Below, one piece after another: positions 1-34,141 of a stretch of DNA of 34,141 nt (the first letter of the stretch is position 1; the number at the start of each line of letters is the position of its first letter). Origin of the DNA: Deltaproteobacteria bacterium (lineage in GTDB: Bacteria > Myxococcota_A > Polyangia > Polyangiales > Houyiibacteriaceae); the NCBI GenBank assembly GCA_034670305.1, contig JAXMNT010000069.1, positions 1 through 34,141 on the forward strand, written 5' to 3'. The notes below the pieces were generated by a model. The model worked only from the letters and a program-made list of their open reading frames with translations, had not been told where the DNA came from and made no database searches. The position numbers were made by a program, and so were the translations under genes.

Positions 1-60
1 TCCGCTGGGCATCGCGCTCCGATTCGCGCCTCGCCGTCGCGAAACACACGGCGTCCACGA

Positions 61-124
61 CGCGGGCAAGGGCACGGGCAAGGGCAACGGCAAGGGAGCA
101 GGTCGCTTTTCAGCGACCTGCTAG
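61..124 (-). mobile_element. End of a CTAG-anchored repeat/MITE-like element extending off the left edge
   Basis: Minus strand reads CTAG-CAGGTCGCTGAAAAGCGACCTGC-T, then five CCCTTG/CCGTTG/CCCGTG hexamers, then CCCGCG. Hairpin AGCAGGTCGC/GCGACCTGCT at 97-122. Same architecture as 34017-34098. Confidence 0.6.
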
Positions 125-400
125 CGCGTCCAGGATCGGCCCCTGCTCATCCGGCGTATCTCGCATCCGGATGTGCCACTCGTGTTCGCCGTCCAGGCTG
201 ATGAAGAGCGACCGGCCGTCGTCGTGCGGGGCGAAGTTCGTGCCCAGGTACACCCACTCGTCTCCGACTTCGTGTCGTTCTCGATCGAAGTCGACGAACG
301 CGATGGCGACCCGGTACCGCCGCCCACACTCGAGGTGCCGAAACGGGGTGGCGTTGCGCTCGGACCAGAACCCAAGCGGCTTGCCTGCGTCGGTCGTCAT
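110..400 (-). CDS. Small hypothetical protein, DUF3601-like
   Basis: 96 aa with normal composition; motifs YRVAIAFVDFD...GDEWVYLG.NFAPHDDGRSL resemble DUF3601 as recalled. Its last codons and stop are supplied by the CTAG element. Confidence 0.65.
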   Translation of the reverse strand: MTTDAGKPLGFWSERNATPFRHLECGRRYRVAIAFVDFDRERHEVGDEWVYLGTNFAPHDDGRSLFISLDGEHEWHIRMRDTPDEQGPILDALAGR

Positions 401-491
401 CGGGAGGTAGCGTCGCCGATCGGCGCGGGCGAGCCAACCACGATGCTGCTTCGTCCGCGTGACTGCGGCGTTGGCGATCGGCGAATCGGAG

Positions 492-720
492 ACCGAACCG
501 GATGCCGAATCCGAATCCGAAGGAGAGGATGCGCGGCTCCCGTGCCCGTGCCCGTGCCCGTGCCCGTGCCCGCGTTTCCGAATCCGAATCCGAACTGAAG
601 CCGAAGCCGATCCCGAAGCCGATCCCGAAGCCGATCCCGAAGCCGATGCCGATCCCGAAGCCGAAGCCGAAGCCGAAGCCGACGCCGATGCCGATGCCGA
701 TGCCGATGCCGAGGCCGATG
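492..720. repeat. Composite hexamer-repeat tract: CCGAAT, (CCCGTG)5-CCCGCG, CCGAAG/CCGATC/CCGATG
   Basis: Period-6 repeats seen directly; (CCCGTG)x5 at 539-568. Confidence 0.95.
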
Positions 721-736
721 GCAGGCGCCGCGGTCT

Positions 737-1459
737 CTACAGTCCCCGCGGTTCGGCTTCGAGGCTGTCGGAGGCGTCCCAGCGGTAGCCGATGCGGAGC
801 GCGCCGGAGCGGACCCAGTGGTCGTCGAGTTCGCTGCGGACGGCCCAGAGGCGGCGCATGTCGACCGAGATGCCGACGAGCAACTTGCCGTAGTGCAGCT
901 CGGCGGTGCCGCCCATCACGAAGCCGAGGGTGGCGTGGTCGAGGTCTTCGGCGGCGGCTTCGCGCGCGACGATGTCCGCGTTCATCGGGCCTCGGCCGGT
1001 GCCGGCGTTCGCCCAGCCGCCCGTGACGCCGAGCGAGGCGGAGGCGTAGAAGCGCACGCCGTCTCGGTTGCTGATGCACGGCAACAGAGTGCGGGCGGTG
1101 TACGTGAGGTCGGCGAGGCCGAGGCGGAAGCCGTAGCCGTCGCGGCCGAACTGGCGGCCGGAGAAGTAGGTGCCGCGGACCATGAAGCCGTGGCGGAAGT
1201 AGTTGTTGGTGCCGAAGAGCAGACGGATGGCAGCGTCCGCGGCCGGGCCCGGTTCGCCGTCGTAGCCGTAGCCGGCGAGCGGGACGCCGGTGGTGTCGTG
1301 GCCCATCACGCCGATGCCGAGCGTCAATTCCAGCGCGGTCAGGCCACCCGACTCCGGGCTGCGCGGGTGGTAGCCCGCTTCGGCGGTGCTCGTGCTGAGC
1401 GAGAGGACGGCGGCGGCCGCGAGGAAGAGTCCGGATCGGTTCAAGCGTGTCATGGGCAT
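737..1459 (-). CDS. Secreted protein, probable outer-membrane beta-barrel
   Basis: Signal peptide (LFLAAAAVLSLSTSTAEA), alternating beta-strand pattern, C-terminal LRIGYRW. Confidence 0.7.
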   Translation of the reverse strand: MPMTRLNRSGLFLAAAAVLSLSTSTAEAGYHPRSPESGGLTALELTLGIGVMGHDTTGVPLAGYGYDGEPGPAADAAIRLLFGTNNYFRHGFMVRGTYFSGRQFGRDGYGFRLGLADLTYTARTLLPCISNRDGVRFYASASLGVTGGWANAGTGRGPMNADIVAREAAAEDLDHATLGFVMGGTAELHYGKLLVGISVDMRRLWAVRSELDDHWVRSGALRIGYRWDASDSLEAEPRGL

Positions 1460-1527
1460 CTAACGACGCCTGCATGCACGAATAGTTCTGGAGGGGTGTG
1501 CGAGAACTCGCGCTCTACGCCGCCCGA

Positions 1528-2163
1528 CTACTCGATGTGGTCGCGGATCGCGGTGTTGATCGCGTTGTGGGCGTTCTTGTAGTCGAACCAGCCACGCGAC
1601 ACGGCGCGGACCTGATCGGTGGCGGCGTCTTCGTCGTACGCGCCCTCCAGTCCGTTGACGTGTCCGACGAAATCACCGGCGGCGTTCTTGAGCTGCTCGG
1701 CGGCGGCGATGAGGTCGTTGGTCAACGCCACCATGTCTTCGGGTGGGATGAGGGCGCGCAGGCGCGTCTCGAGCTCGCTGACCTTCGGCATGCAGTCCCG
1801 CTGCAGGTACGCGCCGTACCGGGACCGCCCCGTCGTCGCGCGTTCGTTCAACTCGCGGGTCAGATCGCTGTTGGTTCCGATGTCTTCGCGGCCCTGGAAC
1901 ACGCAGTGCCAGAACCCATCGAAGTGTTCGCTCTTGATGCCATTCACGTTGCGGCCGAGCGTCTCGTACGCCTCGGTGTCGCCTTCGCTCAGCACGAACG
2001 CGAGGATGCCGCCCACGATGAGCAGCACGATGGCGCCGAGCATGGCGATGAGTCCGCCCTTGCCGCTGCGCATCGCGCGCTCCTCGTCTTCGAGAGAGGG
2101 GGAGGGGCCCGCCGGCCCGAGAGGCGGCGCACCGCCCAGCCGAAGATCGTCGTCGTCGCTCAT
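1528..2163 (-). CDS. Hypothetical single-pass membrane protein with helical periplasmic domain
   Basis: 211 aa, GC3-rich frame, one TM helix (GLIAMLGAIVLLIVGGILAFVL). Confidence 0.8.
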   Translation of the reverse strand: MSDDDDLRLGGAPPLGPAGPSPSLEDEERAMRSGKGGLIAMLGAIVLLIVGGILAFVLSEGDTEAYETLGRNVNGIKSEHFDGFWHCVFQGREDIGTNSDLTRELNERATTGRSRYGAYLQRDCMPKVSELETRLRALIPPEDMVALTNDLIAAAEQLKNAAGDFVGHVNGLEGAYDEDAATDQVRAVSRGWFDYKNAHNAINTAIRDHIE

Positions 2164-2220
2164 GGCCCGAACCTACACCCGCGTCCCAAAAGACGGAACC
2201 CACCCTGTGCGGAGGTGGGA

Positions 2221-2520
2221 AGCAGAAGCCGCGGAAGCCAGAAGCCCAAGCGGAAGCGGGGTCAGCTTCGGAGTCGGCTTCGGGGTCAGAGTCGGCTTCG
2301 GAGTCGGCTTCGGCGTCAGAGTCGGCTTCGGAGTCGGCTTCGGAGTCGGCTTCGGCTTCGGCTTCGGCTTCGGCTTCGGCTTCGGCTTCGGCTTCGGCTT
2401 CGGCTTCGGCGTCGGCTTCGGATTCGGCTTCGGATTCGGCTTCGGCTTCGGCTTCGGCGTCTGCTTCGGCTTCGGGGCCTGCTTCGGGGGGTCTGCTCCG
2501 GCTCGGGGGTCGGCTTCGAG
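2221..2520. repeat. Composite hexamer-repeat tract: GCGGAA block, GGGGTC junction, (GGCTTC/GGAGTC)n
   Basis: Seen directly. Confidence 0.95.
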
Positions 2521-2533
2521 CCGTCGCAGGAGC

Positions 2534-4546
2534 CTACTCGTTCAGATTGAGACGCAGTCCGCCGCCGCCACCGCCGCCGCCGAGCTGGAAGCCGCCGCCG
2601 GCGCCCGCACCGCCGCCGCCGAGCCCCAAGCCGCCGCCGCCGAGCTCGTCGTCGAGGAGCGAGGGTCCACCGCCAGCCGCTTCTCCGCCTGCGCCGAGTC
2701 CGCCGCCGCCGCCGAGCTGGAAGCCGCCGCCTTCGCTGCCGAGATCCCAATCGTCGTCGTCGCCGAGGTCGTCGGCGAAGAGATCGTCCTCGACCTCTTC
2801 GAGCGCGGTCGGTCCGAGCACCCGGAGCACGTGTTCCCGGATGACCTCGCGCTGGTCGGTCGAGACGAGTTCGATCACCCGGTGTGCCTGCCGCCGCATC
2901 TCTTCGAACCGGCCGGCGGCGCGGAAGATCTGCGCGGCCTGCAGACGCGTCTGCCAATGGTGCGGTCGGCGTTCGACGGCCTGGCGCGCGCGGTCGGCCG
3001 CGGTGTCGGAGTCGCCGACGCCGAGGAAGTACTGCGCCCACAAGAGCGGCAGGACCTGGAGGCGCGGCTCGAGTTCGTCGGCCTTCGCGAGTTCGGTGCG
3101 CGCTTGTTCGGTCTCGCCCTGCGCCATGTGGATCGCACCGAGCCACGCGTGCGCGGCGGCGTAGTCGGGGAACTGCTCGAGGGCGGCCGCGACTTCACGC
3201 GAGGCCTGGTCGATGTCTTGGGTGGCGAGGAAGACGCCAGCGACGTTGTTGCGACGCGGGCCATCGGGCCGGATCTGCGCCGCCGCCTGGAGTTCTTCGA
3301 TGCCCTGCGGGGTGCCGCCGTTGGTGATGAACACCACCGCCTGCACCGAGCGGATGTAGGGCGCGCGGCGGTCGAGGCGGAGCGCTTTGCGGACTTGCTC
3401 CATGGCGCGCACCGCGTCGTTCTCGTGGACCAGCTGGTGCAGGCCGCTCGTGTTCAACGCGGCAGCGACGGCCTGGACATCGGTGAGCACTCGGTAGGAT
3501 CCGGACTCGGGCTGGGTCGCGTGGCCGGCGTAGGGATCGAAGATCACAGGGTCGCCTTCGCCCACCGCGCCTTCGTACACCGCGACACCGAAGTAACCCA
3601 TGTGGCCGGAGGGATCGGGCGGCACGCGGTCGCCGGGGAACTCCCAGATCTCGGCGACCATCGCGTCGACGCCGGCTTCGCGCAGCGCCGAGACGGCCGC
3701 CGCCGCGAGTTCGATCGGGTAGATCTCGGCGTTCTCTTCTTCTTGGAGTCGCGCGGCGGCCCACTCGCCGTCGTGCACCGTCGACTCGCGCGGGGCTTCG
3801 AGCAGCCACTGGGTGAATGCGCCCGCCGCGGCGCGTGCGCGGATGTACGAGACCAGGGATTCGGTCTTCTCCATCGGCGTGCTGCCGGTCGCGTGTTCGC
3901 TGAGCCCTTCGATGTGTTCGGCTTCGCGGAGCAGGCCGGCGTGTTCCCCGTCGGCGTTGTGTTCGCGCAGATGCCCGCGCAGTTCCGAATAGCTCAGCGG
4001 CTCGAGCGCGGCGTCGCCTTCGACCGCGTCGGGGGTCTCGTTGGACCAGACGGCGTATCCGCCGCCAATGATTGCGATGGCGCCGACCACGAGCGCCGGC
4101 ATCAACCACGGGCGGTCCTTCGCGGTCTTCTCGGCGAGCACTTCGAGTCCGCCCTTGCGCATGCAGGAAGGACAACGGTCCGGGTCGTCCGCGCGGAACT
4201 GATGCGCGCAGTGCACGCAGAGCCATCGCTCGCCCGACGCCTCCGCGTCCCGTTTCTCCGAGCGCTTGGGCCGTCGCCGGGCGGCCTCGGAGCCCTCGTC
4301 CGAGGTCTCGGGGCGCTTCTTCGACTTCTTCTTGCCCTTCTTGCGGCTCGACGGCTTCGAGCGGCGTTTGGGTTGCCGGCGCGCGGCCTCGTCGTCGGAC
4401 GCATCCTCGTCGCCGTTGTCCTTCGGCGGGGTCGAGTCGGACGCCTTCGAGGACTCGTCCTCCACCTCGGATCCATCGGTGGATGGGTCGGATGCCTCCG
4501 AATCGAGTTCGGAGTTCTCCACGTCTTCGTCCGTTTTCTCGCTCAT
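2534..4546 (-). CDS. Membrane-anchored TPR protein with Zn-ribbon and transglutaminase-like domain
   Basis: CVHC...CPSC motif, TM helix, ALREAGVDA...GH...IFDPY segment, several TPR-like repeats, Gly-rich tail. Confidence 0.8.
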
Positions 4547-4648
4547 TCCGCTTATCTACAGCACATCTCGACGAGTTGCGCGAGTCGACGCCCAGGCTTC
4601 AACCCGGTGGTCCCACAGGTCGGCAACACAGCGTCGGCGGTTTCATTC

Positions 4649-4927
4649 CTACTCGGGGGTGTTGCTGCACTCGGACCGCTCCGGGTCCATGCAGACGAAC
4701 GCGCAATCGGGGAGCGCATCCACGCAGACGGCCTGGGTGAACGTCCGTCCGGTCACGAGCCCATCGGGGTTGAACGAACATCGGATCTCGCCATCGCACA
4801 CGGCGCGCTCGGAAGGATCGGCGCATGCCGCGACCTCGCCTTCGCCGATTTCGCCACACGGATCGTGGGGGTCGCTGGCACACGCCGCCAAGGCCATCGA
4901 CATCAAGCACATCACCCAAATCCGCAT
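4649..4927 (-). CDS. Small Cys-rich lipoprotein
   Basis: ATG at 4927 preceded by AGGAG; lipobox LAAC; six further Cys in the mature part. Confidence 0.7.
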   Translation of the reverse strand: MRIWVMCLMSMALAACASDPHDPCGEIGEGEVAACADPSERAVCDGEIRCSFNPDGLVTGRTFTQAVCVDALPDCAFVCMDPERSECSNTPE

Positions 4928-4970
4928 CGTTTCTCCTGCCTTCCAAGGACACTTCATCGCGTGGCCTCTC

Positions 4971-6134
4971 TTACGCATCGGCGCCGGCGGCCACCGTCGA
5001 CCCGGCGTCTCGCTCCGGCTCCGCGGCGGCTGGTCCTTCGACCGCTTCCGGTCCTTCGACGGCTTCCGGTCCTTCGACCGCTTCCGGTCCTTCGACGGCT
5101 TCCGCGTCCGCTCGGACCGCGGCTGCGCCGTCGTCGTCTCCGCCGTCTTCGTGCGCTTCGTCCGGTTGCGGCGCCATGCCGACCCGCTCGCCGCCGCCTC
5201 GACGGTTGGCTTCGTCCTCCGGGCTCTCTTCGTCCACCAGTTCGAAGCCTTCGAGGATCGGGTGTTGTTCGGCGGTGATGATCCGCGTCGCGTGTTCGAG
5301 CGGCTCGACGCCGCGGCCGCGGAGCTTGGCGTACGCCGCGGTCACCTCGGCACCGAAGAAGAAGATCTGCGCCGTGTAGTAGACCCAGAGCAGGAGCACG
5401 ATCATCGAGCCGGCCGCGCCATACATCGAACCGGGGCTGACCCGCGCGACGTAGTGTCCGATCAGAAACGAAGCGCCGGTCGCCAGGAACGACGTCAACG
5501 TCGCGCCGACGAACACATCGCGCCAACCGATCCGCGCGTCCGGAAGCCACCGGTAGATCAGCGCGGTGAGTACGGAGAAGAGCGCGATGGACGCGCCGAC
5601 GTCGATGATCCGGTAGAGGATCGGCACGCCGCCGAAGTACGCCGCGGTCGCACTCAGGCCGGTCTTCACCAGCGCCGCCACGATGAGCGCGGCGCCGAGC
5701 ACACCGACCATGCCAAACGCGATGAGCCGACGCCGCAGCACCTTCCATCGGAGGCCGCGGAAGCCGGGCGGGATCCGCGAACGCACGCCCCAGGCGTGGT
5801 TGAGCGCGGCACGCAACATCCAAAACAGCCGGGTCGACGCGAACAGAAGGAACAGGATCGAGAACGTTCCCGTGATCCATCCCGCGCCCGTATCGCCCGC
5901 CCGGTCGACGACCTTGGCGAGGAACGCCGAGGCCTCATGCCCCACGAACGCCGAGAACTCGACCTGCATCTGCTCCCGAGCCACGTCCGCACCCACCACC
6001 GCGCCCGCCACCCACACCGCGATCACTCCGAACGGGGCGAGGGCGAGCAGCGCGTAGAACGCAACCGCACCCGAGAGAAGCGACCCCTCATGGACGCGAA
6101 AAGACCACCAGGCCTGCCTGAGCACCAACCACAC
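4971..6134 (-). CDS. YihY/virulence factor BrkB family membrane protein
   Basis: AVAFYALLALAP, ALNHAWG, IYRWLPDARIGWRDVFVGA, YGAAGSMIVLLLWVYY...FFGAE motifs. GTG start approximate; the ORF extension to 6611 is repeat DNA. Confidence 0.9.
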   Translation of the reverse strand: MWLVLRQAWWSFRVHEGSLLSGAVAFYALLALAPFGVIAVWVAGAVVGADVAREQMQVEFSAFVGHEASAFLAKVVDRAGDTGAGWITGTFSILFLLFASTRLFWMLRAALNHAWGVRSRIPPGFRGLRWKVLRRRLIAFGMVGVLGAALIVAALVKTGLSATAAYFGGVPILYRIIDVGASIALFSVLTALIYRWLPDARIGWRDVFVGATLTSFLATGASFLIGHYVARVSPGSMYGAAGSMIVLLLWVYYTAQIFFFGAEVTAAYAKLRGRGVEPLEHATRIITAEQHPILEGFELVDEESPEDEANRRGGGERVGMAPQPDEAHEDGGDDDGAAAVRADAEAVEGPEAVEGPEAVEGPEAVEGPAAAEPERDAGSTVAAGADA

Positions 6135-6213
6135 GACTGAGGTCGTAGCCTGACACCTCGCCCCGCGCCCGTGAAGAAGGTGGCGCGAACCGGCGCGCGC
6201 ATGGCCGGTCGCC

Positions 6214-6550
<337 letters not shown>

Positions 6551-6563
6551 TGGGGTCCGACGG

Positions 6564-6605
6564 AAAAGAGAAAGGCGGCGCCGCTTTCGCGGACACCGCC
6601 TTCTC
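6564..6605 (-). terminator. Probable intrinsic terminator of ahcY
   Basis: Stem GAGAAAGGCGG/CCGCCTTCTC with inner CCGC-TTTC-GCGG, followed by TTTT on the minus strand, about 20 bp after the ahcY stop. Confidence 0.6.
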
Positions 6606-6624
6606 CGTCAACCGTCGCGAAGAC

Positions 6625-7959
6625 TCAGTAGCGGTAGTGCTCGGGCTTGAACGGGCCCTTCGCGGGCACGCCGAGGTACTCGGACTGCTTCGGGGTCAGC
6701 GAGGTCAGCTTGGCGCCGAGCTTGCCGAGGTGAAGGGCGGCGACCTTCTCGTCGAGCGCCTTCGGGAGCACGTAGACCTCACCCTTCTTGTAGGTGTCGT
6801 CGTTGCGGTGCTGCCAGAGTTCCAGCTGGGCGAGCACCTGGTTGGTGAAGCTCGAGCTCATCACGAAGCTCGGGTGGCCGGTGCCACACGCGAGGTTCAC
6901 GAGGCGACCGCGCGCGAGCACGATGATCTTCTTGCCGTCCGGGAAGATGAAGTGGTCGACCGGACCCTCGTCCTTGATGCGCTCTTCCTTCACGCCGTTC
7001 TTGGCGTCCGTGAGGTAGGCGATCTCGATCTCCGAGTCGAAGTGACCGATGTTGCAGAGGATCGCTTCGTCCTTCATCTGCTTCATGTGCGCGCCGGTGA
7101 TGACGTCGCAGCAGCCGGTCGCGGTCACGAAGATGTCGCCCTGGCTGGCGGCTTCGTCCATCGTCACGACCTGGAAACCTTCCATCGCGGCCTGAAGCGC
7201 GCAGATCGGATCCACTTCCGTCACCATGACGCGGGCGCCCGAACGGACGAGCGCCTGGGCGCAGCCCTTGCCGACATCGCCGTAGCCCGCGACGACGCAG
7301 ATCTTGCCCGCGAGCATGACGTCGGTGGCGCGCTTGATGCCGTCGACGAGGGACTCACGACAGCCGTAGAGGTTGTCGAACTTCGACTTCGTCACCGAGT
7401 CGTTCACGTTGATGGCCGGGCACTTGAGCTGTCCCTGCTTGGCCATCTCGTAGAGGCGGTGCACGCCGGTGGTGGTCTCTTCGGAGAGGCCGATGATCTT
7501 GTCGGCGCCTTCGAAGAGGTGCGGGTACTTCTCGTGCGCGATGATCGTCAGATCGCCGCCGTCGTCGAGGATGAGGTTCGGGGCCTTGCCGCCTTCGAAC
7601 GACGCGAGCTGCTGGTGGATGCACCAGTCGTACTCTTCTTCCGTCTCGCCCTTCCAGGCGAAGACCGGCACACCACTCTCGGCGATGGCGGCCGCGGCGT
7701 GGTCCTGCGTCGAGAAGATGTTGCAGCTGGTCCAGGTCACTTCGGCGCCGAGATCCGTGAGGGTCTCGATGAGCACCGCGGTCTGGATCGTCATGTGGAG
7801 GCAGCCGGCGATGCGTGCGCCTTCGAGGGGCTTTTTGCCTGCGTGCTCCACGCGGAGCGCCATGAGGCCGGGCATCTCTTTTTCGGCGATGTCGATCTCG
7901 CGGCGTCCGAACGCGGCGAGGGTGATGTCGGCAACTTTGTACTTCTTCTGATCGGTCAT
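6625..7959 (-). CDS. ahcY: Adenosylhomocysteinase (SAH hydrolase)
   Basis: [59 protein letters not shown]-terminal [15 protein letters not shown] before ATG 7959. Confidence 0.98.
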
Positions 7960-8033
7960 GTTGGCTCCTGTGCGAGTCGATCTCGCGGACGTTGGTGGGG
8001 TCTGGAAAAGGGTTGAGTTCAGAGAGAACGAAA

Positions 8034-9020
8034 TCAGTGGCGGCTCGTGTGGCGCGCACGCGCCGAGAGGACTTGCCAGTCGAGGTGGCCGTCGGGGCCA
8101 TCGCCGCACCGCGCGGCCGGAATGATGGACACCGCCGCGTCCTCGAGCCCCACGTCGCGTGCGAGCTGGAGAAGTTCGTCGGCGTCGAACCCGAGCCACG
8201 CGTCGGCCTGGTCGTCGCGAAGGCGTTCGTCTTCGTGTGCGGCGTAGTCGATCACCAGCAGCACACCGCCGGGCGCGAGCATGGGGACGAGGGCTTCGAG
8301 CGCCTGTTTCGGACGCGGCATGTGGTGGAGGACGCGCGCCGCGAAGACCGCGTCGGCGCCCCCGAGTTCGGCGACCCGTGCCAACACCGCGGCGTCTCCG
8401 AGTTCGCCGCGCACGAGCTCCACGTTCTCGAACCGGCGGGCGCGGCTGCGTTCGCGCGCAAGCTTCAGCTGGGCTTCGGCGCGATCGAACGCCACGACCT
8501 CGTCGAAGATCGGCGCGAGCACTTCGAGCAAGCTGCCGTCGCCGGTGCCGACGTCGACCGCGAGTCGGCGGCGCGAGACGAGCGGGGCGAGCGCGGTCAG
8601 GTAGGCGGAGAGTTCGCCCGGCCAGCGGGCGGTGGGTGCGCGGGCGGTCTCGAAGAACGCACGGGCGGGTTCGTCGCGTCGGCGCACCACATCCGCGACG
8701 CGGCCGAGGCTGCCGTCTTCGGTGCAGAGCGCGCGACCTGCGGCGAGCGCGTCCGCGACCACTGGGTCGTGTCCGGCTCGGGCGTCGAGCTTCAGGTACA
8801 CGCGGGTGCCTTCTTTGCGCACCGAGAGCAGCTCGGTGGCGCGGAGCGGCTTGAGGTGTCGGGAGACGTTGGGCTGGGAATCTCCGACCAGCTCCGCCAA
8901 CTCACCGATGGCGAGTTCTTCGACTGCAGTCAGGGCCAGGAGGCGCAGGCGCATCGGTTCGCCAAGGAGCCGATAAAGCTCCCACCGTCGTTCCGTTCGG
9001 GCCAGTCCGCTGACGTCCAC
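8034..9020 (-). CDS. ArsR HTH plus SAM-methyltransferase fusion regulator (SahR-like)
   Basis: [10 protein letters not shown]...[24 protein letters not shown] motif I; VLHH; directly upstream of ahcY. Confidence 0.9.
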
Positions 9021-9159
9021 AACTCATCTATATTCCAACATACGAAACCATGCAAGCTTACCTCTGAGCTTGCTCTCACTCCTGCAATTGCGGGGTTTTC
9101 GGAATCTGTGATCCCTCGGGAACTGGCCAAGCGCCCCCGGAAGGCCCATGGTGGATCCC

Positions 9160-10539
9160 ATGGCCCTGAGCTTCCGGCTGTTCGGGATCCCCATCCGAAT
9201 CCACGTCTTCTTCCTCCTGACCACGGTGCTGCTCTGGCAGCTGTTCGGGGGGACGGAGCATGGCGTGGGTTCCTTGCCGATCGCAGCGCTCATCGTCTTT
9301 CAGGGCGTCCTGATGCACGAGCTCGGGCACGCGCTGGTCGGGCGCGCGTTTGGACTCAAGCCGCGCATCGATCTGATGGCGTTCTGGGGGCTCACCCACT
9401 GGGAACCCGGACCGGACGGCAAGACGGTCCAGTCCCTGAGCCCCGCTCGGTTGATGGTCATCAGCTTCGCCGGCCCGCTGGTCGGGCTCGTGGTCGGAGG
9501 CGGCGCCTTGGCGGCACTGCTCATCCTGCACCCCGAGGGGCTCTACGCCTGGACGCTCCTGGTGGTCGTGTACGTGAACCTCGTGTGGGCCGTGTACAAC
9601 CTGCTGCCGGTGCTGCCGCTGGACGGTGGTCACATCATGGCGGCGATCTTCCTGATGTTCTCGAAGGACCGCGGCATGGTGTGGGCGCGGTACATGTCGC
9701 TCGCCTTCATCGTGGCGTTGAGCGCGCTCGCGATCGCGTTCCAAGCGATCTTCCTGGCGATGATCCTCTTCTTCTTCGGGTTCATGAACTACCGCGCGCT
9801 GCAGGCGGAGCAGCGACTGCGTGCGTCCGGCATGCTGGACGTGCGGACCCCGGAGGACGCGCTGCGGGTCGCCTACGCGGCACTGGAACGCGGCGATGGC
9901 GAACTCGTCTCTCGGTGCGCGGTGGCACTGCTCCAACATGCGCCCGACGCGAGCGCGAAGGACGAGGCGCTCCATCTGCTCGCGTGGGGGCAGCTGCTCA
10001 TCGACCAACCCGGACAGGCCCAGGCCGCGCTCGACCGGATGTCGGGCGAACGCGATCCCGATCCGGCGCTCTCGGGCGCGGTGCTGCTGGCGCTCGGACG
10101 CTTCGCCGCGGCGCTCGATCCGCTCGAGCAGGTGCTGGCCGCCGGGCCGAGCGAGTTCGCTGAGAAGCGGTACATCCGTGCGGCGACCGAGTCGGGGAGC
10201 TTCGAGCGGGCGGCGGCATTCGTGCAAGCCAACCCGGCGGCACTCTCGGCCCGTTCGCTGGCCCGGCTCCAGGCAGCGGCGCTGCAAGCGGAGCTCGCCG
10301 ATGTGTCGATGCTGCTTGGCATTCAAGCGCTGCGAGACGAAGGCGTCGAACCGCTCGTCGCGTTCAACGTGGCCTGTGCGACAGCGCTCCTCGGCCGGCC
10401 GCAAGAGTCGCTCGACTGGCTGGTGCGCGCGCGCGAACTCGGGTTCGCAGACCTCACGCTGCTCGACGGCGAGGACGATCTGGAGCCGGTGCGTGCGCTC
10501 GACGGGTGGGCCGGGCTGCGCGCCTCATTCGGTCGCTGA
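9160..10539 (+). CDS. Site-2 protease (peptidase M50) with C-terminal TPR-like region
   Basis: FGIPIRIH, HELGH, AGP and NLLPVLPLDGG motifs; FNVAC...G...AL/SL-type helical repeats at the C-terminus. Confidence 0.92.
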   Translation: MALSFRLFGIPIRIHVFFLLTTVLLWQLFGGTEHGVGSLPIAALIVFQGVLMHELGHALVGRAFGLKPRIDLMAFWGLTHWEPGPDGKTVQSLSPARLMVISFAGPLVGLVVGGGALAALLILHPEGLYAWTLLVVVYVNLVWAVYNLLPVLPLDGGHIMAAIFLMFSKDRGMVWARYMSLAFIVALSALAIAFQAIFLAMILFFFGFMNYRALQAEQRLRASGMLDVRTPEDALRVAYAALERGDGELVSRCAVALLQHAPDASAKDEALHLLAWGQLLIDQPGQAQAALDRMSGERDPDPALSGAVLLALGRFAAALDPLEQVLAAGPSEFAEKRYIRAATESGSFERAAAFVQANPAALSARSLARLQAAALQAELADVSMLLGIQALRDEGVEPLVAFNVACATALLGRPQESLDWLVRARELGFADLTLLDGEDDLEPVRALDGWAGLRASFGR

Positions 10540-10608
10540 GTCGGCTGCGATTGCCGGGCGTTCCAACTTCGGGTTGAAGCGCTCATCGACGGGCCACAGG
10601 CTCGGCCG

Positions 10609-11298
10609 GTGACCCGCGAAGAAAAAGCCGAACGCATCTCGACGATGCTCGAGAAGCTCTACCCCAAGCCGCCGATCCCGCTCGATCACAAAGACCCGTA
10701 CACGCTGCTGGTCGCGGTGATGCTCAGCGCGCAGACGACCGACAAAAAGGTCAACGAGGTCACGCCCTCGCTCTTCGCAGTGGCGGACACCCCCGCGAAG
10801 ATGGCCGCGCTCGAGGTCGAACGCATCCGCGAACTCATCCGCCAGATCGGTCTGGCGCCGACGAAGGCGAAGAACCTGCGTGCGATGGGCGAGCTTCTCG
10901 TGGAGCGGCACGCGGGTGTCGTACCGAAGTCGTCCGAAGCGCTCGAAGCGCTGCCTGGGGTCGGGCACAAGACCGCATCGGTGGTGCTCGCCCAAGCATT
11001 CGACATCCCCGCGTTCCCCGTCGACACCCACATTCACCGCTTGGCCGCCCGCTGGGGTCTGTCCGAAGCCAAGAACGTCGAGCAAACCGAGCGGGACTTG
11101 AAGAAGGTGTTCGCCGAAGACACCTGGAACCGGCGCCACCTGCAGATCATCTACTTCGGCCGCGAGTACTGTCCAGCGCGCGGACACGACCTCGCGGGCT
11201 GTCCGATCTGCGGCTGGGCCGCGACGAAAAAGCGCATGGCGCAAGAAGCGGAGTGGGGCGGCTGCAACCCGCCGAAGGCCAAGAAGCAGAAGCCCTAG
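10609..11298 (+). CDS. nth: Endonuclease III
   Basis: [17 protein letters not shown], Hh[20 protein letters not shown]. Confidence 0.95.
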
Positions 11299-11300
11299 GG

Positions 11301-11716
<416 letters not shown>

Positions 11717-11820
11717 CCCGGCCGCCACAGGCGACAGCCCACGAACTCGGTTCGTCTCCCGCTCACGGCGCAGCTCGCTATGATGCCGGACCGGGTCCAT
11801 CGTACGGACCGCGAGGAAAG

Positions 11821-12429
11821 GTGGGCGTCGTGGATTCAGAACATCGGGTCGAGATCTTCTTCGACTACTCCTCGCCGTTTGCGTACCTCGGCTCGACCCA
11901 GATCGAAGCGATCGCGGAGGCGACGGAAGCCAAGGTGGTGTGGCGGCCGTTCTTGCTCGGCGCGCTCTTCAAAGAGATCGGCACGCCCATCGTTCCGATG
12001 GCCACGTTCCCGCAGGCGAAGGCCGACCACGCCCGCAAGGACATGGAGCGATGGGCCGAGTGGTACGAGGTGCCGCTCCACTTTCCGAGCAACTTCCCCA
12101 TCCACACCGTGATGGCGCTGCGCCTCACGCTCGCAACTCCGGTCGAACGCCGCCCTGCACTCATCCACCGCATCATGCGGCTCGTGTGGGTCGAGGACGC
12201 GCTGCCGGACGAAGCGGGCTTGCTGCGGTGCCTGGAAGACGTGGGGCTCGACACGAGCCTGCTCGACCAAGTGGGCAACGACGACATCAAACAAGCCCTC
12301 CGAGGCGCCACCGACGGAGCCCTCGCCCGCGGCGTGCCCGGCGCCCCCACCTTCTTCGTCGGCGAAGAACTCTTCTGGGGCCAAGACCGCCTCCTCTTCG
12401 TCGAAGCCGCCCTCCGAAGCCGGACCTGA
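11821..12429 (+). CDS. 2-hydroxychromene-2-carboxylate isomerase / DsbA-like (GST kappa) protein
   Basis: FFDYSSPFAYLG, WRPFLLG, RGVPGAPTFFVGEELFWGQDRL. Confidence 0.92.
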   Translation: MGVVDSEHRVEIFFDYSSPFAYLGSTQIEAIAEATEAKVVWRPFLLGALFKEIGTPIVPMATFPQAKADHARKDMERWAEWYEVPLHFPSNFPIHTVMALRLTLATPVERRPALIHRIMRLVWVEDALPDEAGLLRCLEDVGLDTSLLDQVGNDDIKQALRGATDGALARGVPGAPTFFVGEELFWGQDRLLFVEAALRSRT

Positions 12430-12499
12430 GCGGCTGCACTGGCGTCACGCATCCGCTCGCCGGACTTGAGCGGGTACACTGGCGTCATGCATCCGCTCA
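12420..12499. repeat. Two tandem 40-bp palindromic (REP-like) units
   Basis: CCGGACYTGAGCGGSTRCACTGGCGTCAYGCATCCGCTCR twice; each unit has a GAGCGG/CCGCTC stem. Confidence 0.85.
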
Positions 12500-12560
12500 C
12501 GCATCACTGGCGCAACAGACTTGAGTCGAACTCGTAGCTGAAGGGTGTGATCATCCGGGC

Positions 12561-12863
12561 ATGGACGCGGCGCATAGCAGACGGGTGCTCGAACACATCG
12601 GGGTGCCATCCGAGGTCGCGGGGATCGCGGCGTACATTCTGTTCTTCGAGCGGGTCCGGGCCGAAGGTGGGGTGGCGATTCTGAAACTGGATGGCCAGCG
12701 CGGACCGGGAGACAACGGCCCGTACACCGTGGTGATCACCAGCGAACGTTTGCGGCACGGCCACGTTCGTCGCGATGCGGAGACGCTGGACGGCGCGATG
12801 GACTTCTGCATCGCGACCTACGGGTACGAGGTCTGGGGCATTCCTATGCCCTCGCGTTCCTGA
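12561..12863 (+). CDS. Hypothetical protein (possible immunity-type protein)
   Basis: 100 aa with globular composition; KLDGQR...GPYTVVI motif. Confidence 0.65.
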   Translation: MDAAHSRRVLEHIGVPSEVAGIAAYILFFERVRAEGGVAILKLDGQRGPGDNGPYTVVITSERLRHGHVRRDAETLDGAMDFCIATYGYEVWGIPMPSRS

Positions 12864-13136
12864 GACGACCGTACGAGCGTGACGCTCGGCAGAAGCTGGT
12901 TAGGGTGCGCGCCGAAGGAACTCGACGTGACCAAAAAGGACTACACGACCCGGCTGGACAAGGTGTCGACCTGGAATGAGTTTTGGTTTCGTGGGTGTGG
13001 GCGCAGCCTGTCCACCACCCTCGTGGGCCGGTGGGACGTGGTGCTCAACACCCCCCTGAAGGTGATGTTGGTCAGCGCGGAGCCCGCCGTCGTCTACCCG
13101 TCTGGGCACAGGCTGGCAAAGCGCACCCGAGGCAAG

Positions 13137-13673
13137 ATGTACTGCGTTCTGACGGGGGTCGATCTCGACGTGGGATCGAGCCTGGAGGACGTCTCATTCG
13201 AGGACGGCGTGGTGGAGTCGCGGTCCATCAGAAGTCCGTGCCGGTTCCACGTCACGGAGTTCGAACGTTTCGAACATTGGTCCACGCCGACCGTGATCGA
13301 AACGGTTCACGCAACAATGGTTTTGGGTGGGCCCGACGTGGTGTCGATCCAGCGCCAACTCGAGACGCTGCTGGACGCGTGGCACGGGGGCTTGGTGGGT
13401 GCGCGGGTAATGATGGAGCAAGCAGAGCTCATGTGGATACAGCTGGAGGCCCAGCTGGACACCCACGACGGGCCGCTGTGGGTTGCGGTAACTCTTCTCG
13501 GATCGCTCAACGTTCACATCTTCCTCCCTCAGGACGCGCCGCTCTTCTTGGACCTGATCGGGGGAGACGCACCAGACGACGTTCGACTGGCCGAGTTCGA
13601 GCGTGATGCCACCGACTACGAGATGCGTGCCGAGGTGCTCAGCGGCGACGCCTTCTACGCTGTGGGTCGTTGA
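13137..13673 (+). CDS. Hypothetical acidic protein; frame open from 12879, start uncertain
   Basis: ATG 13137 preceded by GAGG; codon usage visibly less GC3-biased than neighbouring genes. Confidence 0.55.
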   Translation: MYCVLTGVDLDVGSSLEDVSFEDGVVESRSIRSPCRFHVTEFERFEHWSTPTVIETVHATMVLGGPDVVSIQRQLETLLDAWHGGLVGARVMMEQAELMWIQLEAQLDTHDGPLWVAVTLLGSLNVHIFLPQDAPLFLDLIGGDAPDDVRLAEFERDATDYEMRAEVLSGDAFYAVGR

Positions 13674-13719
13674 GCGCGCACACCAGAACGCACCCGAGCT
13701 AGAACCCGCTCACCGTCCG

Positions 13720-13760
13720 AAAAGGCGCACGCCCCGGCTCTCTCGAGTCGGGGCGTGCGC
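13720..13760 (-). terminator. Intrinsic terminator downstream of the VWA gene (possibly bidirectional)
   Basis: 16-bp stem GCGCACGCCCCGGCTC-TCTC-GAGTCGGGGCGTGCGC with an AAAA run on the + strand just before it. Confidence 0.8.
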
Positions 13761-13815
13761 AACATGAAGCGGATGTGTCGTCCTGGTGCTTCACGCTCTG
13801 GGTTTGGGTTGGAGG

Positions 13816-15210
13816 TCAGTAGCCTTCGGCCGTCATCGCTTGGTCGTAGCTTTCGAGGGCGACGCTTCGGGCGGCGGCGGGGGTGGCGGCTTCGGCGGCG
13901 CGGGTGCGGGTGGCACGCACCTGGCGGCGGGAGGTCTCGAGCCGGGTGCGCTGGGCGGCGCTCTGCGGTGCGGCGAGGGCGCCGTCGATCTGCTCTTCGG
14001 CGAACTGGTACTGACGCGCGGCTTCGGCACGGTCGCCTCGGTTGAGCGCGGCGGCGGCTTGGCGCTGGGCGCGGGCGGCTTCGACGGTGGCGACCATGGC
14101 TTGCACACGGGGCATGGCGCTGGCGCTGGCGGCCTGGCGGTTGCGGGTGACCTCGTAGTGAAGCGGCGCGACCTGGGTTTGCTCTGCGGCGTCGGCACCC
14201 GGGGTGCGGTACACGAAGCGCGCGGTGGCGAGCGGGCGGTCGCCGGCGCTGCCGTCGGTGGCGATGCGGGCGCGGAAGAGTACGTCTCGTCGCTGTCCGG
14301 CGTACACGCTGCCGAGCGGCATGCGGAGCTGGTTCCCCTGGAGCTGCGCGCCGGTGCTGAGCCCTTCGAGAATGGTCACGCCGGGCGCGGGCACGATCTC
14401 GATGTAGGCGTTCGTCGCGACCGTGTTGGCGAGCAGCTGCACCTCTTGTTCGAGGATCGAGGCCATCTGGTACGGGTGCTCCAGGTGGTAGAGGCGCCCG
14501 GAACTCTGCACCGCGAGGGCGCCGAGGGTGTTCTCGTCGTAGTCGAGGCCCACGCCGATGGCGCTGACTTGCACGCCGTACTCGGTGCCGTTGCCGGCCA
14601 AGCTGCCGAGCGCGTTGGGGTCGGACGGTCCGATGTTCGCGTGGCCATCCGAGATGAGCACGACCCGGCGGACCGTGTGGCTCGACGGCGCCTGGGCGAC
14701 GCTCTGGATGCCGGTGGTCACGCCCGCGAACAGGTTGGTGCCGCCGCCGGCGTGGAGGTAGTTCACCGTTTGCATCAGGGTGCCCCGGGTGGCGGAGCTG
14801 ACCTGAGTGGGCGCGGCGATCTGCATCACGCCGTTGCTGAAGGAGTAGATGCTGACGATGTCGCCGTCGACGAGGCTCTCGAGCAGGCTCGAGGCGGCGA
14901 TGCGGGCGTTCTGGATCTTCTCACCACTCATCGAACCGCTGGTGTCGACGACGAGGGAGAGCGCCATCGGCGGACGGGTCTGCACCGCGCCGGGCACCTG
15001 GTCGGGCGCGTCGATCCAGACGCCGACGTAGGTCTCGCCGTCCTGTCCGACGACGACGCGGGTACGCACCGGGGCGCCCCCGATCCACGACTGTCCGGCT
15101 TGTTCTCCGCCGCTGCTCTGAACGAGCACCCGCGTGGTCTGCGCCTCGACGACGGCGTCGCCGCCGCATCCAATCAAGGCCGCCAGGGCCAACAAACAAA
15201 CTCGTCGCAT
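13816..15210 (-). CDS. VWA-domain lipoprotein (YfbK-like)
   Basis: Lipobox LIGC; MIDAS motifs VVDTSGSM, GGTNL, LISDGHAN, IGVGLDYDE. Confidence 0.92.
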   Translation of the reverse strand: MRRVCLLALAALIGCGGDAVVEAQTTRVLVQSSGGEQAGQSWIGGAPVRTRVVVGQDGETYVGVWIDAPDQVPGAVQTRPPMALSLVVDTSGSMSGEKIQNARIAASSLLESLVDGDIVSIYSFSNGVMQIAAPTQVSSATRGTLMQTVNYLHAGGGTNLFAGVTTGIQSVAQAPSSHTVRRVVLISDGHANIGPSDPNALGSLAGNGTEYGVQVSAIGVGLDYDENTLGALAVQSSGRLYHLEHPYQMASILEQEVQLLANTVATNAYIEIVPAPGVTILEGLSTGAQLQGNQLRMPLGSVYAGQRRDVLFRARIATDGSAGDRPLATARFVYRTPGADAAEQTQVAPLHYEVTRNRQAASASAMPRVQAMVATVEAARAQRQAAAALNRGDRAEAARQYQFAEEQIDGALAAPQSAAQRTRLETSRRQVRATRTRAAEAATPAAARSVALESYDQAMTAEGY

Positions 15211-15385
15211 CGCGCTACTCCAGTGGTGTCTGCGGGAACCGCAGTGCTGTGGCCCGTCGCCCGGAAAGGGGAGAGGCGGGGTGTTCAGGGGTTCGACGCC
15301 CCACGACTGGAAACGATCTCGGAAAGATGCACTTACACCTCTTCTTGGCGTCACAGGCCTGGCGCGCTCCGCGAGTCCGACCCGC

Positions 15386-15913
15386 TCAGCGCAGGCCGGC
15401 CGCGATCTGGGGCTCCGGGAAGAGCGGACGGCCGTCGGTGCCGCGCACGGCGTCCATGGCCCGGATGACGTCCTGAACCGGGACGCCTGGATCGGCGGTC
15501 AGGGTGATCTTCGTGATGTCGGGATGGGCGGCTTTGAGCTGACCGGCGCAGTAGCGCAGCCCCGACCAGTCGGGTTCGCCGCCGGCCAGCGGGAGGGTGA
15601 CGCCCGTGCCCTGGCTTTCGCAGCCGTAGACGAAGATGCCCTCTCGGTCCGTCACGGTGATGCCCGACGCTCCGAGCACGACCGTCGCCCGCCACTCGGG
15701 CTGTCCGGTGCCGGGTCCCTCGGTCGGGATCTGGGCGTCGACCTCTCGCGCAAGCAGGGCCGAAGCCATCAACACGAGCAACACCATCACGAGGTTGATG
15801 ACGACGTCGAGCAGCGGAATGATCGAGAGTTCGTCGTTGTCCGGACCGCGGTCCGTGGCGGGGGGTTTGGAGTGCTTTCGAATATAGCGGCGTTGGCGTC
15901 CGGTGAACTTCAT
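15386..15913 (-). CDS. ExbD/TolR-family protein
   Basis: ELSIIPLLDVVINLVMVLL TM helix with conserved Asp; ITLTADPGVPVQDVIRAMDAVR. Confidence 0.85.
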   Translation of the reverse strand: MKFTGRQRRYIRKHSKPPATDRGPDNDELSIIPLLDVVINLVMVLLVLMASALLAREVDAQIPTEGPGTGQPEWRATVVLGASGITVTDREGIFVYGCESQGTGVTLPLAGGEPDWSGLRYCAGQLKAAHPDITKITLTADPGVPVQDVIRAMDAVRGTDGRPLFPEPQIAAGLR

Positions 15914-16015
15914 GGCGGTACGACACCCGCCGGTTCTCAAAGTTTCGCAGGCCGCGGGCCGGCCGGGGTGCCGCATGGGATGGATCCGCTAGGTTCCGCC
16001 CTGATGGAACGGCCC

Positions 16016-16276
16016 ATGCCCAAACGCGGCGGACGCATCCGGCTCGAACTCGTGGAGACGGACGGAGCGCGCGCGACCTACACCGTGGCGCTCTTGCTCG
16101 AGGACGAGACCTTCGAGACCCAAGCGACGACCGGCCCTGAAGTGGTCGTCGGGGAGCTCGATGGCGCGCCCGAGTGGCTGGTCGCCCACGTGCGCCCGCT
16201 GCTCAGGCAAGCTGCGAGCCGGGCGAAAGACGGGCGCTGGCCGAGACGGCTGATGCGTTGGCGCGCGCCGCGTTAG
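16016..16276 (+). CDS. Small hypothetical protein (alternative start 16004)
   Basis: GC3-rich frame; ends WPRRLMRWR. Confidence 0.65.
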   Translation: MPKRGGRIRLELVETDGARATYTVALLLEDETFETQATTGPEVVVGELDGAPEWLVAHVRPLLRQAASRAKDGRWPRRLMRWRAPR

Positions 16277-16292
16277 GCGGGGCAGCGGGCGG

Positions 16293-16622
16293 GCTGAGGC
16301 TGTGGAGTGAGGCTGTGGAGTGAGGCTGTGGCTGCCAGCTGACGCCGAAACCGACACCGAAGCCCGAAGCCGACACCGAAGCCCGAAGCCGATTCCGAAT
16401 CCGATTCCGAAGCCGAACCTGAAGCCGAAGCCGAAGCCGATCCCGAAAGCCGACCCCGAAGCCGAAGCCGAAGCCGACCCCGAAGCCGACGCCGACGCCG
16501 AAGCCGACGCCGACACCGAAGCCGACAGCGAAGCCGACACCGAAGCCGATGAAGCCGACACCGAAGCCGATCCCCCGCTTCCGCTTCCGCTTGCCGCTTC
16601 CGCTTCCGCTTTCCGCTTGCTG
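16293..16622. repeat. Composite hexamer tract in opposite orientation to the 11301 tract
   Basis: 15-mer TGAGGCTGTGGAGTG-like repeats, (CCGAAG/CCGACA)n, GATCCCCC junction, (CCGCTT)n. Confidence 0.95.
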
Positions 16623-16623
16623 C

Positions 16624-18825
16624 CTACAGCGGGAGCGCTTCGATCAGTTCGTCGTTCGTGAGGACGGGGGCGATGACGCCGGCGTCCGGGCCGCCGTCGA
16701 TGGCGGCGTCCGGAAGGTCGAGGGTGATGGGGGTGATGTTGCCCATGCGGTCGACTTCGACGGTCTGGCCGTCGGGCATCACGAAGGCGCCGACGTCTTC
16801 GTCCCACTTCGGCAGGCCGTGGGGGATCGGGGTCATGCGGCGGCCGCGGATGCGGCCTTCGAGCACGTTGACGCGCAAGGGCGTCTCGAGTTCGAACTGG
16901 TACCCGCCTTCGTTGAGCTCGAGCTGCACGGTCTCGCCGTCGTGTTCGAGTTCGCGTCGGAACCCGAGCGTCTGCTGGCCGACGCGGCGGTGGGGCCGGC
17001 GGGAGAGGACATAGCTCATCAGGCGCACCGCGATGTGGTTGTGCAGGCGGTGACAGCCATGGGAGTGGCGCCGCATGATGCTCATGTAGTCGACGCTGCC
17101 GTGGGTGCGGATGCCTTCGTCGCCGCCGAGTCGGATTTCGCCATCGCGCTCCAGGAACCGCTGGTGGTACGCGGCGACCAGGCCGTACGCGCTGGCGTAG
17201 GACGGGCCGGTCTCGTGGTAGTTCGCGACGTAGCGCGGCTCGCCTCGCCCGCGGCGGGGGTTGCGGCGCATCAAGCTGCGGTGCGGGGTGCTCTCGGGCG
17301 GGAGCCACACCGGCGACGCCACGATGCGGTGCCAGACACGCTCGCCGATCTCGGAGACCTTGAACTTCCACATGCTCACGCCGTCGATGAGCTCGGTCCG
17401 CCAGCCTCCGATGGTGGTGCCGAAGCGGGCGAGCGGGATGCGCTGGTCGCGGTAGTTGACGAAGATCGTCAGACGCGGGCGACGCTGGATCGGCTGGGCG
17501 CGTTCCCGACCGTCGGGGCCGTAGGGGAACTCGTACCAGAGGTCGCCTCGGTCGATCTCGACTTCGAGATCCATCTCGGCCGAGTAGTACTCGGGCAGGG
17601 TCGGCTTCTCGATCGCCACGACGTGGTTCTCGCCCGGCTCGAGCGTGCCGAGTTCGTTCAGGAAGGCGAGGGTGCCTTCGGGGGTCTGCAGGCCGAACGC
17701 TTCGATCACGTTCTGCCGGAGCTCCGCTTCCAGGTTCGGGATCGGGTGTTGTTCGCCGTCGGCGCCACGGAAGGTGCGGGGTTCGCCGTCGGCGCGTTCG
17801 CTCCGGCTGCCGTCTTCGATGATGCCGGCCGCGTGCATGGCCCGCTCGGTCAGCACACGAAGCACGGCTTCGCGCTCCACTTCGACCGGCGTCTCGCGCA
17901 GACGGTTGAGTGTCTCGCGGCCGAGGAAACCCCACCCGTAGACGCGGTGGCGTCGCTCGAACTCGGCGAGCGCTTCGTGGGTGGCCCAGTCGAGTGCGCC
18001 GCGTTCGGGCGCGCCGCGATCTTCGTAGTAGCCCTCGCACTGCAAGCGGGCTTGGGCGGCGCGAATGGCGGCGACCTGCGGCGCCTGACGTTGGTACTCC
18101 CGGGCCCGCGCGGCGTCTCGGGTATCGAGGCCTTCGAGGTCGAGGGTCATCGGTTCGGCGCTGTGCCGGGTGGCGAGCGCCGTCACTTGGCGTTCGAGCA
18201 CATTGAAGCGTCGCGCGTCTCGTTTCGCGCGGTCGTTGTCCCGGTAGGAGACGAATCCGTCGAAGTCGATCAGCGGCTGCAGATCGATGTTCTGCGCGCA
18301 TTCGAGTTCGCTGGCGTGGGCCAGGCGTGCACGCAGGATCGAGAGCGTCGGCAGGATGCCGTAGAGCTCGAGGTACTTGTCGTTGCGTGCCCGGTCGCCG
18401 TGGTGGTCTTCCGGGAACTCCTCCCGCGCGAGGTGCAGGTAGGTCGTGCGGTAGGCGTTGGGAATGCGCTCGCCGGTACGGCGGTCCCGCTCGGTGAAGA
18501 GGTACGGGGTCCAGTCCTCGCCCAGATCGAAGAGCATCAACCCTTCTCCGGCAGCGGCGCCCGCCTCGACCTCGCGGCTGATCTCGCCACCCTCCCAGAC
18601 CGGGACCGGATCGACGAGCTCGACCTCCGGCTCGGCTGCTTCGGGCGAGTCCACCGGGGCCACAGGAACCTCGGGGGTTTCCGTCGACGCCTGCGGCGTG
18701 GGTGCTTCGTCCCCGCACGCGGCGAGCAGCCCCACCGTCAGCAGGAGCGCCGCAGCGCCCCGGAAAGAGGCCAGGAGAGAAGGTGTGGGGGTGGGGAGGG
18801 TCACGTGTTGTTCAACTTTGGACAT
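16624..18825 (-). CDS. Large L,D-transpeptidase (YkuD-family) lipoprotein with peptidoglycan-binding domain
   Basis: Lipobox LAAC; PG-binding-like AQARL...GALDWATHEALAEFERRH; catalytic IRTHGS...SHGCHRL. Confidence 0.88.
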   Translation of the reverse strand: MSKVEQHVTLPTPTPSLLASFRGAAALLLTVGLLAACGDEAPTPQASTETPEVPVAPVDSPEAAEPEVELVDPVPVWEGGEISREVEAGAAAGEGLMLFDLGEDWTPYLFTERDRRTGERIPNAYRTTYLHLAREEFPEDHHGDRARNDKYLELYGILPTLSILRARLAHASELECAQNIDLQPLIDFDGFVSYRDNDRAKRDARRFNVLERQVTALATRHSAEPMTLDLEGLDTRDAARAREYQRQAPQVAAIRAAQARLQCEGYYEDRGAPERGALDWATHEALAEFERRHRVYGWGFLGRETLNRLRETPVEVEREAVLRVLTERAMHAAGIIEDGSRSERADGEPRTFRGADGEQHPIPNLEAELRQNVIEAFGLQTPEGTLAFLNELGTLEPGENHVVAIEKPTLPEYYSAEMDLEVEIDRGDLWYEFPYGPDGRERAQPIQRRPRLTIFVNYRDQRIPLARFGTTIGGWRTELIDGVSMWKFKVSEIGERVWHRIVASPVWLPPESTPHRSLMRRNPRRGRGEPRYVANYHETGPSYASAYGLVAAYHQRFLERDGEIRLGGDEGIRTHGSVDYMSIMRRHSHGCHRLHNHIAVRLMSYVLSRRPHRRVGQQTLGFRRELEHDGETVQLELNEGGYQFELETPLRVNVLEGRIRGRRMTPIPHGLPKWDEDVGAFVMPDGQTVEVDRMGNITPITLDLPDAAIDGGPDAGVIAPVLTNDELIEALPL

Positions 18826-19041
18826 CTGGATCCTCGACGCAAGTTTTCGCTGGGGGCGAAGCGCAGGGGGTGTGTGCAGCCTGAGGCCGCGAACACAACA
18901 CCTTTCAGTCTTCGTGCCAGGACAGAAGTCGAGGGTTCTGATGCGATCGGGACCTTCGATGTGTCCGACCTGCCACGAGGCTGGGTCCGTGTGTCCACTC
19001 GCCGATGCGCCTGCCTGCGGGGTTCGTGGTACCCTGCAGCC

Positions 19042-19524
19042 GTGTCGGACCCTTCGAGGCGATTGTTCTTCACCCAGCTCGGGGCAGCCGCGAGCACCGT
19101 CGTCGTTGCGCCGGCGCTCGCCCACGCACTCACGCGCGGGCAGTCGAGTGTCGAGGCGGGCCTGCCGGACTTGCGAGGGAGCGGCTTGCCCGAGACCTTC
19201 GCGGGTCATCGGGTGGTGCGCGCAGGGCTTCACCTCGGCGCGATCGTCCTCCGATGCGAGGCACCCGACCACACCAGCTACCAGATCGACATACTCGCCC
19301 GCGCCTCCGAGGGGCCGCGTGGGGTTCGTGAGACCGAACGCTACGCGCTCTTCATGGCCAACCGTGGTTCTGGCCGCACGCCGACGAACGAACAGCACGG
19401 CCTTGGGCTCGTGCGGTTCGCTGAGTGGCTGCGCGCGAACGAGTCCGGGCTCCAGTGGCCGGCGTTGTCGACCTTCGTGGAGCGGCAGCGGCAGCACCCG
19501 ACCGGCGCGTTCCTGATCCTCTGA
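19042..19524 (+). CDS. Tat-exported hypothetical protein
   Basis: GTG start; SRRLFF twin-arginine motif, hydrophobic stretch, AHA cleavage site. Confidence 0.75.
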   Translation: MSDPSRRLFFTQLGAAASTVVVAPALAHALTRGQSSVEAGLPDLRGSGLPETFAGHRVVRAGLHLGAIVLRCEAPDHTSYQIDILARASEGPRGVRETERYALFMANRGSGRTPTNEQHGLGLVRFAEWLRANESGLQWPALSTFVERQRQHPTGAFLIL

Positions 19525-19531
19525 CGGCTGC

Positions 19532-20968
19532 ATGACTCAGGGGGCCGCGCCGGCACTGCGACCGAACCGATCAGAGCAGCGGATCCGCGGCCAAGCGTTT
19601 GGTCTCGGGTTGTCCGTGCTGGTGTTCGTCGTGCTCTGGTTCGCACCCTTCGACCTGGACGATTCGCAGCGTCGGCTGGCCGCGCTCTTCGGCGCGGTGG
19701 TCGTTCTGTGGGTGACCGAGGCGTTGCCGATCGCAGTCACCGCGCTCTTGATCGCGCCCGGGCTCGTCGCGTTCGGCATCGCCGACGCCAAGTCGGCGTT
19801 CGCGCCCTACGCGGACCCGCTCCTCTTCTTGTTCGTCGGCGGCTTCTTCATCGCCCGGGCGATGTCCCGCCATGCGCTCGACCGCCGGATCGCGCTGCGC
19901 CTCGTCACCTTGCCTGGCGTCGCCGGCCACCCGGCTCGGGTCCGCCTGGCGTTCATGGGCGCCGCGATGTTGCTCTCCATGTGGATCAGCAACACCGCCA
20001 CCTGCGCGATCCTCGTGCCCATTTTGTTGGGCTTGAGGAATCCCGATGCGTCCGACGACAGCATCGGAGACTCCATCCTCGCGGTCGCGTACGCGTGCAG
20101 CCTCGGCGGACTCGGAACGCTGGTGGGCAGCCCACCGAACTCGATCACCGTTCGGTTCCTGAGGGAGGCCGGGGTGCCGTTCAGTTTCGTCGACTGGATG
20201 AAGATCGGCGTCCCGGTGGCGATCCTCCTCGTCGGCATCACCTTCCTCGTGTCGCTCCGCGATCTTCCCAAGCGCGACGTCGCGCAGAAGCCCGTGGCGC
20301 GGATCACCGCTCCCTGGTCGCGGGGCGAGCGGGTGACCGCGTTGGCGTTCGGGTTGGCGGTGATTGGTTGGGTCGTGCCCGCGGTGATGAAGTCGGCGGG
20401 CTTGGAGATCGGCGCGACGTTGACCGCTGCGCTTCCCGGTGGGTCGGTGGCGCTGCTCGCGGCTTCGGTGTTGTTCGTGTTCCGCACCAAAGACGGGGCC
20501 CGGGTTCTGCCGTGGTCCGACGCCGCGAAGATCGACTGGGGCATCATCATGCTGTTCGGCGGCGGCATCACGCTCGGGACGCAGATGATCGACACCGGCC
20601 TGGCCGAACGCATCGCGGTGGCCTTCGTGGACGGCACCGGCATCGAGAGTTTGATCGCGCTCACCATCTTCGTGACCTTCTTCACGATCTTCTTCACCGA
20701 GGTCTGTTCCAACACCGCCTCCGCGACCATGCTCGTGCCGCTCGTCATCCCGATCGCGGCGCGCATGGGCGTGGCACCCCTCGCGCCGGCGATGGCGGTC
20801 GGTCTGGCCGCCAGCTGTGCATTCATGTTGCCGGTGGCGACCGGACCCAATGCGGTGGCCTACGGCACGGGGCTCATCACCACCCGACAGATGATGCGCA
20901 AAGGTCTGGTGCTGAACCTGCTCTGCGGCGTCGCCATCTGCGTGATCGTCCTGGCCGTGTTCGGCTAG
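19532..20968 (+). CDS. DASS/SLC13 sodium:dicarboxylate or sulfate symporter
   Basis: WVTEALP, SMWISNTAT, GTLVGSPPN, TEVCSNTASA, FMLPVATGPNA. Confidence 0.95.
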   Translation: MTQGAAPALRPNRSEQRIRGQAFGLGLSVLVFVVLWFAPFDLDDSQRRLAALFGAVVVLWVTEALPIAVTALLIAPGLVAFGIADAKSAFAPYADPLLFLFVGGFFIARAMSRHALDRRIALRLVTLPGVAGHPARVRLAFMGAAMLLSMWISNTATCAILVPILLGLRNPDASDDSIGDSILAVAYACSLGGLGTLVGSPPNSITVRFLREAGVPFSFVDWMKIGVPVAILLVGITFLVSLRDLPKRDVAQKPVARITAPWSRGERVTALAFGLAVIGWVVPAVMKSAGLEIGATLTAALPGGSVALLAASVLFVFRTKDGARVLPWSDAAKIDWGIIMLFGGGITLGTQMIDTGLAERIAVAFVDGTGIESLIALTIFVTFFTIFFTEVCSNTASATMLVPLVIPIAARMGVAPLAPAMAVGLAASCAFMLPVATGPNAVAYGTGLITTRQMMRKGLVLNLLCGVAICVIVLAVFG

Positions 20969-21070
20969 CGCCCCGAACAGCGCCGCGAACAGCGACGGCG
21001 AGAACGCGGCTTTCGGGCCGGAACGCGCAGCAAGGTGACGCGCGCGGCCCGCAGCGACTATCCTTGGCTG

Positions 21071-22759
21071 GTGCGGGTTTGTCCGACGTGCCGACTGCGT
21101 TACACCGATGACTCGACGACCTGCCTCGTCGATCAGTCTCGGTTGCAGCACGTCAAGGACCCACGCATCGGCACGGTCGTCGCGGGACGCTACACACTCG
21201 AGGATGTGCTCGGACGCGGGGGCATGGCGACCGTGTACCGGGCGAACCACGCGATGGCGCACCGACAGGTGGCGGTGAAGATCATTCACGACCGGTTTGC
21301 CCACGACCAGGGTCTGCGCGAACGCGTACAGCGCGAAGCGTCCGCATCGAAACAGTTGGCGCACCCGAACGTCGTCGAGATGTACGACCACGGCGAGACC
21401 GACGATGGACTGCCGTACCTGGTGATGGAGCTGCTCTCGGGTGATCCACTCGACCAGTACCTTCAGCGGCGCGGTGTCCTCTCGAGCGACGAGGTCGTGT
21501 CGCTGAGCCTGCAGATCGCCCGAGGGTTGAGCCGCGCACACGACTTCGGCGTCGTACACCGCGACATCAAGCCGGAGAACGTCTTCGTCTGCCGGTCGGA
21601 CGACGGGTCGCCGGTTGTGAAGCTGGTCGACTTCGGCATCGCGCTCAGCCCGGACGACCCACGCCTCACCGGCACCGGCGAGCTGCTCGGCAGCCCCCGC
21701 TACATGGCGCCCGAACGGTTTCGAGAGCGCGCTCAGGTCACGCCGAGCAGCGACCTCTACTCCCTCGGCGTGCTCATGTTCGAGCTGCTCACTGGGCGGC
21801 TCCCGTTCGAGTCCGAGTCGATCACCGGGTTCATTCTTGCGCACCTCGAAGAGACGCCACCGCACGTTCGGGATCTCGTGCCGACGTGCCGTCCCGAGCT
21901 TGACCGACTCGTGTTCGAACTGATGGCGAAGCAGACGGTTCAGCGGCCAGTCGACGCCCACGCGGTCGTCTCGATGTTGAACCCGCTTGCGAGCGAGAGC
22001 GCGAAACGGATCCGCACCGTCTCGATGTCGTCGTCTCTCCAGCCGCAGTCCGGCGGGGAGACCCTGCGCCTCGACCACTGGGCGATCCGAGCCAGCGCGT
22101 ACCAGCACATGCTCGAGCGGGCGTGGCCGGTGACGGACCCACCGAACGAACTCGAAGGCGCGCTCGCGGAACTCAACGCGACGATCGCGCGGCTCAAGGC
22201 GCTTCACCGAAAGGCGGATGAGGTGGAGACCGCACTGGCGCAACGAGAGCGTGAACTGCGTCTCGATCGCGAACGTCTTGGGCACGCGGTGGCGACCCTC
22301 GGTGAAGACCTCTCCAGGGCGCGTGCCGAGCAGCGGCGCGGCATGCGGACCCAGCCTGGGGCCCACGTGGGCAACTGGCAGGACTCCTACCGCATGGCGC
22401 TCGCGAAGGCGCTGCAGCTCGACGCGAAGAGCCCGGACCGCCCGACCAAACACGGGCTCGACACCTTGCAGGAAGCGGCGTCCGCCTACCGGAAGTGGCT
22501 CGAGATCGCGGACCACACTGGCGTCACCGATCTCGAGTTCCAGCTGGACGCGCTGCGCGGTCGGCTCGAGCGCCTGGAGCAGAGCGCACAGGCCAAACGG
22601 GCGGCCGATGCGGCGCGGCTCGAGTCCAATGGCACCGAGCGCCGCACGCTCGAGTCGCGCCTCGTGTCGTTGAGCCAGACGTTGTCGGTTGCGCTGCGGC
22701 CGCGCCCCGAACTGGCCGACCTCTTCGCGGCGCTCCAGAAGCCGAGCGCCACCGCCTGA
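21071..22759 (+). CDS. Ser/Thr protein kinase with N-terminal Zn-ribbon and C-terminal coiled coil
   Basis: LGRGGMATVY, VAVK, HRDIKPEN, DFG, YMAPE, DLYSLG; CPTC N-terminus. Alternative start 21035. Confidence 0.95.
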   Translation: MRVCPTCRLRYTDDSTTCLVDQSRLQHVKDPRIGTVVAGRYTLEDVLGRGGMATVYRANHAMAHRQVAVKIIHDRFAHDQGLRERVQREASASKQLAHPNVVEMYDHGETDDGLPYLVMELLSGDPLDQYLQRRGVLSSDEVVSLSLQIARGLSRAHDFGVVHRDIKPENVFVCRSDDGSPVVKLVDFGIALSPDDPRLTGTGELLGSPRYMAPERFRERAQVTPSSDLYSLGVLMFELLTGRLPFESESITGFILAHLEETPPHVRDLVPTCRPELDRLVFELMAKQTVQRPVDAHAVVSMLNPLASESAKRIRTVSMSSSLQPQSGGETLRLDHWAIRASAYQHMLERAWPVTDPPNELEGALAELNATIARLKALHRKADEVETALAQRERELRLDRERLGHAVATLGEDLSRARAEQRRGMRTQPGAHVGNWQDSYRMALAKALQLDAKSPDRPTKHGLDTLQEAASAYRKWLEIADHTGVTDLEFQLDALRGRLERLEQSAQAKRAADAARLESNGTERRTLESRLVSLSQTLSVALRPRPELADLFAALQKPSATA

Positions 22760-22777
22760 GCTCGCCCACCCGCCGCG

Positions 22778-23344
22778 CTACCACCCCCAGCGCGCGTCGA
22801 TGATCGCCCCGGCTCGGGTGCGCCTCGGCCGCATCACCACGTTCCGGCGGCCGGCGCGTTCGAGCACACACTGGATGCCGACCATCAACCCTCGAAGGTG
22901 AAACTCCGTGATCTCGGGCCAGCCCGTCATCTCGATCTCCGCGCGGCCTTCGCCCTTCATCGCGGAGGTCATCGCCCCGGTGTTGAAGACCTTGCGATAG
23001 AACATCGGCGTCCGGGCGACGAGTGCCTTGTCCGAAGTGAACCGAAGCAGGATGCGCCACAGGGTGCGTAGGGTTCGGTCCACCCCCGCGCGCATCACGT
23101 CGGCTTGCAGATCCTCGAGCCGAAGCGAGGCCTCCTCCGCGATGGCGCCGTAGACCGCCTCCACCGCCTCGCACGGAATCCATGTGATGGAGGTGGCCGA
23201 CTCGTAGGCCTCTCGCGTGGCGGGGTCGAGTTTCCCGATCGCGCGCTCGACGACGTCGCGTCCCACCATCTCGATGAGGATCTCGTGCGCTTCCCGCGTC
23301 GATGCCCCAGAGGTGCATCCATAATCGGCGGGTCGGTGAGACAT
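22778..23344 (-). CDS. Myxobacterial hypothetical protein (DUF2378/TIGR02265-like)
   Basis: 188 aa; SITWIP, G..TLRTLWR.LLR and C-terminal RW pattern resemble this family as recalled. Confidence 0.7.
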   Translation of the reverse strand: MSHRPADYGCTSGASTREAHEILIEMVGRDVVERAIGKLDPATREAYESATSITWIPCEAVEAVYGAIAEEASLRLEDLQADVMRAGVDRTLRTLWRILLRFTSDKALVARTPMFYRKVFNTGAMTSAMKGEGRAEIEMTGWPEITEFHLRGLMVGIQCVLERAGRRNVVMRPRRTRAGAIIDARWGW

Positions 23345-23467
23345 CGGGGGCGAGTCTGCCGAACTCGTCGAGATTGAGCGAGTGTTTGTTGCCGATCGAG
23401 GTCCCAGCCCGGCGCGGAAGCGTCCGGGTACGTGACATCGTGCGACTGGGCCGGATACTCTGCGGGT

Positions 23468-24637
23468 GTGAGTCGCCTTATCCTCTGCTTGGCCGGTTTC
23501 GTTCTGTGTGCGTGCAACGCCTTTGATGCGTCGCTCGTCGAAGTCGACGCGGGGGGCATCGAGGATACGAACACCGGCGTCGACACGGGCGAAGTCGACG
23601 CCCCACCGCCGGTCATGAATGGCTGCACCGCCGAGGATCCCTCGCGGGTTCCGCCCGGCCGTTCGACCGCCGGAAGCGGCGATGGAGAAGAAGTGGTGTT
23701 CGGCCTCAAAGAGGTCGGCCTCAACCAGAGCGGCGACGCTTGGCGGGACATCGGGCTCAACTTGGACGGCTTGTGCAGCTTGCCCCCGGTACCCCGTGTG
23801 GAGTGTGAGCCGCCCAATGCACCCGACGCCCAACCCCTCATCGATGGCAACGGCGGCATCGACAACGCGTTCGGCGCCGAGCTCTTTCCGCTCGTCGAGC
23901 TCGTGTTCCCGAACCTCGACAGCAACTCCCTCATGGCGGGCGAGCAGGGCATCGGGGTGGTCGCGCTGCGCATCCGTGGATGGAACGGCACGGGCGACGA
24001 CGACCGGGTCGACGTGACCTTGAGCCAAAGCGTCATCGGCACGTCCGGCACCGCCGACGAGACCGAGCCGCCTCCGGTGTTCGTGGTCGACCACCGGCTC
24101 TGGCTCGACGAAGCCGGGACCATGCCCGCGCCCGAACCTGCTTGGGAGGGCTTCGACTGGCTCTGGCTGCGTCAGGAGACGTTCCTCATGAACGATCTGG
24201 AGCAGCCGCGTGTGCGCGACGACAACGCCTACGTGACCGGCAACCAGCTCGTCGTGCGTCTCCCCGACCGTGTCGAGATCGTGTTCAGCGATCGCGAGAA
24301 CGGCATCAAGGTCAAGCTCACCGACGCCACCGCCGTGGGCACCTTCACCGACGACTTCACCCGGCTGAGCCCAGTCGTCGTCGCGGGCCGCTGGTCGATC
24401 ATCGATCTCCTCGACACCGCGAACAACATCGGCGTCTGCCCCGATGACCCGGAGTTCGATCTCTTGGTCAACCAGCTCAACACCGTCGCCGACGTCCGCG
24501 CGACGGCGGGCACAGGCGGCGAAGGCGTCGTCTGCGACGCCGTCAGCATCGGTGTCAGCTTCGAAGGCTACCGGGCCCGAATCGCCGCGGCGACGATGGG
24601 CCAACCCGTTCCCGACGCTTGCGCCGCCGGCGAGTAG
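23468..24637 (+). CDS. Acidic lipoprotein, hypothetical
   Basis: Lipobox LCAC; GLNLDGLC, DGNGGIDNAFG and CDAVSIGVSF motifs. Confidence 0.85.
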   Translation: MSRLILCLAGFVLCACNAFDASLVEVDAGGIEDTNTGVDTGEVDAPPPVMNGCTAEDPSRVPPGRSTAGSGDGEEVVFGLKEVGLNQSGDAWRDIGLNLDGLCSLPPVPRVECEPPNAPDAQPLIDGNGGIDNAFGAELFPLVELVFPNLDSNSLMAGEQGIGVVALRIRGWNGTGDDDRVDVTLSQSVIGTSGTADETEPPPVFVVDHRLWLDEAGTMPAPEPAWEGFDWLWLRQETFLMNDLEQPRVRDDNAYVTGNQLVVRLPDRVEIVFSDRENGIKVKLTDATAVGTFTDDFTRLSPVVVAGRWSIIDLLDTANNIGVCPDDPEFDLLVNQLNTVADVRATAGTGGEGVVCDAVSIGVSFEGYRARIAAATMGQPVPDACAAGE

Positions 24638-24655
24638 CCGAGAGCGGCGGTGCGC

Positions 24656-25441
24656 TCAGTGCGCGAAGACGACGACGCTGGTGATGTTGTCTTGGCTGCC
24701 GTGCTCGAACGCCAGGCGGTTGAGTTCGCGACAGGCCAGCTGCGGATCGGTGTGCGCGCCCAGCACGTCGCCGATGCGCTCGTTGGACAGAGCGTCGGTC
24801 AAGCCATCGCTGCACAGCAAGAAGACGTCGCCGGCTTCCACTTCGAGCACGACGAAGTCGGGTTCGGAGTTGCACTCGAGGGCGATGCAGCGGGTGACCA
24901 TCGCGGAGAACTCGTCGGGAAGGCTGGCCATCAGATCCGGCACCCCGGCTGCCCGGAGTTCGGCGACGAACGAGTGGTCCTTCGTGAGCTGTTCCAGGTG
25001 TCCGCCGCGCAAGCGGTACACCCGGCTGTCCCCGACGTGGGCGACGATGGCGCGCTGGTCGCGCATCAAGAGCGCGGCGAGGGTCGTGCCCATCTCCGCG
25101 AGCTCGCCCACGGCGCGCCGACCGATTTCGTCTCGGGCGAGCGCGATCGCCTGGCTGAGTCGGCGTCGGCCGCGCGCGACGTCGTCGTCCGCGCCAATCG
25201 TGACCGCGGTGGTGGCGTTGGCGACGAACTCGGCGACCGTATCGGCGACGACCTTGCTCGCGACTTCGCCGCCTTCGTGGCCGCCCATTCCGTCGGCCAC
25301 CAGGTAGAGGCCGATGTCGTCGCACACTCGGAACGAATCTTCGTTGTTCTCCCGCCGGCCGACGTGGCTCGTGCCATGCGCGCTGCGAATCGCTTCAGTG
25401 GCTGTGCAGGGAGTCGGAGTGGATTCGGTCGCCGTGGCCAT
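24656..25441 (-). CDS. PP2C-family Ser/Thr phosphatase
   Basis: RENNED, VADGMGGHEGGEVAS, MGTT, HVGDSRVY, LLCSDGL, DNIT. Confidence 0.97.
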   Translation of the reverse strand: MATATESTPTPCTATEAIRSAHGTSHVGRRENNEDSFRVCDDIGLYLVADGMGGHEGGEVASKVVADTVAEFVANATTAVTIGADDDVARGRRRLSQAIALARDEIGRRAVGELAEMGTTLAALLMRDQRAIVAHVGDSRVYRLRGGHLEQLTKDHSFVAELRAAGVPDLMASLPDEFSAMVTRCIALECNSEPDFVVLEVEAGDVFLLCSDGLTDALSNERIGDVLGAHTDPQLACRELNRLAFEHGSQDNITSVVVFAH

Positions 25442-25641
25442 CGGGGCCTACCTTGCGACAGTCGTGCCAGACCGCCAACGGCTCTTGGGCTCGAAAAGGT
25501 CCGCGATCACGGCTCGGATCCGCGACTGGGGGCCACCACCGGAGCCGGCGCGCGGGGTCGATGCACCCCAGTGCGGGCCGCAACCCGCAGGATGTCGGTT
25601 GAATCCCACGACTTCCGAGCTGCTCGGAGCGTGAACTTCGC

Positions 25642-26298
25642 TCAGTCCGCCGGGATCCCGTTGATGGCGTCGAGGAGGTCGAACTGATCGAACACAGCCG
25701 CGCTCTCATCCCGCGACCAACCGTGGCCACGCGCGTGCACCCTCCCCGCCCGGTCGATGACCACGAAGAATGGCAGTGTGCCGTCTGGGTTGTACGCCTC
25801 GCTCCGCTGCGCCGGGTCGAGGAGGGCCTTTCCAGGGGGCTCGATGCCAAACCCAGCTCTGAACGCCTCGCAGTCGGCTCGATCCGGAGCCTCATAGTCT
25901 ATCGTTTGCGTGTAGAGGAAGAGCCAGCGGACGTCGCCTGCCGGAAACGCCTCGGCGAGGATGTCCCCGACGTCCTGGGCTGCCTCGATGCACGGCGCGC
26001 ACCACGCGGCGAACTGGATGAGGACCGTCGCGCGGAAGTCGCAGCGCTCTTCGCCGTGTACCCGAAACGGGCTTCCGTCGCACTCCTCGACCATGAGGTC
26101 CCCGAGCGTAGAGCCGACCCCCGTTCCGAATGGGGGGGAGGGGCTCGGCGGGCAGAACCTTGCGTCGGTCCCGGTGTCGGTCCCCGCGTCGGTCCCTACG
26201 TCGGCCAACGCCGGGCCAGCGTCGTCGCCGGCATCGATGAACGTGCCTGTCGAGCTCGCGCAGCCGAGTGCGCAGAGCGCCATCAGGTGGGCCTTCAT
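25642..26298 (-). CDS. Thioredoxin-fold (TlpA/redoxin) lipoprotein
   Basis: Lipobox ALGC; FAAWCAPC; LPFFVVIDRAG. Confidence 0.85.
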   Translation of the reverse strand: MKAHLMALCALGCASSTGTFIDAGDDAGPALADVGTDAGTDTGTDARFCPPSPSPPFGTGVGSTLGDLMVEECDGSPFRVHGEERCDFRATVLIQFAAWCAPCIEAAQDVGDILAEAFPAGDVRWLFLYTQTIDYEAPDRADCEAFRAGFGIEPPGKALLDPAQRSEAYNPDGTLPFFVVIDRAGRVHARGHGWSRDESAAVFDQFDLLDAINGIPAD

Positions 26299-26368
26299 CG
26301 CCCAAGAGGATACCACGACGCCGGACGTCCCCCGTCGGTGCACGCGGTGCCCGGCCTCGGCAGATGGA

Positions 26369-27874
26369 TCAGAACGCGGACGGGTCGCATCGGAGGCCAA
26401 GCAGCTTCGCGCGGGCTTCGCCGACCAAGAACAGCGAGCCGGCGACGACGACGCGGCCCTCCGGACCGGCTGCTTCGGCGGCCCACCGCAGGGCTTCGTC
26501 GAGGGTGGCGGCGCCGCGTCCTTCTCGGATGGCTTGGTAGACGTCCGTGGTCTCGGGGGCGCGGTGGATGTTCGGCAGGGCGTAGATCCGTTGGGCCACG
26601 AGGTCGTCGAAGCACGGCAGCATGGCGGCGAGATCTTTGTCGCGCAGCGCACCGAAGAGAAGGACGGTTCGGGGGAGGGCGGCGTCGGCACCCGCATCGG
26701 CCACCGCCACAGCAGCAGCCACAGCACCAGCACCAGCCACAGCACCAGCGTCAGCCACAGCACCAGCGTCAGCCCCAGCACCAGCGTCAGCCAAAGCACC
26801 AGCGTCAGCCAAAGCACCAGCGTCAGCCACAGCACTTGCACCAACATCGGCCCCAGCCCCAGCAGCTCCAGCCGCGGCCTCGGCCCGGTTTGGGATCTGC
26901 AGCGCGCGGAGGTGGGCGGCGAGGGCCTCGCAGCCTTCGGGGTTGTGGGCGGCGTCGAGCAGGTACTCCTGGCCTTCGATCACGAGGCGCTCGAGGCGGG
27001 CGGGCCACGTGGCCTGCGCGAGGCCTTCTTCGATCGCCCGCTCCGGTACGTCGAGTCCGGACGCTCGGGTTCGGTGCAGCGCGGCGACGGCGACGGCTGC
27101 GTTGTGCGCTTGGTGGGCGCCGGCCAGTCCGAGTGGGTACGCGCGTTCGGTCTCTCCGATGCGGATGTGTGCGCGCCCGCAACCGTCTTCGAGCGCTTCG
27201 TAGCGCGTGTCGAATGCGTCGCCGATCTCCCACAAGTCGCAGTCGCGCTCCTCTGCGATCGATCCCACCACCGCCCGTGGCCCCGGCGCGCGGACGCCGC
27301 TCACTGCGGGGCGACCCTGCTCGAAGATGCCGGCCTTCTCGGCGGCGATGAGCTCTTCGGTGTCGCCGAGGATGCCGGGGTGTTCGAGCGTGATGCCGGT
27401 GACGACGCTGACGATCCGGCCCGAGACGGTGTTGGTCGCATCCAGCCGTCCGCCGAGCCCGACTTCGAGCACCACCACATCGCACGCGTGGTCTCGAAAA
27501 CTCTCGAATGCGAGCAGCACCGAGATCTCGAAGAACGTCAGCGGCGGCATCGCGTCGGACTCGTCGCGAATCGAAGTCAGGCGCGTCGCGATCTCCTCGT
27601 CGCCGATCGGTTCGCCGTCGATCCGGAACCGCTCGGCGTAGCGGTGAAGATGCGGCGAGGTGAAGAGCCCGGTTCGATGACCCGCGGCGCGGAGCGCGCG
27701 TTCGATCATCGCACAGGTACTGCCTTTGCCGTTGCTGCCGGTCACGTGCACGACGCGCAGATCCCGCTCTGGATGGCCCCGGTGTTCGAGGCCGCCCACC
27801 ATGCGGTCGAGTTCGTAGCGCACGCCCCGCGCGCTCAGCCCATACACCCACTCGAGCGCGTCGAGGTAGTTCAT
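26369..27874 (-). CDS. folC: Folylpolyglutamate/dihydrofolate synthase with an in-frame Ala-rich repeat insertion
   Basis: HVTGSNGKGST, FTSPHL, EVGLGGRLDATN, WPARLE, LDAAHNP, VAGSLFLVG. Confidence 0.95.
   Translation of the reverse strand: MNYLDALEWVYGLSARGVRYELDRMVGGLEHRGHPERDLRVVHVTGSNGKGSTCAMIERALRAAGHRTGLFTSPHLHRYAERFRIDGEPIGDEEIATRLTSIRDESDAMPPLTFFEISVLLAFESFRDHACDVVVLEVGLGGRLDATNTVSGRIVSVVTGITLEHPGILGDTEELIAAEKAGIFEQGRPAVSGVRAPGPRAVVGSIAEERDCDLWEIGDAFDTRYEALEDGCGRAHIRIGETERAYPLGLAGAHQAHNAAVAVAALHRTRASGLDVPERAIEEGLAQATWPARLERLVIEGQEYLLDAAHNPEGCEALAAHLRALQIPNRAEAAAGAAGAGADVGASAVADAGALADAGALADAGAGADAGAVADAGAVAGAGAVAAAVAVADAGADAALPRTVLLFGALRDKDLAAMLPCFDDLVAQRIYALPNIHRAPETTDVYQAIREGRGAATLDEALRWAAEAAGPEGRVVVAGSLFLVGEARAKLLGLRCDPSAF
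26680..26880. repeat. 18-bp/hexamer repeat (CAGCCACAGCACCAGCGT-like) inside folC
   Basis: Seen directly; encodes ADAGAL/ADAGAV units in the folC frame. Confidence 0.9.
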
Positions 27875-28611
27875 CCGACCACGACCGCCAGGTGGCGACC
27901 GGTGGTGCCGTCGTCTCGGCGGTAGGAGAAGAAGTCGTCCGCGTCGTCGTAGGTGCACCCGCCGACGTCGTCGATCTGGGTCACACCGATCGTGGCAAGT
28001 TGCGCCGAGACGATCGCGGCCAGGTCGACGTGCGGTTTCGGTCGGCTTCGGTCGATGGCGGCGGCGCCATACGACACCGCCTCCAGCCGCGTCGCGACTT
28101 CTTCGCCGACTTCGAAGCGCGGCATCCGAATGTGCGGCCCGATCGCCACCAGCAGCTCCTCGGCGCCGCGCCCACCGAGGATCGTGACCGCCGCCCGGCC
28201 GGCGATGCCGGCTTCCACCCCGCGCCAACCCGCGTGCACCGCGGCCACCCGCGACGTGCCCTTCACGGCCATCAGGATCGGCACGCAATCGGCCACCCGG
28301 ATCCCCACCGCGACCCCGGCTTCGACCGCAAACACGCCGTCCGCTTCTTCCTGGCGGACCACCTCGGGCGCTTGCCCGCGCCGAACCTGGCGGAGCATGG
28401 CCCCGTGCACCTGGGACACTTCGAAGAGCCCTTCGTAGCCGATGGCTGCGGCCAGCCGCCGATGGTTCTCTTCGACACGGTCGGCCACATCGCCGAGCCC
28501 GCGGCCGAGGTTGGCGCTCGCAAACGCGCCTTCGCTGACCCCACCGGTCCGGAGCGAGAACCCATGGCGAAACCCGTGAGCGGTCAGGAGGCTGGACTGT
28601 CGTATCTGCAA
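27871..28611 (-). CDS. pgeF: Peptidoglycan editing factor / YfiH-family laccase-domain protein
   Basis: HGFSLRTGGVS, QVHG, ADCVPIL, AVHAGWRG, FFSYRRD; ATGA overlap with folC. Confidence 0.95.
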   Translation of the reverse strand: MQIRQSSLLTAHGFRHGFSLRTGGVSEGAFASANLGRGLGDVADRVEENHRRLAAAIGYEGLFEVSQVHGAMLRQVRRGQAPEVVRQEEADGVFAVEAGVAVGIRVADCVPILMAVKGTSRVAAVHAGWRGVEAGIAGRAAVTILGGRGAEELLVAIGPHIRMPRFEVGEEVATRLEAVSYGAAAIDRSRPKPHVDLAAIVSAQLATIGVTQIDDVGGCTYDDADDFFSYRRDDGTTGRHLAVVVG

Positions 28612-28735
28612 CCGGTTGCCTCAGAGGTGGAGAGACGTCTGTCGGGCCGAACGGCCATCGCGCCCGCGGAATACGCCATCCCGCCCCAAAAACAAACCGC
28701 GCCCCGGCCGCCTCGTCGCCTTTGGACCATGGGTG

Positions 28736-28936
28736 ACTTCGCTTCGCGCAAAGTGCTGTGCACTTTGACGGTCTTCGGCGCTTGACAGCGCTCTCGACCG
28801 TTTGTTGTCCGAGGGGGATGGGCGCATCCCCCTCCGGCCTGCGGGGCACAGCCCCTCCGGCCTCCTCCCCAACTTCGCTTCGCGCAAAGTGCTGTGCACT
28901 TTGACGGTCTTCGGCGCTTGACAGCGCTCTCGACCG
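28736..28936. repeat. Perfect 65-bp direct repeat (28736-28800 and 28872-28936) around a 71-bp hairpin-containing spacer
   Basis: Seen directly. Confidence 0.95.
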
Positions 28937-28945
28937 GGTTAAAAA
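28918..28945 (+). promoter_or_regulatory. Putative sigma70 promoter of the tRNA
   Basis: TTGACA (28918-28923), 16 bp spacer, TAAAAA (28940-28945), 17 bp before the tRNA 5' end. Confidence 0.55.
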
Positions 28946-28962
28946 GCCGGTCCCTGACACCT

Positions 28963-29049
28963 GCGGATGTGGCGGAATTGGCAGACGCGCTGGATTAAGG
29001 ATCCAGTGGGGTAAAACCCGTGGAGGTTCGACTCCTCTCGTCCGCACCA
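28963..29049 (+). tRNA. tRNA-Leu, anticodon AAG
   Basis: Acceptor GCGGATG/CGTCCGC, discriminator A, encoded CCA; D-loop GGAATTGGCAGAC; anticodon arm CTGGA-TTAAGGA-TCCAG; long variable arm GGG-GTAAAA-CCC; T arm GGAGG-TTCGACT-CCTCT. Confidence 0.95.
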
Positions 29050-29064
29050 GATGTACCCAGGGTT

Positions 29065-29094
29065 GAAAAGGGAGCGCACCAGCGCTCCCTTTTC
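29065..29094 (+). terminator. Intrinsic terminator after the tRNA
   Basis: GAAAAGGGAGCGC-ACCA-GCGCTCCCTTTTC followed by TCATTT. Confidence 0.9.
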
Positions 29095-29114
29095 TCATTT
29101 CTCGGCGAAGCCGA

Positions 29115-29150
29115 CCCTTGCCCCTGCCCTTGCCCCTGCCCTTGCCCCTG
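29115..29150. repeat. (CCCTTG CCCCTG)x3 hexamer tract
   Basis: Seen directly. Confidence 0.9.
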
Positions 29151-29216
29151 GTTTGAAGCCGGGCATCGCCTCAACTTCCCGTCGAAGTTCGACGGCGGTG
29201 TACTAGTCTCTCCCCC

Positions 29217-30233
29217 ATGTCGGTGTTCCTCGACGCGCTCCACCGCCGTCCCACCTCCCACACCCCGATCTGGCTCATGCGGCAGGCCGGGCGGTACCAG
29301 GCCTCCTACCAAGCGATCCGCAGCAAGGTGGAGTTCCTCGAGCTCTGCAAGACGCCGGAGCTCGCCTGCCAGGTGACCTTCGACGCGGTCGATCAACTCG
29401 GGGTGGACGCAGCGATCATCTTCGCGGACATCCTGTTGATCCTCGAGCCGCTCGGCATCCCCTTCTCGTTCGAGAAGGGACACGGCCCGAAGATCCACAC
29501 GCCCATCCGAACCGCGGCGCAGGTCGACGCGATGCCGAACTCGATCGACGTGGAGTCGCTCGGCTACGTGATGGAAGCGATCAAGCTCGCGCGCCGCGCC
29601 ATCGATGTGCCGCTCATCGGGTTCGCTGGCGCGCCGTTCACGCTCGCGAGCTACGCGATCGAAGGGGCCGGTTCGAAGAACTACTTCGCGACCAAGAAGA
29701 TCATGTACGGCGACGAAGGCATGTGGCGCGCACTGATGGAGAAGTTCTCCACCGCGCTCGGCCAGTACCTCAACGCGCAGATCGATGCGGGCGCGCAGTG
29801 CATCCAGATCTTCGACAGCTGGGTGGGTTGCCTGAGCCCCGCGGACTACCGCCGCTTCGTGCTGCCCTACTCGCGCAAGGTGCTCGCGGCTGTGAAGGGC
29901 CGCGTCCCGACCATTCACTTCGGGACCGGCAACCCGAGCCTGTACCCGCTCCTCAAAGAAGCGGGCGGGACCACGATCGGCGTGGACTGGCGCACGCCCA
30001 TCGACGAGATGTGGGACACGCTCGGCGACGACGTCGGGGTCATGGGCAACCTCGAACCAGCCATGCTGCTGGCGCCCCGTGAGGTGATGAACGCGAGGGC
30101 GAGCGAGATCCTTCGCCGCACCCAGGGACGCCGCGGCCACATCTTCAACCTGGGCCACGGCATCATGCCCACCGCGACGGTGGCGCAGACCAAAGCACTC
30201 GTGGACCACGTACACGAAGTCTCCTCGGGCTGA
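29217..30233 (+). CDS. hemE: Uroporphyrinogen decarboxylase
   Basis: PIWLMRQAGRY, DAAIIFADIL, LIGFAGAPFTLASY, QIFDSW, HIFNLGHGI. Confidence 0.98.
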   Translation: MSVFLDALHRRPTSHTPIWLMRQAGRYQASYQAIRSKVEFLELCKTPELACQVTFDAVDQLGVDAAIIFADILLILEPLGIPFSFEKGHGPKIHTPIRTAAQVDAMPNSIDVESLGYVMEAIKLARRAIDVPLIGFAGAPFTLASYAIEGAGSKNYFATKKIMYGDEGMWRALMEKFSTALGQYLNAQIDAGAQCIQIFDSWVGCLSPADYRRFVLPYSRKVLAAVKGRVPTIHFGTGNPSLYPLLKEAGGTTIGVDWRTPIDEMWDTLGDDVGVMGNLEPAMLLAPREVMNARASEILRRTQGRRGHIFNLGHGIMPTATVAQTKALVDHVHEVSSG

Positions 30234-30236
30234 GCC

Positions 30237-31700
30237 GTGCGTGTGGTCGTGCTCGGCGCGGGCATCAGCGGCATGTCCGCCGCCCGCCGGCTCCGGGAGC
30301 TCGGTGCCGAGGTTCGTGTGTTCGAAGCGTCGGATCGGGCGGGCGGTCTGCTGCGCAGCGAGCGCGTGGCATCGGACTCCGGACCGCTGGTCCTCGACCG
30401 CGGACCCGACAGCATTCTGGCAACGAAGCCCGCGGCGGTGGCGCTCGCCGAAGCGCTCGGTCTCGGACCACGCATCGTGCGCACGCGCCCCGAAGGCCGC
30501 GGCGCCTACGTGCTCTGCCGCGGGAGACTCGAACGCATCCCGAATGGCTTTCACGTGGTCGCGCCGAGCGACCTGCGCGCGCTCTGGCGTTCACCGATCC
30601 TCTCGACCGGCGGAAAGGTTCGAGCGAGCACGGAAGTGCTGCGGGCGTTCGCGTCCCGCAAACGCAGCCGCCAAGCGCCGCAAGACCAGAGCCTCGAGTC
30701 CTTCGTGCAACTCCGCTTTGGCGACGAGCTGCTGGCGCGGCTCGCCCAGCCCATGGCAGGCGGCATCTACGGCGCGCCACCCCACCGGCTCGGGCTCGGC
30801 TCCACGATGCCGCGGTTTCTGGATCTCGCCTCCGCCCACGGGAGCGTGACCCGCGGATTGCAGAAGTCGCAGGCGGCGGGCGCGGCCACGAGCCAAGGCG
30901 CGCGCTACGGCGCGTTCGTCAGCTTCGATGGCGGCATGGGGGTCTTGCCCGAGGCGATGGCGGCCGATCTCGAGGGCCACATCGAGACCTCGTGGGCCGC
31001 GTGGAGTCTGGAGCGGGCCGGCCAAAAGTGGCGCGTCTCGTTGCGGCACGGTCCGACCGGTGAAGGCACCCGCACCGAAGACGCCGATGGGGTCGTGCTC
31101 GCACTCGGTGCCCACACGAGCGCCGAGCTCCTCGAGGATCACGATCCGGTCGCCGCGGCACACATCCAGTCCATCCCGCGCGGGAGCGCTGCGATCGTCA
31201 CGCTCGCGTACAAACGCAGCGACGTGAAGCATCCGCTCGATGCGGCGGGGGTGGTGGTGCCTTCCGTGGAGGGGCGCGCGATGTTGGCCAGTACGTGGAG
31301 CAGCCAGAAGTGGCCGGGCCGCGCGCCCGACGACACCGCGCTCTTCCGCGTGTTCCTCGGTGGCCATGGCCAGGACGACGTCGTGCACGCCTCCGAAGGC
31401 CACCTCGTCCGGCTCGCGCACCTCGAACTCGCGCAGATGCTCGGCATCGAGGGGGAACCGACCTTGACGCGGCTCGATCGGTACGTAGACGTCATGCCGA
31501 GGTATGAAGTGGGGCACGCGCGCAGGATGAACACGCTCGATGCGCGCATCGCGCTGCTTCGCGGTGTGGCGGTGGCTGGCAACTTCCACCGTGGGGTCGG
31601 CATCCCGGATTCCATCGCCGACGGAGCGCGCGCGGCGGAACAGTTGGTCGCCGATCTAGGATCGGGGAAGACCGCTGAAGGAGTGAACGATTGGGTCTGA
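30237..31700 (+). CDS. hemG: FAD-dependent protoporphyrinogen/coproporphyrinogen oxidase (HemY type)
   Basis: VVVLGAGISG, EASDRAGG, GPDS, GGIYG, MPRYEVGH, GVGIPD. Confidence 0.92.
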   Translation: MRVVVLGAGISGMSAARRLRELGAEVRVFEASDRAGGLLRSERVASDSGPLVLDRGPDSILATKPAAVALAEALGLGPRIVRTRPEGRGAYVLCRGRLERIPNGFHVVAPSDLRALWRSPILSTGGKVRASTEVLRAFASRKRSRQAPQDQSLESFVQLRFGDELLARLAQPMAGGIYGAPPHRLGLGSTMPRFLDLASAHGSVTRGLQKSQAAGAATSQGARYGAFVSFDGGMGVLPEAMAADLEGHIETSWAAWSLERAGQKWRVSLRHGPTGEGTRTEDADGVVLALGAHTSAELLEDHDPVAAAHIQSIPRGSAAIVTLAYKRSDVKHPLDAAGVVVPSVEGRAMLASTWSSQKWPGRAPDDTALFRVFLGGHGQDDVVHASEGHLVRLAHLELAQMLGIEGEPTLTRLDRYVDVMPRYEVGHARRMNTLDARIALLRGVAVAGNFHRGVGIPDSIADGARAAEQLVADLGSGKTAEGVNDWV

Positions 31701-33118
31701 GTTCGAAACAGCGACGCGGCGAAGCCGAACGAAGCGACCAAGCCGTGTCGCCGGGACCAGCGTCGAGGATTGTCGGAAGCCTGGCACCCCCGCGCGTGGA
31801 CCGCCTGGCGGAGGCCTCGGGTCGCGACGATCTGCGGGCGTACTTCGAAGACACCTGGGCGCTGACGGAATGGTTGTTCCAGCACCTCACGGACGAGTGC
31901 CTGTGCGAGCAACCGGACCCGCGCCGGCAACCGCTCGTCTTCTATCTGGGTCACGCGGCGGTGTTCTATGTGAACAAGCTGCGCATGGCCGGGCTGCTCG
32001 CCGATCCGGTGGACCCCGAACTCGAGTCTGGGTTGGCACGGGGCGTCGACCCCAAAGACGCGGCCGACTTGGCTGCGCGCGTGTGGCCGGATGGCGGGGT
32101 CGTGCGCACCTACCGCACACAGGTGAAGGCTGAGGTCGAGCGGGTGATCGACCGTCTCGAACTCGAAACGTGCGGACCGGACGCGCCGGTGTGGTCGCTC
32201 TTGATGGCGATGGAACACGACCGCATCCATTTCGAGACGAGCAGCGTGTTGATGCGCCAGACCGACGTGCCGCTCACGCCGCCGGATGGTTGGCGGCCGG
32301 TGCATCCGACCGAGTCGGCGCGCGTGGACGCCCAGTGGCTGCGGCTTCCTCCGCGCCGGGTGCGGCTCGGGCGGCCGGGCCACGCCCAGACCTTTGCGTG
32401 GGACAACGAACTCGGTCGGCTGGAAGCGGACGTGCCGTCCTTCGATGTGTCGACGACACTCATCACGCAGCACGAGTTCGCGACGTTCGTTCGGGCTGGC
32501 GGCTACCGCGAACGGCGGTTCTGGTCGCCGGAGGGATGGGGGTGGAACCAGCGCACCCACTGCGCGCGGCCGCCGTTCTGGACCGAAGAAACGCTCGATG
32601 GTGGTCCGGTGCGCTCGACCTTCGGTCTGCGCCCCGTGGTCTGGGATGCGCCGGTCGAAGTGACCGCCCACGAAGCGCACGCGTACACCCAGTGGATGAG
32701 CGCCGAACACCCGGACCGGCCCGAGGTTCGGTTGCCGACCGAACTCGAGTGGGCGTCCTTCAGCCTCGACGCGCCGCGCGTGCACGACGACCACGCGACG
32801 CACCCCGGTTTCAACCTGGCGCTGCGGCATCATGGACCGCGGCCGGTGCGTACGTCGGTGAAGACACCGCTCGGGATCCACGATGCGGTCGGCAACGTCT
32901 GGCAGTGGCTTGCGGACGACTTCCAACCGCTTCCCGGATTCGAGAAACACGACCTCTACCCGGACTTCTCAGAGCCGTACTTCGACGACCAACACGCGGT
33001 GCTGCGTGGAGGCTCGTGGGCGTCGTCGGGCACCAGCGCATCGCGTCACTACCGCCTCTGGTTTCGACGGGACTTCCTGCAGCACGCGGGCTTCCGGACC
33101 GCCCGGTCGATCGTTTGA
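31691..33118 (+). CDS. ovoA: OvoA-like 5-histidylcysteine sulfoxide synthase (DinB_2 + FGE-sulfatase) lacking the C-terminal methyltransferase; start uncertain
   Basis: PLVFYLGHAAVFYVNKL, MEHDRIHFETSSVLMRQ (HX3HXE), WDNELG, GNVWQW, LYPDFS, GGSW, FRRDFLQHAGFR. Confidence 0.85.
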   Translation: MGLSSKQRRGEAERSDQAVSPGPASRIVGSLAPPRVDRLAEASGRDDLRAYFEDTWALTEWLFQHLTDECLCEQPDPRRQPLVFYLGHAAVFYVNKLRMAGLLADPVDPELESGLARGVDPKDAADLAARVWPDGGVVRTYRTQVKAEVERVIDRLELETCGPDAPVWSLLMAMEHDRIHFETSSVLMRQTDVPLTPPDGWRPVHPTESARVDAQWLRLPPRRVRLGRPGHAQTFAWDNELGRLEADVPSFDVSTTLITQHEFATFVRAGGYRERRFWSPEGWGWNQRTHCARPPFWTEETLDGGPVRSTFGLRPVVWDAPVEVTAHEAHAYTQWMSAEHPDRPEVRLPTELEWASFSLDAPRVHDDHATHPGFNLALRHHGPRPVRTSVKTPLGIHDAVGNVWQWLADDFQPLPGFEKHDLYPDFSEPYFDDQHAVLRGGSWASSGTSASRHYRLWFRRDFLQHAGFRTARSIV

Positions 33119-34020
33119 CCCACTCGGCCCATCAGCGGGCGCTGATGGCTGCCGCCGCCGCGCTCGGCGCAGAGACCGAGGTCCTGGATGCTCTGTCCGA
33201 TCGCGTCGCGTACCGCCGAGCCACGCGTGCAGTCGAGGTGGTGGGGGGCACGTGGTTCTCGTGTCTGGACAGCTCGACCGCGGCGCTGCTCGACGACAAA
33301 CGCGCGACGAAGGCGCTGTTTCGTCGCTTGCGGGTGCCGACGTTGGCGGACGCGGAGACCGAAGCGGACTGGGACGTCTTGCTCGCGTCCGGGCCGCTCG
33401 TGGTGAAGCCGCGGACTGGCACGGGAGGGGAGGGGGTGTCGCTGAACCTGACCTCGTCTCGGGCTGTGCGGGAGGCGGTCGCGGCGCTCGACGATGCGGT
33501 CGTCGAACCGTTCCATGACGGTGCCGATCTGCGGATCCATGCGCTCGGGGGACGGGTGCTCGCGGCGTGCCGGCGGGACCCGGCGTTCGTGTTGGGCGAC
33601 GGGGAGCGGGCGCTTGCTGCCTTGGTCGAGGCGCTCGAAGCCCACACCCAGAAGCACAACCCCGCCAACCGGGTGTTCGTGGATCCCGACGTGCTGGGCC
33701 CGGTGTCCATGGACGACGTGCCTGCGCTGGGGGTTCGCGTGCCGCTCAACCGACTGTGCAACATGGCGCTTGGCGCGATCGCCACCGACGTGAGCGACGC
33801 GCTGCACCCCGCGTTCGCGTCTTGGGTCGAGCGACTCACCGAGGCGCTCGACCTTCCGGTGTTCGGGCTCGATGTCTTGACGAACGATCCAGCAGCGGAC
33901 CCAGAGGGTGGGGCGGTCGCGCTGGAGATCAACGCGCGCCCCGACTGGCTGCACCACACCTTCAGCGAAGGCCGGACCCACGACATCGCGACCGCGCTCT
34001 TGCGCCACTTCCTTGACTAG
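33115..34020 (+). CDS. ATP-grasp ligase (GshF/cyanophycin-synthetase-like ATP-grasp domain)
   Basis: DKRATKALF, LVVKPRTGTGGEGVS, DLRI, RDPAFVLGDG, FGLDVL, LEINARP; TTG start overlaps the upstream TGA (TTGA). Confidence 0.85.
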   Translation: MTHSAHQRALMAAAAALGAETEVLDALSDRVAYRRATRAVEVVGGTWFSCLDSSTAALLDDKRATKALFRRLRVPTLADAETEADWDVLLASGPLVVKPRTGTGGEGVSLNLTSSRAVREAVAALDDAVVEPFHDGADLRIHALGGRVLAACRRDPAFVLGDGERALAALVEALEAHTQKHNPANRVFVDPDVLGPVSMDDVPALGVRVPLNRLCNMALGAIATDVSDALHPAFASWVERLTEALDLPVFGLDVLTNDPAADPEGGAVALEINARPDWLHHTFSEGRTHDIATALLRHFLD

Positions 34021-34098
34021 CAGGTTGCTGAAGAACGCCCGCAGGGCGTTCTCGCAGCCTGCCCCTTGCCCCTGCCCTTGCCTTTGCCCTTGCCCGCG
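34017..34098 (+). mobile_element. End of a CTAG-anchored element extending off the right edge
   Basis: CTAG-CAGGTTGCTGAA, inner hairpin GAACGCCC-GCA-GGGCGTTC, GCAGCCTGC, five CCCTTG/CCCCTG/CCTTTG hexamers, CCCGCG. Confidence 0.6.
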
Positions 34099-34100
34099 GA

Positions 34101-34141
34101 TCAGCGGTCAGATCGCTTGATCAGCGCGACGAGCATCGCGA
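34101..34141 (-). CDS. 3' end of a truncated CDS, possibly a four-helix-bundle (IVS/bAvd-like) protein
   Basis: Minus strand reads ...xAMLVALIKRSDR-stop (TGA at 34103-34101), resembling the IVAML..LI C-terminal helix of that family; only 13 codons visible. Confidence 0.4.
   Translation of the reverse strand, partial: AMLVALIKRSDR

What the first reader, a model, noticed from the sequence alone, without database searches (positions are those of the whole stretch)
28963..29049. tRNA-Leu with an AAG (A34) anticodon
Seen: the anticodon arm is CTGGA-TTAAGGA-TCCAG (28990-29006), so U33 is 28996, the anticodon is AAG (28997-28999) and position 37 is G, as in CUN-reading Leu tRNAs. The cloverleaf is intact, CCA is encoded, and there is a plausible promoter and a terminator, so it does not look decayed. 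Established: in most bacteria the only A34 tRNA is Arg(ACG), which TadA edits to inosine; Leu(AAG) is reported mainly from some Firmicutes such as streptococci and other lactic acid bacteria. Inference: this myxobacterial lineage may have independently evolved an I34 (or unmodified A34) Leu tRNA and a TadA with wider specificity, possibly replacing tRNA-Leu(GAG) for the abundant CTC codon.
Basis: partly seen in the sequence, partly recalled or inferred. Interest (0 to 1): 0.8.

Follow-up and report, generated by a model that had tools for sequence, protein, structure and literature searches.

The report
Conserved A34 leucine tRNA replacing GAG
This is a real, conserved leucine tRNA gene with the rare anticodon AAG that has taken the place of the usual GAG tRNA in whole clades of GC-rich myxobacteria, most likely after editing of its first anticodon base to inosine as already shown in streptococci.

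Summary
Window 28963-29049 (+) is an intact tRNA-Leu with anticodon AAG (ARAGORN; Rfam 52.8 bits).

It is not an error or a private mutation. An identical gene occurs in another genus, and 24 of the 29 best-hit tRNAs (G000's own among them) carry AAG.

In a 301-genome sample of the phylum, 56 genomes have Leu(AAG). Of these, 54 have no Leu(GAG). The other two, G000 and G012, have GAG only inside a separate tRNA array.

CTC is about 54% of leucine codons here. A complete relative has no Leu(UAG) at all.

All AAG tRNAs examined share the loop YUAAGGA, although their bodies differ. That loop fits the published TadA consensus of Streptococcus pyogenes. One canonical TadA is present.

Inosine editing (I34) is therefore the best reading, at about 0.8, but it is not shown. 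RNA-library contigs were uninformative, and TadA carries no AAG-specific residue.

This is a new member of a known kind. The scan found it before in another Polyangiales genome (e1-2407566). My searches found no paper reporting it outside Bacilli, Mollicutes and Prochlorococcus.

The parts
28918..28923 (+). -35-like hexamer TTGACA upstream of the tRNA
   Evidence: Read from the sequence. TTGACA is kept in 4 of 7 aligned relatives, with TTGACT in a fifth, although the flanks are otherwise diverged. The strict sigma-70 scan reported no full promoter.
28940..28945 (+). weak -10-like hexamer TAAAAA, 16 nt after the -35-like hexamer
   Evidence: Read from the sequence. It fails the scan's rule for the last base, so its role as a promoter element is inferred only.
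28963..29049 (+). tRNA-Leu(AAG) gene, type II with a long variable arm, A73 and an encoded CCA
   Evidence: ARAGORN. Rfam RF00005 at 52.8 bits, full length. A 100% identical copy lies in G016, a different genus.
28990..29006 (+). anticodon arm CTGGA/TTAAGGA/TCCAG, with A34 at 28997, G37 at 29000, A38 at 29001 and an A31-U39 closing pair
   Evidence: Read from the sequence. The same loop YUAAGGA with an A31-U39 pair is seen in 12 of 12 AAG tRNAs from 8 families. G30-A31 is seen in 58 of 58 AAG matches across the phylum.
29065..29104 (+). intrinsic-terminator-like hairpin (13 pairs, 8 of them G-C) with a T-rich tail
   Evidence: scan_promoters_terminators. Comparable hairpins with T runs stand downstream in G004, G012 and G016.

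Best explanation
Most likely the cell's single TadA deaminates A34 to inosine. The resulting anticodon IAG would read CUC (the main leucine codon), CUU and CUA, while tRNA-Leu(CAG) reads CUG. That is the same two-tRNA logic as ICG plus CCG in the arginine box. Shown here: the gene is intact and conserved; GAG is absent where AAG is present; UAG is additionally absent in part of the family; the anticodon arm is held constant while the tRNA body varies; and a canonical TadA is present. Inferred: the deamination itself, and acceptance of A35 by this TadA.
For: (1) The gene is intact.

(2) It is conserved. 24 of the 29 best-hit Leu tRNAs from G000 and 28 relatives are AAG, and one in another genus is 100% identical. 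In the phylum sample, 16 of 17 members of family f1 have it. The 17th, G010, has the AAG arm with a 4-nt gap in the 5' part.

(3) It replaces GAG. In 301 genomes, 56 match AAG and 166 match GAG, and the two sets overlap only in G000 and G012. In both, the GAG sits in a tRNA array and has a different backbone. By family: f17, in the same order, has AAG 0/24 and GAG 23/24; f26 has AAG 25/26 and GAG 0/26.

(4) Three relatives were surveyed for type II tRNAs, and none has a core GAG: G012 in full, G002 and G022 from a list 14 matches short.

(5) G012, a single-contig genome, has no Leu(UAG) among all 79 tRNA matches. Seven of the 10 further family members searched have no UAG match. In those genomes CUA needs I34, or an A34 that reads all four codons.

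(6) CTC is 54.4% of leucine codons, in 2832 heuristically chosen ORFs; genome GC is 68.1%.

(7) The loop YUAAGGA with A38 is found in 12 of 12 AAG tRNAs. A38 is seen in 0 of 7 GAG, 0 of 12 CAG and 4 of 13 UAG tRNAs. Between families, AAG arms are 89% identical while their bodies are 76% identical.

(8) The loop fits the S. pyogenes TadA consensus YUAMGRA (passages of bioRxiv 10.1101/2023.09.19.555891). It differs from this genome's own tRNA-Arg(ACG) loop CUACGGA only at positions 32 and 35.

(9) There is one TadA, matching NF008113 at 167.5 bits (cut-off 150), with the HAE and PCxxC motifs.

(10) The same AAG/GAG exclusion recurs in a 201-genome sample of a second phylum. Of 21 AAG genomes, 20 have no GAG-type match.
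Against: There is no direct RNA evidence. Contigs from three metatranscriptome runs carry the full tRNA with A at position 34 and no listed A-to-G difference. These contigs run on into flanks, may derive from DNA or precursor transcripts, and drop minor variants, so the result neither supports nor excludes editing.

E. coli TadA does not deaminate S. pyogenes tRNA-Leu(AAG) in vitro, so acceptance of A35 cannot be assumed.

TadA here has no C-terminal extension of the S. pyogenes kind. No residue distinguishes TadA of 21 AAG genomes from 19 GAG genomes, and the TadA tree follows families.

G000 itself carries plausible Leu(GAG) and Leu(UAG) genes in a tRNA array (51.0 and 56.7 bits). In this particular genome the AAG tRNA is therefore not strictly required for CUC or CUA.

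The pattern searches depend on a conserved D-arm and could miss divergent GAG tRNAs.
Confidence: 0.8

Rival explanations
1. The tRNA is functional, but A34 stays unmodified. It reads CUU well and the other CUN codons by relaxed four-way wobble, as reported for A34 tRNAs of Mollicutes and organelles.
For: No editing was seen in RNA-library contigs. No TadA change tracks the AAG state. E. coli TadA rejects Leu(AAG). A 2026 preprint reports that unmodified four-fold-box ANN tRNAs are tolerated in E. coli (passages of 10.64898/2026.05.15.725136).
Against: CTC makes up 54% of leucine codons and CTT only 5%, which is a poor match for an A34 reader. The anticodon loop is held to the TadA-type sequence across different tRNA bodies. 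AAG replaces GAG specifically, while UAG is usually kept: 43 of 56 AAG genomes have it. That is the pattern of the edited Lactobacillales case.
Confidence: 0.13
2. In this genome the AAG gene is a minor or redundant tRNA. CUC and CUA are read mainly by the Leu(GAG) and Leu(UAG) genes of the tRNA array on contig C89.
For: The array genes score like real tRNAs, at 51.0 and 56.7 bits. The array lies beside housekeeping genes fusA and rpsG, not in an obvious prophage. G012 and G004 also carry array-type GAG genes.
Against: Most family members have no array-type GAG: 15 of 17, and 9 of 10. They still keep the AAG gene nearly unchanged. The AAG tRNA is 100% identical between two genera while its flanks have diverged, which indicates strong purifying selection.
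Confidence: 0.05
3. The A at position 34 is a sequencing or assembly error, a private mutation, or the gene is decaying.
For: None found. The only damaged copy seen is in G010, a 460-contig assembly, with a 4-nt gap.
Against: The same A34 occurs in 23 other genomes among the best hits, in 55 other genomes of the phylum sample and in 120 of 120 public records fetched. RNA-library contigs from three runs carry the tRNA letter for letter.
Confidence: 0.02

Closest known systems
tRNA-Leu(AAG) edited to tRNA-Leu(IAG) by TadA in Lactobacillales (Oenococcus oeni, Streptococcus pyogenes, S. mutans, S. pneumoniae)
   Same: It is a type II tRNA-Leu with A34 that occurs instead of tRNA-Leu(GAG) at family level, never alongside it in the core genome (paper passages). 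tRNA-Leu(UAG) is usually kept. The anticodon loop fits YUAMGRA. A single homodimer-type TadA is present.
   Different: The host is a 68% GC myxobacterium in which CUC is the main leucine codon. The published cases are AT-rich, and the preprint read says all genera with a fixed ANN tRNA are 60-70% AT. TadA here lacks the C-terminal extension noted for S. pyogenes. Part of the family has also lost tRNA-Leu(UAG). Editing has not been demonstrated here.
tRNA-Arg(ACG) to ICG with TadA, the universal bacterial I34 system
   Same: It has the same proposed enzyme and the same decoding logic: I34 reads the U-, C- and A-ending codons, and a C34 tRNA reads the G-ending codon. The two loops in this genome differ only at positions 32 and 35.
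   Different: Position 35 is A instead of C, and the E. coli enzyme does not accept that. The amino acid and the tRNA class (type II) also differ.
Eukaryotic ADAT2/ADAT3 substrates, including tRNA-Leu(AAG)
   Same: Leu(AAG) replaces Leu(GAG), and I34 covers three codons.
   Different: The eukaryotic enzyme is a heterodimer that needs the whole tRNA and has relaxed sequence specificity (paper passages). Here only a 152-aa bacterial TadA is present.
Unmodified A34 tRNAs of Mollicutes, such as tRNA-Thr(AGU)
   Same: A34 in a four-fold codon box of a bacterium.
   Different: Those occur in reduced, AT-rich genomes, some of which lack TadA (title and abstract of PMC3711424 in the listing). This genome is large and GC-rich and has TadA.

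Membership tests
Bacterial type II tRNA-Leu | Cloverleaf with a long variable arm, G18G19, a T-loop and A73. LeuRS does not read the anticodon (established knowledge, recalled). | tested here: met
   ARAGORN calls Leu. Rfam matches full length at 52.8 bits. A73 and CCA are read.
TadA-edited tRNA-Leu(AAG/IAG) system (Lactobacillales type) | An A34 Leu tRNA gene conserved across a clade | tested here: met
   24 of 29 best-hit tRNAs are AAG. 56 of 301 genomes of the phylum have it, including 16 of 17 in family f1.
TadA-edited tRNA-Leu(AAG/IAG) system (Lactobacillales type) | tRNA-Leu(GAG) absent where AAG is present | tested here: met
   54 of 56 AAG genomes have no GAG match. The two exceptions, G000 and G012, have GAG only in a tRNA array with a different backbone. 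G012 was surveyed in full, and G002 and G022 less fully.
TadA-edited tRNA-Leu(AAG/IAG) system (Lactobacillales type) | A TadA gene is present | tested here: met
   G000:C37:50706-51161 matches PF14437 at 133.6 bits and NF008113 at 167.5 bits with a cut-off of 150. It aligns with PDB TadA chains at E = 1e-40 to 1e-54.
TadA-edited tRNA-Leu(AAG/IAG) system (Lactobacillales type) | The anticodon loop matches the enzyme's consensus (YUAMGRA in S. pyogenes) | tested here: met
   The loop here is UUAAGGA. It is YUAAGGA in 12 of 12 AAG tRNAs. The consensus comes from passages read.
TadA-edited tRNA-Leu(AAG/IAG) system (Lactobacillales type) | A34 is read as G (inosine) in the mature tRNA | tested here: inconclusive
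   Contigs of three metatranscriptome runs show A34 and no listed difference. Contigs cannot show minor or mature-tRNA variants, and no raw reads were available.
TadA-edited tRNA-Leu(AAG/IAG) system (Lactobacillales type) | The cognate TadA deaminates the Leu(AAG) transcript in vitro | not testable with these tools
   This needs recombinant enzyme. The sequence comparison found no AAG-specific TadA residue.

The most novel reading that the evidence does not exclude
Replacement of tRNA-Leu(GAG) by an inosine-bearing tRNA-Leu(AAG) may be a repeatedly evolved, widespread bacterial decoding strategy, not a Firmicutes oddity. It occurs in several clades of Myxococcota and in Verrucomicrobiota, Planctomycetota and Acidimicrobiia, including GC-rich genomes. 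The adaptation would lie on the tRNA side: different Leu tRNA bodies converge on one anticodon arm (an A/U 31-39 pair and the loop YUAAGGA) that an essentially unchanged TadA accepts. In one subclade, which includes this genome, this has gone on to loss of tRNA-Leu(UAG). That leaves a eukaryote-like two-tRNA reading of the CUN box.
Probability: 0.5. Interest if true: 0.65.

Novelty: new member of a known kind. Interest (0 to 1): 0.5.

Why it matters
Wobble inosine outside tRNA-Arg is treated as a eukaryotic hallmark with a few exceptions in AT-rich Firmicutes. One paper I read states that almost all bacterial Leu(AAG) genes lie in Bacilli (PMC13249217). A preprint states that genera with a fixed ANN tRNA are AT-rich.

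Here the same replacement is fixed in GC-rich clades where the I:C pair would read the most used leucine codon. It also recurs in other phyla.

If editing is confirmed, the substrate range of bacterial TadA is wider and older than assumed. Because mRNA editing follows the tRNA loop motif in S. pyogenes, these lineages would be candidates for UAAG-type mRNA editing.

The clades also offer many natural AAG/GAG contrasts for testing how I34 shapes codon usage.

Tried and rejected
RNA evidence. The look-up of sequencing runs listed 13 runs on record as RNA, each holding only a small share of the words. Laying contigs of X1, X2, X4 and X7 gave full-length matches with no differences in three runs and nothing laid for X7. 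No A-to-G row was listed. The contigs run on into unlike flanks and cannot show mature tRNA, so I take nothing from this for or against editing.

TadA co-evolution. I aligned 41 TadA sequences (21 AAG, 19 GAG, 1 with neither). These were chosen by hand from the 232 genomes with a hit, to cover families. No column separates the two states. The best column (G000 position 148) only shifts from L toward I/V. The tree follows families: 8 changes of state, with at least 3 forced by well-supported branches.

Promoter. The strict sigma-70 scan found none.

The ARAGORN call 'tRNA-Leu(gag)' at C28:6434-6528 (95 nt) lies in a tandem repeat and has a poor cloverleaf. I rejected it as a tRNA.

tRNA-Leu(UAG) is not generally lost in AAG genomes: 43 of 56 have it, against 212 of 245 others. 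Loss of UAG is a feature of a subclade only.

Literature. Searches found no paper on Leu(AAG) in Myxococcota, Verrucomicrobia or Planctomycetes. PMC6103674 (Rafels-Ybern 2018) is not held, and supplements of the bioRxiv preprint are closed. Genus-level tables there could list such cases.

Conservation makes an error untenable.

Full report
**1. The observation**

ARAGORN finds exactly one tRNA in the 34,141-base window: tRNA-Leu(aag) at 28963-29049 on the + strand. Rfam's tRNA model matches 28963-29046 from its first to its last position at 52.8 bits, against a gathering score of 29, with E = 1.6e-10.

- The anticodon arm CTGGA/TTAAGGA/TCCAG lies at 28990-29006.
- U33 is at 28996, and the anticodon AAG at 28997-28999.
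- G37 is at 29000 and A38 at 29001.
- A73 and an encoded CCA lie at 29046-29049.

A 13-pair hairpin with a T-rich tail follows at 29065-29094. The strict sigma-70 scan found no promoter. However, a TTGACA at 28918-28923 is kept in 4 of 7 aligned relatives, with TTGACT in a fifth, while the rest of the flanks has diverged. A weak TAAAAA follows it 16 nt later.

**2. Not an error and not private**

I searched 40 relatives with the tRNA and ran ARAGORN on the 30 best loci, one of which is G000's own. 29 loci gave a Leu tRNA; 24 carry AAG and 5 carry CAG.

- The gene in G016, a different genus, is 100% identical over 87 bases.
- G014, G019 and G008 differ at one or two bases, none of them at position 34.
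- The 30th locus (G010) has the AAG arm but a 4-nt gap near positions 6-9, in a 460-contig assembly.

Of the 24 family members searched, 20 have an intact AAG gene. G010 has the gapped copy, G005 gave no match, and G011 and G020 were not inspected.

**3. The tRNA set of this genome**

ARAGORN on the whole assembly (7.93 Mb, 105 contigs, 96% complete) gives 89 calls. The Leu tRNAs that look real fall into two groups.
- Scattered 'core' genes: UAA (C11), CAG (C30), CAA (C43) and AAG (C69, the window).
- Array genes on contig C89: CAA, GAG and UAG.

C89 is a 16.9-kb contig carrying 24 ARAGORN tRNA calls within about 6 kb.

A 95-nt 'Leu(gag)' call on C28 sits in a tandem repeat and is not a tRNA.

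The array tRNAs have a different backbone. Fifteen of them pass Rfam's threshold (one as tRNA-Sec), including GAG at 51.0 bits and UAG at 56.7 bits. The array lies next to fusA, rpsG, a Ser/Thr kinase and a chorismate-binding enzyme. The context is therefore chromosomal, not an obvious prophage.

Outside the array, the CUN box of this genome is served only by AAG and CAG.

**4. Relatives with good assemblies**

I listed the tRNA matches of three family members and inspected every match of 80 nt or more. For G012 the list is complete; for G002 and G022, 14 low-scoring matches were not listed and could hide a further tRNA.
- G012 (one contig, 9.07 Mb) has CAA, UAA twice, AAG and CAG. It also has an array of 38 ARAGORN calls that holds GAG, CAG and CAA.
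- All 79 tRNA matches of G012 were listed, and none is Leu(UAG). One caveat: 36 of the 186 first-look candidates were not scored.
- G002 has UAG, CAA, UAA, AAG and CAG.
- G022 has CAA, AAG, CAG and UAG.
- None of the three has a core GAG.

Ten more family members were searched with a pattern that leaves position 34 open.
- All 10 have AAG.
- None has a core-type GAG, and one (G004) has an array-type GAG.
- Only 3 (G016, G008, G017) have UAG.

A subclade that includes this genome therefore reads CUN with AAG plus CAG alone.

**5. Phylum-wide pattern**

I ran three patterns on the same 301-genome sample of the phylum. Each anchors on the Leu D-arm and differs only at position 34.

| Anticodon | Genomes matched |
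|---|---|
| AAG | 56 |
| GAG | 166 |
| UAG | 255 |

The AAG and GAG sets overlap only in G000 and G012, both through the array-type GAG. So 54 of 56 AAG genomes have no GAG, while 164 of the 245 others have one.

By family:

| Family | AAG | GAG |
|---|---|---|
| f1 | 16/17 | 1/17 |
| f17 (same order) | 0/24 | 23/24 |
| f16 | 0/2 | 2/2 |
| f26 (another class) | 25/26 | 0/26 |
| f19 | 1/5 (G270) | 4/5 (the other four) |

- Families f4, f8, f6, f18 and f21 have AAG in every sampled genome and GAG in none.
- Single AAG genomes sit in f43 (G164) and f48 (G203).
- Two AAG genomes (G159, G287) are in f55.

UAG is present in 43 of 56 AAG genomes and in 212 of 245 others, so it is usually kept.

These genomes are related, so the counts are not independent events. 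The family pattern nevertheless shows several switches.

The searches rely on a conserved D-arm. 81 genomes matched neither AAG nor GAG, which may be real or may be a limit of the pattern.

**6. Codon demand**

The genome is 68.1% GC. I took 2832 long ORFs, chosen by the heuristic GC3 > 0.80 with GC3 > GC1 > GC2, and dropped the first 60 codons of each. Leucine codon shares:

| Codon | Share of Leu codons |
|---|---|
| CTC | 54.4% |
| CTG | 29.7% |
| TTG | 10.2% |
| CTT | 5.3% |
| CTA | 0.44% |
| TTA | 0.05% |

The tRNA that replaced GAG must therefore read the most used leucine codon. An unmodified A34 pairs best with U. Inosine pairs with C, U and A (Crick's wobble rules, as stated in the passages read).

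In the arginine box of the same genome, CGC is 50.5% of codons. It is read by the single tRNA-Arg(ACG) gene, the standard TadA substrate.

**7. The anticodon arm is constrained and the body is not**

I extracted 44 CUN-reading Leu tRNAs from 11 families.

All 12 AAG tRNAs have the loop YUAAGGA (A38) closed by A31-U39. The frequency of A38 by anticodon:

| Anticodon | tRNAs with A38 |
|---|---|
| AAG | 12 of 12 |
| GAG | 0 of 7 |
| CAG | 0 of 12 |
| UAG | 4 of 13 |

All 58 AAG matches in the phylum sample have G30-A31.

Between families, identity of the arm (position 34 excluded) and of the body:

| Anticodon | Arm identity | Body identity |
|---|---|---|
| AAG | 89% | 76% |
| CAG | 80% | 79% |
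| UAG | 73% | 74% |
| GAG | 86% | 81% |

The AAG bodies fall into at least three types, judged by acceptor stem and variable arm.
- One type is CAG-like. In G002 the AAG and CAG bodies are 100% identical outside the arm.
- A second type begins GCGAGG.
- A third begins GGGGTCG and is shared by G164 and G203.

This fits several origins, or repeated gene conversion, with convergence on one arm.

[quoted passage not shown] This genome's own tRNA-Arg(ACG) loop is CUACGGA. The two putative substrates differ only at positions 32 and 35.

**8. TadA**

The genome has one TadA, at G000:C37:50706-51161 (152 aa).
- It matches PF14437 at 133.6 bits.
- It matches NF008113 at 167.5 bits over a cut-off of 150.
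- It aligns end to end with solved TadA chains 7cph, 2b3j, 2nx8 and 1z3a.
- It has the HAE and PCxxC motifs.
- It has no C-terminal extension.

The other two deaminase-fold hits are RibD and a dCMP-deaminase-like protein.

I aligned TadA from 21 AAG genomes, 19 GAG genomes and one genome with neither. These were picked by hand from the 232 genomes with a hit, to cover the families. No column separates the two states. The tree groups sequences by family and needs 8 changes of state, at least 3 of them forced by well-supported branches.

There is thus no sequence sign of a re-specified enzyme. Either TadA of this phylum already tolerates A35 when the rest of the loop is right, or the determinants are too subtle for this test.

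**9. RNA data**

Thirteen of the 17 runs listed are on record as RNA, most of them metatranscriptomic; each holds a small share of the words of the stretch. I laid contigs from four of them.
- X1, X2 and X4 each have contigs that cover the tRNA fully with no differences.
- Nothing was laid for X7.
- No A-to-G difference was listed.

The matching contigs are 369-1635 nt long and continue into flanks unlike the window. They come from relatives that share the tRNA, and they may be DNA carry-over or precursor transcripts. Contigs also drop minor variants. I therefore draw no conclusion on editing or on expression.

**10. Spread beyond the phylum**

All 120 hold a complete tRNA-Leu(AAG) by ARAGORN.

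Of the 80 records whose titles were shown, my count by label is:

| Label | Records |
|---|---|
| Verrucomicrobiota-type (Akkermansia and Akkermansiaceae, Luteolibacter, Roseibacillus, Rubritalea, Opitutales) | 31 |
| Myxococcota or 'delta proteobacterium' | 18 |
| Planctomycetota | 10 |
| Bacillota | 6 |
| Acidimicrobiia | 5 |
| Alphaproteobacteria (Micavibrio) | 4 |
| Ignavibacteria | 1 |
| Coxiellaceae | 1 |
| 'Proteobacteria' | 1 |
| No taxon named | 3 |

The records nearest to this window's tRNA carry Deltaproteobacteria, Polyangiaceae and Sandaracinaceae labels. That is my only basis for calling the host a Polyangiales-type myxobacterium.

Three genomes of other phyla each have AAG and CAG and no GAG. 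In a 201-genome sample of the phylum of G331 (the Rubritalea record), 21 genomes have AAG, and 20 of those have no GAG-type match. 77 genomes have only GAG-type matches. Four of those 21 AAG tRNAs have U31 instead of A31, so the 31-39 pair is A/U rather than strictly A-U.

The pattern fixed the arm. That scan therefore cannot be used to argue that the arm is conserved. can.

**11. What is known**

In the papers I read (passages only), tRNA-Leu(AAG) in bacteria is described from these groups:
- Leuconostocaceae and some other Firmicutes (PMC8007984).
- 'Almost all ... among the class of Bacilli', with a brief note of Mycoplasma and Prochlorococcus (PMC13249217).

Editing to I34 by TadA has been shown in O. 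oeni, S. pyogenes, S. mutans and S. pneumoniae. The preprint states that the genera with a fixed ANN tRNA all have 60-70% AT.

Searches combining Leu/AAG/anticodon with Myxococc-, Verrucomicrobia or Planctomycetes returned nothing relevant. The main text of Diwan and Agashe 2018 does not mention AAG. I could not read Rafels-Ybern et al. 2018 or the supplementary tables.

The scan itself has reported the same thing before:
- In another Polyangiales genome (e1-2407566).
- In Clostridia (e1-2147209).
- In CPR bacteria (e1-864100, e1-690133).

**12. Verdict**

The gene is real, functional-looking and under strong constraint. It is the lineage's replacement for tRNA-Leu(GAG).

The mechanism I consider most likely (about 0.8) is deamination by the ordinary TadA to IAG. 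That would read CUC, CUU and CUA. It would explain the conserved TadA-type loop, the exclusive loss of GAG and the secondary loss of UAG in part of the family.

The main rival, at about 0.13, is an unmodified A34 reading by relaxed wobble.

This is a new member of a known kind. It is of moderate interest because it extends bacterial Leu-I34 decoding to GC-rich lineages and, on the evidence, to several further phyla.

Noticed in passing
G000 contig C89:10166-16297 (not in the window); G012:C1:3450500-3463000 (L163): Large tRNA arrays. C89 has 24 ARAGORN calls, 15 of which pass Rfam, next to fusA, rpsG, a Ser/Thr kinase and a chorismate-binding enzyme. G012 has 38 calls. Their tRNAs have a backbone unlike the core genes, and they hold the only Leu(GAG) of these two genomes.
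   Followed up: partly
G000 contig C89:16204-16294 (L255): The last tRNA of the array scores just over Rfam's tRNA-Sec threshold (RF01852, 48.2 bits against 47). ARAGORN calls it Ser(cga), 93 nt.
   Followed up: no
G000 contig C5:123208-123790: A trio of tRNA-like genes, Met(cat), His(atg) and Lys(ctt), has mismatched acceptor stems and 46-52% GC. It includes a second A34 anticodon, His(ATG). They are probably degenerate or foreign.
   Followed up: no
G000 contig C37:50329-51532; G012:C1:505543-506582: tadA sits inside a tRNA cluster, directly downstream of its substrate gene: Ser(gct), Arg(acg), tadA, Ser(cga), Ser(gga). The order appears the same in G012, where the match in the Arg(acg) slot was not typed.
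   Followed up: partly
window 29106-29150: A short GC-rich tandem repeat (12-nt unit of the form CCCTTGCCCCTG, about three copies) lies just after the tRNA terminator. Read laying also flagged 29110-29150 as a repeat.
   Followed up: no
L179 and L180 (G002): [quoted passage not shown] In G000 the figure is 91%. This suggests that AAG arose from a CAG-type gene, or that the two are homogenised by gene conversion.
   Followed up: partly
G000 contig C28:6434-6528: ARAGORN's 95-nt 'tRNA-Leu(gag)' is a false call inside a GGTTCGGCCTCG-type tandem repeat.
   Followed up: yes
L025 (G010:C216), about 1500-1580 on the minus strand: The AAG tRNA of G010 lacks 4 nt near positions 6-9, so ARAGORN does not call it. 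This is either an assembly error in a 460-contig genome or a decaying copy.
   Followed up: partly

Follow-up and report, generated by a model that had tools for sequence, protein, structure and literature searches.

A sulfoxide synthase/ATP-grasp gene pair of a Polyangiales genome, probably of the TgiA-II/TgiB type that forms a 2-thiohistidine dipeptide

Described pathways to thiohistidine dipeptides

Gene pairs composed of a non-heme-iron sulfoxide synthase (NHISS) and an ATP-grasp ligase were reported on 1 October 2026 by Abbott et al. (J Am Chem Soc; PMC13674229) to produce small sulfur-containing histidine dipeptides. About 100 such clusters were detected in at least six phyla, mostly in MAGs. 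All the NHISSs tested from these clusters, among them those of a Myxococcales MAG and of a Sandaracinaceae MAG, form the C2-linked sulfoxide of histidine, despite their position in the OvoA branch. They are active with free cysteine and histidine, and hercynine is not used by AshA. The tested ligases act downstream of the C-S lyase step. ATP-grasp enzymes of the subfamilies 3, 8, 9, 12 and 14 refuse 5-thiohistidine and produce thioglutine (gamma-L-glutamyl-2-thiohistidine, where the gamma-carboxyl group of glutamate is joined to 2-thiohistidine by the ligase), a compound isolated from Streptomyces varsoviensis. AshB apart, each of the five soluble ligases from MAGs or Streptomyces gave thioglutine; AshB uses Phe, and subfamily 9 also yields some Gly dipeptide. 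The remaining imidazole proton of the sulfoxide lies near 7.9 ppm for C5 and at 7.23 ppm for C2 linkage, and bromobimane-labelled thioglutine has an [M+H]+ of 507.1656. The ligases are termed 'RimK-like' and TgiB is described as 'from the RimK Pfam'. The uncharacterised 'TgiX' occurs only alongside another ATP-grasp (all PMC13674229). In a different system, according to PMC12631010, a 5-thiohistidine N-acetyltransferase sometimes adjoins a truncated OvoA.

This kind of pathway is thus already explained by the 2026 work, and the pair analysed here is real and probably an instance of it. The initial annotation had proposed an undescribed low-molecular-weight thiol, a proposal superseded by that publication. 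Its more general idea, that the pair makes a thiohistidine peptide, is very probably correct and has been demonstrated experimentally for such gene pairs (PMC13674229).

The gene pair and its transcription unit

The window, i.e. the whole stretch of DNA analysed (34,141 nt), corresponds to an entire contig. The features of the locus are listed in Table 1.

Table 1. Coordinates of the gene pair and of the associated features in the window.
Feature	Position	Strand	Evidence
hemE (uroporphyrinogen decarboxylase), at the 5' end of the apparent four-gene unit	29217..30233	+	TIGR01464, 383 bits (cut-off 303); PF01208
hemY-type protoporphyrinogen oxidase	30237..31700	+	TIGR00562, 227.7 bits (cut-off 97.85)
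Shine-Dalgarno-like GAAGGAG	31677..31683	+	direct sequence reading; 7 nt 5' of the synthase TTG
Stand-alone NHISS, OvoA branch, 'LWF' type	31691..33118	+	TIGR04344, DinB_2 + FGE, motif, LWF clade
Stand-alone ATP-grasp ligase, 301 aa, C-terminal signature PDWLHHTFSEGRTHD (WLHHTFSE)	33115..34020	+	TTGA overlap, partial ATP-grasp matches, linkage
Long GC-rich hairpin directly 3' of the ligase stop	34020..34062 (approx.)	+	RNA fold

The synthase ORF begins with TTG and encodes 475 aa, in agreement with the public gene call for the identical protein (P0011, 475 aa). As initially annotated, its TGA stop codon (33116-33118) overlaps the TTG start of the ligase (33115-33117) in the sequence TTGA. The public gene call of the ligase (P0003, 291 aa) starts at the ATG in position 33145, but an alignment with 11 homologues favours the TTG; the ATG start would remove a conserved N-terminal helix.

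On the 5' side, the last 10 nt of hemY are also the first 10 nt of the synthase ORF, and a terminator-like hairpin with a T-run is localized at 29065-29094, between the upstream tRNA-Leu and hemE. Synthase and ligase are translationally coupled and, by read-through, appear to be co-transcribed with hemE-hemY in this genome. The hemY-synthase adjacency was absent from all other loci tested and from G011, a genome of the same family. The hairpin found 3' of the ligase has a dG of -40.1 kcal/mol (shuffle mean -32.25; z -2.65; this stability is reached by 1 of 200 shuffles). It carries no T-tail and was therefore missed by the terminator scan; it suggests that the transcription unit ends there. 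The contig ends 121 nt past the ligase stop, so the lack of genes downstream is uninformative by itself.

A Pfam search over 26 other ORFs of the window agrees with the earlier statement that no methyltransferase, C-S lyase or selenium genes are adjacent: neither PLP lyase nor selenium genes were recovered, and the sole methyltransferase among the window ORFs scanned is fused to ArsR (8034-9020), 23 kb off. The 96%-complete genome yielded no EgtD, no ovoA_Cterm-type methyltransferase and, above cut-off, neither an EgtE nor a second NHISS. It contains seven generic class-V PLP enzymes.

Family and predicted regiochemistry of the synthase

The synthase is composed of the Pfam domains DinB_2 and FGE-sulfatase. 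In profile searches it scores 429.5 bits with TIGR04344 (ovoA_Nterm, cut-off 400), against 193.6 with the SenA model and 185.9 with the EgtB model. It terminates directly past the FGE domain and has no methyltransferase domain, since its C-terminus lies 5 residues beyond the last aligned model position. Its previous placement in the OvoA branch without methyltransferase is thus confirmed. The NCBIfam model bears the name 5-histidylcysteine sulfoxide synthase, and relatives are named likewise in public records. All the motifs cited in the initial annotation were found: FYLGH (residues 84-88), GVDPKDAADL (118-127), EHDRIHFETSSVLMRQ (from residue 175), LYPDFS (from 422) and FRRDFLQHAGFR (from 458). 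The solved OvoA 8KHQ carries GVDEMSWDDL at the site aligned with GVDPKDAADL, in agreement with the initial annotation.

After mapping onto OvoA 8KHQ, with the OvoA residue numbering of section 7 of PMC10696552, the iron triad H88/H176/H180, the catalytic Y423 and the Cys-binding R79 and Y85 are conserved. The composite motif reads Y423-F426-L-W-F-R, with the last four residues at L456-W457-F458-R459. According to the preprint 10.1101/2024.04.10.588772, the published motifs are ...YF(Y/F)AFx for OvoA and ...YxNWFx for EgtB-IV; Ala is the residue of the His-accepting, C5-directing OvoA and OvsA, and a bulky aromatic residue that of the hercynine-accepting, C2-directing enzymes. Trp457 occupies the site of Ala in OvoA and OvsA. 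In a tree of 103 rows, each motif class forms one side of a branch, with supports of 100 (OvoA), 100 (EgtB-IV), 91 (LWF), 100 (DFMQ) and 99 (FFHF), and the window synthase clusters with Myxococcota rows and with G011 (support 93).

The initial annotation assumed an OvoA-like enzyme acting at C5 of the imidazole, with a ligase that peptidylates 5-thiohistidine to a 5-thiohistidine conjugate. We consider this quite unlikely. The motif is LWF and not (Y/F)AF, with Trp457 in place of Ala, and the 44 OvoA-motif rows form a different clade; the passed TIGR04344 cut-off, a position on the same side as OvoA in the main division of the family and the public names of the relatives are nevertheless in line with C5 chemistry. 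The tested NHISSs of ATP-grasp clusters all act at C2 and their ligases gave no product with 5-thiohistidine (PMC13674229). A tailoring enzyme of 5-thiohistidine is known in the N-acetyltransferase sometimes found beside a truncated OvoA (PMC12631010). EgtB-IV, the nearest solved structure, shows that C2 chemistry is possible on the OvoA branch. We predict a TgiA-II-like enzyme that adds Cys onto C2 of histidine.

Among the solved structures compared, a set outside which AshA 9PHY lies, the best match was EgtB-IV 8VIG (317.9 bits), followed by OvoA 8KHQ (260.4 bits). A grouping with EgtB, named beforehand as evidence against an OvoA-like synthase, is hence found for the nearest structure, yet EgtB-IV is itself an OvoA-branch enzyme with C2 chemistry. 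This match, the W-F-R part common to both motifs and the resemblance of the ligase to the glutathione-forming ATP-grasp part of GshF would suit an ergothioneine enzyme using hercynine and Cys, or a ligase that supplies a peptidyl thiol donor (gamma-Glu-Cys) as EgtA does for EgtB-I. Both are very improbable. The window synthase and 117 of its 120 best homologues have Leu in place of the Asn of NWF; the 20 cyanobacterial EgtB-IV rows, all without the ligase (0/20), belong to a separate clade; and EgtD is missing from the 96%-complete genome, therefore no hercynine is expected. Free cysteine is indicated by the retained Arg79 and Tyr85 and by a lid loop about as long as that of OvoA, the published NHISSs use free Cys and His, AshA does not use hercynine, and the tested ligases act after the C-S lyase step (PMC13674229). 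The peptidyl donor suggested earlier finds no support here.

The ligase, its pairing with the synthase and the predicted product

The alignment of 12 sequences of the ligase family displays 38 invariant columns. The window ligase matches cyanophycin synthetase (119 bits), N-acetylglutaminylglutamine synthetase (102 bits) and GshF (71 bits) in their ATP-grasp parts only, far below the respective family cut-offs (850, 569 and 425), and scores 82.9 bits with the solved CphA1. The Pfam scan gave no PF08443 (RimK) match at E <= 0.01. In the Atlas, a homologue with 37% identity has RimK-like clusters as its neighbours, and the predicted model of a ligase homologue has a TM of 0.90 to GshAB and of 0.85 to cyanophycin synthetase. 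The matched domains of these three enzymes are themselves of PF08443 type, which softens, without removing, the discrepancy with the published term 'RimK-like'. The ligase-family profile also strongly matches tandem ATP-grasp/acylphosphatase proteins devoid of the NHISS domain, so the function is not fixed by homology alone.

The pairing was analysed from both sides. A search starting with the ligase gave 35 distinct loci, three of them cut at a contig end. An NHISS is located directly upstream on the same strand in 27 of the 32 assessable loci, from at least five phyla. All 27 lack the methyltransferase tail; 22 carry the motif LWF and five a second motif, DFMQ. For four of the five loci without adjacent NHISS, the genome holds an LWF-type NHISS elsewhere. 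From the synthase side, an independent NHISS seed gave 80 loci, three of which were dropped as broken or cut. The ligase adjoins 6 of 8 LWF enzymes and none of the 69 others (OvoA-motif 0/44, EgtB-IV-motif 0/20, FFHF-motif 0/5); in two genomes an LWF NHISS is present but the ligase is missing. The C-terminal tails of the 44 OvoA-motif loci all measure about 243-263 aa; a single one, that of L102, was scanned and proved to be a methyltransferase. The synthase/ATP-grasp coupling is consequently conserved across phyla, contrary to the isolated pairing that would have spoken against the initial annotation.

On architecture, motif, taxonomy and linkage, the published enzymes being compared by description, the pair is probably a TgiA-II/TgiB-type operon for a 2-thiohistidine dipeptide, thioglutine being the best candidate, and its ligase a predicted TgiB-like gamma-Glu:2-thiohistidine ligase. 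The choice of Glu is extrapolated from the published enzymes. Fairly unlikely is a C2 route on histidine with another ligase product (another amino acid, an alpha linkage or a non-Glu acyl group), or a window ligase of 'TgiX' type accompanied by a RimK-like ligase that forms the gamma-Glu bond. This latter ligase exists on contig C3, unlinked to the pair, and is an orthologue, with 55% identity, of the RimK-like ligase found in clusters. AshB takes Phe and subfamily 9 gives some Gly dipeptide, but thioglutine came from all five soluble non-AshB ligases (PMC13674229). The window ligase is at most 44% identical to the GTDB representative ligases, the two ligase families show no more than a remote resemblance (profile-profile identity 20%), and the 'RimK' of the paper suits the PF08443 family A3 better than the window ligase. 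Against this, the PF08443-type ligase was found beside the NHISS/ligase pair in six other loci, always together with a window-type ligase (6/6), and therefore itself matches the published definition of TgiX. Since TgiX needs a second ATP-grasp and the window family is mostly the sole ligase partner of the NHISS, a PF08443 ligase as TgiB with the window ligase as TgiX is unlikely.

In the TgiA-II/TgiB-type pathway, as family membership suggests, the iron enzyme would use O2 to attach free Cys to free L-histidine at C2, with the 2-(S-cysteinyl sulfoxide) of histidine as product. The cysteine skeleton would be removed by a housekeeping PLP-dependent C-S lyase or a cysteine-desulfurase-like enzyme encoded elsewhere, the locus having no dedicated gene, to leave 2-thiohistidine. 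The ATP-grasp ligase would then form the acyl phosphate of the glutamate gamma-carboxylate and join the activated Glu to the alpha-amino group of 2-thiohistidine. The product, a predicted low-molecular-weight thiol/thione that presumably serves as an antioxidant or binds metal, is not expected to be methylated, because the genome lacks both an OvoA-type N-pi methyltransferase and EgtD, the enzyme that forms hercynine.

The tgi clusters (TgiA-II and TgiB; PMC13674229) resemble the window in their two-gene NHISS/ATP-grasp organization without lyase or methyltransferase, in an OvoA-branch NHISS with EgtB-like aromatic contacts and in their sources, Myxococcota-type MAGs among several phyla. Some contain a second ATP-grasp; here the second RimK-like ligase is on another contig, and the pair is joined to a hemE-hemY unit. 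The ash cluster of Amycolatopsis (AshA/AshB/AshC; actinothioneine, Phe-2-thiohistidine; PMC13674229) shares an NHISS of the OvoA branch that modifies histidine at C2, as predicted for the window synthase, and an ATP-grasp that then adds an amino acid to the amino group of 2-thiohistidine. It differs by the vestigial methyltransferase domain of AshA and an MFS transporter, both absent from the window, by the preference of AshB for Phe and by a motif that appears to be H-F-Y instead of L-W-F, as mapped by the spacing of published residue numbers and not by alignment.

Canonical OvoA (8KHQ) has the same DinB + FGE fold, 3-His iron site, catalytic Tyr and Cys-binding Arg/Tyr, but possesses a C-terminal N-pi methyltransferase, the motif (Y/F)-A-F, its own clade and C5 chemistry, where C2 is predicted for the window. 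The cyanobacterial EgtB-IV (8VIG, 8VIH) is likewise a stand-alone enzyme of about 460 aa with a GVDP-type lid loop, W-F-R and, as predicted here, C2 chemistry on the OvoA branch; it has Asn before Trp and uses hercynine, whereas the window synthase has Leu, a conserved ligase partner and a genome without EgtD. The system of PMC12631010 also combines a methyltransferase-less OvoA homologue with a modifier of the alpha-amino group of a thiohistidine, but this modifier is an acetyl-CoA-dependent GNAT, specific for 5-thiohistidine and refusing 2-thiohistidine, and the window has no GNAT. Finally, in sequence the window ligase is closest to the ATP-grasp modules of CphA1, N-acetylglutaminylglutamine synthetase and GshF; it consists of this module alone, without Mur-ligase, GNAT or Glu-Cys-ligase domain, and carries its own C-terminal signature.

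Gene organisation of the locus

The source genome (7.9 Mb, 96% complete, about 68% G+C) carries the synthase and the ligase at the end of a complete contig of 34,141 nt, whose final 5 kb are composed of four co-oriented genes with a spacing near zero. These genes encode HemE, a HemY-type protoporphyrinogen oxidase, a non-heme-iron sulfoxide synthase (NHISS, protein P0001) and an ATP-grasp ligase (protein P0002). The synthase begins with a TTG inside the end of hemY (overlap of 10 nt), with the sequence GAAGGAG located 7 nt 5' of it, and the public gene call has the identical start. The synthase and the ligase overlap by 4 nt, between the TGA of the former (33116-33118) and the TTG of the latter (33115-33117); an alignment of the ligase with 11 homologues favours this TTG over an ATG at 33145. 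The contig ends 121 nt past the ligase. Because of this tight co-orientation, of the hairpin after the ligase and of the T-run hairpin before hemE, the four genes look like a single transcription unit. No sigma-70-type promoter was detected in the region 28500-34141, and the tRNA was the only known RNA, riboswitches included, detected in the region 28400-34141. The adjacency to hemE and hemY is absent from all the other loci examined, being unique to this genome among them, and this linkage may be without significance.

Features of the contig at and around the four-gene unit, with additional observations
Feature	Position	Strand	Evidence or remark
hemE	29217-30233	+	TIGR01464, 383 bits
hemY-type protoporphyrinogen oxidase	30237-31700	+	TIGR00562, 227.7 bits
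Sulfoxide synthase P0001, 475 aa	31691-33118	+	DinB_2 and FGE-sulfatase domains, TIGR04344
ATP-grasp ligase P0002, 301 aa	33115-34020	+	ATP-grasp segment matches
tRNA-Leu(AAG)	28963-29049		Upstream of hemE
T-run hairpin	29065-29094		At the end of the tRNA-Leu(AAG) gene, before hemE
Long hairpin	34020-34062		3' of the ligase; -40.1 kcal/mol, z -2.65
65-nt direct repeat, first copy	28736-28800		Upstream of tRNA-Leu(AAG)
65-nt direct repeat, second copy	28872-28936		Upstream of tRNA-Leu(AAG)
CCCYTG run	65-96	-	
CCCYTG run	539-570		
CCCYTG run	29103-29159		Upstream of hemE
CCCYTG run	34051-34095		Just past the ligase hairpin
FolC/Mur-ligase-like gene	~26369-27700	-	Low-complexity insert
S-adenosylhomocysteine hydrolase	6625-8199	-	Region 6625-9020
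ArsR-type HTH-SAM-dependent methyltransferase fusion	8034-9020	-	Region 6625-9020

The initial annotation had reported the overlap of the synthase stop with the ligase TTG and the lack of a lyase, a selenium gene or a nearby methyltransferase; both observations were reproduced, the latter on the 26 further ORFs of the window. The ArsR-fused methyltransferase, found beside an S-adenosylhomocysteine hydrolase, is 23 kb from the pair and is not of the OvoA type.

Several repeated sequences were also noticed. The two copies of an exact direct repeat are 136 nt apart and each carries one TTGACA; this repeat may represent a duplicated promoter region. Runs of the CCCYTG hexamer (12 matches to the 20-mer, against 0.02 expected by chance) bracket the four-gene unit and adjoin both ends of the contig, where they may have caused the assembly break. 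Finally, the FolC/Mur-ligase-like gene encodes a long low-complexity Ala/Gly/Asp insert before its C-terminal domain, composed of repeats of the ADAGAL/ADAGAV type.

Active-site classes of the synthase and conservation of the pairing

P0001 obtains 429.5 bits on the OvoA N-terminal model TIGR04344 (cut-off 400), 193.6 bits on the SenA model and 185.9 bits on the EgtB model, and its best matches among solved structures are EgtB-IV and OvoA. The protein stops just past the FGE domain, without a methyltransferase, as the initial annotation had described; the motifs quoted in that annotation are all in place, including GVDPKDAADL where solved OvoA has GVDEMSWDDL. The residues of P0001 were mapped with the OvoA numbering (PMC10696552) and by alignment to the structure 8KHQ. 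P0001 retains the three histidines that bind iron (H88, H176, H180), the catalytic tyrosine (Y423) and both residues that bind cysteine (R79, Y85), and its diagnostic positions are occupied by F426, then by L456-W457-F458-R459. According to published composite motifs (10.1101/2024.04.10.588772), OvoA ends in Y-F-(Y/F)-A-F and EgtB-IV in Y-x-N-W-F, an Ala being present in the histidine-accepting, C5-directing OvoA and OvsA where the hercynine-accepting, C2-directing enzymes carry a bulky aromatic residue. In P0001, Trp457 is found at the position of this Ala.

The TIGR04344 score speaks for an assignment of P0001 to OvoA; the motif Y-F-L-W-F, the position in a separate clade and the absence of a methyltransferase tail led us to reject it, and no match to the N-pi methyltransferase model TIGR04345 was found at E <= 0.001 anywhere in the 96%-complete genome. 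An assignment to EgtB-IV was also discarded, as Leu replaces Asn in the motif and P0001 is placed in a clade apart from the 20 cyanobacterial rows; moreover, no EgtD was found in the genome, which therefore has no hercynine supply. This genome contains neither another NHISS over the cut-off nor a dedicated EgtE. It holds seven generic class-V PLP enzymes, which could act as C-S lyase.

The conservation of the pair was analysed from two ligase-seeded searches of species-representative genomes. They yielded 35 distinct loci, every one in a MAG, from the Myxococcota, Bacteroidota, Acidobacteriota, Alpha- and Gammaproteobacteria and Campylobacterota. Of these loci, 32 could be assessed, since in the other three the contig breaks off at the ligase. 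An OvoA-branch synthase is located upstream on the same strand in 27 of them, directly adjacent in 25 cases and separated by one intervening gene in two, and all 27 synthase frames end right past the FGE domain. Among the five loci lacking an adjacent synthase, four come from genomes with a synthase of the same type elsewhere, and the fifth genome gave a weak match only. The flanking genes differ from locus to locus and bear no relation to one another: an all-against-all comparison of 738 ORFs of related loci revealed no third conserved gene (transporter, lyase or methyltransferase), and besides the NHISS and the ligase, the only recurring elements were antisense shadow ORFs and a second ligase, which is RimK-like. 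The distribution among the relatives is patchy, since the ligase profile matches 5 of 41 genomes, the source genome included, at E <= 1e-10. Three of the other matches were followed up and only that of G011, a genome of the same family, is a true orthologue with an adjoining NHISS; the two others are ligases with 26-28% identity and without NHISS. The remaining match, in genome G027, is weaker (E 1.4e-11).

The 27 ligase-linked synthases are divided into 22 with the motif L-W-F-R and five with the motif D-F-M-Q. The latter (loci L004, L007, L008, L013 and L034, from MAGs of Alpha- and Gammaproteobacteria, Acidobacteriota and Campylobacterota) form a second, deeply separate clade, score 280-325 bits on TIGR04344, under the cut-off, and have a partner from the same ligase family. 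L-W-F-R is displayed by 117 of the 120 best homologues of P0001 in a large protein collection, all 120 being 419-499 aa long.

To avoid circularity, a search seeded with the synthase was also carried out, which returned 80 of more than 594 loci, three broken or cut ones being dropped. The OvoA motif was found in 44 loci, each with about 243-263 additional residues at the C-terminus (the single tail scanned, from L102, is a methyltransferase), the EgtB-IV motif in 20 tail-less loci, nearly all from cyanobacteria, the motif F-F-H-F in five loci and L-W-F in eight loci without tail. The ligase is adjacent in six of the eight L-W-F loci, one being cut by a contig end, and in none of the 69 loci with other motifs. 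In the two MAGs where the L-W-F synthase lacks a neighbouring ligase, none was detected elsewhere in the assembled sequence either, which may be incomplete.

In a tree of 103 rows, each motif class corresponds to one side of a branch, with support values of 100 for OvoA, EgtB-IV and D-F-M-Q, 99 for F-F-H-F and 91 for L-W-F; the tree does not resolve how the three large groups branch relative to one another. P0001 groups with the Myxococcota rows and G011 with a support of 93. Thus L-W-F, or D-F-M in the second clade, as opposed to (Y/F)-A-F, provides a simple marker of the ligase-linked synthases, which separated them from the ovothiol and ergothioneine enzymes in every row examined. These analyses correspond to the computational checks proposed in the initial annotation: the OvoA-branch score agrees with its reading of the synthase, but P0001 lies in its own L-W-F clade, apart from the OvoA and EgtB-IV rows. 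The conservation of the pairing across phyla was borne out in both samples, and the coupling recurs with unrelated flanks.

Two observations concern the F-F-H-F class. In Bdellovibrionota MAGs (L088:3501-6419, L097, L109 and L129), these OvoA-branch synthases are extended at the C-terminus by about 505-517 aa. In L088, this extension corresponds to a decarboxylase domain of the PLP-dependent type (PF00282, 178.9 bits) and not to a methyltransferase; such a synthase-decarboxylase fusion hints at a thiohistamine-like product. A Polyangiales MAG (L116) displays the motif F-F-H-F yet has a methyltransferase tail.

The ATP-grasp ligases

The ATP-grasp segment of P0002 matches the models of cyanophycin synthetase (119 bits, cut-off 850), GshF (71 bits, cut-off 425) and N-acetylglutaminylglutamine synthetase (102 bits, far under the cut-off), the best solved match being CphA1 with 82.9 bits. 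A complete CphA1 or GshF was rejected, as the 301 aa of P0002 represent the ATP-grasp segment alone, without a Mur-ligase-like or Glu-Cys ligase domain. The family PF08443 is not reached at E <= 0.01. A homologue of P0002 with 37% identity has RimK-like clusters as Atlas neighbours, and its Atlas model aligns to GshAB with a TM of 0.90. Judged from its sequence, P0002 is an ATP-grasp enzyme of the cyanophycin-synthetase/GshF type, which Pfam also files under RimK. No paralogue of P0002 was found at another contig edge.

Among the best 150 matches of the ligase profile, the signature WLHHTFSE is present in 36 of the 61 short, single-domain proteins versus none of the 82 long, multidomain ones, so that the NHISS-linked family is marked by the single-domain format together with this signature. 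The 82 long proteins (in the range P0131-P0277) exceed 400 aa and reach 2393 aa. All 16 that were scanned carry ATP-grasp modules in tandem, in most cases two or three of them followed by an acylphosphatase domain at the C-terminus; PGA_cap and Mur-ligase domains are additionally present in one protein, and MmgE/PrpD in another. The ligase profile thus strongly matches tandem ATP-grasp/acylphosphatase proteins without a link to NHISS. Fused NHISS-ligase proteins, considered as Rosetta-stone evidence, were not retained, no NHISS domain being present in these 16 proteins.

In six loci (L019, L020, L024, L040, L054, which is that of G011, and L059), the pair has a true RimK-like ligase of the family PF08443 as a neighbour. 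The source genome contains an unlinked RimK-like ATP-grasp (PF08443, 53.9 bits) on another contig (C3:156530-157492, minus strand; locus L048:9501-10499), which is 55-56% identical to the cluster-linked second ligases of L019 and G011. Its neighbours, a trypsin-like peptidase, an alpha/beta hydrolase and a TMEM43-like protein, are unrelated. A profile-profile comparison gave 20% identity between the families of P0002 and PF08443.

Relation to the published thiohistidine-dipeptide clusters

A full-text literature search recovered a single earlier description of the NHISS/ATP-grasp pairing, that of Abbott et al. (J Am Chem Soc, 1 October 2026; PMC13674229), by which the "undescribed" pathway of the initial annotation has been overtaken. 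This paper describes about 100 clusters from at least six phyla, mostly in MAGs, and a network with 16 ligase subfamilies. Despite their position in the OvoA branch, four of its enzymes add Cys onto C2 of histidine, namely AshA, TgiA and the TgiA-II representatives of one Myxococcales and one Sandaracinaceae MAG; 2-thiohistidine is released by a non-specific lyase encoded elsewhere. Ligases of the subfamilies 3, 8, 9, 12 and 14 join the gamma-carboxyl of Glu to 2-thiohistidine, giving thioglutine (gamma-L-glutamyl-2-thiohistidine), which was isolated from Streptomyces varsoviensis; AshB uses Phe in place of Glu. In the same work, 5-thiohistidine gives no product with the tested ligases, and TgiX is a second ligase of some clusters, present only alongside another ATP-grasp, the role of which is left open. 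The label "RimK-like" used in that work is compatible with the family of P0002, because the ATP-grasp modules of cyanophycin synthetase and GshF are of the PF08443 type.

We infer that the family of P0002 corresponds to TgiB and the PF08443 type to TgiX, from their distribution, because the former is mostly alone with the synthase and the latter was seen only together with a ligase of the P0002 family. The RimK-like ligase of contig C3 could lengthen gamma-Glu-2-thiohistidine, either from the C-terminal end or by further glutamates; if so, the product would be a glutathione-like 2-thiohistidine tripeptide or an oligo-glutamyl thiol. A read-through from hemE-hemY would link the production of the thiol to the synthesis of tetrapyrroles; the thiol might, for instance, protect against oxidative damage for which porphyrin intermediates act as sensitisers. 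A joint reading, in which thioglutine is not the final product, the C3 ligase extends it and the pathway is tied to tetrapyrrole synthesis, appears improbable to us, and we regard the hemE-hemY linkage and the recurring second ligase as leads, not as findings.

The interpretation given in the initial annotation is partly right: the pair is conserved and very probably makes a thiohistidine peptide conjugate, but the C5 position proposed there for the sulfur is probably wrong. By analogy with the published enzymes, P0001 is predicted to form the C2 sulfoxide and P0002 to ligate 2-thiohistidine to the gamma-carboxyl of Glu, the latter substrate being extrapolated from the published ligases. The L-W-F stand-alone relatives (P0017-P0116) are named "5-histidylcysteine sulfoxide synthase" in the NCBI/JGI records, and "cyanophycin synthetase" is the public name of a relative of the ligase with 79% identity. 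Should the C2/thioglutine chemistry apply to them, these two names are probably misleading, the first one indicating the wrong regiochemistry.

The most likely identity of the window pair, which we hold with good though not full confidence, is a TgiA-II/TgiB-type thioglutine operon. The locus would then be a further member, in a large GC-rich genome nearest to Myxococcota MAGs, of a family experimentally defined only in October 2026. With the tgi-type clusters, it shares an NHISS beside an ATP-grasp, the position of the synthase in the OvoA branch, the aromatic contact residue, the taxonomy and the missing lyase.
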